Source: Mytilus edulis
Lineage: Eukaryota
Length of the DNA: 64,000 nt
Reading direction: 5' to 3'
Assembly (NCBI RefSeq): GCF_963676685.1
Contig: NC_092351.1
Coordinates: forward strand, 29,326,001-29,390,000
The notes under the pieces were generated by a model. That model was not told where the DNA came from, ran no database searches, and saw only the letters and a list, made by a program, of their open reading frames with translations. Shown piece after piece: positions 1 to 64,000 of this stretch. Positions within the stretch are counted from its first letter, which is position 1, and every line of letters begins with the position of its first letter. The translations under genes and the position numbers were made by a program.

Positions 1-1223
1 GCCGTATTTTAGCTGATTATATTGAGATCAGTGGTTTGTGAGTAGTTTATTTTTATTGGAATATTGCACTTCAAGAAATATGAAAACATGCGCTTTTTTC
101 TACTAATTTGTCATTTTTGGTGTATTATTGGTCTACCCGTGTTATAATGGAAGGAGATTTTATAAAGTTGAGAATGGAAATGGGGAATGATATTATAATA
201 AAATGTATTTTGTGTCTATAATCAACTTGATAAAAATAGCATATAACCTACAAGTACTTTTGAGGATTACTACTTGACAAAATGGACAACAACAGAAGGA
301 AGTGGCGGATCCAGAGGGGGATGTATAAGGCGTACACCCCATTCCCCACCCCCCTTTTGCTCATTTTTTTTTTTTTAAATGATTAATCATACTAGACTAT
401 GTGAACTTTGCGATTTCCTGTGTACTCTATTTTTTTATATTTATGTGACAATTCTTTACTTATAAAGATATTTTTGGCTGGAATTTACTGATTGTCAAAG
501 TAATGTGATTCGCTATGGTAGAGTTGATCAGTGCTTCGAAAAACGTCACTCAGTTGTTTTGAAATTCAAATTACAGTAACACATTGCTAAGTCTGAGGAT
601 GACAATCATGACACCTTCAAAGCGACATAGGATTGAGCAAGAACGTATTGACTTCTATTTCACTATTCCACCGAACAGGAAGTAATACTCTATAGACTAT
701 AACACTCTCATGAAAAAATTCTGAGGCAATATTATTTACCTACGAGAACATGTTTAACCCCAAATGCCATTGTCATGATTGATTGAATATATAAAAGTGC
801 TGCTTTGCGTTGAAGACTAAACTCCAACCTTTAATAATTTACTTTTATAAATTGTGACTTGGATAGACAGTTGTCTTTGGTACTTACATACATGTATATG
901 AGATCCAGTTATATCTATCTACAAGATTGAGCACACATTTTTTTTGTAATAAATTTAAAAGATAATTATTTCTATAATATCTGATAATATGTATCAGTTA
1001 TTTGTGATTTTTCATTTGATGTGTACTCTCTGGTAATGTCAGTTTCAGCATGATCAGTTGATTGGTTGTGATAGAAAAAATGGGGCAGTTTGCAATTGTC
1101 ATGTGCAGGTACACCACATGTGGATCTTCTTTCCCCTCTCATTTATAAAATTGTGCATGATATCTATCACAGAAACGCACCAGAATTTTGGTAAATGAAA
1201 CACTTGTCATATTAAATTAAAGT

Positions 1224-1382
1224 CAGGGGTGGAATTAAGAGGGTTTTTCAGGGGGCCTGGGCCATCCCTTTTGTAGGAAAATTTTGTTTTTTTATAGGGA
1301 ATCACTGAAGCATGACTGGAGTTGGCCCCTTCTTAGGCAGTCAATAGGCTCTCGCTTATGAAAATTTCTGGATCCACCACTA
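1224..1382. mobile_element. MITE with CAG(G/T)GG...CCACT termini and 5-bp TSD
   Basis: Imperfect TIRs caggggtgga / tccaccacta, flanked by AAAGT on both sides. Related pieces at ~301-355 and ~2655-2710. Confidence 0.6.
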
Positions 1383-2824
1383 AAAGTTTGAGTATAGTTA
1401 CATGTAGATAAGAATTTATGACATATTATGTTGAAATTTGCACAGATAATGAATGAAAAATAGAGTAAATTAAAAAATAGGCACTATTATTAAAAGCTTT
1501 CCTTGCTTATTCACAAGGACATATAATATCCTCCATGCTATTCCGATCTTAGTTTCTATTCATACATACATGTAGTCTGGTGCTGTTCCAAGTAGTTTTC
1601 TTTTTTCTGTTTCTTGAGAAGTATTTCTTTTACCTGTTCAGTCACTGTAAAGTGTTACAATTCCTATTTAAACGCAACACATAAATAGTGACCAAAAAGG
1701 TACAGCTATCACATGAGAGAAGCTAGAAAAAAGTAAAATGTATACATTTTAAACATTTTTGTAGGACCATGAAAATGGGGTATATAGATAGATATGCATA
1801 AAGAGACCATAGAACAAATAAGCAAACAAATTCAAAGGAGATGTACAAGTACATGTAACATGAATTATTATTATTAAAAAAAAGTCATGGCATGGCCAGA
1901 GACCCCAAACTTGACAGCATTTGGTGTTGAACAGGTAAAATGTTTGCATTGACAATAAATATAGCCTTTGTTTCACCCAGGTCGCCTTTCCCTAAATCAG
2001 CTATATTAAAGGTAACCACATATTTCTGGGCCGGGTTGAAAAATAAATGAAAATGACTTTGAAAAAAGCTTATAGAAAGACACCAAATTTGGGAGACATC
2101 TATTAAAATGTTTGAAATAATAAGAAAGTTGACAAGAAATAAGCTTTTTCAGATAATATACAGACTATTGCAGTCAGCCTCCTGAAATGTTTGCTTATAC
2201 ACTTTGCTTTCCTATAATGATTTAAAATCAGTGTGATAGTTTTCATGAAGAACACTGAGCGTACAGGTATTATGACGAGATAAATGTTGTGTTACATGTA
2301 TCTACCCAAATAAGTAAAATATGAAAATTCTTGCCTCCAAAACCAGTGATTGATCTCCTGATTTATATCTCATCACTCTATGCAGATGCTGTGTGAAAAA
2401 AAAATTGACTAAACAGTATGCTTCTATCCATTGAGTTGATTTATTATTAATTATTTTGCTTTGAATACACCTTATTGCTACAATATGAATATGTCCACCA
2501 TTACAAACTGTACATGTACATCACAAATATTCCATGTAAAATTTTGATGTTTTAATACAAAATATATGATGCCACAATGGAAAAGTAATTGTTGTACATG
2601 TATGACGTTAATGGTTTAAGAACGGACAGATTCTTAGGTCAGGTAGGACAATAAGGGGGAAGGGGGCGACTTCTCCAGTCATGCTTCAGTGATTCCCTAG
2701 ATAATCAACCAAATAGTAATGTTTGTTACGAAAAAATATACTAAGTGTAAGACCTGATGATGTGAATAAATTGAAATCAGACATATCAAATAAAATTTTC
2801 AGTGCTTTTGATATATCAATGGGC

Positions 2825-3230
2825 AATCTGATGAGTTAAGACTTTTTTGACTGATTTTTATAGTTCGTTCTTATGTTGTACTGTTATACATGTACCACTG
2901 TCCAAGGTTTGGGGGGGGGATCAGAATCCCGCTAACATGTTTACCACGCCACATTATTTATGTATGTGTCTGTCCCAAGTCAGGAGCCTACAACTCAGTG
3001 GTTGTTGTTTGTTTATGTGTTACATATTTGTTTTCGTTCATTTTTTTATATAAATAAGGCCGTTGGTTTTCTGGTTTGAATTGTTTTACATGTCATATCA
3101 GGGCCTTTATAGCTGACTATGTTGTATAGATTTTGATCATCATTGACCTATAGTTGTTCATGTCTGTGTCATTTTGGTCTCTTGTAGACAGTTGTCTCAT
3201 GGGCAATCATACCACATCTTCTTTTTCAAT
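2825..3230 (+). mobile_element. High-copy non-autonomous interspersed repeat (Helentron/SINE-like)
   Basis: The same core (aggagcct...cagtggttgtcgtttgt...ctcattggcaatcataccacatcttctttt) recurs at 6094-6357 and 58060-58205. The related 3' end recurs at ~840-920 and 53240-53310. Confidence 0.65.
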
Positions 3231-3283
3231 AATGACTGCTGATCACCACTGTGTTCATACTGGGACTATTATGGTCCAACAAC

Positions 3284-3379
3284 CAGTGGCGGATCCAGAA
3301 ATTTTCACGAGTGCAGGCCCACCAAATTTCCCCAAAAAAGATTGCATGCCCCCTGGCCCCCTTCTAAATCAGTCTCCTG
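3284..3379. mobile_element. Short MITE, same family as 1224-1382 (opposite orientation)
   Basis: cagtggcggatccagaaattttc...tctcctg; flanks ACAAC/ACAGC (degenerate 5-bp TSD). Confidence 0.55.
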
Positions 3380-4209
3380 ACAGCTACAAAGAATAAATTA
3401 TCAGGTACGAGTACATCAAAGATCATTAAACTATCTACCCCACATGCAAACATCTATTTGGGAGTTCACTGTATTGCAAGTTTTTTTTGGGGGTTCGAAG
3501 GATCGTATAAATGATTGCATTGGGGTCATTGTCAAAATATAGAGCTAAAGATAAATTATATAATTTGCAACAGCTGACACTATAGTATCATATAGTGCAC
3601 TGAAACCCTTGCAAATAACAATACAGTGGTGCTTGGTGTAGGCTTCTTTGCACATAAGAAACCATATTGCTCACCTTGTAATTTTTGTATTCTTGTAAAT
3701 AAGTATCGTCGGGTTTGTTTATTTACACCAGAAATCAATGAAGCGATGAATGCTGGAAACGAAATTACATCTTCGGTAAATTCCATGATTCTAATATTTT
3801 CTAATCAATATGTCCAAGCAATGAAAAATAAATCGTTATTATTTTTATACATAGAGCATACGTTTTATGTATTTACTATTTAAAATCTAAGCTTACGAAG
3901 AAATCTAACACAAAAGTATCTCAATGCTCGTCGATCTCAATCATTTAACCGTTTTAATACGCAGTTTAAAGTGTAAATTATACGCATTACTGTTCTATTT
4001 TTAGAGAATAGCAATAATACATAAATGTACAGTTTCTTAACAAAATAGCAACATAATTACAAGATTAAATCACCACATTATCACAAGATTATATAATCTG
4101 CACCAAATTGACAGTTTGTCGTGAGTTATCATCATAACTAATCACTATAGCAAATGAACACTTTATCATAATATGTACATATAACCTAGTATCATGATTT
4201 CAATCCGAC

Positions 4210-4640
4210 CCCACTTACGGACGCGTTGAACATATAATGCATGCCACTCATTAATAGCCAATCAGACGTTAAAAAGACCTTCATTTCCCAAAAAATCATT
4301 CCGGAAACATCCGCGAAGCAGTATTTATAACCAATGAAATAACAGAAATTTCGTTAACAGATTTACCCGAACCTGACGTTTAGCCTCTGACTAATCTTAC
4401 CGTATGACCATGATCAGACCGTATGACCATGGTCATACGGTAATGATATCCTGTTGTTGTTTGATAAGCCAGTCTATCCGTTGATTGGCTGATAACATTC
4501 CAATTACACATCATTAGACTTGCACGTTATATATCACTGTAGTCACTATGGAATACAAAATATGATAGATGCCAACCGATTTGAATGGTTCTCCACATAA
4601 AAGTGAGTAAGACCCAATCAAATCGGAAAAGACGCCCCTT
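4210..4640. promoter_or_regulatory. Putative promoter region, possibly of a minus-strand gene extending left
   Basis: Cluster of CCAAT boxes (agccaatca, aaccaatga, gattggct, cccaatca), CCGGAA and TGACGT motifs. Minus-strand GTAAGT donor at ~4213-4218. Confidence 0.3.
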
Positions 4641-4669
4641 AATTTACACGAACCATATATTTGTAAGAC

Positions 4670-5150
4670 TATACTATACAACAAATAGTTTATTTACGTC
4701 TCACCATTAATATTACAATACATAACATAATACACGAATACATACAATAATATACAATATTAATGCCATTCTAAAAAGAATTATGAGAGACGGGATTAAA
4801 ATATATATATATGTATATATATTGAAAATTAATAATTATAAATATCACTGTACAGCTAGATTAAAAATTTCCTTAAAATATTGATATTTACATTTAAGAA
4901 AAGGAAAAAAAAAAAAGTTTAACGATATAAAAATCGACGTCTTCTATCTAAAATAAATTTGCAGATTTTGGCACTATAAATAATAATACTATCACAGTTA
5001 CTGGCTAGAACAATAGACAATTTATCCAGGTTGGAAAAATTTAAAAAGTTTGAGTGTTCTGACAGAATAATTTTAAAAAGTTCATTTCGCAGATCATCGT
5101 ACAACGGACACTCTAACAAGACATGTTCCTCAGTTTCAACAATGACTACA
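4670..5150 (-). mobile_element. 3' fragment of a CR1/L2-type LINE
   Basis: ORF 4919-5155(-) carries the C-terminal zinc-knuckle motif ETEEHVLLECPLYDDLR, followed by a 3'UTR with AATAAA and a simple-repeat tail. Confidence 0.7.
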
Positions 5151-5399
5151 TGCAACTTTAAAGTAAATAGATTTATAACTTTGTTAATTAAAAGGTATTA
5201 TGATATAATGATACATTATATTTGAATATGTTTTTAAAGACAATAGATAACATGGTATTGACACAAACGCATTTACCTTAAATGGTAATGACCGAATTGA
5301 TAAAAAGCGGTTAGAAAATGCAGTTATGTGATTATGAAATACATGTATAATGAAAATCTATCGCAATAGATAATTAACCTCTCACACGTTTAAGATTAT

Positions 5400-8300
5400 G
5401 TGCTGGTGGTTGTACCCCAGGATTGTACATGCGTCTAGTGTGGTAGGAAATCATATGCCTTTTATCACCGCTGGCTAGCCTGCTTGCAGGTGAAAAAAAA
5501 AGCCGAGCGAGGAAGTCTTTCTGCCAGTACATAGCCTCTGCACTATTCAAGGTTTCTGCAATGCCTCCCTACGACAGCACATGGTAACTAGGGGGATTAA
5601 CGTCAAGCTATTCACCTTGCCCAGTAAAACAAAGCTGATTACAGAAACTAATACAGTCGTTTAACATGCTTGCCCTTCCAGGGTTGGAGCAGAAGTTGTT
5701 TTTAATGCAACTGACGCCATGCGATGCAGAGAATGACGTCTAATAAACCGATACCACTGTTTTCCCCCAAAAAAGTCACTTAAGTTGCGCAATGGAATGT
5801 ACGCACAATGTATGAATGCGGAAAATGTGCTCAGCTAGCAAAGGAAAAACTATGATATAAACGTACTTGGCATAAGAGAAGCAAGATGGAACCAAAGTGG
5901 AGTTTTGACACTGGCAACAGTTGAGGAGATTCTATTCTCGGGAAACCCAAAGGAAAATGATTGCCACACCAAAGGAGTAGCAATAATGCTTTCAAACACA
6001 CCAAAGAACTACAACATGTTTGGGACAACATCCCCAAGAGAGACATCAAAATAGTCATGGGTGATATGAATGCTAAGATTGGAAAAGAGTACAAGGAGCC
6101 TGTAATTCAGTGGTTGTCGTTTGTTTATGTGTTACATATTTGTTTTTCGTTCATTTTTATATGAATAAGGCCGTTTGTTTTCTCGTTTCAATTGTTTTAC
6201 ATTGTCATATCGGGGCGTTTTATAGCTGACTATGCGATGTGGGCTTATTTCATTGTTGAAGGCTGTACGTTGACCTATTGTTTTTCATGTCTGTGTCATT
6301 TTGGTCTCTTGTGGACAGTTTTCTCATTGGCAATTATACCAGATCTTCTTTTTTATAAGGACAGGGAGAAAACATAAGGAAAACATGGTCTAGGAGAAAT
6401 AAATGAGAATGAAGTAAAGCTAGTTGAATTCTGTGAGATGAATGAGCTTGTGATAGGAGGCAGTTTATTTCCACATAAGAATATACACAAGGAAACATGG
6501 GAATCATCTGATGGAAAAACAAAAAAAATTCAGATTGACCACATCATGATAAGTCAGAGATGGAGAAGCTCACTACAAGACGTGAGAGTTATGAGATGAG
6601 CAGATATCAGCTCAGACCACCATCTTATCATAGCCAAAATAAAAACAAAACTTGCAAAAGGGACCAAAATTAAACAGAAAGGTATAAAGTATAATGTGGA
6701 GAAGCTCAAAAACTTACATCTTTAAAGATCAATTCCAAATCGAGCTCGGAAACAGATTTGAAGTACTTAAAGATGGGCCAGACCTGGACAAAAATGTCGA
6801 ATGGGAAGTTGGAAGAGATATCATCAAGGAATTGTGTGAAGATGTACTTGGAAGAAAAACTTACAAAAAGAAAGATTTCATGTCACATAGAACATGGGAT
6901 AAAGTAGAAAGAGAAGGAAAATGAAGAAAAAGGTAAACAATGCAAGAACAAGGCTCAGAAATAAGAAGCACAAAACAAACACCAGTTGCTCAACAAAGAA
7001 GTGAAAAAAATACTGTAGAAAAGACAAGACAGAATATGTAAATGACCTTGCAACTGAAGCAGAATTTGCTGCATCTAAGGGCGATATCAAAACCTTGAAC
7101 AATATCACCAAAACCCTTAGTAAACGTAAAACAGCCAAGTCTAAACCAGTAAAGGATAAAGATTGAAAATCCCAACCAATCGTAATGAACAGATGGAAAG
7201 ATTGAATGAATACTTCGTCAATGTCCTAAATAGACAAGAACCAGACCAACCAGAAAGAGTAGAGCCAGCTGAGGTAGATTTGAACATAAAAATAGATAAC
7301 ATTACGAAATATGAAGTGAAAAAGGTCTTCAAATCACTAAAGAATGGAAAATCTGCAGGCATAGATGAAAAACCACTTGAAGTTTTCAAATTTGGAGACA
7401 ATGACATAATAGAATACAAACTCCTGAATAAGATCTGGCAGGAAGAAAAGATACCAACAGAATGGTTAAAGGGTTTGTTAGTGAAGCTGCCAAAGAAAGG
7501 AGATTTAGGGCTATGTGAGATTGGAGAAGCACAACACTTCTATCAGTAGCTAGTAAAATACTGTGCAAAATTATACTCAGCCGAATTAAAGATGCAAATG
7601 ATTAGGTACTTAGAGACATACAAGCAGGTTTCAGATCAAACTGAAGCTGCAATGACCAAACAGCAACACTGCGTACCATCATTGAACCACAATCAGTGGA
7701 ATGGCAATCATCTCTCTACATCAACTTTGTCGATTTTGAAAGAGCATTCGATAGTGTAAACAGTGGCAACTGCTAAGTCATTATGGTATACCAACAAAAA
7801 TTGTGAATATGATAAAGGCGTTTACGTGGATTTCACAGTACAGGTGGTACAGGAATCATCATTCACTAATCCTTTCCATGTAAATACTGGTGTGAAACAA
7901 GGCTGAATACTCTCCCCTAGACTATTCTTGAAATCCATAGACTCGGTGACTAAGCAAGCACTAGACACTACACCAAGAGGTATACAGTGGAACTTCGCAC
8001 AAAGGATAGAAGACCTAGATTTTGCAGATGATCTGGCTCTGTTATCTCACGGTTTGAAAGACATGAGAGACAAAACCACCGAACTCCATGAAATAGGAAA
8101 TAAAATAAGGCTAAAAATCAACATCAAGAAGACAAAATTTATGAACGTGAAGACCAGAAAAGGTGGACCAGTGTCAATTGAAGGAAAAGATATTGAAGAA
8201 GTCGATCAGTTTACTTATTTAGGAAACATCATGGATAGAACTGGTGGGACTGATGCAGACATCAAGACAAGAATAAGTAAAGTTCGACAAGTTTTGCTAT

Positions 8301-8820
8301 GCTGAAGCCAGTTTGAAAATCAACAGCATTTACAAAAAACACCAAAATTTGAATTTTAAACACGAATGTAAAATCAGTCCTTGTTTTATGGTGCAGAGAC
8401 CTGTAGACTTACAGCAGAGTAAAACATAAAATCCAGGTTTTTATTAACAAATTAAATGCCTGCGCCAAATTGTTAAATTTTGGTGGCCAGAAACCATTAG
8501 TAACAAATACTTATGGGAAAGAACTAACCAGAAACCAGCAATTAAACGGCTTAAGAGGAGAACTTGGCAATGAATAGGGCACACTTTGAGGACACCTGTA
8601 GGTACCATCACTAGACAGGCATTAGAATGGAACCCACAATGACATCGGATACCGGGAAAATCATTTCACAGCTGTAGTAGATCAAGGAACAAGTAGCTAG
8701 AGGAAATTGGATATACCTGGAACGAAGCAGAAAGAATAGCCTAAAACAGCGTAAGATGGAAATCGTCTGTAGCGGCCCTATGTTCCACAATAAACGAAGA
8801 GGATTAAATCAAGTAAGTCA
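5400..8820 (+). mobile_element. Decayed RTE-clade LINE (AP endonuclease + RT), many stops and frameshifts
   Basis: EN motifs WNVRT (~5793), IVMGDMNAKIG and IDHIM..SDHH. RT motifs LVKLPKKGDL, VDFERAFDSV, DLDFADDLAL and VDQFTYLG. Ends in gaagaggattaa plus a short caagt tail. 5' boundary approximate. Confidence 0.9.
6094..6357 (+). mobile_element. 5'-truncated copy of the interspersed repeat inserted in the RTE endonuclease region
   Basis: Removing it restores IGKEYK-DREKT. AAGGA is present at both junctions (6093-6097 and 6357-6361). Confidence 0.8.
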
Positions 8821-8930
8821 TGTTTAAATTTGTTATTAAGTACCAGATTTATTGTATACTTATCGCTCATATGAGTATTATTTTTTGTTTGTGTTTTTTA
8901 GTAATTTTGGACAATTCACAATTCTCTTAA

Positions 8931-9546
8931 AGGGCATACAATAACAGGGGGGGTAATGACGTTGCTAACGTAAAATGTAATTGTCGCGACGTCAAACTAT
9001 GACATATCGGGAAAAGGTGCATTTTTCGACTGATTTTTATCATTCAAACTGATTTGATTTGAAAACGAGTGCATGGACCCCTATTTTTTAAAACTACATT
9101 TTGTTTCATTTTGTAGGGTGACTATGTGGACCAAATTTGATAAAACTGTAAAAAGTGCAATTTTTTTAATTTTGATAAATATACAGTAAACAATTACGTT
9201 TTTTCTCAATTCATGACCATTTGAAAAATATGAGTTATTTCTGAATAAAAAATGCATACATTTTTAGGATACTTATAAAATACAGAAATTACAAATTATT
9301 TAACAAAAAACAGTTTGTGTTCATCTTTTAAAACAAAAACAGTTATGGCTTTCTTTCGAAAGGGAAAATACGGCCAAAATCCGAATATCGAGCAAATATA
9401 CAAAATTTTGACCTCATTTAACTCAAAAAGTAGAATATGAAGGTATATTTTTTATTACATATTTGATTTAATCAGGCAAAAAAATACCCTATATGGAAAT
9501 TTTCATCAAACTGTAAATACGGGATCAAAACTGTATCGTATGCCCT
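8931..9546. mobile_element. Kolobok-like non-autonomous DNA transposon
   Basis: TIRs agggcatacaataacag / ctgtatcgtatgccct in a TTAA context. Confidence 0.7.
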
Positions 9547-10289
9547 TAATATTGGTGTATCGGTTACAATGTAGGAGCATGTGATGTTCATTTTTATTTC
9601 CCACTTTTGCAGCTTTCATAATTATTTGATAGTTTGTTTTAATTTTGGTTCATTTATTTGTTTAGTGTGATGTCCTTTTTCGCGTCCTTTTTCGTTGAAC
9701 TATTACACATTTTTGTTTAGGGGCTAGCTGACGACCGCTTCCAGTGAGGGATTTTCTCGCGGTGTTGAAGACCATTTGGTGGTCTTTGGATGTTTTGGTG
9801 CTCTTCAGTCGTGTTGTTGTTTCTTTGACACATTCCCCGTTTCAATTCTCAATTAATGCAATTTGATTTTGTTCTAAAAATCCTTGTGACGTTACGGGTG
9901 ATGTTCGTGTCTATAACAGACGTGGTTCAAACGCTACAAAAATACTTGTAGAATAAGTAATGATCACTTTTTGCAAACCATTTGACCTCTTTTAAAATGA
10001 TTCATTTCAATCTAATTCTAATACAGATAAAACGAGAACTGCGGTCATGATCACCTCCCCCTTCCCCCTCAAATTAAGATTATCTCAAGTAACAGTTGTC
10101 AGACCACATTACTATGGACATCGTGTAAAGTTCATTAATATCCGTCAAGTAATTTATAAAGAATACCGATAACAAGGAAAATGGACAGACAGAAGGACAA
10201 GGGGGTTCCCATATTGCCCAAAACTTTTTTGCTGGGGGATATAACTATATGTTTTTTTAAGGAAGAAAGAGGTTTTTAAACAATAACTT

Positions 10290-12029
10290 TATTGTGCTCT
10301 TTCCATTTCATCCAATACAGATAAACTGCCAAGATGTGTAGTTTCCAGAAGACTAAGAGTTCACGCGTCGAACATTGAAGAGTTGGTGAAACGTAAATAA
10401 CAGATGCTATAGAAATGATCGAATGTTTCTTATTCAATAGTTTATACGACAACATTTTTTTGTTTGGTCTAAGTATAAACCACGAACGAACCTTTTAGGT
10501 AAGTTACGCCCCAATCATCGGTGGTGTCCTTTTTTAGGGTTTCGGGATAAACACCTGCTTTAAAAAGGTAATAATTTGAAACTGCTTCATCAGTGTATAC
10601 AGCAAGTACTGTGCCAAGCGCAATCAGGTCTTTCATTCGGTAATTTTCCGTGGTTTCTGCGGGACCCGAATGGCGGGTTCGGTTGTTCTCGACAACTATC
10701 GGTATGGTCACCTTGCTTCCAATGGAATTATTTATGCAGTCTTTGTAAGTACCAACCAAACAGTTTTTACAAGAATAACATGACAGGTTAATAACTGTCA
10801 AATTAGCATCGTCCAAAGAAGAAGAAAACCTGATGCAGACTTCTAATACCGGAACGGGTTTAACAGATATTGTGTTACGATCTATACGCTCGACATATCT
10901 AAATATTCAGCGCTTACAATACAGTGCTTTAGTGCCCTTTAAATGTTTCCCGCTGTATTTAAAATAATCTGCCGCAGATTGTATTACTTCGTTCTCAAGA
11001 AAAATTAACAGCCATGTCTACTTGATTCTTTAAAAAGCCCCCGGCTGCGTCATAATGTCCCTTTGCGTTCGAAGTTTCGAAATAATTTCGAATGAAAAAT
11101 TCATATCCGTGTTTGGAACAAATGTCGATTAACATTCCAAAACAATTTCGTGACTTATATTGAACCATAACTTTTACATCATATCGAATCGAATCTAAAT
11201 ACTCCTTGACAAGGGTTTGAATATTTTGGGTAAAAAAACTTATCATGTCTCTCATCCGGGCTTATTACAAAGAAATGCTCTGTGATAATACATGGAATAT
11301 CCGGCAAACTTTCTACTCCGTCTACCTCCAGAATTGCATGACGATTAATTACGGACACATGCATCTATACTTCGTGCGCTGAAAACTTTCTTTGCAACAG
11401 TAGTTTTCGGAATAGTAATGAATTAAGTGCATTTTCTGACAACAGTAAGTTTTGTATTCGAATTTACAGTGATGTATTTGTACCGTTCCCAAGATACATT
11501 GGGAGAATCATCCGAAACATTTAACTCTTCGTCTGTAAATTTTAAGAACGAAGTCCACATTTACTACATTCACGATGAAACACGCCTTCGAGTAAGAACT
11601 ATTTACTTGATCCTTATCACATAAAGTAGCAACGGCGATATCAGTCAGATGTTCATAAATAGGGTACACGTTTTGCTCGAAATCTAAACTGTTCGGAATC
11701 ATGTATTTTTTCTAAACTCAATTGTTTTTGAAAACTAACATCTGACTTCTATGAGGTAGCGACAATAGCAGGTAATACAATCCTTTGGTCTTGCTGACCG
11801 GACAAAATACGGCTTTAATCTCTCAAATGGTCTTTGGTTCATTTTTATGTTTGGAATATTTATACACAAGTCATTAAACTCTTCAGTTTGAGATTTATCA
11901 AGTATATATATAGAATTTTTTAAGAATTGTTTTGGGGCCAATACGAATACGCTTCGTGTAATTTTTGTTTCCAGACGACCGGAATGTATTAGGATCTGTC
12001 CAAAAATTGTACGCGATTTTCTTTACTAA
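10290..12029 (-). pseudogene. Decayed DDD-type transposase (Sola2-like by motif), C-terminal part; interrupted by the YR element
   Basis: Frameshifted fragments LKPYFVRSARPKDCITCYCRY, YSENY, EHFFVISPDERHD, QYKS, RNYFETSNAKGHYDAAGGFLK and a C-terminal CYSCKNC...C. The superfamily call is from recalled motif patterns. Confidence 0.7.
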
Positions 12030-12129
12030 GGTTTATCACTTATAAGATAAACCAATTTAATGAAAGAGATTTGATTAATGTATTTATTTTCCTTAAATGA
12101 CATATTTTATCATTCGGATCCGCATCTCG

Positions 12130-12170
12130 CTTCCGGCTTATAAACATCACGTGACTTCAGCCTCACAGTT
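12130..12170 (+). promoter_or_regulatory. Internal Pol II core promoter of the YR element
   Basis: CTTCCGG, TATAAA (12139-12144), CACGTG (12148-12153) and an Inr-like CAGTT whose A (12167) is 28 nt after the TATA start. Confidence 0.55.
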
Positions 12171-12267
12171 GAACTAGCCGCTCTGGATAAGTGAAAGTTA
12201 CAAAAGTTTCAAAAGACAATCGTCAAAAAATCTTCGACATCCGCAACTTATAGATTTCTAATCAGAT

Positions 12268-13404
12268 ATGAAACCACCGAAAAGGCCTCGTAATGTTCCC
12301 AAAAAGGTTTCACAGCAGCCTACAGGTCCAGCAAAGAAATTTGGAAAAGGCAAAGTGCCGTCAACACGAGGAGCACTTTCAAAATCACAGAACACGACAA
12401 GAACCGTTCAAGTGTCTAGAGCAGCGACAGATTCTAATTTGGCAATTGCTAGGTGTGCAGCTATTAACATTGTATCAGACGCACATCAGGAACCCCCATT
12501 CGTGCCTTTCAGGATTCAAGATGAGATGGATACAGAAAGTCCAAATAGCAACGAGGGAGACGCACTGGACAGACCAAGGGAAGATTTGTTACCACAGACT
12601 CCACAACCTGGCCCCAGCGGGGTGATGAGTCCAGCAAACAACAACCTTGGTATGTTAACTGTCTCAAATGTTTCTCACGGGTCGGCTGCTGGGTCTTTAG
12701 ATACTCGTTTACAAGTGGACCAATCCCCTTCATACATTTCAAGTGTTTTCGATCCCATTTCATCCCATATTCCGGTCAAAATTAAAGAAAAAATATGGAA
12801 CGGTGAATTTATTGACCTGAACGTTCTTCTAAAATCCACCCGGGACCTTTTAAACGAGCAAAATTTAGAGGGTGAACTGGTAGTTAAAGGGGGTGTTTTA
12901 TCCCTAGTTAACCAAAAGAAAAGTCCCATAAAAAGTATTTATATCTGGACTTCCGCATTCATGATTTATGGAAGTGTCATGCTTGAAAAATAGCCCAACA
13001 AAGGTCTGGAGTTTTTCAAATACATGCAAACAGTCAGAATGGCAGCCTCAAGGGGTTACTCTGGAGGCTGGGTTCATTATGATGAGCAATTTAGGTTACG
13101 TAAAGTTTTTTCCCCCTTTTCTTCATGGGGAGTTGTCGATATGGAGCTGTGGTTACTATGTGTATCTACTCCGAACGTTAGTCCTTTTTTTAACACAGGA
13201 ATTTCAAATATCAATAACCATCAATCGCATAGTGGGAATTCATCGACAAGTGGGGCGTCGAGTCAAAATGTAGGACAACGACGCGTGTTTACATGCAGAT
13301 TATTCAATAACAAGGGTACTTGTACATTTGGCAAGAATTGCAAATTTGCTCACAAATGCTCGAAATGTAATGGTAGTCATCCCTATTTAGAATGCAGAAA
13401 TTAA
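12268..13404 (+). pseudogene. gag: Gag-like ORF1 with one premature stop (TAG 12991-12993, probably TGG)
   Basis: ORFs 12268-12993 and 13024-13404 are in one frame. IKEKIWNGEFIDL and WVHYDEQFR motifs; C-terminal CCCH (CRLFNNKGTCTFGKNCKFAH) and CCHC (CSKCNGSHPYLEC) fingers. Confidence 0.88.
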
Positions 13405-13492
13405 TTCCGCTTTGTTTTTGTTTACCTTGTTTTTGTAAACATCTTTTTTCCTAGAAATTATATTTAGATATTGTTATGTGTGGCTTATTGAA

Positions 13493-15595
13493 GGGAAAAC
13501 GGTAGTATTTAATTTTCCCAGCATTAGGTTGGCCTTTTGTGTACCCAAGGCAGGTGAAGGAAGTCAAATTAGGAGCGCTGTGATTGGATGTAAGGGTACA
13601 ATATATTTTTTTATTTATCTATGAATAACTGCAGTGTGTATATTTACAATATAAATTTTAAAACCTATTGAAATATTTTCTAGAGAATTATTCGAAAAGA
13701 CTTGCAAAATTTCATAAATTTGGTGCAAAATGACGGTGGGCATGGATAACATAAACAAGCTCCGTTGGAAGTTGGTCATGATACTATTTGGCTTTAATTT
13801 TTAAAACAGAGTAATAAAGTACTAACACAACATATAACTGTTTTATCCAGGTTTTTATCTTAAAAAGTGGTAAATTTAGAAAATGTTAGCATTGTCGCCA
13901 ATGGCAGAATAAATAGTACCGTTTTCCCTATACTGAAGATAGCAAGGGAAATCAAGGCACTCAGACTTCAATTCTTTTATACTATTTTGAAGCTTTTGAT
14001 TAGTACATTTGATTTTTATCACAAAGAATAGAAATTTTTCACTGAGAACAATACTGTGTTGAGAAAAGTGCTGAGTCATCATGATAGGTCAAATTGATTG
14101 GTAATGATATAAAACTTTATTCTAGGATGTCAATATTAACTATATTGTGTAAAATGCACCATATTATAGTTCTTTTGTATTTGATTTCACCTTTCGCAAT
14201 GATTTTTTCAATTGGAAACACCAGAATTCAAGTCGCGACAAATATTTTTTACTGAAATGTTTGCCTTTTTTGCTGCGTAATTCCCTAAATGTATAACTTG
14301 GGTATTTCTGTAAACATAATCTATTAAAATGGGAAATAGTCTGGTTTAGTTTGTACTGTTTATGGAATTAGGCAATATTTGGTCACATTGAAAGCATTTT
14401 CAGTGTTAGAATTGTTCATCTAAGAAAAAAAGAGGCCCACTTGAGGCTAAATTTACATAGAATTTATACTCTCCTGTGTAAAGAATTGTTCACATTCTTG
14501 ATAATGCATGCAGCAAATATTTCAAAAGTGCTTCATTTTGTAGTTTCTTTCTTTTATTATATCAGACATAACTAATTTTTCATTTCCTACTGTTTGAAAG
14601 GACTTTTGTTGGAAATTAATACTCCCAAGGGACATAATTCAGCTTTTTCATTGATTAATACAGGCAACAAAGGCAACTTTACAGCTGAGTAGTTTGCATA
14701 TTTAATGTTTAAAGTGTCTAATATCTTTGTTTTCATCATCTCAAGACAGAATAATAGATTTTATAACAAGCTCTAAAAATTTTAACCACAATATGGCATA
14801 TACTAAAGCATGGAATGGAGATTAGTATGAAAAATCTTGAATTTGTGCATTTCTTGTAAATTTTTGATAAAATGAATACAAATTGAATGGAACTGTCCAT
14901 TTTATCTGTTTAAACGGAACTATTTATCATTCTTTTTAAATAAGATAAGATATGATTGGATACAGGTTGTTTATTAAGGCTTTTCTGAAAGAAGTAGAGA
15001 ATGAGGTAAACCAGCATGTAGGGGTGGGGACATAAAATGATCTATGTTTCTTCAAGTACTGGGGACATACAAGTATTTATTATAGCCAAGGTTTTCACAA
15101 TAGCCTAGTATTGCATTAATACTGTCATAAGAATTCTTTATATCTTTATGTCACAGTATAGGGAAAACGGTAGTATTTAATTTTCCCAGCATTAGGTTGG
15201 CCTTTTGTGTACCCAAGGCAGGTGAAGGAAGTCAAATTAGGAGCGCTGTGATTGGATGTAAGGGTACAATATATTTTTTATTTATCTATGAATAACTGCA
15301 GTGTGTATATTTACAATATAAATTTTAAAACCTATTGAAATATTTTCTAGAGAATTATTCGAAAAGACTTGCAAAATTTCATAAATTTGGTGCAAAATGA
15401 CGGTGGGCATGGATAACATAAACAAGCTCCGTTGGAAGTTGGTCATGATACTATTTGGCTTTAATTTTTAAAACAGAGTAATAAAGTACTAACACAACAT
15501 ATAACTGTTTTATCCAGGTTTTTATCTTAAAAAGTGGTAAATTTAGAAAATGTTAGCATTGTCGCCAATGGCAGAATAAATAGTACCGTTTTCCC
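13493..15595. mobile_element. Non-autonomous composite DNA transposon with long terminal direct repeats (KolobokP-like)
   Basis: Near-identical repeats 13493-13928 and 15161-15595, each with its own TIRs gggaaaacggtagtattt / aaatagtaccgttttccc. Outer 4-bp TSD TGAA; TATA at both inner junctions. Confidence 0.85.
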
Positions 15596-15844
15596 TGAAC
15601 AGACATGTTCAGTTCCCGATCCAGTTTAATTATAACTACTTAATGACGTATACATATATGAAACAGAGGCTGTAACCGAGTATAAATAGAATACAGATTT
15701 AGCACACGTGAGAGATATCTTTCAGTACATTTGAACTTGTTTGCTAGAAATGGTCGAGTTATCTCTCCTTGTACTAGAAAAAATGTATTTACTATATTTT
15801 ATCATGTTAATTAATTTGTGTTTGTTTTTGTTTTTAATTTGCAG

Positions 15845-17463
15845 GTTACAAGCATTTGTATTCTCTGGGTAATTCGCCAATAAACGTCGATGAAGTAAAG
15901 AAAGCTCTCAAAAATTACCCACATCAAGAGGTTGCGCGAGACCTGATACAAGGTCTCGAAGCTGGGTTTAAACTAAAATACTCCGGTCCGAGACTTCCTA
16001 TGGATATAGATTCTAAAGAAATGAATGGGGAGAAAGCCACCATAGCCAGGGACAAAATCCTTAAAGAAATGAACCTGGGTAGGGTAGCTGGTCCTTTTTC
16101 AGAACCTCCGTTCCCCACCTTTCGTGTTTCTCCGATCTCGGTTATCCCTAAAAAATCTAGTTCAGAATTCAGGTTAATTCATAATTTGTCCTTTCCTATA
16201 AATCACTCCGTTAATGACTTTATTGACAAGCAGTACTGTTCTGTAAAATACTCAAGTATAGCTATAGACGACGCTGTCAATATGATTCACAGATTGAAAA
16301 AGAACACGCTCTTGGCCAAGTGCGACGTAAAATCGGCTTTTCGTTTGCTAAGACTCTCTCCGGGTGATTTTGATCTGATGGGGTTCAAATTTGAGAATCA
16401 ATATTTCTTTGATAAATGCCTCCCAATGGGGGCCAGTATTAGCTCGGCGCTATTTGAATCCTTTTCCACCGCCTTGCATTGGGTTGTACAGCAACAGTCA
16501 AAAAACGACAATATTTTACATTATTTGGACGATTTTCTGTTTGGAGGCGAGGCACGAACTTCTCAATGCCACGACACTCTAAAGTGTTGCCAGGATTCTT
16601 GTAAACTTTGAGGGGTTCCGTTAGCAGAGAAAAAAACCGTCGAGCCAACGGAAGTGTTGATATTCCTTGCTATTGAATTTGACACAATCAACATGATAAT
16701 GCGTCTCCCCGAAGACAAACTTATTGAGTTAAAAGCCAGAATTTCTTATTGTTTAGGTAGATCCAAAATCACCCTTCGGGATTTACAATCTTTGATTGGT
16801 ATACTAAATTTTGCATGTCAAGTAATTGTCCCGGGTCGAGCCTTTTGTCGTCGTTTGATTGACGCCACTTGCAATTTGCGTAGGCCCCATCACAGAACCA
16901 GAATAACTAAGGCTATGAAAGAAGACCTTAATATTTGGTTACTATTTCTATCAAACTACAACGGTACTACCGTAATTCTGGATAAATTCTGGTCATCAAA
17001 CTCAGATCTCGAATTGTTCACTGACAGTGCAGGTGGGGTCGGAAAAGGCTTTGGTATTTATTTTGAAGGGAAATGGGCCCAGGCGAGTTGGCCCCACAAT
17101 TGGATAAATTCTGGAATTTTAACCGATATTACCTTTCTAGAACTGTTCCCTGTAATCGTTGCTTTGGACATTTGGGGAGGCATGTTAAAAAACAAGAAAA
17201 TTTTATTTCACATAGATAACCAGAGCGTAGTTTCTATAATCAATAAAAAGTCTTCAAAGTCGACAAGTGTTATGTCCCTAATCAGAAAACTTGTATTGGC
17301 CTGCTTGGAATGCAACATATTGATTAAAGCCGAACATATCCCAGGTCATTTGAATTCTCTTGCTGACTCCCTCTCTCGTTGTGATTTTCAGAAGTTCCGG
17401 AAACTATGCCCCACAGCAGATGCAAACCCATACTCGATTCCGGCCCATCTCTGGAATGTTTAA
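15845..17463 (+). pseudogene. pol: Reverse transcriptase-RNase H (DIRS/Ngaro type) with one premature stop (TGA 16609-16611, probably TGG)
   Basis: FRLIHNLS, KCDVKSAFR, LPMG and HYLDDF motifs; RNase H LFTDSA, ITFLELFP, IDNQSVV and NSLADSLSR. The two listed ORFs share one frame. No ATG at the start of the frame; acceptor tttgcag ends at 15844. Confidence 0.92.
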
Positions 17464-18374
17464 AAGACGAGGCAGACCTATTACTTAAATGTTCAATGGC
17501 TCCGAACTCCTGGAAAACTTATAAAACAGCAGTAGAATGTTTAAAAAAGTTTCGCATTATTTATAACAATCGCGATATTTGGCCGGTACCTATCGTCGAA
17601 ATAGCTCAATTCATAGCATACCTGTCGTACAAAGGTTTCTCTGCGTCTACTGTTTCTACCTACATCTCTGGATTGGCCCACACACACAAGATTAACAATG
17701 TAACAGATAACACGAAATCATTCATCATCTGCAAAATGATTGAAGGATTGCGTAGAAAAAATCCGCAAAAACCAGATGTTCGAACGCCGATATCGTTGGA
17801 CTTGTTAAAACGTTTAATTCACAGTCTACGGAACGTCTGCAATTCTCAATATGAAACTATATTGTTTTCTTCGGCTTTTTCTCTTGCGTATTTCGCCATG
17901 CTACGGGTAAGTGAGTTGGCTATAAACAGTCGTACTGACGAAAGCGGACATGCATTGAAATGTGAAGATATCACTTTTGATAAGAGTAAGGGTCAAACCG
18001 AATTACATGTAAAAATATGCAGCTCAAAAACCGATCAAAAGCATACTTCCATAACCCTGATCATTCAAAGCCATGCAGATTCGAATATCTGTCCAATCAC
18101 GCTATTACAATCTTACTTGCAGGTTCGCTACTCCGGCGTAAATGGATCAAATAAATTATATACACATTTTAATGGTTTGGCCTTAACAAAATATCAATTT
18201 TGTTCCCTGCTTCAAAAATGTTTGGGTTTCTGTGAACTACCGTTCCACATTCGTTCTCATTCTTTTCGGATAGGACGAGCTACTGATATGGCAAAAAATG
18301 GTGTTAAAGACGATATTATCAAGCAGTGCGGCCGATGGTCTTCCGTTGCATATTTACGCTATATTCGTATCTGA
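17392..18374 (+). CDS. Tyrosine recombinase, overlapping the RNase H C-terminus
   Basis: Open frame with catalytic R (MLRVSE), K (SKTDQ), HxxR (SHSFRIG), GRW and Y (AYLRYIR). Confidence 0.93.
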
Positions 18375-18447
18375 GTCTTAAATTTAACTTTCATTACAGC
18401 TCAAACGAAGTGTTTTTAATATTATAATACATATTACCTCCTTTTAG

Positions 18448-19046
18448 GTTCAAAAGCTATTTGGTTCGTCGGATCTTCAATTGTATATTGGGCACAGACA
18501 AATGCAAAAACGAGATACGGGGGCCCAAACATTGGTCTTCAAAGCAGAGGGGTGTACATACGCTGGTTTGGAAAAAGGGGTATGTTGTGGAATGATTTTA
18601 ATGCCAAGGTATCCCATGCAGTTGACAAATTTTCTCCTCCCGCCATGATAATCATTCAGCTTGGTTCCAATGATCCGGTCAAAGTTAAATCTTTGGAACT
18701 CATCCAAAATATTGAAAGGGATATTCTGCGTCTGCATTTACTTCTACCTAACACTCGCATCGTATGGAGTGAAATGTTAATGCGAAGGTATTGGCACGGT
18801 GCTACAGATGGAAAAGCTATCGAAAGATCTCGAAAACGAGTAAACTCGGCTATTAACAATTATGCCTTGAATGATGGGCACTGTGTTATTCAGCATCCTA
18901 ATATCCGAGCTCGAGAGATGAACTTGTATAGATATGACGGAACTCACTTATCCGATATTGGTTATGATATATACTTGAATAACATACAAGGGGGTATTGA
19001 AACTTTCCTATCATCTCAAAAAATTCGGCGTTTCCCGGAAGTATAA
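18448..19046 (+). CDS. SGNH/GDSL hydrolase
   Basis: The frame opens upstream of the listed ORF to include WFVGSS (block I), then GKRG, QLGSND and DGTH. It starts at acceptor ccttttag (18447). Confidence 0.88.
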
Positions 19047-19099
19047 TTTAAAATAGAATTTCTTATGGTTTTCAAGGGGTTAAAAAAAAGGGGGGGTAT

Positions 19100-21100
19100 T
19101 TAATGAGTGTGTATAGACTCACTCACGTGGCAAGATTAAGGGGTCATGATCCGTTCCTGTATTGTACGTCGGATCATATTAGTTTTTTACTTTCCTGCGT
19201 TACCGCAGGAAGTTCTGTTGAGACCATCTCATGTCTACCCTGAGTGGACCAGACACAAGTTGTTTCCTTTTTCCTTTTTCCTTTTTCGATATTCAAATTT
19301 TGAAAAATATTTGAAGTCCAAACTGAAACACAAAATTTTTTTTTTCTCCCAAAATTTTTTTTCTTCAAATTTTTTTTTCTTCAAAAAATTTTTTTTCTCA
19401 AAATCTTTTTTCCTCAAAATATTTTTTGCTCAAAATTTTTTTTGCTCAAAATTTTTTTTTCTCAAAAAATTTTTTTCTCCCAAAATTTGTTTTCCTCAAA
19501 AAATTTTTTCACCTCAATTTTTTTCCCCTCATTTATTTGGTTTCTGTTTCCTAATTCGATTTTCATTTCCTTATTCGAATTCTATTTCCTTATTCGATTT
19601 TCATTTCCTTATTCGCTTTCTATTTCCTTATTGGGTTCCCCTATTTTCTTATTCGGTTTCTATTTCCTTATTCGATTTTCATTTCCTTATTCAGTTTCTA
19701 TTTCCTTATTCGATTTTTATTTCCTTATTCGATTTTTATTTCCTTATTCGCTTTCTATTTCCTTATTCGATTTTCATTTCCTTATTCTGTTTCTATTTCC
19801 TTATTCGGTTTCTATTTCCTTATTGGTTTCTATTTTATTCGGTTTCTATTTCCTTATTCGGTTTCTATTTCCTTATTCGATTTTCATTTCCTTATTGGGT
19901 TTTTAATTCCTGATTGGGTTTCTATTTCCTTATTCGATTTTCATTTCCTTATTTGGTTTCTATTTCCTTATTTGATTTTCATTTTCTTATTCGGTTTCTA
20001 TTTCCTTATAAATAGCAAATAAGCAAATACAAACTGAATAAGGAAATAGAAACCGAATTAGGAAATGAAAATAGAATAAGGAAATAGAAACCCAATAAGA
20101 AAATGAAAATCGAATAAGGAATTAGAAACCGAATAAGGAAATAGAAACAGAATAAGGAAATGAAAATCGAATAAGGAAATAGAAACCAAATAAGGAAATA
20201 AAAATCGAATAAGGAAATAGAAACCGGATAAGGAAATGAAAATTTAATAAGGAAATAGAAACCGAATAAGAAAATAGGGGAACCCATTAAGGAAATAGAA
20301 AGCCAATAAGGAAATGAAAATCGAATAAGGAAATAGAAAGCGAATAAGTTAATGAAAATCGAATAAGGAAAAAGAAACTGAATAAGGAAATAGAAACCCA
20401 ATAAGGAAATAGAAACCAAATAAGAAAATGAAAATCGAATAAGGAAATGGAAACCAAATAAGGAAATAGAAACCCAATAAGAAAATAGAAAACAAATAAG
20501 GAAATGAAAATCGAATAAGGAAAAAGAAACCGAATAAGGAAATGAAAATCGAATTAGGAAACAGAAACCAAATAAGAAATGAGGGGACAAAAATTGAGGT
20601 GAAAAAAAATTTGGACAAAAACAAATTTTGGTGGAAAAAAAAATTTTGAGGAAAAAAAATTTGGGGAGAAAAAAATTTTTTGAGAAAAAAAAAATTTTCA
20701 GGAAAAAAAATTTGAGGAAAAAAAATTTTGTGTTTCAGTTTGGACTTCAAATGTTTTTCAAAATTTGAATATCGAAAAAGGAAAAAGGAAAAAGGAAACA
20801 ACTTGTGTCTGGTCCTGAGTGGCCGGTTCTGAATTGGTACCAGTTCGAGCTTAACTGTTTGTTTAATCTAGAAATTGTTAAATTGTTAATCTTTACTCCC
20901 CTGAAACCAGGGGGTGATGCGAATAAGACCCGACGTATTTGGGGATCATGGCCCTCGTTCTCTTTAGGATTTAACCTGGAGGAACTTGAGCATCCATTGC
21001 TACCAATGGTGCACAGATTTGTCAGTTAAATCAATCATGTCGGCATTCTGTTATCATGTCAGACCTCGTCATTCAAAGTGAACTGTGGCCGTTAATTCCA
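19100..21100 (+). other. Structured 3' non-coding region of the YR element (split by the foldback insertion)
   Basis: Nested long-range stems 19141-19152/20943-20954 and 19165-19180/20922-20937, plus several local hairpins. Confidence 0.6.
19248..20813. mobile_element. Foldback-type non-autonomous DNA transposon (MuDR/FB-like)
   Basis: About 760-bp inverted arms starting accagacacaagttg, built of T-tracts and ~20-bp ttccttattcgattttcatt-type subrepeats. 9-bp TSD CCTGAGTGG (19239-19247, 20814-20822). Confidence 0.9.
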
Positions 21101-21151
21101 CATAAATTGCTTGTTTGTTATGCTTTGCCTTAAACTTGATTCTTTAATTAA

Positions 21152-21330
21152 ATCTTCAGTTAAAGCATCTTTCTTCGTTTTTCTCTCAATAAATGTCCAA
21201 CATGACTTTCAGAAGTTAATATTTGGATACATACTCTTTTCGATAGCTGTTTAAGGGGAAGTCCCAAAATTCTTGAAAGCAAAGTTTTCTTTCGATCTTT
21301 TTTTTTTGGTTAACCAGTGCCCTCTGTGAA
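21152..21330 (-). pseudogene. N-terminal continuation of the interrupted transposase gene
   Basis: IERKTKKDALTED reads in frame into LVKKIAYNFW across the empty site. Confidence 0.75.
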
Positions 21331-21509
21331 CACTGTCCTATTTAAAAATTTACTGTCTACAAATTTTTGAATTTTTAGAAATACTGAGGCTTTTCTACCT
21401 CAGGCATAGATTACCTTAGCTGTATTTGGCAAAACTTTTAGGAATTTTGATCCTCAATGCTCTTCAACTTCGTACTTTATATGGCCTTTTTAACTTTTTT
21501 AGATTCGAG

Positions 21510-21555
21510 CGTCACTGATGAATGAGTCTTTTGTAGACGAATCGCGCGTCTGGCG
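21510..21555 (+). ncRNA. Type I hammerhead ribozyme (variant, GAAT instead of GAAA)
   Basis: cgtca-CTGATGA-atga-gtc[ttttgta]gac-GAAT-cgcgcg-TC-tggcg. Confidence 0.75.
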
Positions 21556-21878
21556 TATATACTAAATTTCGTCCTGGTATCTATGATGAGTTTATTCACA
21601 ACCACTGGGTCGATGCCACTGCTGATGGAGATTTATTTCCCCGAGGGTATCACAAGCCCATTAGTCAGCACTTTTTGTGCTGACATAAATTGACATTGAT
21701 ATGGTTATATTTATAAATTTACTGTCTACAATTTTTTTAATTTTTAGAAATACTAAGGCTTTTCTACCTCAGGCATAGATAACCTTAGCTGTATTTGGCA
21801 AAAATTTTAGGAATTTTGATCCTCAATGCTCTTCAACTTCGTACTTTATTTGGCCTTTTTAACTTTTTTGGATTCGAG

Positions 21879-21924
21879 CATCACTGATGAATGAGTCTTT
21901 TGTAGACGAAACGCGCGTCTGGTG
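21879..21924 (+). ncRNA. Type I hammerhead ribozyme
   Basis: catca-CTGATGA-atga-gtc[ttttgta]gac-GAAA-cgcgcg-TC-tggtg. Stem I covaries with the first copy. Confidence 0.82.
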
Positions 21925-22799
21925 TATATACTTAATTTAGTCCTGGTATCTATGATGAGTTAATCCTTAACTTTTTTTATTACAAATACTGTTACGCAAG
22001 TCTTTTAACCCTCGTTGTGGTCAATGCTAATGATGGTAAGTTTTTTTAAATAAAGACATTTTGAATGATCGCAAAATGAGATAAATGTCCAAATGGAGCT
22101 TATTTAAAAGCAACCAATGGTCTCCGTAGACTCTTCAACAATCAAAAGTTATAAAAGGGCCCAACATGAAAAATTGTGATCAAATATACGAAAAAAAAAG
22201 GTTTGATTTTTTGACAAAACAATAAACAGAAAACAAATTTGAAGGACACTAACACACAACAACTACTGACTTACAGGCTCGACATCTAATAAGCACACGT
22301 AGAATATAAAAGGGTGAAATACGACTGTGTCTTTTCAATGCTTCTCTAACCTTGTAGGTCGAGTTGCACAACAGCACAGTAATGGTATCGGTAGGTGCTT
22401 TAAGATTTTCAGTTAGTGGAAACCTATGAAGAAATGTGTGTATAGCCAGTCAAGGTCGTTAAAAACTTCCATTTGTTGTAGAGCAAAACAGAAATCAATC
22501 AGACTGTAGTGCTATATATATGTGTGTAGGTTTAGAAGAGCGACAGGTTAAACTTTTCCAAAAATTCTTTTTAAAACATTTATAACTGGCTTACAAAGTA
22601 GTGTTTATAAAAGTATAAGTGAATACTTGCACTACCAATACCCCATTGTAAAACACGCTCACATACACATACACCAACACAATATACACAAAACAACCCC
22701 AAACAACCCACATAAACACAATTTCTGTTCTATACTCATGAGCAATACCTCTACTAAGACAAGTGTGCTCTAAGTTATTATATTGTCCAATTGCTTGAT

Positions 22800-23260
22800 G
22801 TGTTTTATGTTTTGATTTTGCCATTTGACAAGGTTCCACACAACCGTTTACTATATAAATTTAAATTTTTCGATGTATCAGATAAAGCTGCAAACTGGAT
22901 AAAATCTTTCCTTTCAAATCGTACACAGACAGTTATGCTAGAAAACCATTCCTCTGACAACATACCAGTTACATCAGGTGTTCTGACATACTGACATATT
23001 AATCAAAAGCTAATCAATCACCAGGTCTAGCCACGAACAAACATACCGACAAATTCGATGCAGCAAAGACAGTTACAAATTTTCATTTTTCTGCCAAACT
23101 ATAAAGGACTGGAACAAATTACCTGAACCAATAGCCTGCAGCACCACTACTGAGTGCTTCAAGGAGAAACTCACCAGAGAGATGCTCCTTGACACTTACA
23201 AACACCTACATGTTTTATATGTATCTTGTTTTTATTTTATACCAACAAATAAAAATAAAA
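22800..23260 (+). mobile_element. Internally deleted CR1/L2-type LINE fragment
   Basis: FDKVPHNRLLYK...WIKSFLSNRTQTV...VTSGV, then the C-terminal YKFSFFCQTIKDWNKLP and an A-rich tail. Confidence 0.75.
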
Positions 23261-26159
23261 ATTGAAAAATATTACTTAAATATACATTTGTATTATATAA
23301 AAATTGAAAAATTATTACGAAATCAAAAATATATTTTTAATCATTAACAATATTGTTAAACCAGGCATGCGCCGGAAAGTAATCATCAACCAGTTGATGT
23401 TTTTCTGTACATAAAGAAGAGAAGAAGAAGAAGAAGATTAGGGGCTTTTTGTTTTCCTCGGAGTTCAGTATTTTTGTGATTAACATTTTAAGTGTCAGAT
23501 TGCTTGTTAAAACAAGTCTTGGATTTAAATCGATCATTTGACACAATATACACAATAGATCACGTTTGAGTTTGTCTGTCACCGGAAAAAAACTCGTCAA
23601 TTGTGCGCGCCTTTATGAAGTCATGTACAAGATAGAGAGGATCGCCTGTATCCTTGCACTATTAACGTTAACCAAGCGTCCTAGTGATCGTCATTGTGCA
23701 GGATAAACTATAAATAATGTTTGTTCTGTAGGTACTTAATGACAAGAGTGCTGACTTTCAATTATGAGAATTCAATTTGACGAATAATTCGTGCAATATA
23801 GCATCAATATAGTGACGATGCCCCTAAACGCATGAATGATGTGCACTAAAACCCAACTTTTTGACGGAAATGCATCGAACTCGAAAGTTTTCTGTTTGTA
23901 AACTTCGTATTCAGCTTCGAGCATTTTCGTGTTGTTTATTCTTTAGTTTTCTATGTTGTGTCATGTATACTATTGTTTGTCTGTTTGTCTTTTTCATTTT
24001 TAGCCATGGCGTTGTCAGTTTATTTTAGATTTATGAGTTTGACTGTCCCTTTGATATCTTTCGTCCCTCTTTTTTAACACGCTTTAAAACGGCTACCATG
24101 TTAATTGCATCGAACAGTTACATAAATTATCAAACATCTTAATCTTTAAATAAAAAAAATGTTAGATTGTTTTATGGAAGTAAGGGTCAAACTATCATCA
24201 TAAATTTCAAATGTTACAAATTAAAACAAAACAAAATATGAATGAGTTTAATAGAACCCTCAACAGACTTTATTCACAACTGTCTATGAATAAATATCAT
24301 ACAAAATGTGGCGCACACGACGGATTTTTTAAAAGTGTGCATCACATTTTTAATGTTATTTCGAATAGACAAATAAAACATAACAATAATTCCTTACAAT
24401 TTCCTTACAATTTTACATTTTATTTGTAAGGAATAAAACGTTGGTAACGTCACGATCACATGACAAACACAAAACACGTTCAGCCAATCAAAAGACGTGT
24501 TACATCCAAAATTAAAATTATATATATTTGATGTGTTTTATGTGTTCTATCTGTTAGGACAAGGGAAATGGATTCATAAAGACCAGGCCATATTAAAAAG
24601 TAAGTACTTTATTTTTCTTGGATTACCGTGTGGCGATCCGAAGTAATGTTATGGCTGTCTGTGCTTTTAACCCACTGAAAACACTCGTTATTGAGTGCCA
24701 AACTTAAAAATAAATATTTTTTTAAAAAGTTACATAAAACAAGTTCTAAAAACTACTTCCAAAATTTCATTGATAACAAAATTCAAAAAAAAAATTGCAA
24801 AAAAGTAAAATTTATTTATATATGAACCTTTACAAAATATATTTTTAAAGATTATTCAAACTTTATATATAGAAAATTTATAACAAACAAAAACAATTTG
24901 AGCCCATAGTTTAAGAAAAGAAAGACATTATTTTATTCATAGAGACCATCGATGATGCCCTGATAAGAAATATATCTTTGCTGCTTCTCAGCTAAACACT
25001 CGGCATTTTGGAGAAAGAACATAGATTGGTCGAGACGGAAACGGGAAATGTTTCAGTGTAGGCTAACATGTTTACCTGCGGATTGTTTAATTGTAAAAAA
25101 AAAACCACTTTAAGAATCAGGCCTATTGTGTATTTAGTTTACAACAGGGTTTATACTCTGGTGATATAACATCATTATGACTTCCCGTCCCCCTTTATAA
25201 AAAAAAAAGATGTACACTGTCATACCAAGGTATAAGTAAAAATACACGTTCAACAGTGTTATTTCATTTTTAGGAACATAATCTCAACATTTAAACACTT
25301 TCTTACGGAATTGGTTACTGTTACGCAGAAAATATAAAAATTACAACGATGGTAAAAGTAGATGCATATCTTTATGGTTTCTGTTGTTGACCTTTGAAAA
25401 TAATTCGTTTGTATTTTTCAAGAGAGATAGCACACTTTACTTAACACTAAAATAGTTTTAGGTTTTCAAGCTATTTCAATACTTTAGGATGGGACATTTC
25501 TATATAGTTAATGGTTGGAATCCCTAGAATTGTGACATGGATTATACTGAAAACTTGTTTGTATCTGTTTGAAGTTTTACAGGCTTCTAGCACTTATTAA
25601 ATGTTTGAATGTAGCAAACCAAACGAAATTTCCGATAGATTATGAATTTTCAATATAGGAAGTAGTTTATGCATGTCGATCTTTTTTGTTATATTGCCAA
25701 CCCGCTGACTATCTCATATCTGACATACCAGTATTATTATAATAGAACGTTTTACGTCTACTTCCTTCCTAACTGACACGTGACAGCATCCTTTAGCGAC
25801 CTTAAATAATTAATTCGATTGGTCAAATACCGCTTGAACTAAGCAAATAAAACAATGCTTCTGTGATTTACTTAATCTGTTTGAACAATCCATAAAGACA
25901 ATCAAAACAATTTGCTGATATGTGTACGTGGTAGAAATTACATAAATTTAATGGTTGTCCGTATAATAATTAAGAAACAGTGATAAAGTAAGAAATATTT
26001 GAATCTAATCATAGAACAAAATAGGTCTATGCATACTGTTTACACAAGCTAATTATACATTAGTGTAGAACCATGAACTTCTCTAAACTTGTAATTAGGA
26101 AGGGGTCTGATCTAAGTAAGTCGTTGATCCAGTCGTGTGATAGACAGTTCGTGGTTTGC

Positions 26160-27535
26160 TTGTTTTTGTTTCCTGTCCTAGGTGTTGTACGTGTTCGTCT
26201 TTTTTCTGTGGTTAGCATGTTGAAATTTACTATTGTATTTTTTATTTGTGTATTCCTCTGGCATTTATTTGTACTGTATTCCAGTCATGTAAAGTTGTCA
26301 TTTTGTGTTATATTTAACATAACCATAAAAGCTCGAGGTTACGCAATCTATCAAACCAAATTCAACACAGGTTTCGTTATTGTGTGTGTTGCATTATCGC
26401 TTTTTTATTGCACTTTAGTTTTACTATTGTTTCGTTGTTTTCCTGTTATAGGTGTTTCCATCGGTTTTAGTTTGTAAACTGGATTTTGTTTTCTTTTAAT
26501 CAATTTTTGAATTTTGAATAGCGATATACTACTGTAGCCTTTACTTAAAACAATCAAGCCTTAGCATTACCGGGTATTAAATATATCATCCAGTAATGTA
26601 AAAAACACATGTATCTGCTAGTGTTATCCCACAGGACGTAGATAATGAATAACATGCTAAATACTAGTATAAAAATGTCTTAAATGTAGCTGAGATGTAT
26701 GATATTTGACTAGAAAAAGCAACTGCTAGTAGTTTTTACGGAGGTTAACATTTTTTTTATTCATTTGCCAGCCATCCGATCTTAGGTTAATCAGAGAAAA
26801 CAGCCCATCAATACTTTAATTAGACATTGTGTTGTTTACAATTTCATTTCAAACACACCAACTTCATAAATTAACCATGTCAGAAACATGGCAGTTGTTT
26901 AGTATTGTTTCATTGTGTTTCATTGTCTTTTGGTTTTTTGTTGCACTTTAGTGTTTCTGTTGTTTCGTTTGTTTTCCTTTAATAGTTGATGTGTTTCTTC
27001 CGGGTTTGAAGGTGTAACACCACCATTGATTTTCCCCTATTAGTCTTTGTTAAATTTGCAATTTTCAAAAAAACGTGCAGTATTTATCTTTGTTTCAAAT
27101 AAAGAAATACTTGGCATGAATAAAGTTTTATCCGGTCCAGTTCTATAGAAAAAAATTCACATAACATTTCATTGCATATGAGAAAATAACCATCATTGGA
27201 AGTTAACCAATCAAATTTCTCCCCTTATCTTATCTGTGTACAAGGTTTAGTCACCATGTAACCTCAAGATTACAAAATGTTCTATAGAAATCCCAAATAA
27301 AAAATAATGGTGTTTTGAAATACCCAAGACATATGTTTATGACACAGAAATGGTTTTACTGCAATAAAATGTAGGATTAATTACCTACAACTGTCAAATT
27401 CAAGGGAATATTTTTTTCGACCTACTTTCGTATACAACCGGATGTGACGCACCATGATTTGGTGGTATTACACCTGGATTGTAACCCGGATTTGTTTTCT
27501 CTCAATAAAGCGGTATTTTACCGTTGCCTTTATTT
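26160..27535 (+). repeat. Two degenerate copies of a GT-rich interspersed repeat ending ...gcggtatactactgttgcctttatt
   Basis: Copies at ~26160-26545 and ~26870-27535 resemble 48100-48646. Confidence 0.55.
27010..27475. mobile_element. MITE with 16-bp TIRs (AGG...CCT termini)
   Basis: aggtgtaacaccacca / tggtggtattacacct (15/16 match). TSD not clean. Confidence 0.7.
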
Positions 27536-30500
27536 AAGGCAAATTTATGTTTATTTATGTTTTAGTTCTGAACTTTGCCGGTTTACTCCTGGTTTGTCCT
27601 TTTTTTTAAGTCTACCAATTATCTAATAGCAAAGAAAATAAAAAAGACAAAAGGTTTAAATAGCATACAATTGTATAGTCTTTTCCAACTTAGGTATATA
27701 ATTTATCAGTGTGTTCTTACTATATCTTACGTGTTTTTTTTATGATTTTTAAAGAAATCACATTCTCTCAATAATTTGATATCAATTCAATATTATCATT
27801 TAACACACAACTAAAGACAAAACAATGACATTCAGTAATAAAAGCGTCTTCACAATTTACTAGTTTCTGAATGATTTTCATGGTATAAATACTGCAAAAC
27901 AAATGATATTTTATTATATAATTTATATAATGTATGAATCAAAGTTTATAAGTGCATTACATAGGGAATATACTATGGTAAAAAACATATTATTTAAAAA
28001 GTCACTAATTAAAAGATTTCACTAAGTTGTTCAATTGAAATGGAGACGATGGGATGCTATGTCAGAATAGTCTATCACTCTGACAATTCCTTGTCGGTAT
28101 CTGTCTTTCAGTAGTTGGAATCTGGTGTCTATTACTCTGTATCTTCCTCATATCCAGAAATCAACGCCAATTTGCTCATTTGAATATTATACTAATGAAA
28201 TCGGATACGGGTCACGGAAATTATATTGAAATTATAGGGATTTTTGAAAAAAATGTCTATTTCAACTTTAATTTAAGTGATAGACAGGTTACCGGCGCAG
28301 AAAATAAATATACACAACAATATACACCATTTAAACGAAACATAATTACCGACGTTACAAAAATCAAGGTTCCTGAGCTATTTTGAAAATCGAAGCGAGA
28401 GGCTTTTAACATTGCAGTATAAAATACAGGCTAAAATGGCTGAAACGTCAAATTTACAAATTTCGTGTTGAAAATTGACTAACAAGGTCATTAGAAAAAC
28501 AAGTTGCCGGTGTGAAACTTGAAACTTGGATGTCCAAAGAATAAGCAAGTCAAAAACTTGTATGTGTAGTCGTTGAACTCTAGGTTCCCACGTAAAGTTA
28601 AAATGCCAATATTTTAAGAAGAATAAACTCACGAGAACACGAAAAATTCACTTAATTCGCGTTCATTGTTTTGATTTTGACCGCCTGACAACTTTACGGA
28701 ATTATCAGAGTAATTATAAACAAGGACTCTGTGACGGGCAACTTATTATATCCGTGTTTTAAAGATTTTTACTATATCAAGGCAGTCTAGTTCAAACTAT
28801 AATCGCGTGGTACAATTCTCATTTACATATTATGAATATTAATTAGCAAAAGCACTACTAATTTCTGGCTATGTCTTTTTGGTGGGCGGGCTCATTCTGT
28901 TGCATACTTGATAATATTTCTTTCTATTAGTGCCTAACTCATTGATCTCGTAGGATGGTTATGTTGGAGTCTGATCATAATTTTGATGTTTCATAGAAAC
29001 CGATATACTTCAACCCAGAATTCTGTCACAGAATCAGTAAATAATGTTGTAGCAAGTATGTTGTCAGCTTGAACAATGTCTTTTTATGCAAAAACGTTTG
29101 TCGCTGTCTTATATTTTTCTGAATGAAGTTGTTACTGAAATTGTTGAGCGATGTATCCTTACTTAGCTGCTGATGTTTTTAAGATAAGAAAATGCTACCT
29201 GTGAAGCTTAGATACAGATTTACTGTTCAAATTGTGCATTTGTTAAGCTGCAGTTGCAATTATATTCTATTTGTTTCGACTAATTGGATATTTTTATATT
29301 AAATTCAGAGCATGTTTATTTGAATAATAAAAATATATATATATTAAGCTTTAATTCATTATTTTTCAGAATGTAACAGTAATTAAAACTTTTTGTTGAT
29401 AAGTTGTAAAAGTAATACACAATTTTGTCTATTTATATTTGTCAATTTCAATACATTTTCCTACAAAAATTGTATCAAATTAAAAATATCTTTACACATT
29501 TTTCTTGAGTTTATAGCAGAATATGGTATCTTTATTTAAAAAAAAAATACAGGTGAAATAAGAGGAATATTGTCAAATTCTACACACTTTTTTGCTCAAA
29601 AATATTAAAATAAAAAAATATTAAAATAAAAAATATTTTTGCATCTTTTCATTGATTTAATTGTAGAATATTGTATCATTTATAAAAATTTACAGGTAAA
29701 ATAAAATGTAAAATTATGATTATTATTCAGAAATAAACTATAACTGTTAAAACAACACTTCCCCTATGGTTACATATGCATGTAATTAAAAGTGGGCGAA
29801 CCAGGATGACACCACTTTGCCTACGCTACGAGACATACATTGAAAAACAAATATTACATGTGTGATACCCACACGTTAACCATTCTTTAAACTGGATATA
29901 ACAGTGAAAACGTTGCCTTAAAAAAATGATAACTTTATTCAGGTTTATATTTAATGCTTTTTTCATAACTAAATAAATCTAAAAAGTCAAATAGTCTTAA
30001 TTTTTTTTTATTAAGCAGTTGTTGTGAACGAGATATAGTTTACTTTTGTGTTGATAAATGTACTTAAAGGACATTCAAAATGGACACTCGACGAATCCAT
30101 ATTATATTTTATGATTGAACTAAAGGTTTGAATTTGCACTTCCTATTTTTTTTTTAGACATTTAAAGCTATAACTCAGCTCTTAGAATGCGCTTAAATGC
30201 CTTAGAAAACTTTAATTGATAAAAATGTCCTTTACTTATTCTTGATATAGTTGTTATAAAAACAATTCATACAATTTCAGGTATGTGAACGCTGCTGAGG
30301 TAACTAAACAAATAACCTGAGCTAATCGTGAAAGATTTTTAAGAAATACAGCAGCATAAGTATTGAATTTCCTTCCAAATGACACAGATCAACGACAACT
30401 TTTGACATATGAAGGAGTTATATAAATGTATAGTGTGGCGATAAAAAAAAGTCATGCAGTTTCTATCTAGTGATGCCTCAAAGCTGACAGTTCTTCCTTT

Positions 30501-31132
30501 TTTATCTGGCCTCTTGCTCTGCTTTTCAATTTTTAGCTGCTTTTAAATGCAAAAGCAGAATCAAATAATTTGTTAATGCTCTTAAATTTGTTAGTATTTT
30601 ATGATATATCAGCAAATGCTGATGCAATGCACACAGCTGTGTTTTCCGCATGACCATTGACAAAGGATGTTCTGAAACCAACCAAAAATGCGTTTTTGAT
30701 ATTTGCATGCCCTTTTTATTTCAATTTAATTCTGTTTCCATGAAACCATGATTTTCATACAACAGTCGGTTAAAGAACACTCCAGAAATCAAATTTTTCC
30801 ATGTTGCTGTGTACATTTATGCCAACTTTGAATAAAATTTACTTATTTATAAAATGTAACATTCTGCATATTATCTTTAATTTATCTCTGTAACACTTGT
30901 CACTGTTTCATTATGCCAAGGTACACCGACTATGTGCGATCGGTGATTTTGTAATTGAAATTGACCACTCAATAACTTTTCCAATGTCTGGTTTCAGATG
31001 ATGTATTCGTTGACGTTGTTACAAAATTCCGCTTATGTAATTTTGACCTTCACGGTTTTACAATCCGTCGATACCTATAAATTGGTATTAATCAAAGTCA
31101 TGTTTTCTCTGCTTACAGTACTTGCAACCTTA

Positions 31133-33492
31133 GGCGTTACTGTTTGACGTGAACTTGACTGATTGGTGAATGATCGATGACGGATGTTTGACTGATCGAT
31201 GAGTGATCGGTGATCAGTGACCCATAGGATCCGTCTGATAAGTCAAATAACCTATGTGAGAGTTACCGTGACAACGGTCATCGATCGATCAGTAAATCAA
31301 ATTTATGCACGGATCGGACGGATACGTATATATTTCAAATTCTTATGTAAACCGAACTCAACAGTGTTTACAATCCATGAACGCGGACCTCGACGAAGAC
31401 ACCATAATATTCACGTTAATTTGTAATAAAATTGGTTGCAATAAAAAAGTAAAAATAGTATAACAGTATAAGATGCTTAATTAAAGCGTTAAATTGTTTC
31501 TGTTGATTAATAGTTTTGTATTAGATATTGTAAACAACAGAGACATATATAATGCTTAATTGTATTATATGTCTCAGTTAACATGAACTTCTTCCTACGA
31601 AAATGCCGGTAATTTGAATGAAAATTATTGACCATCATTTGATTTTTTTACTGTATATAGTTTAAAATTGGTAGTTTTTTCATAAAATTAAAAGAATGTC
31701 AAAGAAATCATACCAAAATTTTATTCGCATTATTTAAAATACCCCAAATCATTTTTCTTTTTATTAAAAATGATACAATTTTATTTGAGATCATTTATTT
31801 TTAACATCTCAAGACAAGTCTTTTAATTAGAATTGAGATATAATAAGAATTAAAATACTTAAATTTTTATTTTTGTGGATTAGAATGCAGTTATTGGTTT
31901 ATTTTGATATGAATTATTAACCGACATATGATTTCAGTACTTTTTGTTCATTAGGATTGGTTGTTCTTCATGAATTATGTTTACTTTTAGGAAAAAGATA
32001 TTACATTTTTGTACGCGTTGCCTAAAATGCAAATATTTCTTCTCATATTTGAAAATATTGTAATTTCAATTGCAATCTGTTGTTATACATTCCTTTTCAT
32101 GACTAGTTTTGTATAAAATGTAAATATTGGAAGGATAAGTATCTGTTTATTTTTGATTTTGTTGAACCAGAAAGCAATCATTTCTTCATTTGAATGGAAA
32201 TTTTTGAACACATTTTGATTTTTTTACTGTATATAGTTAAGAATAGGTAGTTTTTCATAAAATTAAAAGAATCTCAGAGAAATCATACTAAAATTTTATT
32301 CGCATCATCTAAAATATCCAAAATTGTTCTTCTTTTTGTTAAAAATGATACTATTTTATTTAAACTCAGTTAGTTTTCAACATCTCGAGACAAGTTTTTT
32401 AATTAGAATTGAGATATAATGAAAATTAAAATACTTAAACTTCTATTTTTGTGGAATAAGAATGCAGATATTGCTTTATTTTGATACAAATTATTAACCG
32501 CCAAATGATTTCAGTACTTTTTGTTCATCAGGATTGTCTGTTCTTCGTAATATTTGCTTTCTTCAAGGAAAAAGATACTAAATTTTTGTACGCGTTGCCA
32601 ATTTGCAAAAATGTCTTCTCATACTTGAAAATATGGTAACTTCAATTGCATATGAGTTGTTTTAAATACATTTCATATGTAGGTACTTTGTACAAATTAG
32701 GAATATTCAAGAATAAATCTGCTTAAAGTTTTGTTTTGAACAAACATGAAATTATTCTTCATTCTCCTAGAATATATTGACCGCCTTTTGATTTTTGTAC
32801 TTTTTATTGTTTAAGAATTGTTTTTTTTTAATAAGGCAAAAAAGACTAAAATATAACGTAAAGTTGTTTGCATTGTTTAAAATTATTCATATATCTTGTT
32901 TTAAAAGAACCAGTATTTTTGGTAATTTGTTGTTTCGATTGTGACAAGAATATATAAAGGCCGTGATTGTGATAAAATAAATTTACAGAATTTTATGATG
33001 ATAAGGATACAAAAATTTAAAATATTGTAAAAAATAGACTAAAATTTTCAATAACTGATCCCTTCATTTCGTTTTCCCGAGTATTTTTGGAAAATAATAA
33101 AATAAAAATCGCGATATAGACACCGTTTTAGAACTCGCCGGGTTTGAAAATATTATAACCAAAATGAAAACGGATAAGACCATTCTTTAATGATGATATT
33201 TTAATTTAGGTTTTATTTGTACATTTTTTTTTCGTTTCAATTCATAAAACTTTGTTAAATAATTAATAAAGAATGTATCAGTTGTACTTGAACGTTCGCA
33301 TTTCACGGGTCGCCATTTTAATTAAATTAAACGAAACTTAGATTCCTTCAGTAAGGTCGATCGGTTCTATCCGTTCGATCAGTCAAGTACTTTTACTATA
33401 AGTCTGACGGATTGCTGACGCGAGTTTGACTCTAACTTGACTGATCGGTGACTGATCGATGACCGCTGATTGATCGCTAAAACAGTAACGCC
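31133..33492. mobile_element. Non-autonomous TIR transposon with internal ~575-bp tandem repeats
   Basis: Perfect IR cttaggcgttactgttt / aaacagtaacgcctaag, subterminal TGATCG repeats at both ends, and diverged internal units starting near 31617, 32192 and 32767. Confidence 0.8.
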
Positions 33493-36400
33493 TAAGAGTT
33501 TGAAAAGTTTGACCCCCCCTCGAAAAAACATCCCAATCAATTAACAGTTAACTTGTGAGCAGATGATGACTACCAGCTTCATTATAACATGCTTTGAGAA
33601 ACCCAGAGTATAACAAAGAGTTTTTCTTCTTGATTTTTTTCTAAAATAAGAAGGTGTTTGTAGGACTTGAAAATTGACAAAATAAGCATTTAAATGAGAA
33701 AAAAAATGTATTGTTATTTAACTTGAACATTCATGCACAAAATGAAGTCATAGTCTGAACATATTGTTATCCTAACTTTGAAAATGCTAATCCTTACATA
33801 GTTAAGCTATCAAAGGCACTAAATGCCAAATATGTTTATAAACATGAGCACGTGCTAATTAAAACTAATGGGATGACGAAAAAAGAAAAAAAACCCCAGA
33901 AAATTCATTAATCCAATCTATTTTCCTACAACTAATAATTCTACAAATTTTATATAGATAAACTTTCAATAATGATTTTTATTCTCTATAATAAATAAAT
34001 GACTTGTACATTTGCTGTCACAGAATTATTTGTAAATGAACAAGATAAAATATTAAAAAAAAAGAGGAAGTATTTCTTGGATTTTAATTTTTCTCATTAT
34101 ATAGTTGTTTGTATTGCAATCACAATCACAGGCATTTGTCTCTGAATTCTTTTTTTACCTTTATACCTTAATTTACTTAGGTATAAAGGAAAACAAACCA
34201 GGATCCCAATATAGAAAGTGCAACTGGAATGACACATTGCAAATATCACTAATTTTTTTTATTTCAGTTGGAATTGTTTTTCAAAATCATAAAGTGTATT
34301 GTTTTGTATGTGTGAATGCCATGGTGCCTATTAAGTATTCTTATGAGGGTCTTGATGGGGTTTAAGGAATAAAGAAGAAGGGTCAAATTAACAGAAAATG
34401 GAAAAAATATAAAGAATAGAATAAAAATAGAAAAAAATAAAGAACAGAGAATGTTGAGGGTTGAAATATAAAGAAAAGAGAAAAAGGCAATAATAATAAT
34501 TTCATTAATTAATTATGAGATATTTGTTTTATTTCAATTAAAGGGCCCATGAAGAGCAAAGTAATTTATTACAATGATTTTTATAATTGATACAATAATG
34601 TTGACATAAATCATAAATATGAATTTAACTATTTCAATTCTTAGATGTTAAACCACAGCCAGATCAGAGCCATACACACAAAAAAGGCATAACAATATAT
34701 CGATTATTAATTACCAAATGATTTAAGAGTATACCAAATGATTTAAGAATATACACACCTTCTATCTCAAAAATGGCATCAAAATGATTTTAACACTATA
34801 CAAAGTTGAATATGCATGTTCAGAAACTTTTCCAACTCATTGTTTCCAGTGGTCAAAACTAGGTCAAAATGTGTAAATTAACACATCCTATGGATAATGA
34901 ACCATAACAGATTACTGTGATATATAAAGGAGAGATCAGATTCACTACCTTGAGAGATTAGGTATCCTGCTGGTGCTTTACACTATCAAAGATTTAATAA
35001 TGACAGACATTATTTCACAGAATTCACACTCACTTCAATATCCTCAACAATTTATATACTGGTCAGACATAAAAACTTTAATTGTGTGACCCCCCCATAA
35101 AAATATTTTTTGATGAGTTGAGTAAATAGTAAAAAAAGGTAAATTTTAACGGCGATTTTAAACACACATTAACATGTTATAAAACACATTGTAAAATGAA
35201 TAATCAAATAGCAAGCTTTTCTTTTTGTCCATGTCAATCACCATTGCTGTTATAAGAGATTAAATATAAGAAAAATCATTACCTAAATCTTAAAAAAAAT
35301 AAACTAGAAATATGTAGAGATATAAGATATTTACAATGTATACTTATGATAAAACTAAGTCTAATCCAAATTATTTATAAGCTAATGACAAATATATATT
35401 AATGATTTTCTATAAAAAAAAACATTTTGTTACATAATTTTGTAGTTCTTTTATAAAAAAACAATCATAAGTCATGATAGCCATTTTTCTATATCCACTG
35501 TCTTATTTGATTGATGATTACTATTCAATAATTGTCATGTTCTCATTTCCCCGTTTCTTTATTTGGATCTGATAAAGCTGTGTATTTGTCTTTTTGATTT
35601 AACATTTCGGTATACAGTGTCTCATGGCTTTCAATAATCGTTAACCGGCGAGCAAAATCTCCTGCAAATTTGAAATCTGAAACTAACATAAAGTCAAATA
35701 AGTTAAATGTTCCTCGGTGGTTGGCGCAACTCTCACAAATTGCCCAACTACCCGAGCCACGTCATATGTTTTCAATGAGTATATCGACAAATAATTCTTT
35801 TTATTATTTATTCTGCTCTCCTTCGAAGAATATTATTCTATATTCGAAAAGAGACACACAACTGCAACGAACTGAACATGGTATGCGGATATAAAGATAG
35901 CCTGATTTGTAAAAGATCAAAGTTAGTACAAACATCCCTGTGTGTCGTTAAATCAAACATATTATCAAACGGTTTATATTTGAGGTACCACAACGGGAAT
36001 GAAAACATAATGTGTGTATAGTTGTGTGTTTTCGGAATCCGTGGTTGTTTCAAAGTGATCCTTGTATGATGATTATTATTATTGGTCAGAATATTCAATA
36101 TTCTTAAGTAAAGAAAATGATTGATTATTATCTGAATGAATTGAAGACAGACGACATAGTGTCCAAGCCCTAGTTATTGACCTTCACAAGTATTATCACC
36201 TATAACAACTAAATATATTATATGTTCTTTTCAATCGTTTGAATTTCATTTTTAATTTGAAATATTCCGTCTGTGGCTGGTCGAAAATATGTAGGTAGGT
36301 TTATAATATTTAATCTCTTTAAGCGCAAATTCAACAGATTTAGTACCGTTTTAGATTGAGAAAAAAAACCGGTCTCAAACATTACATACATGTCTAATCA

Positions 36401-37683
36401 TACTAGACTTAGTTGTTTTTAAAATAGTGATGCGTTTTTTCTTTCTTTTTAAATATCAATATGCATGTACATCGATTCAGATGTTTTTGTAATAATATAG
36501 AAATGTTGACATTTTTGGTAATGAATGTGCAATAATAATAATGTGTTTGGTATGCCATTATTACATTTTTGTTTGTAAAAGTTGCTGTATAAGTAAAATC
36601 AATATATGGACTACTCTGGTAAAGAATGAAGAAGAAACCCATGTTTTAATTATTATTTCATATCGTGTACAAACTGTTCAGACATTTAATATTAATCAAA
36701 TAATTTACAAGCGGTTTAAATCCTATAAATATTTCGGTATCCGAAGAAAAACCTGATTACATGACATGCCTAGCCATATTTTCTTATCTGACCCTGTTTA
36801 ATCACAAGTATTGAAACAGCTTATCTGACCTTGATAAATTTTAGCAGACGTTTTACTGTATCAAAAATGAATGAACATTTACATTCATCTGTGAATAATA
36901 GTAAATACATAGATATTTGTGGCATACGAATATGAAAACGGGTATGTACTTTAACAGATACAATTATAAATAATTTAAATTTATGTTTATCATTTTTTTT
37001 TTCAATAATCGAGTTAAGACCCTTCGAAATCGATTTTAAAAACTAGCAGATGTTTTATTTTTTGTTGATTAAAAATCCTACCTAGAAGATAAGAGTGTAT
37101 GCCTATGTAATCTTCTAATAAAATAAAAGTCGTTCACGCTAAAATGTTGTTCCTCATCATATAAGCATTTGAACCGTATGCTTTATTTGAAGAAGTTGGT
37201 CAGGTTTATAAGATTCAACAAAACTGAAATCTCAAATCAATAGAAAAAAAAGTTCAATTGTAAATGAAATAAAAACTTAATACAATGTTTATAATTATTT
37301 TAAAAAGTCTCCTTAATTCAATTCGTTAATCCTTATATTTAAAATGTCAGTATTTCATGAAATTTAATTATGCTCACTAAAATGGAAGTGGTCGGAAGTA
37401 AACATTATGTTGGAATATTGAGGAATTTTACCGACGATTTGTCAACGATAGTTAACAGAAATTATAAAAAAGACTGTTAAAAATACAATGAGAAAATATA
37501 ATAAAACGTGTCGTAAACTAATGGAAAAATTGAAAAAAAACAGTTTTGTAAATGTAAGACAAACAAGCAAGCTTGCAAATGCGACAGAATATGCATTAAC
37601 AAAACGTGTATATGTACAAAAAAATCTGATGTTCTTTGTGGCGTCCTAGAGAAGAGTGTCAAAAAAGGATTCAGGAAGACAAT

Positions 37684-38475
37684 TGAATAAATATTTAATT
37701 ATATTTCAATTGATGAAATATTGATTTATCCATTGTATTCGTCTAATTCTAATCATATTAATTTTTATGCTTTCCTCCTTCAACCCAAACAACAACGAGA
37801 GGTTTAACTTTCACTTGAATGAATCGGCGAGTATCTCATGTATTTAACATTATTGGACCATTTGGGCAATGCATAAATGAAAAGAGAAACAATAAGTTGA
37901 AATTGCAATATTTTTACTTATTCAGAGTAAAAATGTTTCTCATACAAAAAAAACCAATATATAATATATACATATACATTTTCCAACAAGATAATAACAG
38001 AGACATATAATGTATTATATGTCTCTGATAATAATGAATGCAAAACATAAAACGATAATAAAATAATACAGAATACAATAGCTTGGCCTAGGAAGGGGTC
38101 AACTAAGCCATATAAAGATATAAAATGATAAATGTAACACATGCTACATAAGCATACAAAAATGAAGATGGTAGCCAACAAACTTAATAAACTGGCGTTA
38201 TTACCGAAATACATTTGTAATCGACCAAAAATATATATGAACATCTAACCAATATCTTAAATAAAAAGCTAAAGGTGTTGAAAAGGGGAAGGAGGGTGGG
38301 AAAGTTTATAAAATCTCAAAATAAAAATCTTGTTTACAAAACTATCGATCTGTCGATAAGCAAGAAAGTGTAATAAGATACATAGTGAAGAAACTGAATA
38401 AATATTTAATTATATTTCAATTGATGAAATATTGATTTATCCATTGTATTCGTCTAATTCTAATCATATTAATTT
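37684..38475. repeat. 81-bp exact direct repeat pair (37684-37764, 38395-38475)
   Basis: tgaataaatatttaatt...aatcatattaattt occurs twice, 711 bp apart. Confidence 0.85.
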
Positions 38476-39434
38476 GTAAACCTCAATTAAAGATTTTGAT
38501 ACATGTTTAGCTAAATTTAACCCGTACTGTCCAAATACTTATATGGTCCAATCGTTTAAAGAACACGGATGTTAATAAAAAGTCTCGTTTTGCAAAAGCT
38601 GTATGATAATGTTTTATAAGATATTTGAAAGGCTTTATAATTACCGATAGGCTTAAGTGATTGTTTCAAAATGTAATAGACTGACCACGTGAAAATTGTT
38701 AAAATGGTAATTTTGGTGTGACAAAAATCTATATATCCTGTGTATGATTTTTTAAATTCTGGTGTATCCAATATTTTGATTATTAGTGTAGCTTGCAGTT
38801 CACATGTAGTCTATTCCTTATGTTAACTTTCCCCCTTAAAGTCGTCATCGTAAGTTACAAATACAAAATTCATTCATTGTGTATGTGTAACATTTAATAG
38901 TTTAAATCTTTATTTAAAAGAGAGAGATATTCAATGTTCTCCGAGCTTTCTTCAATTCGCAGCGAGTACAAATACAGGTTGTATTTTCCTACAATGTACA
39001 AAATAAATGTTTTAGCGGACAATTTATGATTCACGCATGAAAACATGTACCTTATATTTTACCGACTTTAATTTTCAATAAAATCGACAATATTTTGACG
39101 GGGATCGAAAAGTAAACTGCAACATAAAAAATGATTTCAATATCCGTTAGCTTCTAATAGAAACAAGATAAAGGATACTTATACTTTTATATCTATATAG
39201 TAAAATGGTCGACTTCAGGACACAAGTCCTTCTTCCAGCATCACACGGAAAAAACATTTGCCTCAGCCGACAAAGCACGGTTAGGTTTATATTAAGTAAG
39301 TCATGGACATTTGGTTTAAAGTTGTTAATCAAATATTCTATATTTATCGGCATGTTCATTTTTTTCTTGTATTTATAAACGACTGTTCACGTCATAATCA
39401 ACAGAACGTTAACTACGTCTATACTTTCGCGGAC

Positions 39435-39557
39435 CATCGCACTTTAGCGTGTGTAGGCATCGCACTTTAGCGTGTGTATGCATCGCACTTTAGCGAAGAC
39501 CATCGCACTTTAGCGTGACCATCGTACTTTAGCGTCCCCATCGCACTTTAGAGTCCT
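39435..39557. repeat. Minisatellite, six copies of catcgcactttagcg with short variable linkers
   Basis: Directly visible; probably the subterminal array of a DNA transposon. Confidence 0.85.
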
Positions 39558-40499
39558 ACATATATATATCATGTCTGTATTTCGTCAACAATGTTAAACC
39601 TTCAAATTTGCATTATCTTTTTTTTTCTTTCCTCAGCGGGATTTGAAACCTCGACTACACGACCACATAATCTACATTGTGCCTCTAAAAATATCATTTT
39701 TGCTGGTCTAGGTATGTCTTTCCTCGTCGGCTTATATATATATATCTTTTCTTAAATCAATGCATGCAAGTGATATTATTGTATTGTTAAAAAACATAAA
39801 GATGGGAAAAAAGTATTTCTAACTTGAATAAATCCTCACCATACATTCTTTACAAATAAACTGTATGACAGCAAACAAATTATTACATCATATATTTAGT
39901 AATCAAACGGATATACATCTGTGACAATATTATGCTAAGAATTGTGAAATTGTATGAATAAAAATAAAAAAGCTGATATGGCCTTCATCTTACAAAAAAT
40001 AATTATCCTCTGTCAATAGCAGTTCTGAAACTGTAGTCATAGGATTATTTTTGTGTGAAAAGCACGTCTAGCTTTTCCTAGAACCGTATCAAGTATCTAC
40101 AATTGTTAGTTTAGAATATGTCCAAACTTTGAAAAACAATCTCTTGTGATGTCTACACCAGCGTTATTATCATTACCAGATAATCAAACCTCAAACTTTC
40201 AAATTATGGTTTTTTGGTAAATGATTGTGATTTGTATGTATCCAGTTTAAAATATAATTTAAATTAATCCGAAAAAAAAAATTCAATCGTATATGCAAAT
40301 GGTACTCAGTAAACTCCAAATTTGAAGTGACTAAATATAAACACCTAGTATTGAAATGATTTTTTTACATTTAATTGCTTTATTTCATATTGTTTTACGT
40401 TTAAATTAAACATCAGTACATTCTTTGTTTTTGCTTTGTGTATACTTTTAACTGTTTACATGTGTGTTGTTGTTATATAAACTTTATTATTGATGTTTC

Positions 40500-43400
40500 A
40501 GGCTAACCATATGATTATATTTACATGTGTTATTCAACTGTCATATCTGTTTTATATGGACTATGTTTCTTAGGTTACATTTATATATTTTAATTCTCTT
40601 TTTCTGTGTCGATGTTTTGATAAAAGCAGCATTTTTCAATGAGAGATATTACATCCTCTAGCAATCTGTTGAAAAAATTAACAAATTGAACAAGAATTTT
40701 GTTCTGTCAGATGCAACTTATGCTATATACATTTAAACAAAAATAGATTTTCTGTATGCTTTGCCTATGATTCTTGTAGGAATGGTACGACTAATTTATC
40801 ACAGATGATGACGACAGTATAAAGATAAAGAAGATGAATATTTATTAAGTATGGGAAAATTGCATGACCTTATTTATCAAATACTGTCGTCACAGACGTG
40901 ATAAACATTTGTTTTCCTTTCATTTGCCTTGTTAAAGCCAATGAAGAAAGCACTTATAGAATACCGCTACTTGTTTTCAGTTTTCAATCGGCAGGTTATT
41001 GTTCAAAGTATATAGTATAAAGAAGTAGATTTATATTTTACTTCAAGGTAATATGTTGTATACCATGGTGATAAATTAAAAATATTTTTACTTGCGTTCT
41101 ACACGTTCATTTTTCTTATACATGTTAAGTTTTTTTAATTACCAATTTCCTTATGTGTATGGTTTTGGTATTGGAACATGCATATGTTTACAATTCTTTG
41201 AAATTGACAATGTTTTAGTTTTGGTAGTTAAAGAATCACTATGTTCTATAAATTAAATGAATTAATTATGAAAACAATGCAAATTATAAAGTACAATTTT
41301 TAATGATTTTAATCAGCATTACGGTATTGAAGTATTGCAGTATTGAAATGCTTTTTTTTATTACGTTCACTGTTTTGTAAAATTTTTATCTTTTGAAATA
41401 AAAATCAGTCTGTTCTTGTTCGTGCTGTGTGAATATTTTTTTCCAAAATAGATTTAATAAATAATTAACTTTTTATCTGTGTGCTGTCCTCTCCATTTGA
41501 ACTTTATTATTCTTGTTTCAGTCTAATTTAAAAATATATATTTTTTATATTTTAAATGTAGAAATGCTCCAGTTATATAGAGTATACCTATTCCAAACCA
41601 GTGTGGAAAAGAGAAAATCATATGCTTATAATTTCATTTGATATTCAAATGTTATATCTGTTTTATATGGATTATGTTTCTTAGGTTACATTTAAATTTT
41701 CTTTTTCTGTGTCGATGTTTTGATAAAAGAAGCATTATTCAATGAGAGATAATACAACCCATAGCAATCTGTTGAAAATATATACAAATTGAACAAGAAT
41801 TTTGTTCAGTCAGATGCAACTTATGCAGTATACATATAAACAAAAATAGATTTTCTGTATGCATTGCCTATGATTCTGGAAGGAATGCTACGACTAATGT
41901 ATCACAGATGATGACGACAGTATAAGATACAGAAGTTGAATGTTTATTAATAATGGGAAAAGTGCATGACCTTATTTATCAAATACTGTCGTCACAAGTT
42001 TTCCTTTCATATGCCTAGTCAAAGCCAATGAAGAAAGCACTTTTAGAATACCGCTATTTTTTTCGGTTTCAATCTACAGGTTATTGCTCAAAGTAAATAT
42101 TATACAGAAGTAGATTTATATTTCACTGCAAGGTAACATGTTGTTTATCGTGGTGATAAACGAAAAATATTTTTATTTGCGTTCTACACGTCCAATTTAC
42201 TTACACATGTTTAATTTTTTCAGTGATCAATTTCGTAATGTGTACGTTGTTGATATTTGAACATGCATATGCTTACATATCTTTGAAATGGACTATGTAT
42301 TACTTTTGGGATTTACAGAATCACCATGTTCTCTAAATATTCAATGCGGTTTTTTTTTCAATTTTATTTCTTTTGAAGTAGAAAAAATCAGTATGTTCTT
42401 GTTCTTGCTTTGGGTATATTTTCATTTAAATAATTTCAATAAACAATTTAACTTTTTACATCTATGTTGTTGTTATATGAACATTATTATTGCTGTTTCG
42501 GGCGAATTGAAAATATATTACGGTACTAGTATTATTATAAAAGTAGAAATACATCATTTGCTAGAGTTATATAGACTATACCTATTCCAAACCAGTGTGA
42601 AAATAAGGAAATCATATGATTGTATTGTGTTGTGATATATAACTGTTTAATCTGTTTGATATGGATTTTGTTTCTTGGATTATACTTTTTTATTGGATTT
42701 TTTTTTATTGATGTTTCGATAAAAGGCAGCATTTTTCAATTGCAGATATAAAATAATTTAGCAATCTGTTTGAAATATAAACAAATTGAAAAAGTATTTT
42801 ATTCATTCAGATGCAACTTATGCAGTATACATATAAACAAAAATAGATTTTTTGTATGCTTTACCTATGATTTTGGTAGAAGCGGTACGAATAATTTATC
42901 ACAGATGAAGACGACAGTATAAAGATAAAGAAGTTGAATATTTATTAAGAATGGGAAAAGTGCATGACCTTATTTATCAACTACTGTCGTCACAGACGTG
43001 ATAAACATTTGTTTTCCTTTCATTTGCCTTGTCAAAGCCAATGAAGAAAGCACTTATAGAATACCACTATTTGTTTTCGGTTTTCAATCGGCAGGTTATT
43101 GCTCAAAGTCAATATTATACAAAAGTAGATTTATATTTTACTTCAAGATAACATGATGTATATCATGGTGATAAATTAAAAATATTTATTTGCGTTCTAC
43201 ATGTTCATTTGTCTTATGCATGTTTAAGTTTTGTAGTGATCAATTTCCTTATGTGTATGGTTTTGGTATTTGAACATGCATATGTTTACATTATTTGAAA
43301 TGGACAATGTATTAGTTGTTGTATTTACAGAATCACCATGTTCTCTACATATTTAATGCGGTTTTTTTTAAATTATTTTCTTTTGGCGTAGGTTGTGCTG

Positions 43401-43550
43401 TATTTGTTTTCTATAATAAACTAATTCATTCTGAAAACATTGCAAAATTTAAAGCACAGCTTTTAAAGATTTTGATCAGCATTACAGTATTGAAGTATTT
43501 AAATGGTTTTTTTTTCATTTCTCTGCTTTATTACATTTTTTACTTTTGAA
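40500..43550. repeat. Three diverged tandem units of ~1.0-1.1 kb
   Basis: The marker cagatgcaacttatgc occurs near 40707, 41811 and 42808. No convincing coding frame. Confidence 0.85.
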
Positions 43551-43749
43551 ATAAAACGAACAAACTTGCCATATGTATGTTATTAACTTGCTGAACATGT
43601 TTTGTTTCATTCTACAACTAATATGTGTTCTATATTTTAAAATATGTGAAGTTTAACATGATGATCAATCTCTAAGTGTACATACTAAAGTCGTCACTTT
43701 TTGAAAGAAAATATATCGTCATAATATCTATACTAACATTTATTCCAAA

Positions 43750-44480
43750 AGAAAATTCTTGAAAAACACCTTTTTCTCACAAGAATACTTTTTATATCAG
43801 AATTAAAATCTAACAGAAATCACAGCATATTATTTATATTTTTTTTTACAGTTAATACAATGTTCCACCCCTGTTTCAGTTTTCAAATAATTTGAAAACA
43901 AGACTTTAAACTATAATAGTCTTACCCTGTGTGCATGTTTTTTGACATTACATGTCTAGAACCTTTCCGAATACTATTTTAAAATTTACGATTGTATAAA
44001 ATATCCAATCCTGCCTCAGTTTCCAGTCCACATCTTACTGTATGCCTATGTTTCTGTAAAAAATCACAATTTTATACTTAAATGGTCAGTTGTGAATTTT
44101 TGTCACCAGAATATTAATCATATGATATGACATATATATGAACCAGAAGTTTTTTACCACAGCAGTATTTGGAAAAGTTGTATGTATGAAGTTACAATTT
44201 TGATATATAAATTCATAACTAGTTTTATAGATCTGACAGCTAAAATAAGTGTTGGCATAACTTTAAGCAAGGTTATTGTTTTCTATACCAAAATCATTTA
44301 TAATTAATATTACGTATATTATATTCCGCGGTCAGAAAAAAAAAACCATTCAGGTGTTAAGGCTTACTTATATGTATATGTTTTGGACAGGACACAAACA
44401 ATCATCATCAATATTCATCAAGGATCTATGAGCTGCAATGCATTTCGAAAAGTAAATAAAAACTTTTCTAAAGAATTTAA
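43750..44480 (+). repeat. Diverged interspersed repeat shared with 58960-59940
   Basis: Colinear blocks such as tccagtccacatcttactgtatgcctat and aaggatctatgag occur in both. Confidence 0.65.
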
Positions 44481-45799
44481 AAGGCATATACTGTCTGTTG
44501 GTACCTTGTATGTATAAAACGTACCCATGCAAAGTACGCACACCTTTGTTCACCATTGAAACTTGAGAAAAAAGTGTTTTTTATGCTTTACATGCAGGGA
44601 CTTTCTAAAAAACTTGAAACGTCCAACTAAAATGATTTCTCTTTATGGGACGAATTGGACCCCAGTTCTAGTTTTGATTACATGATAAGGAAAACGTTGT
44701 TGCAGAATTAAAAAAAAAACTTAGCAAACGATCGTTGTTTTATCGTTTCCACAGATGTGTTTGATTGAGAAAAACATGAAGTGTTAAATAGGGAAGTTGT
44801 TTAAATGCAAATCGTAGTCGACGAATCTTGTAAGAAAGAAATTTCATTACGAACATTTTTTAATACACAATAAATGAATAAATTGTTATAGCTCTGTTGA
44901 TAAATGAGTGATTGAGTAAATATTAATTTCTGTTTATTTCATTTATTATTTGTTAGTATTGAATCGTTTAATCCAGATGACCACTCTCTTATTGATACTC
45001 AATTATGAAGTCAAGTTGTTTTGAAAACAAATCAATTTAAAGATTCACAGTGTTCCTCAATCAGATTAGTTGAGGTATTAAAATGGCATTTTAAAAAACA
45101 TGCTAAAAATTTATGATTTATGAAATGTAAAACCGTAAAAATCATCACTTTATTCAACTTCATAACGTAAAAGTCACATGACATGTGGTCACCTGATACT
45201 ACTAAAGTGAAAAAAAATGTGGTCACTATCATCAATCGGGCGTGTTTCGTTCAATTTTCATACATTCAACTTCTATGTTCCTTGTAACAAAACATATCAA
45301 AAGTAAGTTAGAAACTCGGGAATCACGTACACTTATTCTCTAATTCGGATATGACCAAATACATCTTCCGGGTGACAACGCAGAACAGACAATATAAACT
45401 CAAATTAACAAATCATAACCACTAAAGTATTTAGCTGATTTTTATTTGCATATGACAAATGTTATACTAGAAGGTACACCTACACATTTTGAACGTAAGT
45501 ACCATCAATTTCATTTACTAAGAAAATATTTACTTCCAGACTATCTGGTTTAATGGTTAAAAAAAGTATGAAAATACAATGTAAGTATGCATAACACACC
45601 CATTTTCAGCAATCTATTCTAGTGTAAAAAATCAGCTTACTATCCACACCTAAAGACGGTATGCAAAAATTATGAGTTTACTTTGTAAACAAGGATTAAG
45701 GTAAACTTTGCATACAATATACAATTTAGGCTGAGTCACATTATTATAAAACTTTATAATATTGTATTTTTAAAGATAATTTCATTTAAATCTCTAAAG

Positions 45800-46055
45800 A
45801 TAACCAGATCTTGTGACATTCTACATGTTCTCGTTTTCACTCGATGTAGATTACACTTCTGTTTGTAGAGACAATGTAATTACCAATGTGATTTTTTGCT
45901 ACAAATTCTCTATCCAAAATTATAATAATGTGTGATGCTTAAAGCATTTGCAAAGACGCTGTCTAGTGTTTCTTAGTGAACCAGTTTTTGGTGATATTAG
46001 GAATAGACTGCCGTTCGATAGTCACTAAATCTATTTGTAAAATGTCCAGTGTTTT
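45800..46055 (-). pseudogene. Degenerate METTL24/FkbM-like methyltransferase terminal exon, copy A
   Basis: Acceptor ttttcag, then KTLDILQIDLVTIERQSIPNIT; frameshifted downstream. Confidence 0.55.
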
Positions 46056-46959
46056 CTGAAAAAAATATGAATATTCAGCGATATACGGAATTCAAAAACC
46101 GAACAAAAATGTTATCCTGTAAAAATTCCGTTTTCATATCAAAGCAAATCTAACTTTTATAGTTAGTTGTGTTTATTTTTTATTTCAAACATACTGCATG
46201 CAAGAGTTTAAACATGTGCATTCGCCTTCTGACATACCAAAAATGAAGGCAATGTAAGCATCAAGTTGACGAAATTATATCTAAACAAAACGTAGAACAT
46301 TTTTTTTCTATTGTCAGTTACAGTTCAATGAGCAAAAATGTACACATTATTTTTAAATAAAAAACATTTTTATTTCACTTTAAGTGTAACAGGTTATACA
46401 ACGTTCATATATTCGTTTGCATCATTTAATATATGGACTAAGGAGTGATTTTGTTTTTAGATTTTGTTCATATCTTTTTATTATCTTTGAAATATGAATA
46501 TGAAAAGTGTATAATGACCCAGTTACCTGTATAAGTTATACTATGTAAGGTTGGTAATAATGCACGTATTGAAGGTATGTTTATCTTTTAAAGGATATTA
46601 ATATAATCTATTTTTCGAAAGGTCTACAGTTTAATAATACGATTGTTCAGTTTCCTCTATTCGATTCTTCACAACCCAAATTGGCCACAAAAGGACTAAA
46701 AATGGAAAACTAGTTTTTGTTTGGATAAATAAATATAATAGTACTTATAATAATATTAATTAAGATAATAATATCAATAAAAGCTATCATTAAAAAAATA
46801 TATAATGGAAAGATAACTAATCAAAATAAAAATTAGTATACAACAAGCTATACATTTATTGTTTCATGTGTTTATCTGTTTCTTCACAAAATTGTACTGT
46901 TATATTTTCAGAAAATATACTAATCATAGGCAGTATTTTCTTAACATTGTCCATTGATT

Positions 46960-47173
46960 GTTTTGATATTTGCAGGATTTGTATGCTACCAATACATTCT
47001 ATAATCTTCATTATATATACTTTTTATGTTTGAAGCATTTGCAAAACCTCAGAATATCCATGAAATGACACCCAAAGCGGTATAGTGTTTCTTAGTGCAT
47101 CAGTTTGGATAAAATTAGGTAGAGACTGCCATTACATAGACACTGTATCCATTTTTGAAATGTCCAGTGCTTT
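46960..47173 (-). pseudogene. Degenerate METTL24/FkbM-like methyltransferase terminal exon, copy B
   Basis: KALDISKMDTVSM*WQSLPNFIQTDALRNTIPLWVSFHG after a ttttcag acceptor. Confidence 0.65.
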
Positions 47174-47314
47174 CTGAAAAAAAAAGAATAAAACAAGCTT
47201 TATGTTTATTATTTATCTGTATGGGAACAAATTCATACTGTTTGTTTTTTTCTTATAAAGTAAACTAATGAAATGTCCAGTGCTTTCTGAAAAAATAAAA
47301 AAAATAAAACTAAT

Positions 47315-48646
47315 CAAAGGCAGCGTTGTTTAATGTTATATTTGTAATTCTCATCGGATTTTGTCAAATGTGTTGACGTCTTTTCTATTATATTTATGTG
47401 TTATGAAACAAAAATTAAACACCGCCGTCATTTATTAGATTTAATTTTGGTCAACATAATCTGTACGATAATTTACGTTTGAAGTTGGATTCATAACAAA
47501 CTGCACATATATATATTATAGTTAATTGCTATTAATAAGTATTGCAATATGCATTGTGTTTAAATGCAATATCAGTATTTAGTTCTATTTTAATCTTTAA
47601 TCAATCCTAATTCTATCTTACTTTTGAGATATAGTTTTTCATATGTGACGTAATTTTTCTGCTGTTTCAGAAATTTCATATATTCAAATGTGACGTAATT
47701 TTTAATGCCTTTTCACCATCTTATGTGACGTCATTTTCATAATTTACTGCGTTGAGGCCTGTACTGATTTGGATGTGTCTATTCTGTGTTGGTCATTCAT
47801 TATGTATTCGTGTTTGTTTTATGTAATGAGTTAATACTTAAGTTTCATTATGTATATCTGTTATATTCATTTGATGATAAAATTTACTGTTTGCAATAGC
47901 ATTAATTGTTCTAAATAATAAGGATGTTCTTATCCCAAGCATAAAAACTTAGCCGTATTTGACACAACCTTTTTCAACTTTTGATCTTCAGTGCTGTACA
48001 ACTTTGTAATTTTTGTCGCTTTCGATCTTTTATATCTGGGCGTCACTGGTGAGTCTTGTGTGGACGAGGCGCGTTTTTGGCGTATTAAATTTTAAACCTG
48101 ATGCTTTTTGTTATTCGTTAATCATGTGTTTATTTGTCTAATACGTTTTCCTATTTATTTGTATTGTAGTCCTGTAATATTATGTTGTCATTTCTATGTT
48201 ATATTTAACATTGCCATTAAAGTGCGAGGTTTGGCAGCCACAAAACCAGGTTCAACCCACCATTTTTTCCTTTAAAAATGTCCTGTACCAAGTCAGGAAT
48301 ATGGCCATTGTTATATTATAGTTCGTTTCTGTGTGTGTTACAATTCAACTTTGGGTCGTTTGTTTTCTCTTATTTTTTTAATGTAAATTGACATTGCGAT
48401 AAGACGTGTCACGGTACTTGTCTATCCCAAATTCATGTATTTGGTTTTGATGTTATATTTGTTATTCTCGTGGGGTTTTGTCTGATGCTTGGTCCGTTTC
48501 TGTGTGTGTTAGTTACATTGTAGTGTTGTGTCGTTGTTCTCCTCTTATATTTATGCGTTTCCCTCAGTTTTAGTTTGTTACCCCGATTTTGTTTTTTGTC
48601 CATGGATTTATGAGTTTGAACAGCGGTATACTACTGTTGCCTTTAT
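47315..48646 (+). mobile_element. Composite non-autonomous repeat containing a decayed retrozyme fragment
   Basis: 47880-48090 aligns with the 369-nt unit and has a degenerate hammerhead (cgtca CTGGTGA gtc..gac GAGG..tggcg). The 3' part matches the GT-rich repeat family. Confidence 0.6.
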
Positions 48647-48689
48647 TTTCTATAAATTTGCCAATGATTGGGTTTTTTTTTTTTTTTTT

Positions 48690-48877
48690 TATCTTTGCAG
48701 GATTTTTATGCTATAAATAAATTCTATATTCTTCATTACATATACTTTTTATGTTTAAAGTCCATGAAATTCCACCCAAAGCTGTCTTATGTTTCCAAGG
48801 GCACCAGTTTTGGTGATATAAGACAGAGACTGCCATTATATAGACTCTATATCCATTTTTGAAATGTCCAGTGCTTT
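48690..48877 (-). pseudogene. Degenerate METTL24/FkbM-like methyltransferase terminal exon, copy C
   Basis: KALDISKMDIESI*WQSLSYITKTGALGNIRQLWVEFHG fits the DxLKxDIExxEW...QLxxEFH pattern. Confidence 0.7.
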
Positions 48878-48944
48878 CTGAAAAATAAAAAAAAATAAAA
48901 CTTAACGTTTATTACTTTTATCGTTATGGAAAATAATCATACTG

Positions 48945-49635
48945 TTACATGTGATGTAGAGAACAGCTTCCCTTTCCTGAGCCCGAAAATGATGATGTTG
49001 CTACTGCGACGTTCCCTTCAATTTTTATCATAAATATTTCATATTTGGCGCCAAGCACCATATTATACACGATGACATTACGTCGATCTTTAAATCTCTT
49101 GTTGAGTTTCCGATAAAATAGTTTCAATGGTTCAAGTATTATATAATATTGTGGGTTGTACATGTCTAAAAATGATTGCGCATCGCCAACAATATTTCCG
49201 CCAATATCAACAATTATACTTTTGTTCGGTACAAGATATCTGTGTTCTTTAAATCGAATATCATACTGTGTTCCTTTCCAAAATCGTCCTCCCTTCTTAA
49301 TGTCTTTTGTATAATTCTTTATGCAATATTTTATATGCTTCTCTTCACTCATAGTAAAATTTCTTTTGCTAAGTGCTGGCATGTCTGAGTTGGTTTTATG
49401 CATAGTTTTGGATTGTTGATGAATATTAAGTGGTATGACATCTTCAATGCCTGTTCGGTTCATAGTTGCAGGATCTTCAAAACATTCATATGCAACTTTT
49501 CTAGGCTGTACTGATTGGCAGTAGTACGGAACAGAAACGTGAATAAACTTTTAAAAAAATCATAAAGATGATGATTATTACAATAAAATACTTCTTTGCA
49601 GGAGAAAGCTTCAAGACAGATCTCAGATAATCCAT
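48945..49635 (-). pseudogene. Type II membrane FkbM-like SAM methyltransferase, frameshifted and 3'-truncated
   Basis: Acceptor at 49637, ATG 49635, signal anchor YFIVIIIIFMIF, frameshift in a T-run, then IIVDIGGNIVGD (motif I) and YIILEPL. Stops abruptly at 48945. Confidence 0.7.
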
Positions 49636-50189
49636 TCTGAAAAAAATTAAACATGACTTTTTTTTTTTTTTTTAGTTACTATTTTCAACTGCATTTAATG
49701 AAGAAAATTTTTGAAAAGGATCAGGGGGCAATTCAGCATCAAAATTGGCCTAAAATACATTGCGGAAATGCATGGGTATTCATTTGAAATTTACCATGCT
49801 ACAAGTGTACAGTTAAGGTAAAAGAAAATACATATTTCACAGCGGACGATTTACCATATGATTAATCTATTAATAATCATGGTTTTTTGTTCAATTTCTA
49901 TAGTCCTTGTTCTATATTAGCTTTTAAGCCTATTGTGAATATAAATGACACACAATTCAGACAACGGCTTGCTTTTTTTGATTAAATTAAAAGCTGTAAG
50001 AAAGCTTCCAGTATAATGTGGTGATGATACCAGTTTGTGGAAAATGTTTTAAAATGAAAGAACTAATGGAAATCTGTATCAAATCATCAGGTTAATTTCA
50101 AAACATTTTAATAAGGAATATATATATATATTATGAAGTAATATTGACGTCACCAAAATTTAAATAAATTTTTGATCGATATATATCAG

Positions 50190-51353
50190 CAGGCATGTGG
50201 AAAATTACATTGTAAAGTAAGGCATTATATTACAATTACATTGACAAAACCATGGATTAAATTACAATTACATGTATTTATCATAGTAATGCATTACATT
50301 ACAATTACTTTTACAAAGAAATGCATTGAATTACACATTTCATCGGTAAAAAAACATTATCGAGTAAAAAGAAAATTCAAATATTTTGAAAACAATATGA
50401 TGTTAAAAAAAGATTCTCGCATGTGCAGTAAATGTTCCATGCATTGAATTTTAGTCTATGTATACATGTAAAAAGTTTATTCAACATGTGATACGAATAT
50501 ACATTTTTTTTTAAATATCATAAGGGTTTCAAAGAATTTGTCCTTCATGCGAATTCTACATTTTAAGGTATACATCTCTGTGTTTTCTCTAAAAGAAATT
50601 ATACAGATGAAGTGTAATACTTATTTTAATATATAATGTTAAAAAATAATTACTTTTATAAATGTACATTTGTTTTTTTAAATTTCAATCTAATTTTTTA
50701 CTGAGAATTTTTTTCTAATTATATAATAAACAAAGAGCTTAATGACAAAGTGTAAAAATGGGGAAAGAATTAATTGTAAAACAAACTAATTAGTGTTTAT
50801 GACAATGTTCAATGATCTGTTATTTAATCAAAACAAAGTATACTATTCATTGATCTTTAAACAAGAATCAAATTCAGTAAAGCTCTTCAAATAACAATCT
50901 TTTATACAGAAAAATGGATGAAAATGTATGAAATAAAATGAATTTAAAAAAAAATATTATATACAGGATTTTGCTATTCATTTAGAATTGTCAAATTTGG
51001 TCATTCTGGTAATTATACAGTTTTTGTTAAGTTCTACCTGGGGCAAAGATTATTCTCCAAATTTCCTCTAGTGATATACATTGTATGTAAAGGGAGTTAA
51101 TCAAGAAAACTTAATTTTTGCTTTAGTTAACTCTCTAACAAACTGTTAAAGATATATAGTATGTGAAAAAAAAGTAATGCCATGTAATGCAATGTAATGC
51201 ATGAAATTACACTACTTTTTGCTGAAGTAACGCATTATATAACAACTACATGTTATGCAAAAATTGCAGCATTACACATTACATGCAAATACTTTGGAAT
51301 ATGTAATGCATAACCATGCATTACAACTACAAATTTGCATTACCTTCTGCCGG
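50190..51353. mobile_element. Non-autonomous hAT-like transposon
   Basis: 8-bp TSD TATATCAG (50182-50189, 51354-51361), caggca/tgccgg termini, ATTAC-rich subterminal repeats. Confidence 0.75.
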
Positions 51354-54300
51354 TATATCAGTACTTATTTATTGAAGAAATTAAGATAAATTACCAAAAA
51401 TGGTTTTTGTTTTGTTTTTATAAAACACCTTATACTGCTCCTTCATATAAGACTTTAATTTACTATATATAAGATGATACACCGTTTAATAGATCTCAAA
51501 GACCGAAAGATAGAAAAACAGTTAAACGTTTACCTTAAACATTGTTGCAAATGTTAGTCTGTTTACTGTACATTCTGGGTCCTTAGGGGAATCTAGAACT
51601 ACTTTTGCATTGGTAAGTCAAAATTAAACTAATGTATGTAAACCAAACACATAATGTTCAAACACAGCGGATATTGTAGATATAAGATTTTACTTCATTG
51701 AAAGGATGAAAAAAAAATTAAATTTAAATTAATTAGAAGTTCAGATCTCATAACTTTCATTTTTACAGGTAAAATATTTGTTCTTCCTCTAGCATGGTTG
51801 CAATAAATAATAATCCTTACGCTTTAATTACCCAATAATAGAATATGTAAAGTAACATTTTGTTTTGATGTTTTAGTTCTTATTCTTAGTTAAATATTTA
51901 AATTACGTAGATTAAAAGTTTTAAAACTTTTCAACTTTCGGTAACCATTTTTTTTATTATTTGTGACGAGAATCATTTGTGATTCTGGGAATAAATCATC
52001 ACTTTTTTTGCTGACATTCTGGTATAATAAAAAGAGAAAACATAAAAATGTCTATTTGGTACTTTAATGAAATAGAAAATAGAACTGACACACAATCAAA
52101 TTAAAGAATTTAGGAAATTGGTAGGCGTGTTACAAGAAAAGAAAAGACATATGTATGATATTTAAACAAGGTGTATTCAATGTTTCTCTTTGTCAGATAA
52201 TATGAGACGTGTAATTAAAACAGATATACCACATCTTATTTTTTTTATATTTTTTTTGTTTAACTTGTCAGGTCTTATTGTGTTTTTAATAAAAACAAAA
52301 CATACTTTCACATCAGTTTTCATTGTTCTTTGTTTTGGGGTTTTTGTAATCGAAATGTTCTTCTATCTTGCTTGATGTTAATCTTAGACCCCGTTCACAC
52401 TTGGACATTTAGATCGATTCAAACGAGATCTGCTCACTTTACAGCAGTACCAATATCTTGATTTGTATATTTCAAACTAAATTTACGAGATTGGAACGCC
52501 AGTAAATTGTTTCGGACAATTTATCGGACACTTTTCTGAAAATTATGAAAGATAACCCAATTTCTTTATTATATACCGTCTAGTGTATCTGCACGCATCT
52601 CTAAAATTATCGAACGATAATATGGTTGGTCTTATAAGAGGGAAGTGTGTGGACCAAGTCTAACCTTTCAATTGGTCAACGCGGCAGACCAGGATGTTTG
52701 CTTTATATAGTGTATAAAAATATTTAAAGGTCAATAGCGCCTTTTAAGGTGCAAAATATCAGTTTAGTTTATAGGATATAGTTATAACATTTCACAAAGA
52801 TATTCATAATTTAAACATGCAACTCAAGTGAAGTAATGACTTAGTCCATTTATGTGTTTGCAAGTGTGTGTATTTACACATTAATTTGTTTGAAATTTTT
52901 ATTTATGCACAGTATTTACACATAATAAGGGCAGATCAATTGCATTTTACTTGTAATGTGATACCAATGGTTCAGATTAGACCGATGGAGATTGTTAGTA
53001 TTAATGATAATGTGAACGCAAACTGGTTTAATTTATAGTTCAATTCAAAAAGATCGATTTATAAAAACCTACTGTGAACAGGGTCACCCTTACATGGCGG
53101 AGGTTATGAAATGCACTCAACACTCCTGATAAAGTATTGGGATGAAATAACCATAAATTGATTGTAAAGGGCATTCCATAACTCTTAAAGAGAACTTCGG
53201 GTGAGTTGGAGCGTGAAAAATATCGCAGATATAATGGTTTACTTTTATAAATTGTGACTTGGATGAATAGTTGTCTCATTGACACTCATACCACATCTTC
53301 CTATATCTATAGACTACGCTAATACCACAATAATTTCCTTGTGATAAGTTCCAATGGTCTTTATCATGTAGCACAATTGAAAGTGGGGCTTCTAATCGTT
53401 CACAGTTACAACTTCACTGAGGATGACAACATACCCAAAGTAAAGGTAATTAAATGCACTCAACAATTCTGTTGGGATGATATAAGAATAAAAAGATAAA
53501 ACAAAAAAAAAGTACAACAATGCGCGTTAGCGGCCTTAAACTGAAATAAAGTATAATTCCCAAATTGATACTTACCAGTCAAAACGAATGACCTTAGTAC
53601 GGTACAACGTGACGTGTGTTTCTCAAAGAGTTATCAATTATATACTGAGTGCCAATGAAAACGCAACACTTGGTTTTTCAAATATATTTATATTAGAAAT
53701 GATAATCTTTCAAAATAAATTGTTCTTGAAAATTAACAATTTTAACAATACATCGAATTTATAATAAGATCATAAAATATTTTTGAAGCGTGTCACAGAC
53801 GAAATACCAGCACTCAATATGACACCAAAGGAATAGTCTTTCCAACAGAAAGTATTGGCGTTTGTGATCTATTTATAGGATATGTCATTGTTATACCCTG
53901 CAGGATGCATTGTACAGATCAAAATAATATGTGTGTATAAATACCTGTAATACACCTTATCACTATTCCCGGCTTACCCGGCCGCTTCAATTTTTGACGT
54001 AATACAACAATCACTTTTCTATTGTGGTGTCAGATATTTTGTTTATGACGTCAAAATTTTACGGGAACCTGTGTCATTATCAAGTAATGACGGACAAATA
54101 GCGATAAGGTGTATTGGTGACATATAGAGTGAAAACTGACCGGGATTTTTTTACAAATTTTGGTAAAACAAAAATCTGTCTAGCACTTCTAGAAGTTTTG
54201 ACAATCTCCCAAAAAATGTTGGAAATACATTTTGTGAACTTAATACATAGGGGACATAGGAAAAACATTGGAGAATAAAAATTTATAGGTGTGCATGCCA

Positions 54301-55705
54301 ATCCCAACACGATTCAACGGAAAATCAATTGGTCTCACTCCGTGCCTACTACGGGATGTGAACGTGGTGTCATTATGGCAACCCTTTATTTTGTGACCTC
54401 TTTGATGCTTCTAAATATGGAAGAGAACAAATAATCATTATCAAGTGACAATAAGTGGTGACAGTAACACAGTTGTATAATTGGCTGAACATTCGTTATA
54501 GCATTTTTGTTGTTAAATTGCCGAGAGCGTCAAGGGAATGGGTTTTACAAAGCGTTGCAGTGTAAGGTCAATATTTACCGTATCTGCTACGAAATAAAAT
54601 TTAATTTTGCCGGGCAGACGTGCAATGACGGAAATGAGGACGGCACGTAAATTTTAGAGACGATTTTAACCCCCAAATACCCCACCCTCCCCGCCCACAA
54701 AAAGATCTTGAAATGAAGACATAATAAACTACGCTGCTCATTATCCATATAAAACAATATTCGTGGATTTTATGTGAAAGAAGAAAAATCAAATTTCAAC
54801 TCTATTCATTCAGTAATATAGATACTACCATTTATATGTTGAAAGGCATTGTGTATAATTTCTTTAAGACGATATTTTGATTTCACATGGTGAATTGTGG
54901 TGTACAGGGGTGCACAGTCAAAAGTGATACAACTAATTCAAGAAAAAGATCAGGATTTGAAATGATCCAGAAATTTCGTAGAATCCACATTTGGTTAATA
55001 CCAATACGCGAGTAAACAGTTTCATAGTATTTTTGACAACACTGCGCAGCGGACGGATTTTTTGTCAATCTACTGGACAATTCTTTAGTCGAACATACAG
55101 CTGAGCCGGCATTGTATCGTTGTGTGTACGGATTTTGTGAAGCTTAGGTATCTAAACGTAACTCATCCGATTTGTTGTTCACTGTAATCTATACTATTAA
55201 ACGAGAAGACCTCATTTTGTGTGTCGCTTCTCTTCCTTCCACAATAAATTAATCATCATGCCTCTGTGTTCTTTAGGTAACATGCATAGTCGCATTTGTC
55301 ATCCGCTCTTATTATTATTCAGATTGAGTTATTTTGAGAGAAAAACGACAAAATAGGTGTCCGGATATTGTTTCTGTTATCAGACTGACTTATAGTCATA
55401 GATAAGACTTCCGGTTTTAAACATGCACTGGAACAACCAATCGTATGATAGATTACAAAAATGAAAACTAAATAAGCCAATCAGAGCGTTCTCAATATCA
55501 TTGTTTTTAGATCGCAAGAACCACAACTATTATAATACCTCCTTCGAGACAATTATGTTTTCGCGTTTATCCACCTGTAAACTACGAGTATACTACAATA
55601 ATATACAGGGAATCTCTGTATTCTGACTACTTTTTTCCGAAATATTTACTATCTAAGGGGTCATACCAGTTGCATATATATTGAAATAAGTCAAACATGT
55701 GGAAA

Positions 55706-55968
55706 CAAGAATGTGTCCATAGTATCGGCACTATCATTTACTATGTTTAGTGGACCGTGAAATGGGGTAAAATCTCTAATTTGGCATTAAAATTAGAACG
55801 ATCATATTAATTATAGGGAACATATTTATTAACTTTTCGAGTTGGTTGAACTTCAACTTCATCAAAAACTACCTCGACAAAAACTGTAAAGCCGGACAGA
55901 ACGACGGACGAATGAACGAACGGACGAACAGACTAGAAAACATAATTCCCATAAATGGGGCATACAAA
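55706..55968. mobile_element. Helentron/DINE-like MITE with ACGG/ACGA microsatellite
   Basis: aacaagaatgtgtcc start, gacgg/aacg microsatellite, short terminal hairpin cccataaatggg. Confidence 0.55.
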
Positions 55969-55993
55969 TTTATTGTTGAAAGTGAAAGTATGT

Positions 55994-56418
55994 GGTCCGA
56001 GACCACAATTATTTCGTAGTGTATTTCTTTTAGAACATAAATGAAAATAAAAAAAATCCCACCTGCGCTTTCTCAAAGAAACTTTTACAGTATGTTGTAC
56101 TACTTTTGGGACAAATTATATCAAAATTATAGAAAACTTCATCGTCTCTAACTCAAAATATGGACAATTTTATGTTTAGGGCGTCTTGAAATCTTTTGAC
56201 AGCTTCCGAAGTGCTAATTTTAAACCTTTTTCAGCTGGACCAAATCACTACTTTCCTTTAAAATTCTGACCCAAATTTTTTTACAGTGTAATTTCACCCC
56301 CTGCTTGCAATTTGAGGCATTAAACATGGAGAAATAAATTTGGAAGGGGTATAAAAATTAATGGCAAGTAACCCACTGTCAACACTAGATCAAGGGACGA
56401 CAATGGTGGTCTCGGACC
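55994..56418. mobile_element. MITE with TIRs and 4-bp TSD
   Basis: ggtccgagaccac / gtggtctcggacc, flanked by ATGT on both sides. Confidence 0.85.
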
Positions 56419-56454
56419 ATGTGTTTGGCCAAAATGAAAGTAGGGTAGAGATTA

Positions 56455-56652
56455 GAGGGAGGCAGGACTAATTCGGGACGTCGGGATCGGGTGTTTTTAA
56501 GCTCGGGATTTCGGGATTTATCTTTACGGGATGCGGGAATATTTTTTTAAATTTCGGGATGTCGGGATATGAATTTCGTTAAAATACGCACCTTGGGATT
56601 TCATGTTTTTAAGCCCGGGATTTCGGGATCAGAGCCCCTCAGACCACCCCTC
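56455..56652. mobile_element. Small MITE with GAG...CTC ends and (tt)cgggat subrepeats
   Basis: gagggagg...ccacccctc with several cgggat motifs. TSD unclear. Confidence 0.5.
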
Positions 56653-57162
56653 AAATAAGCCTTAGTCATTTATACGAGATTCAAATCCTACCATTGGCAT
56701 GTTAATAGGGCTCTCAAAAGGAAAAGCACTGATGGATTGTCCTAGAAACACATTTTATTAGAATAATAATGGTCTATAAGCAGTTTTATTTATTTCATGT
56801 TTGAAGCGGTGCAAATTTTTAATTTAATTTGACTTTTACCAAAAAATGCATTGTAGCAAAGGGGAAGAATAATTGTGGTATAAGGCCAGAAACACGAAAA
56901 ATAATTGAATTTAAAAGAAAGGAAACACATAACGGACTTCGGAAAAAAGGGAGAGGGCTTTTGATACCTTTTATATATGAAATTCTCCAGTCATAATATC
57001 TTTTACAAAAATTCATCCTACAACAGTTTACAAGCTGTATATGCCCGCGATTTCGCGGGTGTGTTCTAGTGTTCATTGAAGCCATGAAAGACTTATGATT
57101 CGCCAAAATCTCATCCTTGTAAAATGACATGTTTTTATATGCGGGATTACCTGAGTGCTCAT

Positions 57163-57545
57163 TTATTATAACTACACAACGAAGTTGCGGAGGGTATAAT
57201 GTTTTGCCCCGTCCGTCTGTCTGTCCGTCCGTCAGTCCTGTTCTTTTAATCGCAACTGCTCTGTAACCACACAACAGAATTTCATGAAACCTTTTTAAAT
57301 AATAAGGACATACCTATATGGATGTATAACAACAGGAAATTATGATTCAATTTTGTTTCTAGGAGTTATGCCCCTTTAAACTTATTTGCTTCAATATACT
57401 GCTGCAACAGTTTGTCATCGCAATTCCTCTGAAACCTCACAACAGAATTTCATGAAACCTTTTAGATAATAAGGACATACAACTATGTAGATGTGCATGT
57501 CGACAGGAAATTATGATTCATTTTTTTCTTTGAAATATTCTATTT
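57163..57545. mobile_element. Helentron/DINE-like MITE with GTCC microsatellite and ~170-bp internal tandem repeat
   Basis: cgtccgtctgtctgtccgtcc, then two copies of tcgcaa...acaacagaatttcatgaaacc. Confidence 0.65.
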
Positions 57546-60166
57546 GTCCAGTGACAATAAAGGTTCTTTAATTTCTAATTCTTTAATAAGACACTCTTGA
57601 TAGTACGATTTACATACAAAGACAATGGTATTTGAAGCTTTATCTGCAAGAACAACATCATGCTTATCGTGAAGATATGATACCCAATTTACAGCCTGTT
57701 TGTCTCTGAAAATGGCCTTTTGTCAATCATTCATGCAGCTTTTCAACTTATGAATACGACGTTTTATTAGAGACTTGATTGTTTTGACCGCTTCTGACAA
57801 AGTTTCCAGTTCAACTTCTCTATTAGCCCAAGGTCTGACGTAGTCTTAATGGAATCCATAATTGTTTTAGAAGTTATGGTTCCAATTCATGTGTTGAGGT
57901 TCTTTAAACTTAGGACCATGAAAGATCACGTTTCGGAGATTTTCATGTTGAATTATGTTTAGATCACCAACTTGTGATACCAGTTCTAGGGTGCACGACA
58001 CAAGTCGCTTCCAAACACAACATTTGATACGTTCATTAATTTAGACAAATGTAAATTGTGTATGTGTCTTTCCCAAGTCAACAGCTTATTACAGTACATG
58101 CAATTCAGTGGTTGTCGTTTGTTGTGTAACATATTTGTTTTTCGTTCATTTTTTTACATACATTAATTTGGCCGATAGTTTTCTCGTTTGAATTGTTTTT
58201 CAATGTCACCTATTTTTTTGTTGTTTTTTTCTTTTTTTTTAACAATTGGTTATTTTTCATGGGATGTTAATAAGGACGAATTTATCATATTTGCTACAAG
58301 AAATGAATACCTGGTTTAATATCTTCAATTTTGAAAAAAAAAAAAATATCATAATTAAGCTTAAGCATGGTCCTCAAATCATTAACACATCCCAAAACAA
58401 CAACGCATCCGCTGTACACCAATAATGAACAAAACTAAGAAGTAAGTATAACATTTCCTTAACAAGCATATATTTACACTGAAAGCCTGTAGGTTGCTTT
58501 TCTGTAAATATTGACAATGCAATTTCCCATAGGAACTCCTTTTACGGCTAAAACTGTACCACTTTTACTATGAAGTTTTGAAAAAAATCTTATCCTAGAA
58601 TTGAAAGTTGATATGCACCACAATTTTTTCAAAGGTCAAAATATGGGGCTGTGCGGCATATTTTCAACGTTTATATGCCCTGAACTTCTCAGAGTTTAAA
58701 CTTTCACTAATTTTCTTAATTACCCCTACCTCGAATGAAAGGTTACCACAGATTTCAATGTAAACAATATGCACGTGTTTATTTACTGGTAACATTCCCA
58801 GGTTCTGTCTCTGCGATATGGAACACAGAGAGCATAACTGGGAACCAGTATGTAAACAAAATGAATTTTCTATGAATATTCAATTACTCCCCAAAAGAGG
58901 CGTGATTTGAGAAACAGCTGTATTTACAAAGTGCAACCTATACAGACATTTATTCAAATAGAAAACTCTCTAAAATCAGTTTTTCTCACATTAATACTCA
59001 TTTATCAGAATTAAAGTCTTAAAGAAATCACTGTGTATACTCTAAGTTTTTCTTTACTATACATTTTATTCCCCCTCCCCTGTTTAAATTTTTTAAAGAA
59101 TTTGAAAACAAGACTTTAATTATTGCCAGCATACCCTATTTGCATATTTTCTGATAAAAAATGCCTAGAACCTGTTTAAAACTGTTTTGATAACATATTG
59201 AAAGCATATCAGAATATCATAAATGTAATGTTTAGCAGTCAATCATTACAACATTCAAGATTATATAAAGTATCCAATCCAGCCTCTATCTCCAGTCCAC
59301 ATCTTACTGTATGCCTATTTGTCAATTAAAGAACACATTTTCTGCCTCAAATGGTCAATTTAGAATTCTTGTCACAACAGTATCATCTTTAACCATATAT
59401 CTGACACAATTTAGCTACTGTATATACTAGAAGTGTTCAAACAAAGCCATATTTGCAATAGTTGTATGTATGCAGGTACCAGTCTGAGATATAAATTCAC
59501 TTAAAATGTTGTAGCGATGACTGCTAACATTTGATTTTTGCATAACTTCCAAGCATAGTTATTGTTTTCTATATCAAGAACTTTAAAATCATAAAATCAT
59601 AGCATTTACAAGTTAAATTATTTGTTTTATGACCCAGGGGGTAGGCAATTTTCTATGTTTCTTGCCCCTGGGGCCTCAAATTTCCTAAATAATTCTGCTG
59701 TTTCTAGCAATTTGGAATATTTAGTACATATTCAGGATAGAACACACTATTGTAAGTTTTCTTGAGATATTTTTGTTTTTCTAGCTTGTATTTATTATGC
59801 CGTGGTGACAAAAAAGCAGATTTAAGTGTTGCAGCTTACTTTTGGGTTATCGAAAGGACACAAATACCCCATAAATAATATTCAGAAAGGATCTATGAGT
59901 TTCAATGACTGCGAAGAGTAAATATAAGCACTTCTTTACAATTTAACTTATAAATATGCAAATATTATGATTTAATTTTGTATCCAGGACTTTAAGTAAA
60001 CTATGCATACTGTAAACTGTGAATTTATGCTGAGTCATCATATTTAACTCAAAACATTGACCAACATATCGTATACAGATAATGTAGTATAATATCTATT
60101 TTCAGATATGATAAAGAGACAGACAATTATCATTTTTCATACAAGTCGGTTATTGACGTTTTCATA

Positions 60167-60299
60167 ATGTGTTTGTTCCCGTTTTTCTTTATATTTGGTT
60201 TGGGCTTAAGCAATATAAATGGAGCTGTCCTTGAATCGAAAACCCTACCGGCAGACCAGCCACAACCGGACACGATCGCACAGTTAGAGGCACGATTAG
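60167..60299 (+). CDS. First coding exon of a secreted coiled-coil protein (signal peptide)
   Basis: MCLFPFFFIFGLGLSNINGA signal peptide. Acceptor ttttcag ends at 60105; phase-1 donor G|GTAACG at 60299/60300. Confidence 0.75.
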
Positions 60300-62298
60300 G
60301 TAACGTACATTGTATGAAACACAATATATATCCGTTTAAATCCTTCGTTATTTTTTTTATTTTTTGCTAGTTTCATTTTGTTTAGCTTTGTTTATTTCAA
60401 ATGCAATGCATATTTTCATCAATAGTCGTTTGAAGCTACATTGTAATCGGTTCTCAACTTCCAAATTGATTGAGACCAATGTCCATTTGAATATTTTTAA
60501 GAGGTTTAATTCAAAGTTCATGAAATTTATTTCCTCTGATAATCCACAAAAACTGATGTTTCTAAAGATACAAAAAATAGGGAGAAAGTCAACGAGAAGA
60601 TAACAGTTAACCGACAGTTAAAATGGGTAGTGGTAGTGGATTCCTTTGTGTTCATGGTGTTTATGTAGTAGATTTCAATTGTAGGATTGTGCATTCACTT
60701 CTCAAATATCACAAGGGGACTTCCACCTCAGTATAATATCTTTTGATATACTGATAAACAGTAGAGTAAACACATTGTATAAACATAATAACTTTATCAT
60801 TGCTTAAAAGTAGGTGTAATTGTATTGTCATCGTTATATAAATACCATGTGATACATGTATCAATTATGGTAAAATAAATATTTCTGAAATAAAATATTC
60901 CTTTCATGTACATGTATATTTCGCCAAAAAAGACAGTTTTCTCAACCATTAGCCCTCTATTGAATCAAAGATTGATATATTTGGAATATGCTTGTATCAT
61001 GTGAAAAAGCCGAAATACACCAAGGAGACATAAAAGAAATTATATGTCGTACATGTAGACAAATAAACGATACCCTGGCAAAAAATAAAGACTGAGCAAC
61101 ATAAAAAAACCGGGGTTGAACTCAGGTTATCCGAAAGGATAAGCAGTACCAGTTCCATATTGTGTACCCGTCGTAATGATCATGCAAGTACTGGTTTGGT
61201 GTTAATTCTTATTTGGTTATGGCACAATCGAAAGACAAGAGGATTCATACAACCAATTGGTTCATACATCAATTGGAGCATATCCGTGTTTATTGTGAAT
61301 CAAATCATATCATAAAGGTCAACCATCTCTAGAAAGCGTGCGTAAAACTTTCATATTTTGCAGAACACATATTCATTGTTCTTGATCATCTTCGCTAGCC
61401 AAGGGTTACGATCCACTCTCCTCCTCTCCACCCTTGTCAGATTGAGACAGAATTTCGGATTTACGAGGTAATGATTTTCATTGGTTGCAGTCGTAACAGG
61501 CTGCATTCAATCAAAAAGCGCCTATATTAACATGATCACGTGTAAATGTAGAAAATGTAGGTAAACAACGTGCTGATTGTTCAACAAGTCTTTACCCCCC
61601 AAAACATACGACGATATTTAGAGACAATTTAAATTTCCTTTATCAACTACTAGAAGTTCCTTCATTTACATCCAAGCTCCTTTGTTCTACCAGGGCTCGG
61701 ATCATCCCTACCAGATCACCCAGTTGGAGTTTACTTGTTTAGTTTACTTATTTGGCATGCTTTGTTTTGTTCTGTAACTTTTTGGCGGGAATGTTAAATC
61801 TACAATAAAACTTAGAAATATTTATACGGATTATAGAGTATATGTAATGGGTAAACACCCGACAACAGACTTTGAAAATTTAATTTCGTCATTTCGACAA
61901 TATTTAGTGTTCCGACGACTTTCGAACAATATATTCAATTTGTAGTCAGAATTATCCTACCATTAACAAACAGATACAACACAGCATTATATTTTATATA
62001 AATTAATATAGTACGTTTAAAGTCAAGGGTTATAGGTCATCGTTACGAAGTATGAACAATAACTTTAAAGTTCTTGAACCGTCCTTTGGTGAACAATATA
62101 GTTAAACTAATAAAATCTATAAGTTGTTCTATGGATCTTTACGATACTTTCTGGGTTAAAAATATCCAATTCCACACAGTAAAAATCAACCAAAATAATG
62201 AAGTTCAAATATTAAATTTGAAAGGACATCATGATTGTTTTATCAACTTCATTCACTTACACATGCATTAAGGTAGTCTACACATTTTTGTTTTCCAG

Positions 62299-62721
62299 AT
62301 GTTATGATGTTGGCCATATCGAACCAAAAATACGAAAATGCTGCGCTGAAATTGGATTTAGCGTCTCTGAAGGACGAAAATACTATCTTCAAAGCAAATA
62401 TTACATCGCTTCAGAACGAGAAAATTGTGCTCGAGCAAAATGTTTTAGATTTGATGACAAGAGAAGAACAATTGAATAATTCTTTACAAAGCTATATAAC
62501 CAGCTCAGTACAAAACAATGTTGAATTTCGTAAAAAAATGTCATTAATAGAGTCTGAGGCGACAGTAATGAAACAAGATATGATTTACCTTAACCAAGAA
62601 GCATTACAAGCTAAGCAGGAAGACAAGGACATGGAACAACAACTTTCACACGTAAACAATACAATTGACTATATCGAAAACAAAATGAAAGATGTCTCTG
62701 AAAAATGCACACAATTATCAG
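62299..62721 (+). CDS. Second coding exon, coiled coil (possibly a C1q-domain or fibrinogen-related lectin); gene continues beyond the window
   Basis: Acceptor ttttccag|, phase 1 and in frame with exon 1. Heptad-rich open frame; phase-1 donor G|GTAAGT at 62721/62722. Family is inferred from architecture only. Confidence 0.8.
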
Positions 62722-62989
62722 GTAAGTTTAATTCTGTTTCGTAAGATAAGAGATACGACAGTTTGTAAAATACATCCCTTCTTATATTTGAAATATGAAG
62801 GATGATAAAGGAAACCTATGATATACGTCACTAAGATAGTAATAAGTAACTGTATGTATGTTTTTGTGCTAGAAAATTGCTTACAATTTACTTTGACAAT
62901 ACTATTTCAGATGACTACTCAATTATTGATTTTCGCAATAAATAATAAAAGTTTGGTGACTATGTTGAATTGCACGCATATAAATATAT

Positions 62990-63340
62990 CAAACTTGAGA
63001 TAAAGGAATCTAGTACAACAGATCCAGTTAAGCCTACTTATCTTGACTTGCTCTAGATATTGACAAAGACGGTCGGTTGAGAACAAAAGTTTACGACGAA
63101 AGAGATGATATAAGCTTCCCAATTTAGAACTTTTTATTTCTATGTAGCAGCATTCCAGTAATGTATGCATATGGAGTACACATCTCCCATTTGAAACCAT
63201 ATTCCTGAGCAAGCACTTTCTTTGGTAGAGAGTTGTTGCTTACAAGGAATGTTTTAAACCAAGACGTGAAGTTGAAATACTCGCTTAAAAAATGTATGGC
63301 CGTCATCACGATTTAGTTGACCGTTATAAGATATCTGTTT
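62990..63340 (+). mobile_element. Penelope-like RT C-terminal remnant (intronic)
   Basis: YLDL..DIDKDGRLRTKVYDERDD..FPI..AYGVHISH pattern with stops. Confidence 0.7.
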
Positions 63341-64000
63341 TACACGTGATAATTGATATGTTTTAACTGTCTAAACTTCTATCCGTCGGTCCGTCCTCTT
63401 TACCCAACATATGACATTCTGAATGATTTCAGATCATGTGATATTTCTTTGAATACCTAATGATGGCTCAGACTTACAATTTTGTTTGTGGATAATTAAC
63501 GAAAAATAAAATAAAGATGAGATTGTGAAACCAACACCAACACCAACATTCTATTAAACGTTCGTCCAAACAATTGATTGTCTGTCAGAATAAAATTCAT
63601 TTTGGTTCAGATGACTGTCCTTTGTCGATGAATATATAGAAACAATTCATGTTTGATATTATTACTATTTTGAAATTTCCCTCAACAACAATATGTAGCT
63701 TTTAGTCGGTTTTGTATAAAAGTAAAAACGAACTATCCACCCGAGACAAAATGACGTGGATATAAAAAAAAAACATAAAGTAGGTCACCATACGACTTTC
63801 TTCAATGAGAAACTCTATACCCTGTAACGTATAGATATCAAGCGATGAAAGGGCACAGAAAGACGTAGTGTGAAACAATTTAAATGAGTAAATCAACGGC
63901 CTGATAACCTAAAAAAAATAACTAAATTATAGCAAGTTGTGATTTATAATAGCTTAGGAAATATAGTTTATATATTGACTTTTATCTAGGAGAAATAGTG

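What the first reader, a model, noticed from the sequence alone, without database searches (positions are those of the whole stretch)
12027..21151. Precisely bounded YR element with no split direct repeats or ITR/ICR, but a palindromic circle junction
Seen: the empty site rebuilds exactly with a TAA overlap at both ends, as expected for tyrosine-recombinase integration. Established: Ngaro/PAT elements have split direct repeats (A1..B1A2B2) and DIRS1 elements have ITRs plus an ICR. I find neither here. The left end begins with the hairpin GGTTTATC-acttataa-GATAAACC (12030-12053). Joining the ends gives tctttaattaa-ggtttatc...gataaacc-aat-ttaatgaaaga, an extended imperfect inverted repeat that could be the recombinase att site. 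Mundane alternative: B1-B2 recombination deleted A2 in this copy.
Basis: partly seen in the sequence, partly recalled or inferred. Interest (0 to 1): 0.72.

Follow-up and report, generated by a model that had tools for sequence, protein, structure and literature searches.

The report
Truncated Ngaro copy, folded docking site
This is an ordinary recombinase-using jumping gene whose copy here lacks its internal repeat block, but the point where its two ends meet is a hairpin-forming inverted repeat kept across many related families, which likely means these elements paste themselves in from a folded single DNA strand, as bacterial integron cassettes do.

Summary
The element at 12027-21151 is a Ngaro retrotransposon (gag-CCCH, RT/RH, Cre-like YR, SGNH). 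This copy lacks A2-spacer-B2, as do 24 of 100 loci examined, likely through B1xB2 recombination. The palindrome is real and family-wide. In 16 families here plus 3 outside contigs the junction reads TAA^NNN-stem-loop-stem-NNN-TTA, with 91% of stem cells paired, 51 compensatory cells and a mostly unpaired bubble at the cut. All 73 left ends keep the element's 6-nt spacer and none of 81 right ends carries it. Mismatched target triplets stay on the left 19 times against 1. This fits a single strand exchange on a folded substrate, as at integron attC and CTXphi attP; that step is inferred and untested. The scan noted the same hairpin idea before on other genomes.

The parts
12024..12026 (+). Host target triplet (TAC here; TAA at 48 of 73 left ends), immediately 5' of the crossover
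   Evidence: empty paralogs L082-L084; triplet counts
12027..12205 (+). Repeat A1, 179 bp from the crossover; 98.3% identical to both A1 and A2 of sister L062
12027..12067 (+). A-side part of the junction hairpin: bubble 12027-29, inner stem 12030-37, loop 12038-45, inner stem 12046-53, bubble 12054-56, outer arm 12057-67
   Evidence: sequence; family comparison
12268..13404 (+). gag-like ORF1 with a C-terminal CCCH finger; in-frame stop at 12991-12993 in this copy
   Evidence: open 380-codon frame in L062
13493..15595 (.). Nested insertion, absent from sisters: 438-bp terminal direct repeats, each with short inverted ends, 4-bp TGAA duplication; KolobokP-like, no ORF of 100 codons
   Evidence: architecture as in the abstract of PMC9587614
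15838..17463 (+). RT/RNase H ORF with no methyltransferase domain; in-frame stop at 16609-16611 in this copy
   Evidence: open 539-codon frame in L062 and L068
17385..18374 (+). Tyrosine recombinase ORF, open, Cre-like fold
18420..19046 (+). SGNH/GDSL hydrolase ORF
19128..21151 (+). Single repeat B (120 + 329 bp around the foldback insertion); its last 11 nt (21141-21151) are the outer 5' arm of the junction hairpin
19248..20813 (.). Nested foldback insertion inside B, with a 9-bp duplication (19239-47 and 20814-22) and arms built of 16-17-nt and 19-nt tandem units
   Evidence: (joint skipping 1575 nt with 9 shared letters)

Best explanation
The element is a Ngaro retrotransposon copy that lacks the A2-spacer-B2 block of its sisters, likely lost by recombination between its two identical B repeats after insertion, and the family's end-to-start junction is a conserved two-stem inverted repeat that likely folds as single-stranded DNA so that the recombinase would join only one strand to the target. 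Shown: the family architecture; the exact crossover after TAA with no target duplication; conserved and covarying stems with a 2-3-nt unpaired bubble next to the crossover; a target match limited to the three bases 5' of the cut; and the same one-sided outcome at every junction counted. Inferred (about 0.85): post-insertion B1xB2 deletion, which leaves this copy without the B|A template that, in the standard model for split repeats (recalled), is needed to rebuild the ends. Inferred (about 0.55): the regenerated B2|A1 junction folds into a core TAA-N6-TTA whose 6-nt centre is half bubble and half paired; the Cre-like YR exchanges one strand at TAA^ with a host site; host replication or repair resolves the junction, as shown for attC and proposed for CTXphi. 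The core geometry favours the + strand. A cut on the - strand, using TTA/TAA microhomology, would give the same sequence product and is not excluded.
For: Family: L061, L062 and L068 have A 181-182 bp, B 441-448 bp and a 395-399-bp spacer; 32 of 60 YR-hit loci show the split-repeat pattern (L146 dropped as a satellite artefact). Deletion: of 100 loci, 43 canonical, 24 body-B only, 3 expanded with 2-3 tandem A-spacer-B units (the reciprocal product expected of unequal exchange), 7 called solo A-spacer-B (6 after removing the misfiled L195), 0 permuted. Body-B copies lie further from their nearest sister: median 1.08% (n=17) against 0.25% (n=28), p=0.0004. Hairpin: 19 junctions, 91% of 266 stem cells paired against 73.5% shuffled (0 of 500 shuffles) and 24-47% for slid partners; 9 of 14 pairs change on both sides. 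The bubble is 26% paired, and only 1 of 19 at its middle position. Null: 15 of 16 families score 13 or more, against 3 of 8320 other positions. Covariation includes positions +4 to +6, inside the presumed 6-nt spacer, and the distance between the two TAA/TTA boxes varies from 27 to 38 nt. One-sided outcome: 73 of 73 left ends keep the element's spacer (70 exact, 3 with one change), 0 of 81 right ends carry it, B ends are TAA in 77 of 81, and non-TAA target triplets stay left 19 times against 1 reciprocal, p=4e-5. No target match 3' of the cut beyond a weak +1 excess (38 of 81 against 28.8, uncorrected p=0.023). Precedent: attC and CTXphi passages; single-stranded DIRS-1 cDNA is an integration-competent intermediate (PMC7192593 passages).
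Against: No folded or single-stranded Ngaro DNA was observed. The YR is closest to Cre, a double-strand recombinase (TM 0.74); integron integrase ranks 46th (TM 0.60). The 16 families are relatives in one genome, so cells are not independent events, and the anchors were chosen by best pairing (the null used the same search). L173 scores only 10 (its register is off by one) and the L192 window folds otherwise in the energy model. The two strands fold almost equally well, and no conserved extrahelical base was seen in the core stems. Most outside contigs did not show the motif: 2 of 36 with a tail over 300 nt in the strict scan and 8 of 92 loci in the relaxed scan, of which 3 show both stems; many are too short or collapsed to hold a junction. 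The age difference is confounded, because complete copies can have recent daughters. Some body-B copies are very young (0.13-0.17%). The model does not explain why the identical B1|A2 junction is never used (0 permuted copies).
Confidence: 0.55

Rival explanations
1. Ngaro copy with a B1xB2 deletion, but integration is from a double-stranded circle. The inverted repeat does another job: two inverted YR binding cores on duplex DNA, or an RNA/cDNA hairpin used while reverse transcriptase rebuilds the ends.
For: [quoted passage not shown] The YR is Cre-like. Two sites for one protein would also co-vary. The B1|A2 junction occurs in a contig of an RNA library (X15 loose end at 21151; not shown to be transcribed).
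Against: Two-strand exchange over a mismatched TAA, or over a non-homologous 6-nt spacer, should leave both heteroduplex outcomes; found 19:1 and 73 of 73 / 0 of 81. Covariation extends into the spacer positions, and box spacing varies over 11 nt without helical phasing. The crossover abuts the bubble in all 16 families.
Confidence: 0.3
2. The body-B form arose before insertion: the YR recombined the two hairpins of one intermediate (as in attC x attC cassette excision), or RT skipped from B2 to B1, giving A-ORFs-B and A-spacer-B circles that each integrate.
For: Body-B copies are common (24 of 100 loci; 7 of 10 ORF-linked 3' ends in this family) and solo A-spacer-B units exist. Some body-B copies are within 0.2% of a complete sister. 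Both forms have the same precise ends.
Against: Body-B copies are older on average, and tandem expansions exist, as unequal homologous exchange predicts. No permuted insertions were found, so the internal junction seems unavailable to the YR. Solo AB units are already ascribed to recombination in Cafeteria (PMC8547959 passage).
Confidence: 0.12
3. One reading: a new class of YR retroelement with neither split direct repeats nor ITR/ICR, defined only by a palindromic circle junction.
For: The window copy has no second A or B and ends precisely.
Against: Sisters about 98% identical carry B1-A2-spacer-B2, as do 43 of 100 loci across 16 families. Loss of split repeats in single Ngaro copies is reported in Xenopus (PMC9210276 passages).
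Confidence: 0.02

Closest known systems
Ngaro retrotransposons (order DIRS), SGNH-bearing type such as Xenopus DIRS-53_XT (PMC9210276)
   Same: Four ORFs gag, RT/RH, YR, SGNH; no methyltransferase; A1..B1-A2-B2 in complete copies; copies that have lost repeats are reported; solo AB units are reported in Cafeteria (PMC8547959)
   Different: This copy has a single B and two nested insertions. The family has a 399-bp unique spacer between A2 and B2. The covarying junction hairpin and the one-sided crossover were not found in the papers I could search.
Integron attC sites recombined by IntI (PMC3458562, PMC5027507)
   Same: Imperfect hairpin with two paired boxes separated by an unpaired spacer and a variable terminal loop; crossover in the outer box at a conserved triplet; little sequence conservation; outcome consistent with one strand exchange
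   Different: Triplet TAA rather than AAC; bubble 2-3 nt rather than 5-6; no conserved extrahelical bases seen in the core stems; the enzyme is Cre-like, not IntI-like; the target is any TAA-like host site, not a dedicated attI; mechanism untested here
CTXphi attP(+) integration by XerC/XerD at dif (PMC3089051)
   Same: Two inverted core-like sites with a 6-nt centre that pair to form one site; single pair of strands exchanged; dif arms flank the centre with TTA/TAA-type ends
   Different: CTXphi uses host recombinases and one fixed chromosomal site, and its two sites lie about 90 bp apart; here the element encodes the YR, the loop is about 5-16 nt and targets are scattered
DIRS-1 (ITR/ICR) elements (PMC7192593)
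   Same: YR retrotransposon with an internal template for the circle junction; trinucleotide at the ends; single-stranded cDNA intermediates shown for DIRS-1
   Different: Direct split repeats instead of ITR/ICR; no methyltransferase; the crossover sits in a stem arm, off the symmetry centre

Membership tests
Ngaro | gag, RT/RH and YR ORFs in that order on one strand | tested here: met
Ngaro | No methyltransferase domain after RNase H | tested here: met
   Pfam scan of the 539-aa pol of L068 to E=1 finds RT and RNase H only, and YR overlaps its end
Ngaro | Split direct repeats A1..B1-A2-B2, internal block downstream of YR | tested here: met
   met by the family (L061, L062, L068); the window copy itself has only A1 and one B
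Ngaro | SGNH hydrolase ORF after YR (some members) | tested here: met
   PF13472, E 1.3e-07
Ngaro | RT falls in the Ngaro clade of a tree with named reference elements | not tested
   no named Ngaro, PAT or DIRS reference proteins among the 120 listed homologs; no tree built
PAT-like | Split direct repeats plus a methyltransferase domain | tested here: not met
   no MT domain; definition from PMC4157794 passages
DIRS1-like | Inverted terminal repeats with an internal complementary region | tested here: not met
   no inverted match between the element's ends in the window; complete sisters show direct repeats only
attC-type folded site | Structure conserved without sequence: two paired boxes, unpaired spacer, variable loop | tested here: met
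attC-type folded site | Conserved AAC triplet and extrahelical bases | tested here: not met
   invariant triplet is TAA; no conserved single-base bulge in the core stems
attC-type folded site | Recombined by an integron integrase | tested here: not met
   YR model matches Cre best; IntI structure 2a3v ranks 46th
attC-type folded site | Single strand exchange on a single-stranded substrate, resolved by replication | not testable with these tools
   genomic outcomes are consistent; needs biochemistry or a cell assay

The most novel reading that the evidence does not exclude
Ngaro retrotransposons integrate as folded single-stranded DNA: their B|A junction is a eukaryotic, independently evolved counterpart of attC and CTXphi attP(+), read by a Cre-like recombinase that exchanges one strand at TAA and needs no homology beyond the cut.
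Probability: 0.5. Interest if true: 0.82.

Novelty: new member of a known kind. Interest (0 to 1): 0.55.

Why it matters
The copy itself is ordinary. The junction matters because the substrate and specificity of DIRS-order recombinases had not been tested (stated in PMC7192593), and the usual model assumes a double-stranded circle. PMC5027507 (2016) names only IntI and XerC/XerD as tyrosine recombinases able to recombine single-stranded substrates. A 45-nt site with defined stems, bubble and cut point, and 16 natural enzyme-site pairs, makes the question directly testable with oligonucleotides. If true, it would add a third, eukaryotic case and explain how these elements insert at scattered TAA sites without duplication or homology.

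Tried and rejected
Repeat-less new class: rejected. Shared TAA overlap at this locus: rejected. A full core site in the host target: rejected, TTA at +7..+9 in 5 of 81 against 3.5 expected, and no match to the B end beyond -3 except a mild excess at -5. Strand choice from folding energy: uninformative. Viral-contig scan with the YR: no relatives. Sedimenticola and other MAG contigs (L282-L293) hold related RTs, probably host carry-over; no canonical junction was found in them. Short-read contigs could not show whether a complete allele exists at this locus. No RT tree with named references was built. The fold search did not link the YR to IntI. Literature searches for a prior description of the junction hairpin listed nothing that described it. 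PMC3783388 had no hits for the terms asked and PMC2632668 was not relevant. Goodwin and Poulter 2004 and Poulter and Butler 2015 did not come up in my searches and were not read, so they may mention it. No supplements were opened. Look-ups of earlier scan notes by place and by sequence returned nothing. Rows dropped before counts: 28 of 101 left ends (27 by an arm-mismatch filter, nearly all misregistered cross-family duplicates, and one internal junction) and 4 of 85 right ends (internal junctions or misregistered); copies in families of two were left out of the age test.
Full report
OBSERVATION. The window is G000:C8:29326001-29390000. Named homologs of the RT are mostly from bivalves, so the host is likely a bivalve mollusc (inference). 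Between 12027 and 21151 lie a gag-like ORF with a CCCH finger, RT/RNase H, a tyrosine recombinase (YR) and an SGNH hydrolase. gag and pol each carry one in-frame stop. Two younger elements are nested inside: 13493-15595 and a foldback at 19248-20813. The hairpin at 12030-12053 is there.

THE FAMILY HAS SPLIT REPEATS. Searches of the genome with both ends and 20 fetched regions gave complete sisters. L061 and L062 (about 98% identical to the window copy) and L068 (89-94%) read A1 (181-182 bp) - ORFs - B1 (441-448 bp) - A2 - spacer (395-399 bp) - B2, with repeats 99.5-100% identical. The window copy equals A1 through one B. With gag, RT/RH, YR, SGNH and no methyltransferase, this matches Ngaro as defined in passages of PMC9210276, PMC8547959 and PMC4157794. 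No tree with named references was built.

HOW THE BLOCK WAS LOST. A YR search gave 131 matches from 129 of 1448 candidates scored. I fetched 60 of them, chosen to spread over score clusters, and 20 more end-matching loci. Of 100 loci classified, 43 are canonical, 24 are body-B only like the window, 3 have two or three tandem A-spacer-B units, 3 break after B-A, 7 were called solo A-spacer-B (L195 is misfiled, so 6), 13 are incomplete, 7 had no probe hit, and none is permuted. Contractions and expansions are the reciprocal products expected of unequal exchange between the B repeats. Body-B copies are further from their nearest sister than complete ones (median 1.08%, n=17, against 0.25%, n=28; p=0.0004), though complete copies can have young daughters, which confounds this. 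Post-insertion B1xB2 recombination is the likeliest origin. Formation before insertion is the rival.

THE OVERLAP IS MISPLACED. The insertion sits in a host repeat. Three empty paralogs join the base matching 12026 directly to the base matching 21152, with no TAA. One 460-nt contig of run X3 seems to give the same join with few differences from the flanks. L146, inserted in a tandem repeat, also shows no duplication. An RNA-library contig shows the same continuation from 21151.

THE JUNCTION IS A CONSERVED TWO-STEM INVERTED REPEAT. Thirty-two of the 60 YR loci, plus 5 fetched earlier, had a B1|A2 junction (L146 dropped). I took one per family, 16 in all; the YRs aligned from most of them are 33-53% identical to this family's. 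All read TAA^NNN-stem-loop-stem-NNN-TTA. Positions -5 to -1 and +4 to +11 pair in 13-16 of 16 families, while +1 and +2 pair in 1 and 0 of 16. The same anchored search scores 13 or more at 15 of 16 junctions and at 3 of 8320 other positions. Outside this genome, L203, L209 and L211 (metagenome contigs) show both stems, and L202 shows the inner stem at a left end; most of the 92 outside loci showed nothing, many being too short or collapsed. On the 19-row alignment, 91% of stem cells pair (shuffles 73.5%, 0 of 500; slid partners 24-47%) with 51 double-sided changes, and the bubble pairs in 26%. The rows are relatives, so these are not independent events.

WHAT THE INSERTION SCARS SAY. After dropping 28 of 101 left and 4 of 85 right rows (misregistered or internal), all 73 left ends keep the element's first six bases and none of 81 right ends carries them. 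Targets match the B end at -3, -2 and -1 (64, 70 and 57 of 73) and hardly elsewhere. Among 59 loci with both ends, the target triplet differed from TAA on the left with TAA on the right 19 times, the reverse once, and both differed once. A two-strand exchange across a mismatch should leave both heteroduplex outcomes. A single exchange followed by replication or repair leaves one (inference).

MECHANISM. Each arm of the repeat is a TAA-N6-TTA core. Folding one strand pairs the two arms into one core whose 6-nt centre is half bubble, with the cut at the edge of the outer stem. This resembles attC, an imperfect hairpin with two boxes, an unpaired spacer and a variable loop, recombined by one strand exchange and resolved by replication (PMC3458562 passages; PMC5027507 Introduction part 1). 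It also resembles CTXphi attP(+), two inverted dif-like sites that pair into one (PMC3089051 passages). DIRS-1 makes single-stranded cDNA that can complete retrotransposition, and its YR specificity was untested (PMC7192593 passages). Against: the YR is Cre-like by profile and by fold, no conserved extrahelical bases appear in the core stems, both strands fold alike, and nothing here explains why the internal junction is never used. A cut on the - strand gives the same product, so the strand is open. It works like attC by inference and is not a member of that family.

NOVELTY. The element is a new member of a known kind, and its missing repeats are ordinary decay. Searches listed no paper describing the junction hairpin; passages of PMC13465315 and PMC6681497 did not either; the two main Ngaro papers were not read. 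My reading was noted, before the look-up. One search then showed that the scan had reached the same hairpin idea on at least three other genomes, one also in a copy that had lost its internal block. Those are unchecked AI notes and not support.

VERDICT. Observation partly confirmed; headline interpretation refuted; att-site idea supported in corrected form. Interest 0.55. Folded single-strand integration has probability about 0.5 and would merit about 0.8.

Noticed in passing
window 13493-15595: Non-autonomous KolobokP-like insertion: two 438-bp direct repeats, each with short inverted ends, around 1.2 kb; 4-bp TGAA duplication. A 90% match to the repeat unit also lies inside L070.
   Followed up: partly
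window 19248-20813: Foldback element with a 9-bp duplication and arms made of 16-17-nt and 19-nt tandem units; very high summed contig depth in DNA runs.
   Followed up: partly
L079:4052-8566, L080: Family sharing A and B ends with this one (about 68-86% identical) but only about 4.5 kb long, with no YR hit and no ORF of 100 codons in L079: likely a non-autonomous Ngaro family with intact split repeats.
   Followed up: partly
L174, L196, L294: Copies with two or three tandem A-spacer-B units at the 3' end.
   Followed up: partly
100 loci: No permuted copy (A-spacer-B-A-ORFs-B) although B1|A2 and the regenerated B2|A1 junction should be identical; unexplained.
   Followed up: partly
window 19140-19175 and 20920-20956 (inside B): Once the foldback is set aside, B holds two short complementary stretches about 175 nt apart, seen by eye; a possible long-range RNA stem; not folded or tested.
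   Followed up: no
L282-L293: Ngaro-like RT genes on contigs filed in bacterial MAGs (mostly Sedimenticola), probably host DNA carried into the bins.
   Followed up: no
L228-L231, L265, L275: Metagenome contigs where an SGNH match lies upstream of the RT rather than after the YR; L228-L230 share a related inner stem.
   Followed up: no
window 21339-21602 and 21708-21971: Two 264-nt copies (94%) of a host repeat just right of the element, with a weaker match at 47879-48092.
   Followed up: no

Follow-up and report, generated by a model that had tools for sequence, protein, structure and literature searches.

The window (the whole 64,000-nucleotide stretch of Mytilus edulis contig NC_092351.1 that was analysed) carries, at positions 12024..21152, an element that on its sequence is a Ngaro-type tyrosine-recombinase (YR) retrotransposon. 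It has split direct repeats and four ORFs, in the order gag, reverse transcriptase-RNase H (RT-RH), YR and SGNH hydrolase. Its features are as follows:

12024..12205, + strand: A1 repeat, forming the element's 5' end; the internal A2 of sister copies L001, L002 and L005 matches it
12268..13404, + strand: gag-like ORF with a conserved core and a C-terminal CCCH zinc finger; TAG at 12991-12993
12268..12649, + strand: coding part of the shared leader exon, 127 codons plus 1 nt; low-complexity sequence follows a basic N-terminus
12650..12655, + strand: phase-1 splice donor, GTATGT; processed copy L008 uses exactly this site
13466..15718, no strand assigned: 140-nt insertion carrying a nested 2.1-kb unit; located within the RT intron
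15805..15844, + strand: RT acceptor, pyrimidine tract plus TGCAG; used exactly in L008
15845..17463, + strand: RT-RH exon; no ATG of its own; TGA at 16609-16611
17352..17391, + strand: YR acceptor within RNase H codons (A-D-S-L-S-R-C-D-F-Q); CTGAC at -29
17392..18374, + strand: YR exon, in the -1 frame relative to RT-RH
18375..18399, + strand: competing acceptor; its exon would start at 18400 and meet a stop 5 codons later
18408..18447, + strand: SGNH acceptor; homologous site used in L111
18448..19046, + strand: exon for the SGNH hydrolase, its GSS block not preceded by an ATG; Pfam Lipase_GDSL_2, 1.3e-7
19128..21152, + strand: B repeat, 3' end; interrupted at 19247-20814 by a foldback/tandem-repeat insertion

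The YR lies downstream of RT-RH on the same strand and in a short -1 overlap (RT-RH ends 79 nt into YR), which is the Ngaro arrangement; a gag-like ORF1 is a further Ngaro-like trait, and an SGNH ORF after YR an optional one. Pfam matches to RT-RH include RVT_1 (8.8e-13, above cut-off) and the RNase H-like RVT_3 (8e-4, below cut-off), and those to YR include Phage_integrase (7.2e-6; 26.3 bits, just below the 27.1 cut-off) and Phage_int_SAM_1 (8e-4). Unlike in DIRS-like and PAT-like elements, no methyltransferase domain was found in the six ORF pieces searched against Pfam at E<=0.1. The 'gag' label follows from the position of the ORF, beside the CCCH finger match; a fold search with the gag core gave no PDB match at E<=0.001. 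No relative was found among the viral contigs searched.

The split direct repeats are complete (A1-ORFs-B1 A2 B2) in L001, L002 and L005, and in this family a spacer of ~400 nt separates A2 from B2. The window copy keeps A1 and a single B—A2 and the second B are missing—and is damaged by the in-frame stops in gag and RT and by the two insertions listed above. The first of these insertions has AGATAT at each end and is common to L001 and L002; its nested unit is flanked by two ~435-nt inverted-repeat elements (13493-13928 and 15161-15595). The gag-like ORF is intact in L001 and L002 (380 codons, stop to stop). Among known elements, Xenopus DIRS-53_XT and DIRS-54_XT, described as Ngaro-like with an SGNH hydrolase, have the same ORF order and the same A1..B1 A2 B2 repeats; the Mytilus element differs in the conserved splice sites that link its ORFs and in the A2-B2 spacer (PMC9210276). 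That text mentions neither splicing nor introns.

Phase and conservation of the splice sites

The first-pass annotation, made from the window alone, had proposed a single donor (CTTG|GTATGT after G12649) in phase 1, to be joined to phase-1 acceptors ahead of RT, YR and SGNH. Recounting bears this out: the donor lies 127 codons plus 1 nt after the gag ATG at 12268, the exons beginning at 15845, 17392 and 18448 open at offset 1 within a codon in the RT, YR and SGNH frames, and joining them to the leader gives junction residues G, E and G, respectively. There is, as had been claimed, no Met ahead of the SGNH GSS block or of the RT start; the YR frame has two Met downstream of its acceptor. The further acceptor that had been placed at 18399 does run into a stop after 5 codons, while its first exon base is 18400; its phase is not conserved and differs in L005-L007, and it is probably incidental.

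Judged from the single window sequence, the splice pattern is only suggestive. Of the 173 YAG sites in 12300-19100, pyrimidine content places the acceptors of RT and YR among the best five and that of SGNH about ninth. The donor is weak (2.2 bits) and a phase-2 site upstream scores higher (2.7), on rough scoring matrices.

Across 16-17 diverged families of the same genome, the sites keep both their phase and their codons. The best donor is in phase 1 in 16/16 families, compared with 118/253 control windows (p 5e-6; the scoring matrices were rough, the scoring windows were set after earlier site scores were known, the families share ancestry, and L100 was left out), and the best acceptor is in phase 1 in 14/16 families for RT, 14/16 for YR (L082 left out of both) and 13/17 for SGNH. 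Met is absent before the core of RT in 6/16 families, of YR in 10/16 and of SGNH in 15/17. The YR acceptor constrains codons within RNase H: its CAG is found in 16/16 families (background 0.42), with CGN in 16/16 and TCY in 15/16, compared with a median top-codon share of 0.57 over 142 conserved columns (L028, L010 and L025 left out). Metagenome loci with the motif have CAG in 24/25 cases at >=40% identity and in 8/8 at <40%, while a group at ~30% identity lacks the Gln/CAG site. By the search pattern, 9 close and 14 far metagenome clusters are without the motif, although four of the nine close ones show S-R-x-Q, which the pattern overlooks; others end before the end of RNase H.

These data bear on the idea that splicing is real but cryptic, that is, a by-product or a form of host attenuation yielding dead-end RNAs, with the enzymes starting at internal or non-AUG codons. 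The modest strength of the donors is in keeping with this, as are GT-AG deletions in non-coding 5' and 3' parts of the element (L091, L048 and L057) and the presence of Met before the core in some families (RT 10/16, YR 6/16). However, cryptic sites would not hold a single phase at four positions across 16-17 families, nor fix synonymous codons within RNase H, and we regard this explanation as improbable.

Genomic copies that lack the intron

A search of eight families turned up, in three of them, eight genomic copies in which precisely a GT-AG intron beginning at the gag donor is missing. They comprise two leader-RT joins (L008 and L108), five leader-YR joins (L029, L132, L141, L142 and L143) and one leader-SGNH join (L111, an old copy). 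Three spliced forms with a common leader had been predicted, and all three joins occur among these copies: 12649^15845 is seen exactly in L008, and the YR and SGNH joins are seen in related families, at sites homologous to those of the window copy. Within the window-copy family itself the RT join alone was found (1/12 leader matches), and joins at 17392 and 18448 are predicted there by homology. The donor of L108 and the acceptor of L111 had already been scored before those loci were retrieved, and L029 bears a natural leader-YR ORF of 369 aa. In the L031 family, 6/31 leader matches end at the donor and all six are spliced. In the other five families, no leader match stopped at the donor and no processed copy turned up; one leader search, in which 40 of 91 candidates were scored, did not pick up L108, already known. 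A strong-looking G|GTGART in the gag core (Gly-Glu codons) is used in no processed copy.

Several other loci were set aside. Six short copies (L144, L145, L149, L004, L007 and L036) have breakpoints that are not GT-AG and are ordinary deletions; L053 starts at the SGNH acceptor and was not counted, there being no leader within about 15 kb upstream; and a GT-AG deletion in L094 was rejected for poor alignment. The joined partner was not seen for L146-L148 and L150.

Could the short copies be DNA-level or template-switch deletions at microhomologies, with the splice sites there by chance? Microhomology is frequent in deletions (median 3 nt), and the joins of L008, L111 and L108 have 3-4 nt; at 3 nt, the L008 RT join equals the median of the non-splice deletions. 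The leader-YR join, on the other hand, is ambiguous by 1 nt and is shared by five copies from separate branches: in the tree, L029, L132, L142 and L143 are separate from one another and interspersed among unspliced copies. Moreover, a single donor is joined to two different acceptors within one family, deletions starting at the family's donor make up 4/48 distinct deletions versus 0.035 expected, and 8/53 deletions have GT-AG ends versus 0.63 expected (one of the eight is poorly aligned). Deletion is thus very improbable as the source of these copies.

Eight data sets taken as RNA, out of 24 runs listed as containing the element, gave no splice junction; none of the listed runs is on record as RNA. 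Among 342 raw reads from four runs, none falls in the bin containing the donor (i.e., depth there is nil), and the assembled contigs of four probable RNA runs are unspliced, including one that spans 4903 nt and all four splice sites; rare forms get lost in contigs.

Probable expression by a shared, spliced leader

The element probably expresses RT-RH, YR and SGNH as three fusions to one spliced leader, with Gag made from unspliced RNA. One phase-1 gag donor would be spliced to the in-frame acceptors ahead of each enzyme, and the spliced RNAs would be working mRNAs, the leader supplying the start codon. With sites this weak, most of the RNA would likely stay unspliced and serve as genome and as message for Gag. 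The joins in the processed copies would be spliceosome products, later reverse-transcribed and integrated in trans; the spliced RNAs would retain A1 and B1-A2-B2. Because the leader is basic (12 K/R among the first 35 aa in L001) and predicted to be disordered (pLDDT <50 for most of residues 28-161 in L002), it is likely a nuclear-import or RNA-binding tag through which enzymes without the Gag core would reach the replication complex.

A published view of Ngaro YR expression is programmed frameshifting, termed 'probable' by Poulter and Butler 2015 as quoted in PMC13003380 (section 3.4). Applied here, unspliced RNA would express the downstream ORFs by frameshifting, read-through or reinitiation, splicing being secondary or absent. 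As in the Ngaro model, YR overlaps the end of RT-RH in the -1 frame (16/16 families, with an overlap in 14); gag overlaps RT in the +1 frame in 10/16 families and runs into RT in L050 and L077, and the RNA contigs are unspliced. Yet no canonical -1 slippery heptamer occurs in any of 14 RT/YR overlaps, and the Mytilus overlap holds the acceptor used in five processed copies. In the window-copy family, gag and RT are 326 nt apart, and YR and SGNH 45 nt apart with stops in between; YR and SGNH are separated by a gap in 13/17 families, in mixed frames (copy-specific stops inflate some gaps). Frameshifting leaves the processed copies unexplained, and the fixed ORF frames are what acceptors lying inside Gln and Arg codons would produce. 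We consider frameshifting an unlikely account of the element.

In avian sarcoma-leukosis virus env and in complex retroviruses, one upstream donor is used and the start codon comes from the gag exon. The Mytilus element would resemble them in both respects; the retroviral gag-derived leader, however, is a few residues long and serves env or accessory genes, not RT or the integrating enzyme. As proposed for the Mytilus element, foamy viruses do not make RT as a Gag-Pol protein but use a spliced subgenomic RNA for it; their Pol is separate from Gag and is one enzyme polyprotein (PMC7828637), whereas the Mytilus element would give three ORFs a Gag leader of 40-140 aa each. In the plant Ty1/Copia element EVD, conserved alternative splicing also balances Gag and enzymes, but spliced RNA yields Gag and unspliced RNA the enzymes; the Mytilus element would reverse this, with three acceptors (PMC5580714). 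Cafeteria Ngaro type 2b includes recurrent copies without ~2 kb of ORF1, similar to the processed copies; the source describes them as deletions and does not mention splicing (PMC8547959). The shared-leader scheme was not found in the literature searched, whose coverage lacked two key reviews.

More broadly, and with somewhat better than even confidence, leader-splicing may be how animal Ngaro elements, perhaps also protist Ngaro, express their genes across the whole clade and by ancestry, a code in which acceptors take the place of frameshift sites and the leader that of Gag-Pol. On that reading, the 'overlapping ORFs' long taken for frameshift sites are acceptors placed in codons for RNase H and for the zinc finger. 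The leader would be the enzymes' route to genome RNA in place of a Gag-Pol fusion.

For the translation of start-less, overlapping ORFs in YR retrotransposons, the one view found in print is the 'probable' frameshifting above; the spliced leader is a different answer, with exact junctions and genomic fossils of each splice. Ngaro annotation would change, in that the true N-termini would carry a basic leader of 40-140 aa, and ORF1-less copies could be reinterpreted as possible spliced products. Finally, the scheme would explain a need for the host spliceosome despite introns being kept through the RNA stage.

Splice sites and structure of the window copy

The first-pass annotation had described one splice donor and three acceptors in a single element, all of them in phase 1 (exon boundary after the first codon base), and every one of these sites is present at that phase:

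~12024-21152, + strand: the element, with gag, RT-RNase H (RT-RH), tyrosine recombinase (YR) and SGNH hydrolase
12268-12649, + strand: leader, from the gag ATG to the donor (127 codons plus 1 nt)
15845, + strand: first base after the RT-RH acceptor; the join forms G
17392, + strand: first base after the YR acceptor; the join forms E
18448, + strand: first base after the SGNH acceptor; the join forms G
18400, + strand: first base after a fourth acceptor

The fourth acceptor does run into a stop, after five codons, but its exon opens at 18400 rather than at 18399 as first annotated. The region holds 173 YAG sites, and the donor is outranked by another GT in gag; as a sequence pattern in the window copy alone, the arrangement is weak.

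By its sequence, the element is a Ngaro-type YR retrotransposon with SGNH, a type already known: its ORFs match Pfam profiles for a CCCH finger, RT, RNase H-like, phage integrase and GDSL/SGNH domains, and the order in sister copies (L001, L002, L005) is A1, ORFs, B1, A2, a 400-nt spacer and B2, the A and B segments being split direct repeats. In the textbook YR repeat scheme B1A2B2 are adjacent; at the 3' ends of these sisters A2 and B2 are held apart by ~400 nt of unique sequence, and other families have spacers too. Xenopus Ngaro-type elements with SGNH, as described in PMC9210276, are of the same type.

The window copy is dead, with stops at 12991-12993 and 16609-16611 and no A2/B2. Nested insertions totalling 2.25 kb lie between its gag and RT, and a foldback insertion interrupts B. 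Within an older 140-nt insertion is what seems to be a composite unit that arrived in a single event, with TGAA on each side: two ~435-nt elements, almost identical to each other and each bearing terminal inverted repeats (13493-13928 and 15161-15595), enclose 1.2 kb of other DNA. The foldback element (19247-20814) is bounded by terminal inverted repeats and also contains arrays, in inverted orientation, of units 16-17 and 19 nt long. Elsewhere in the 1.37 Gb genome, most of an element is duplicated in tandem at locus L112, with a period of 3.6 kb.

Processed genomic copies

A comparison of 140 loci with family references revealed processed copies, which lack exactly a GT-AG intron beginning at the gag donor. 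In L008, from the window element's own family (95%), 12649 is joined directly to 15845. In the family of reference L031, which shares ~45% amino-acid identity with that of the window element, the donor CTG|GTGAGT is joined to an acceptor inside RNase H in L029 and L132 (ambiguity 1 nt), giving a natural leader-YR frame of 369 aa in L029, and to the SGNH acceptor in L111, where reading continues in frame from the leader into the SGNH GSS block. In L108 (L038 family) the donor is joined to the RT acceptor. A search with the L031 leader returned 31 matches, six ending at the donor; the new donor-ending copies (L141, L142, L143) are all leader-YR. No processed copies were found in the five other families searched.

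GT-AG ends occur in 8 of 53 distinct deletions against 0.63 expected (one of the eight is poorly aligned, and three lie in non-coding ends), and 4 of 48 deletions start at the family donor against 0.035 expected. Non-splice deletions show a median of 3 nt of microhomology, so L008 is not proof by itself. In an SGNH-region tree, L029, L132, L142 and L143 lie apart from each other, among unspliced copies (L141, which lacks the region, was left out); these scattered positions point to a repeated origin of leader-YR joins in the L031 family. A1 stands at the start of all five processed copies checked, and B1, A2 and B2 are also present in L029, a retention that would fit copying in trans by the element's own machinery.

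Several other copies are unusual. Relative to L080 (reference positions 1336-1756), L091 lacks 419 nt with GT-AG ends and no microhomology; the missing stretch stops 6 nt short of the gag ATG and probably represents a 5' UTR intron of that family. A deletion in L143 resembles it without matching it exactly. L048 and L057 have GT-AG deletions in the B repeat (L038 reference positions 6295 and 6401, respectively, to 6500) with a common acceptor; in L048 the shortening is confined to the second B copy, which may bear on repeat copying. At L053:5462 similarity begins exactly at the SGNH acceptor, after unrelated sequence ending in CAG and with no leader upstream, reflecting either splicing to a host exon or a microhomology deletion. 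L144 and L145 (L038 family) are short, non-autonomous copies that keep the leader and repeats, have lost all enzymes and share one breakpoint that is not GT-AG.

Conservation across families and the frameshift alternative

Site phase is conserved among families of this genome. Scored with rough matrices, in windows fixed after a first look at the data, the top-scoring donor within the 150 nt upstream of the gag core is phase 1 in 16/16 families, against 118/253 control coding windows (p 5e-6), and the best acceptor is phase 1 for RT in 14/16, YR in 14/16 and SGNH in 13/17. The open frame lacks a Met before the core in 6/16 (RT), 10/16 (YR) and 15/17 (SGNH). RNase H codons spanning the YR acceptor read TCY in 15/16, CGN in 16/16 and CAG in 16/16 families (backgrounds 0.33, 0.43 and 0.42). 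Since the commonest codon has a median share of 0.57 across 142 conserved degenerate columns, and the 16 columns reaching 0.85 are mostly A/T-ending, shared ancestry alone is unlikely to account for this fixation.

Among 80 metagenome loci in 65 clusters, the RNase H motif was found in 33 clusters, with CAG in 24/25 at identities of at least 40% and in 8/8 below. In the close group, some of whose loci come from this species or one very close to it, phase 1 holds for 15/18 SGNH and 21/28 RT acceptors. The Gln at the YR-acceptor site is absent from a ~30%-identity group, so the scheme may not be universal.

Poulter and Butler (2015), as quoted in section 3.4 of PMC13003380, regarded programmed frameshifting as the probable means by which Ngaro YR is made. 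The step from RT to YR is indeed -1 in 16/16 families, but a canonical heptamer occurs in 0/14 RT/YR overlaps, YR-SGNH frames are mixed among families, and in the window element's family 326 nt separate gag from RT and 45 nt separate YR from SGNH. In nine families with overlap, an AGR codon of gag contains the best-scoring RT acceptor (within the zinc-finger motif in three), an embedding that explains the fixed +1 gag-RT frame. The outer 140-nt insertion between gag and RT is common to the window copy, L001 and L002; the element thus kept moving with extra DNA there, as expected of an intron or spacer and not of a frameshift site. Alongside splicing, frameshifting may contribute a minor product. 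Single copies depart from their sisters: gag is open into RT in L050 and L077, most simply read as single-copy indels, and YR is fused into the SGNH frame in L079.

Proposed expression and likely role of the leader

The proposal that one leader is spliced to three enzymes is supported by phase conservation together with joins to RT (L008, L108), YR (L029, L132, L141-L143) and SGNH (L111); the observation is real, and we consider it highly probable that it reflects alternative splicing. Among raw reads of four runs, 342 matched the element and none lay at the donor. In contigs from four probable RNA runs, a type of assembly that drops rare forms, the element is covered in unspliced form, by one contig as an unbroken 4903-nt piece; this points to unspliced RNA as the main form in those samples.

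Spliced Pol is known in foamy viruses (PMC7828637) and spliced Gag in plant Copia elements (PMC5580714). A one-donor, three-acceptor scheme for YR elements was not found in the literature searched, which did not extend to the two main reviews; term searches of the accessible text of PMC7192593, PMC4157794, PMC9341512, PMC9210276, PMC3783388, PMC12477816, PMC8226300, PMC8547959 and PMC6681497 gave no instance.

Unspliced RNA would serve as genome and Gag message, while three spliced RNAs, matching the sites and joins observed, would be translated into leader-RT-RH, leader-YR and leader-SGNH. The donor precedes the gag core in every case, leaving a leader of 41-140 aa that is basic in 15/16 families (7-14 of the first 35 residues are K or R; the sixteenth was measured from an upstream Met) and unalignable past those residues. 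A low-confidence model (mean pLDDT 59) predicts disorder up to a folded core at about residue 162. The likeliest role of the leader would be to supply each enzyme with a start codon and a nuclear-import or RNA-binding tag.
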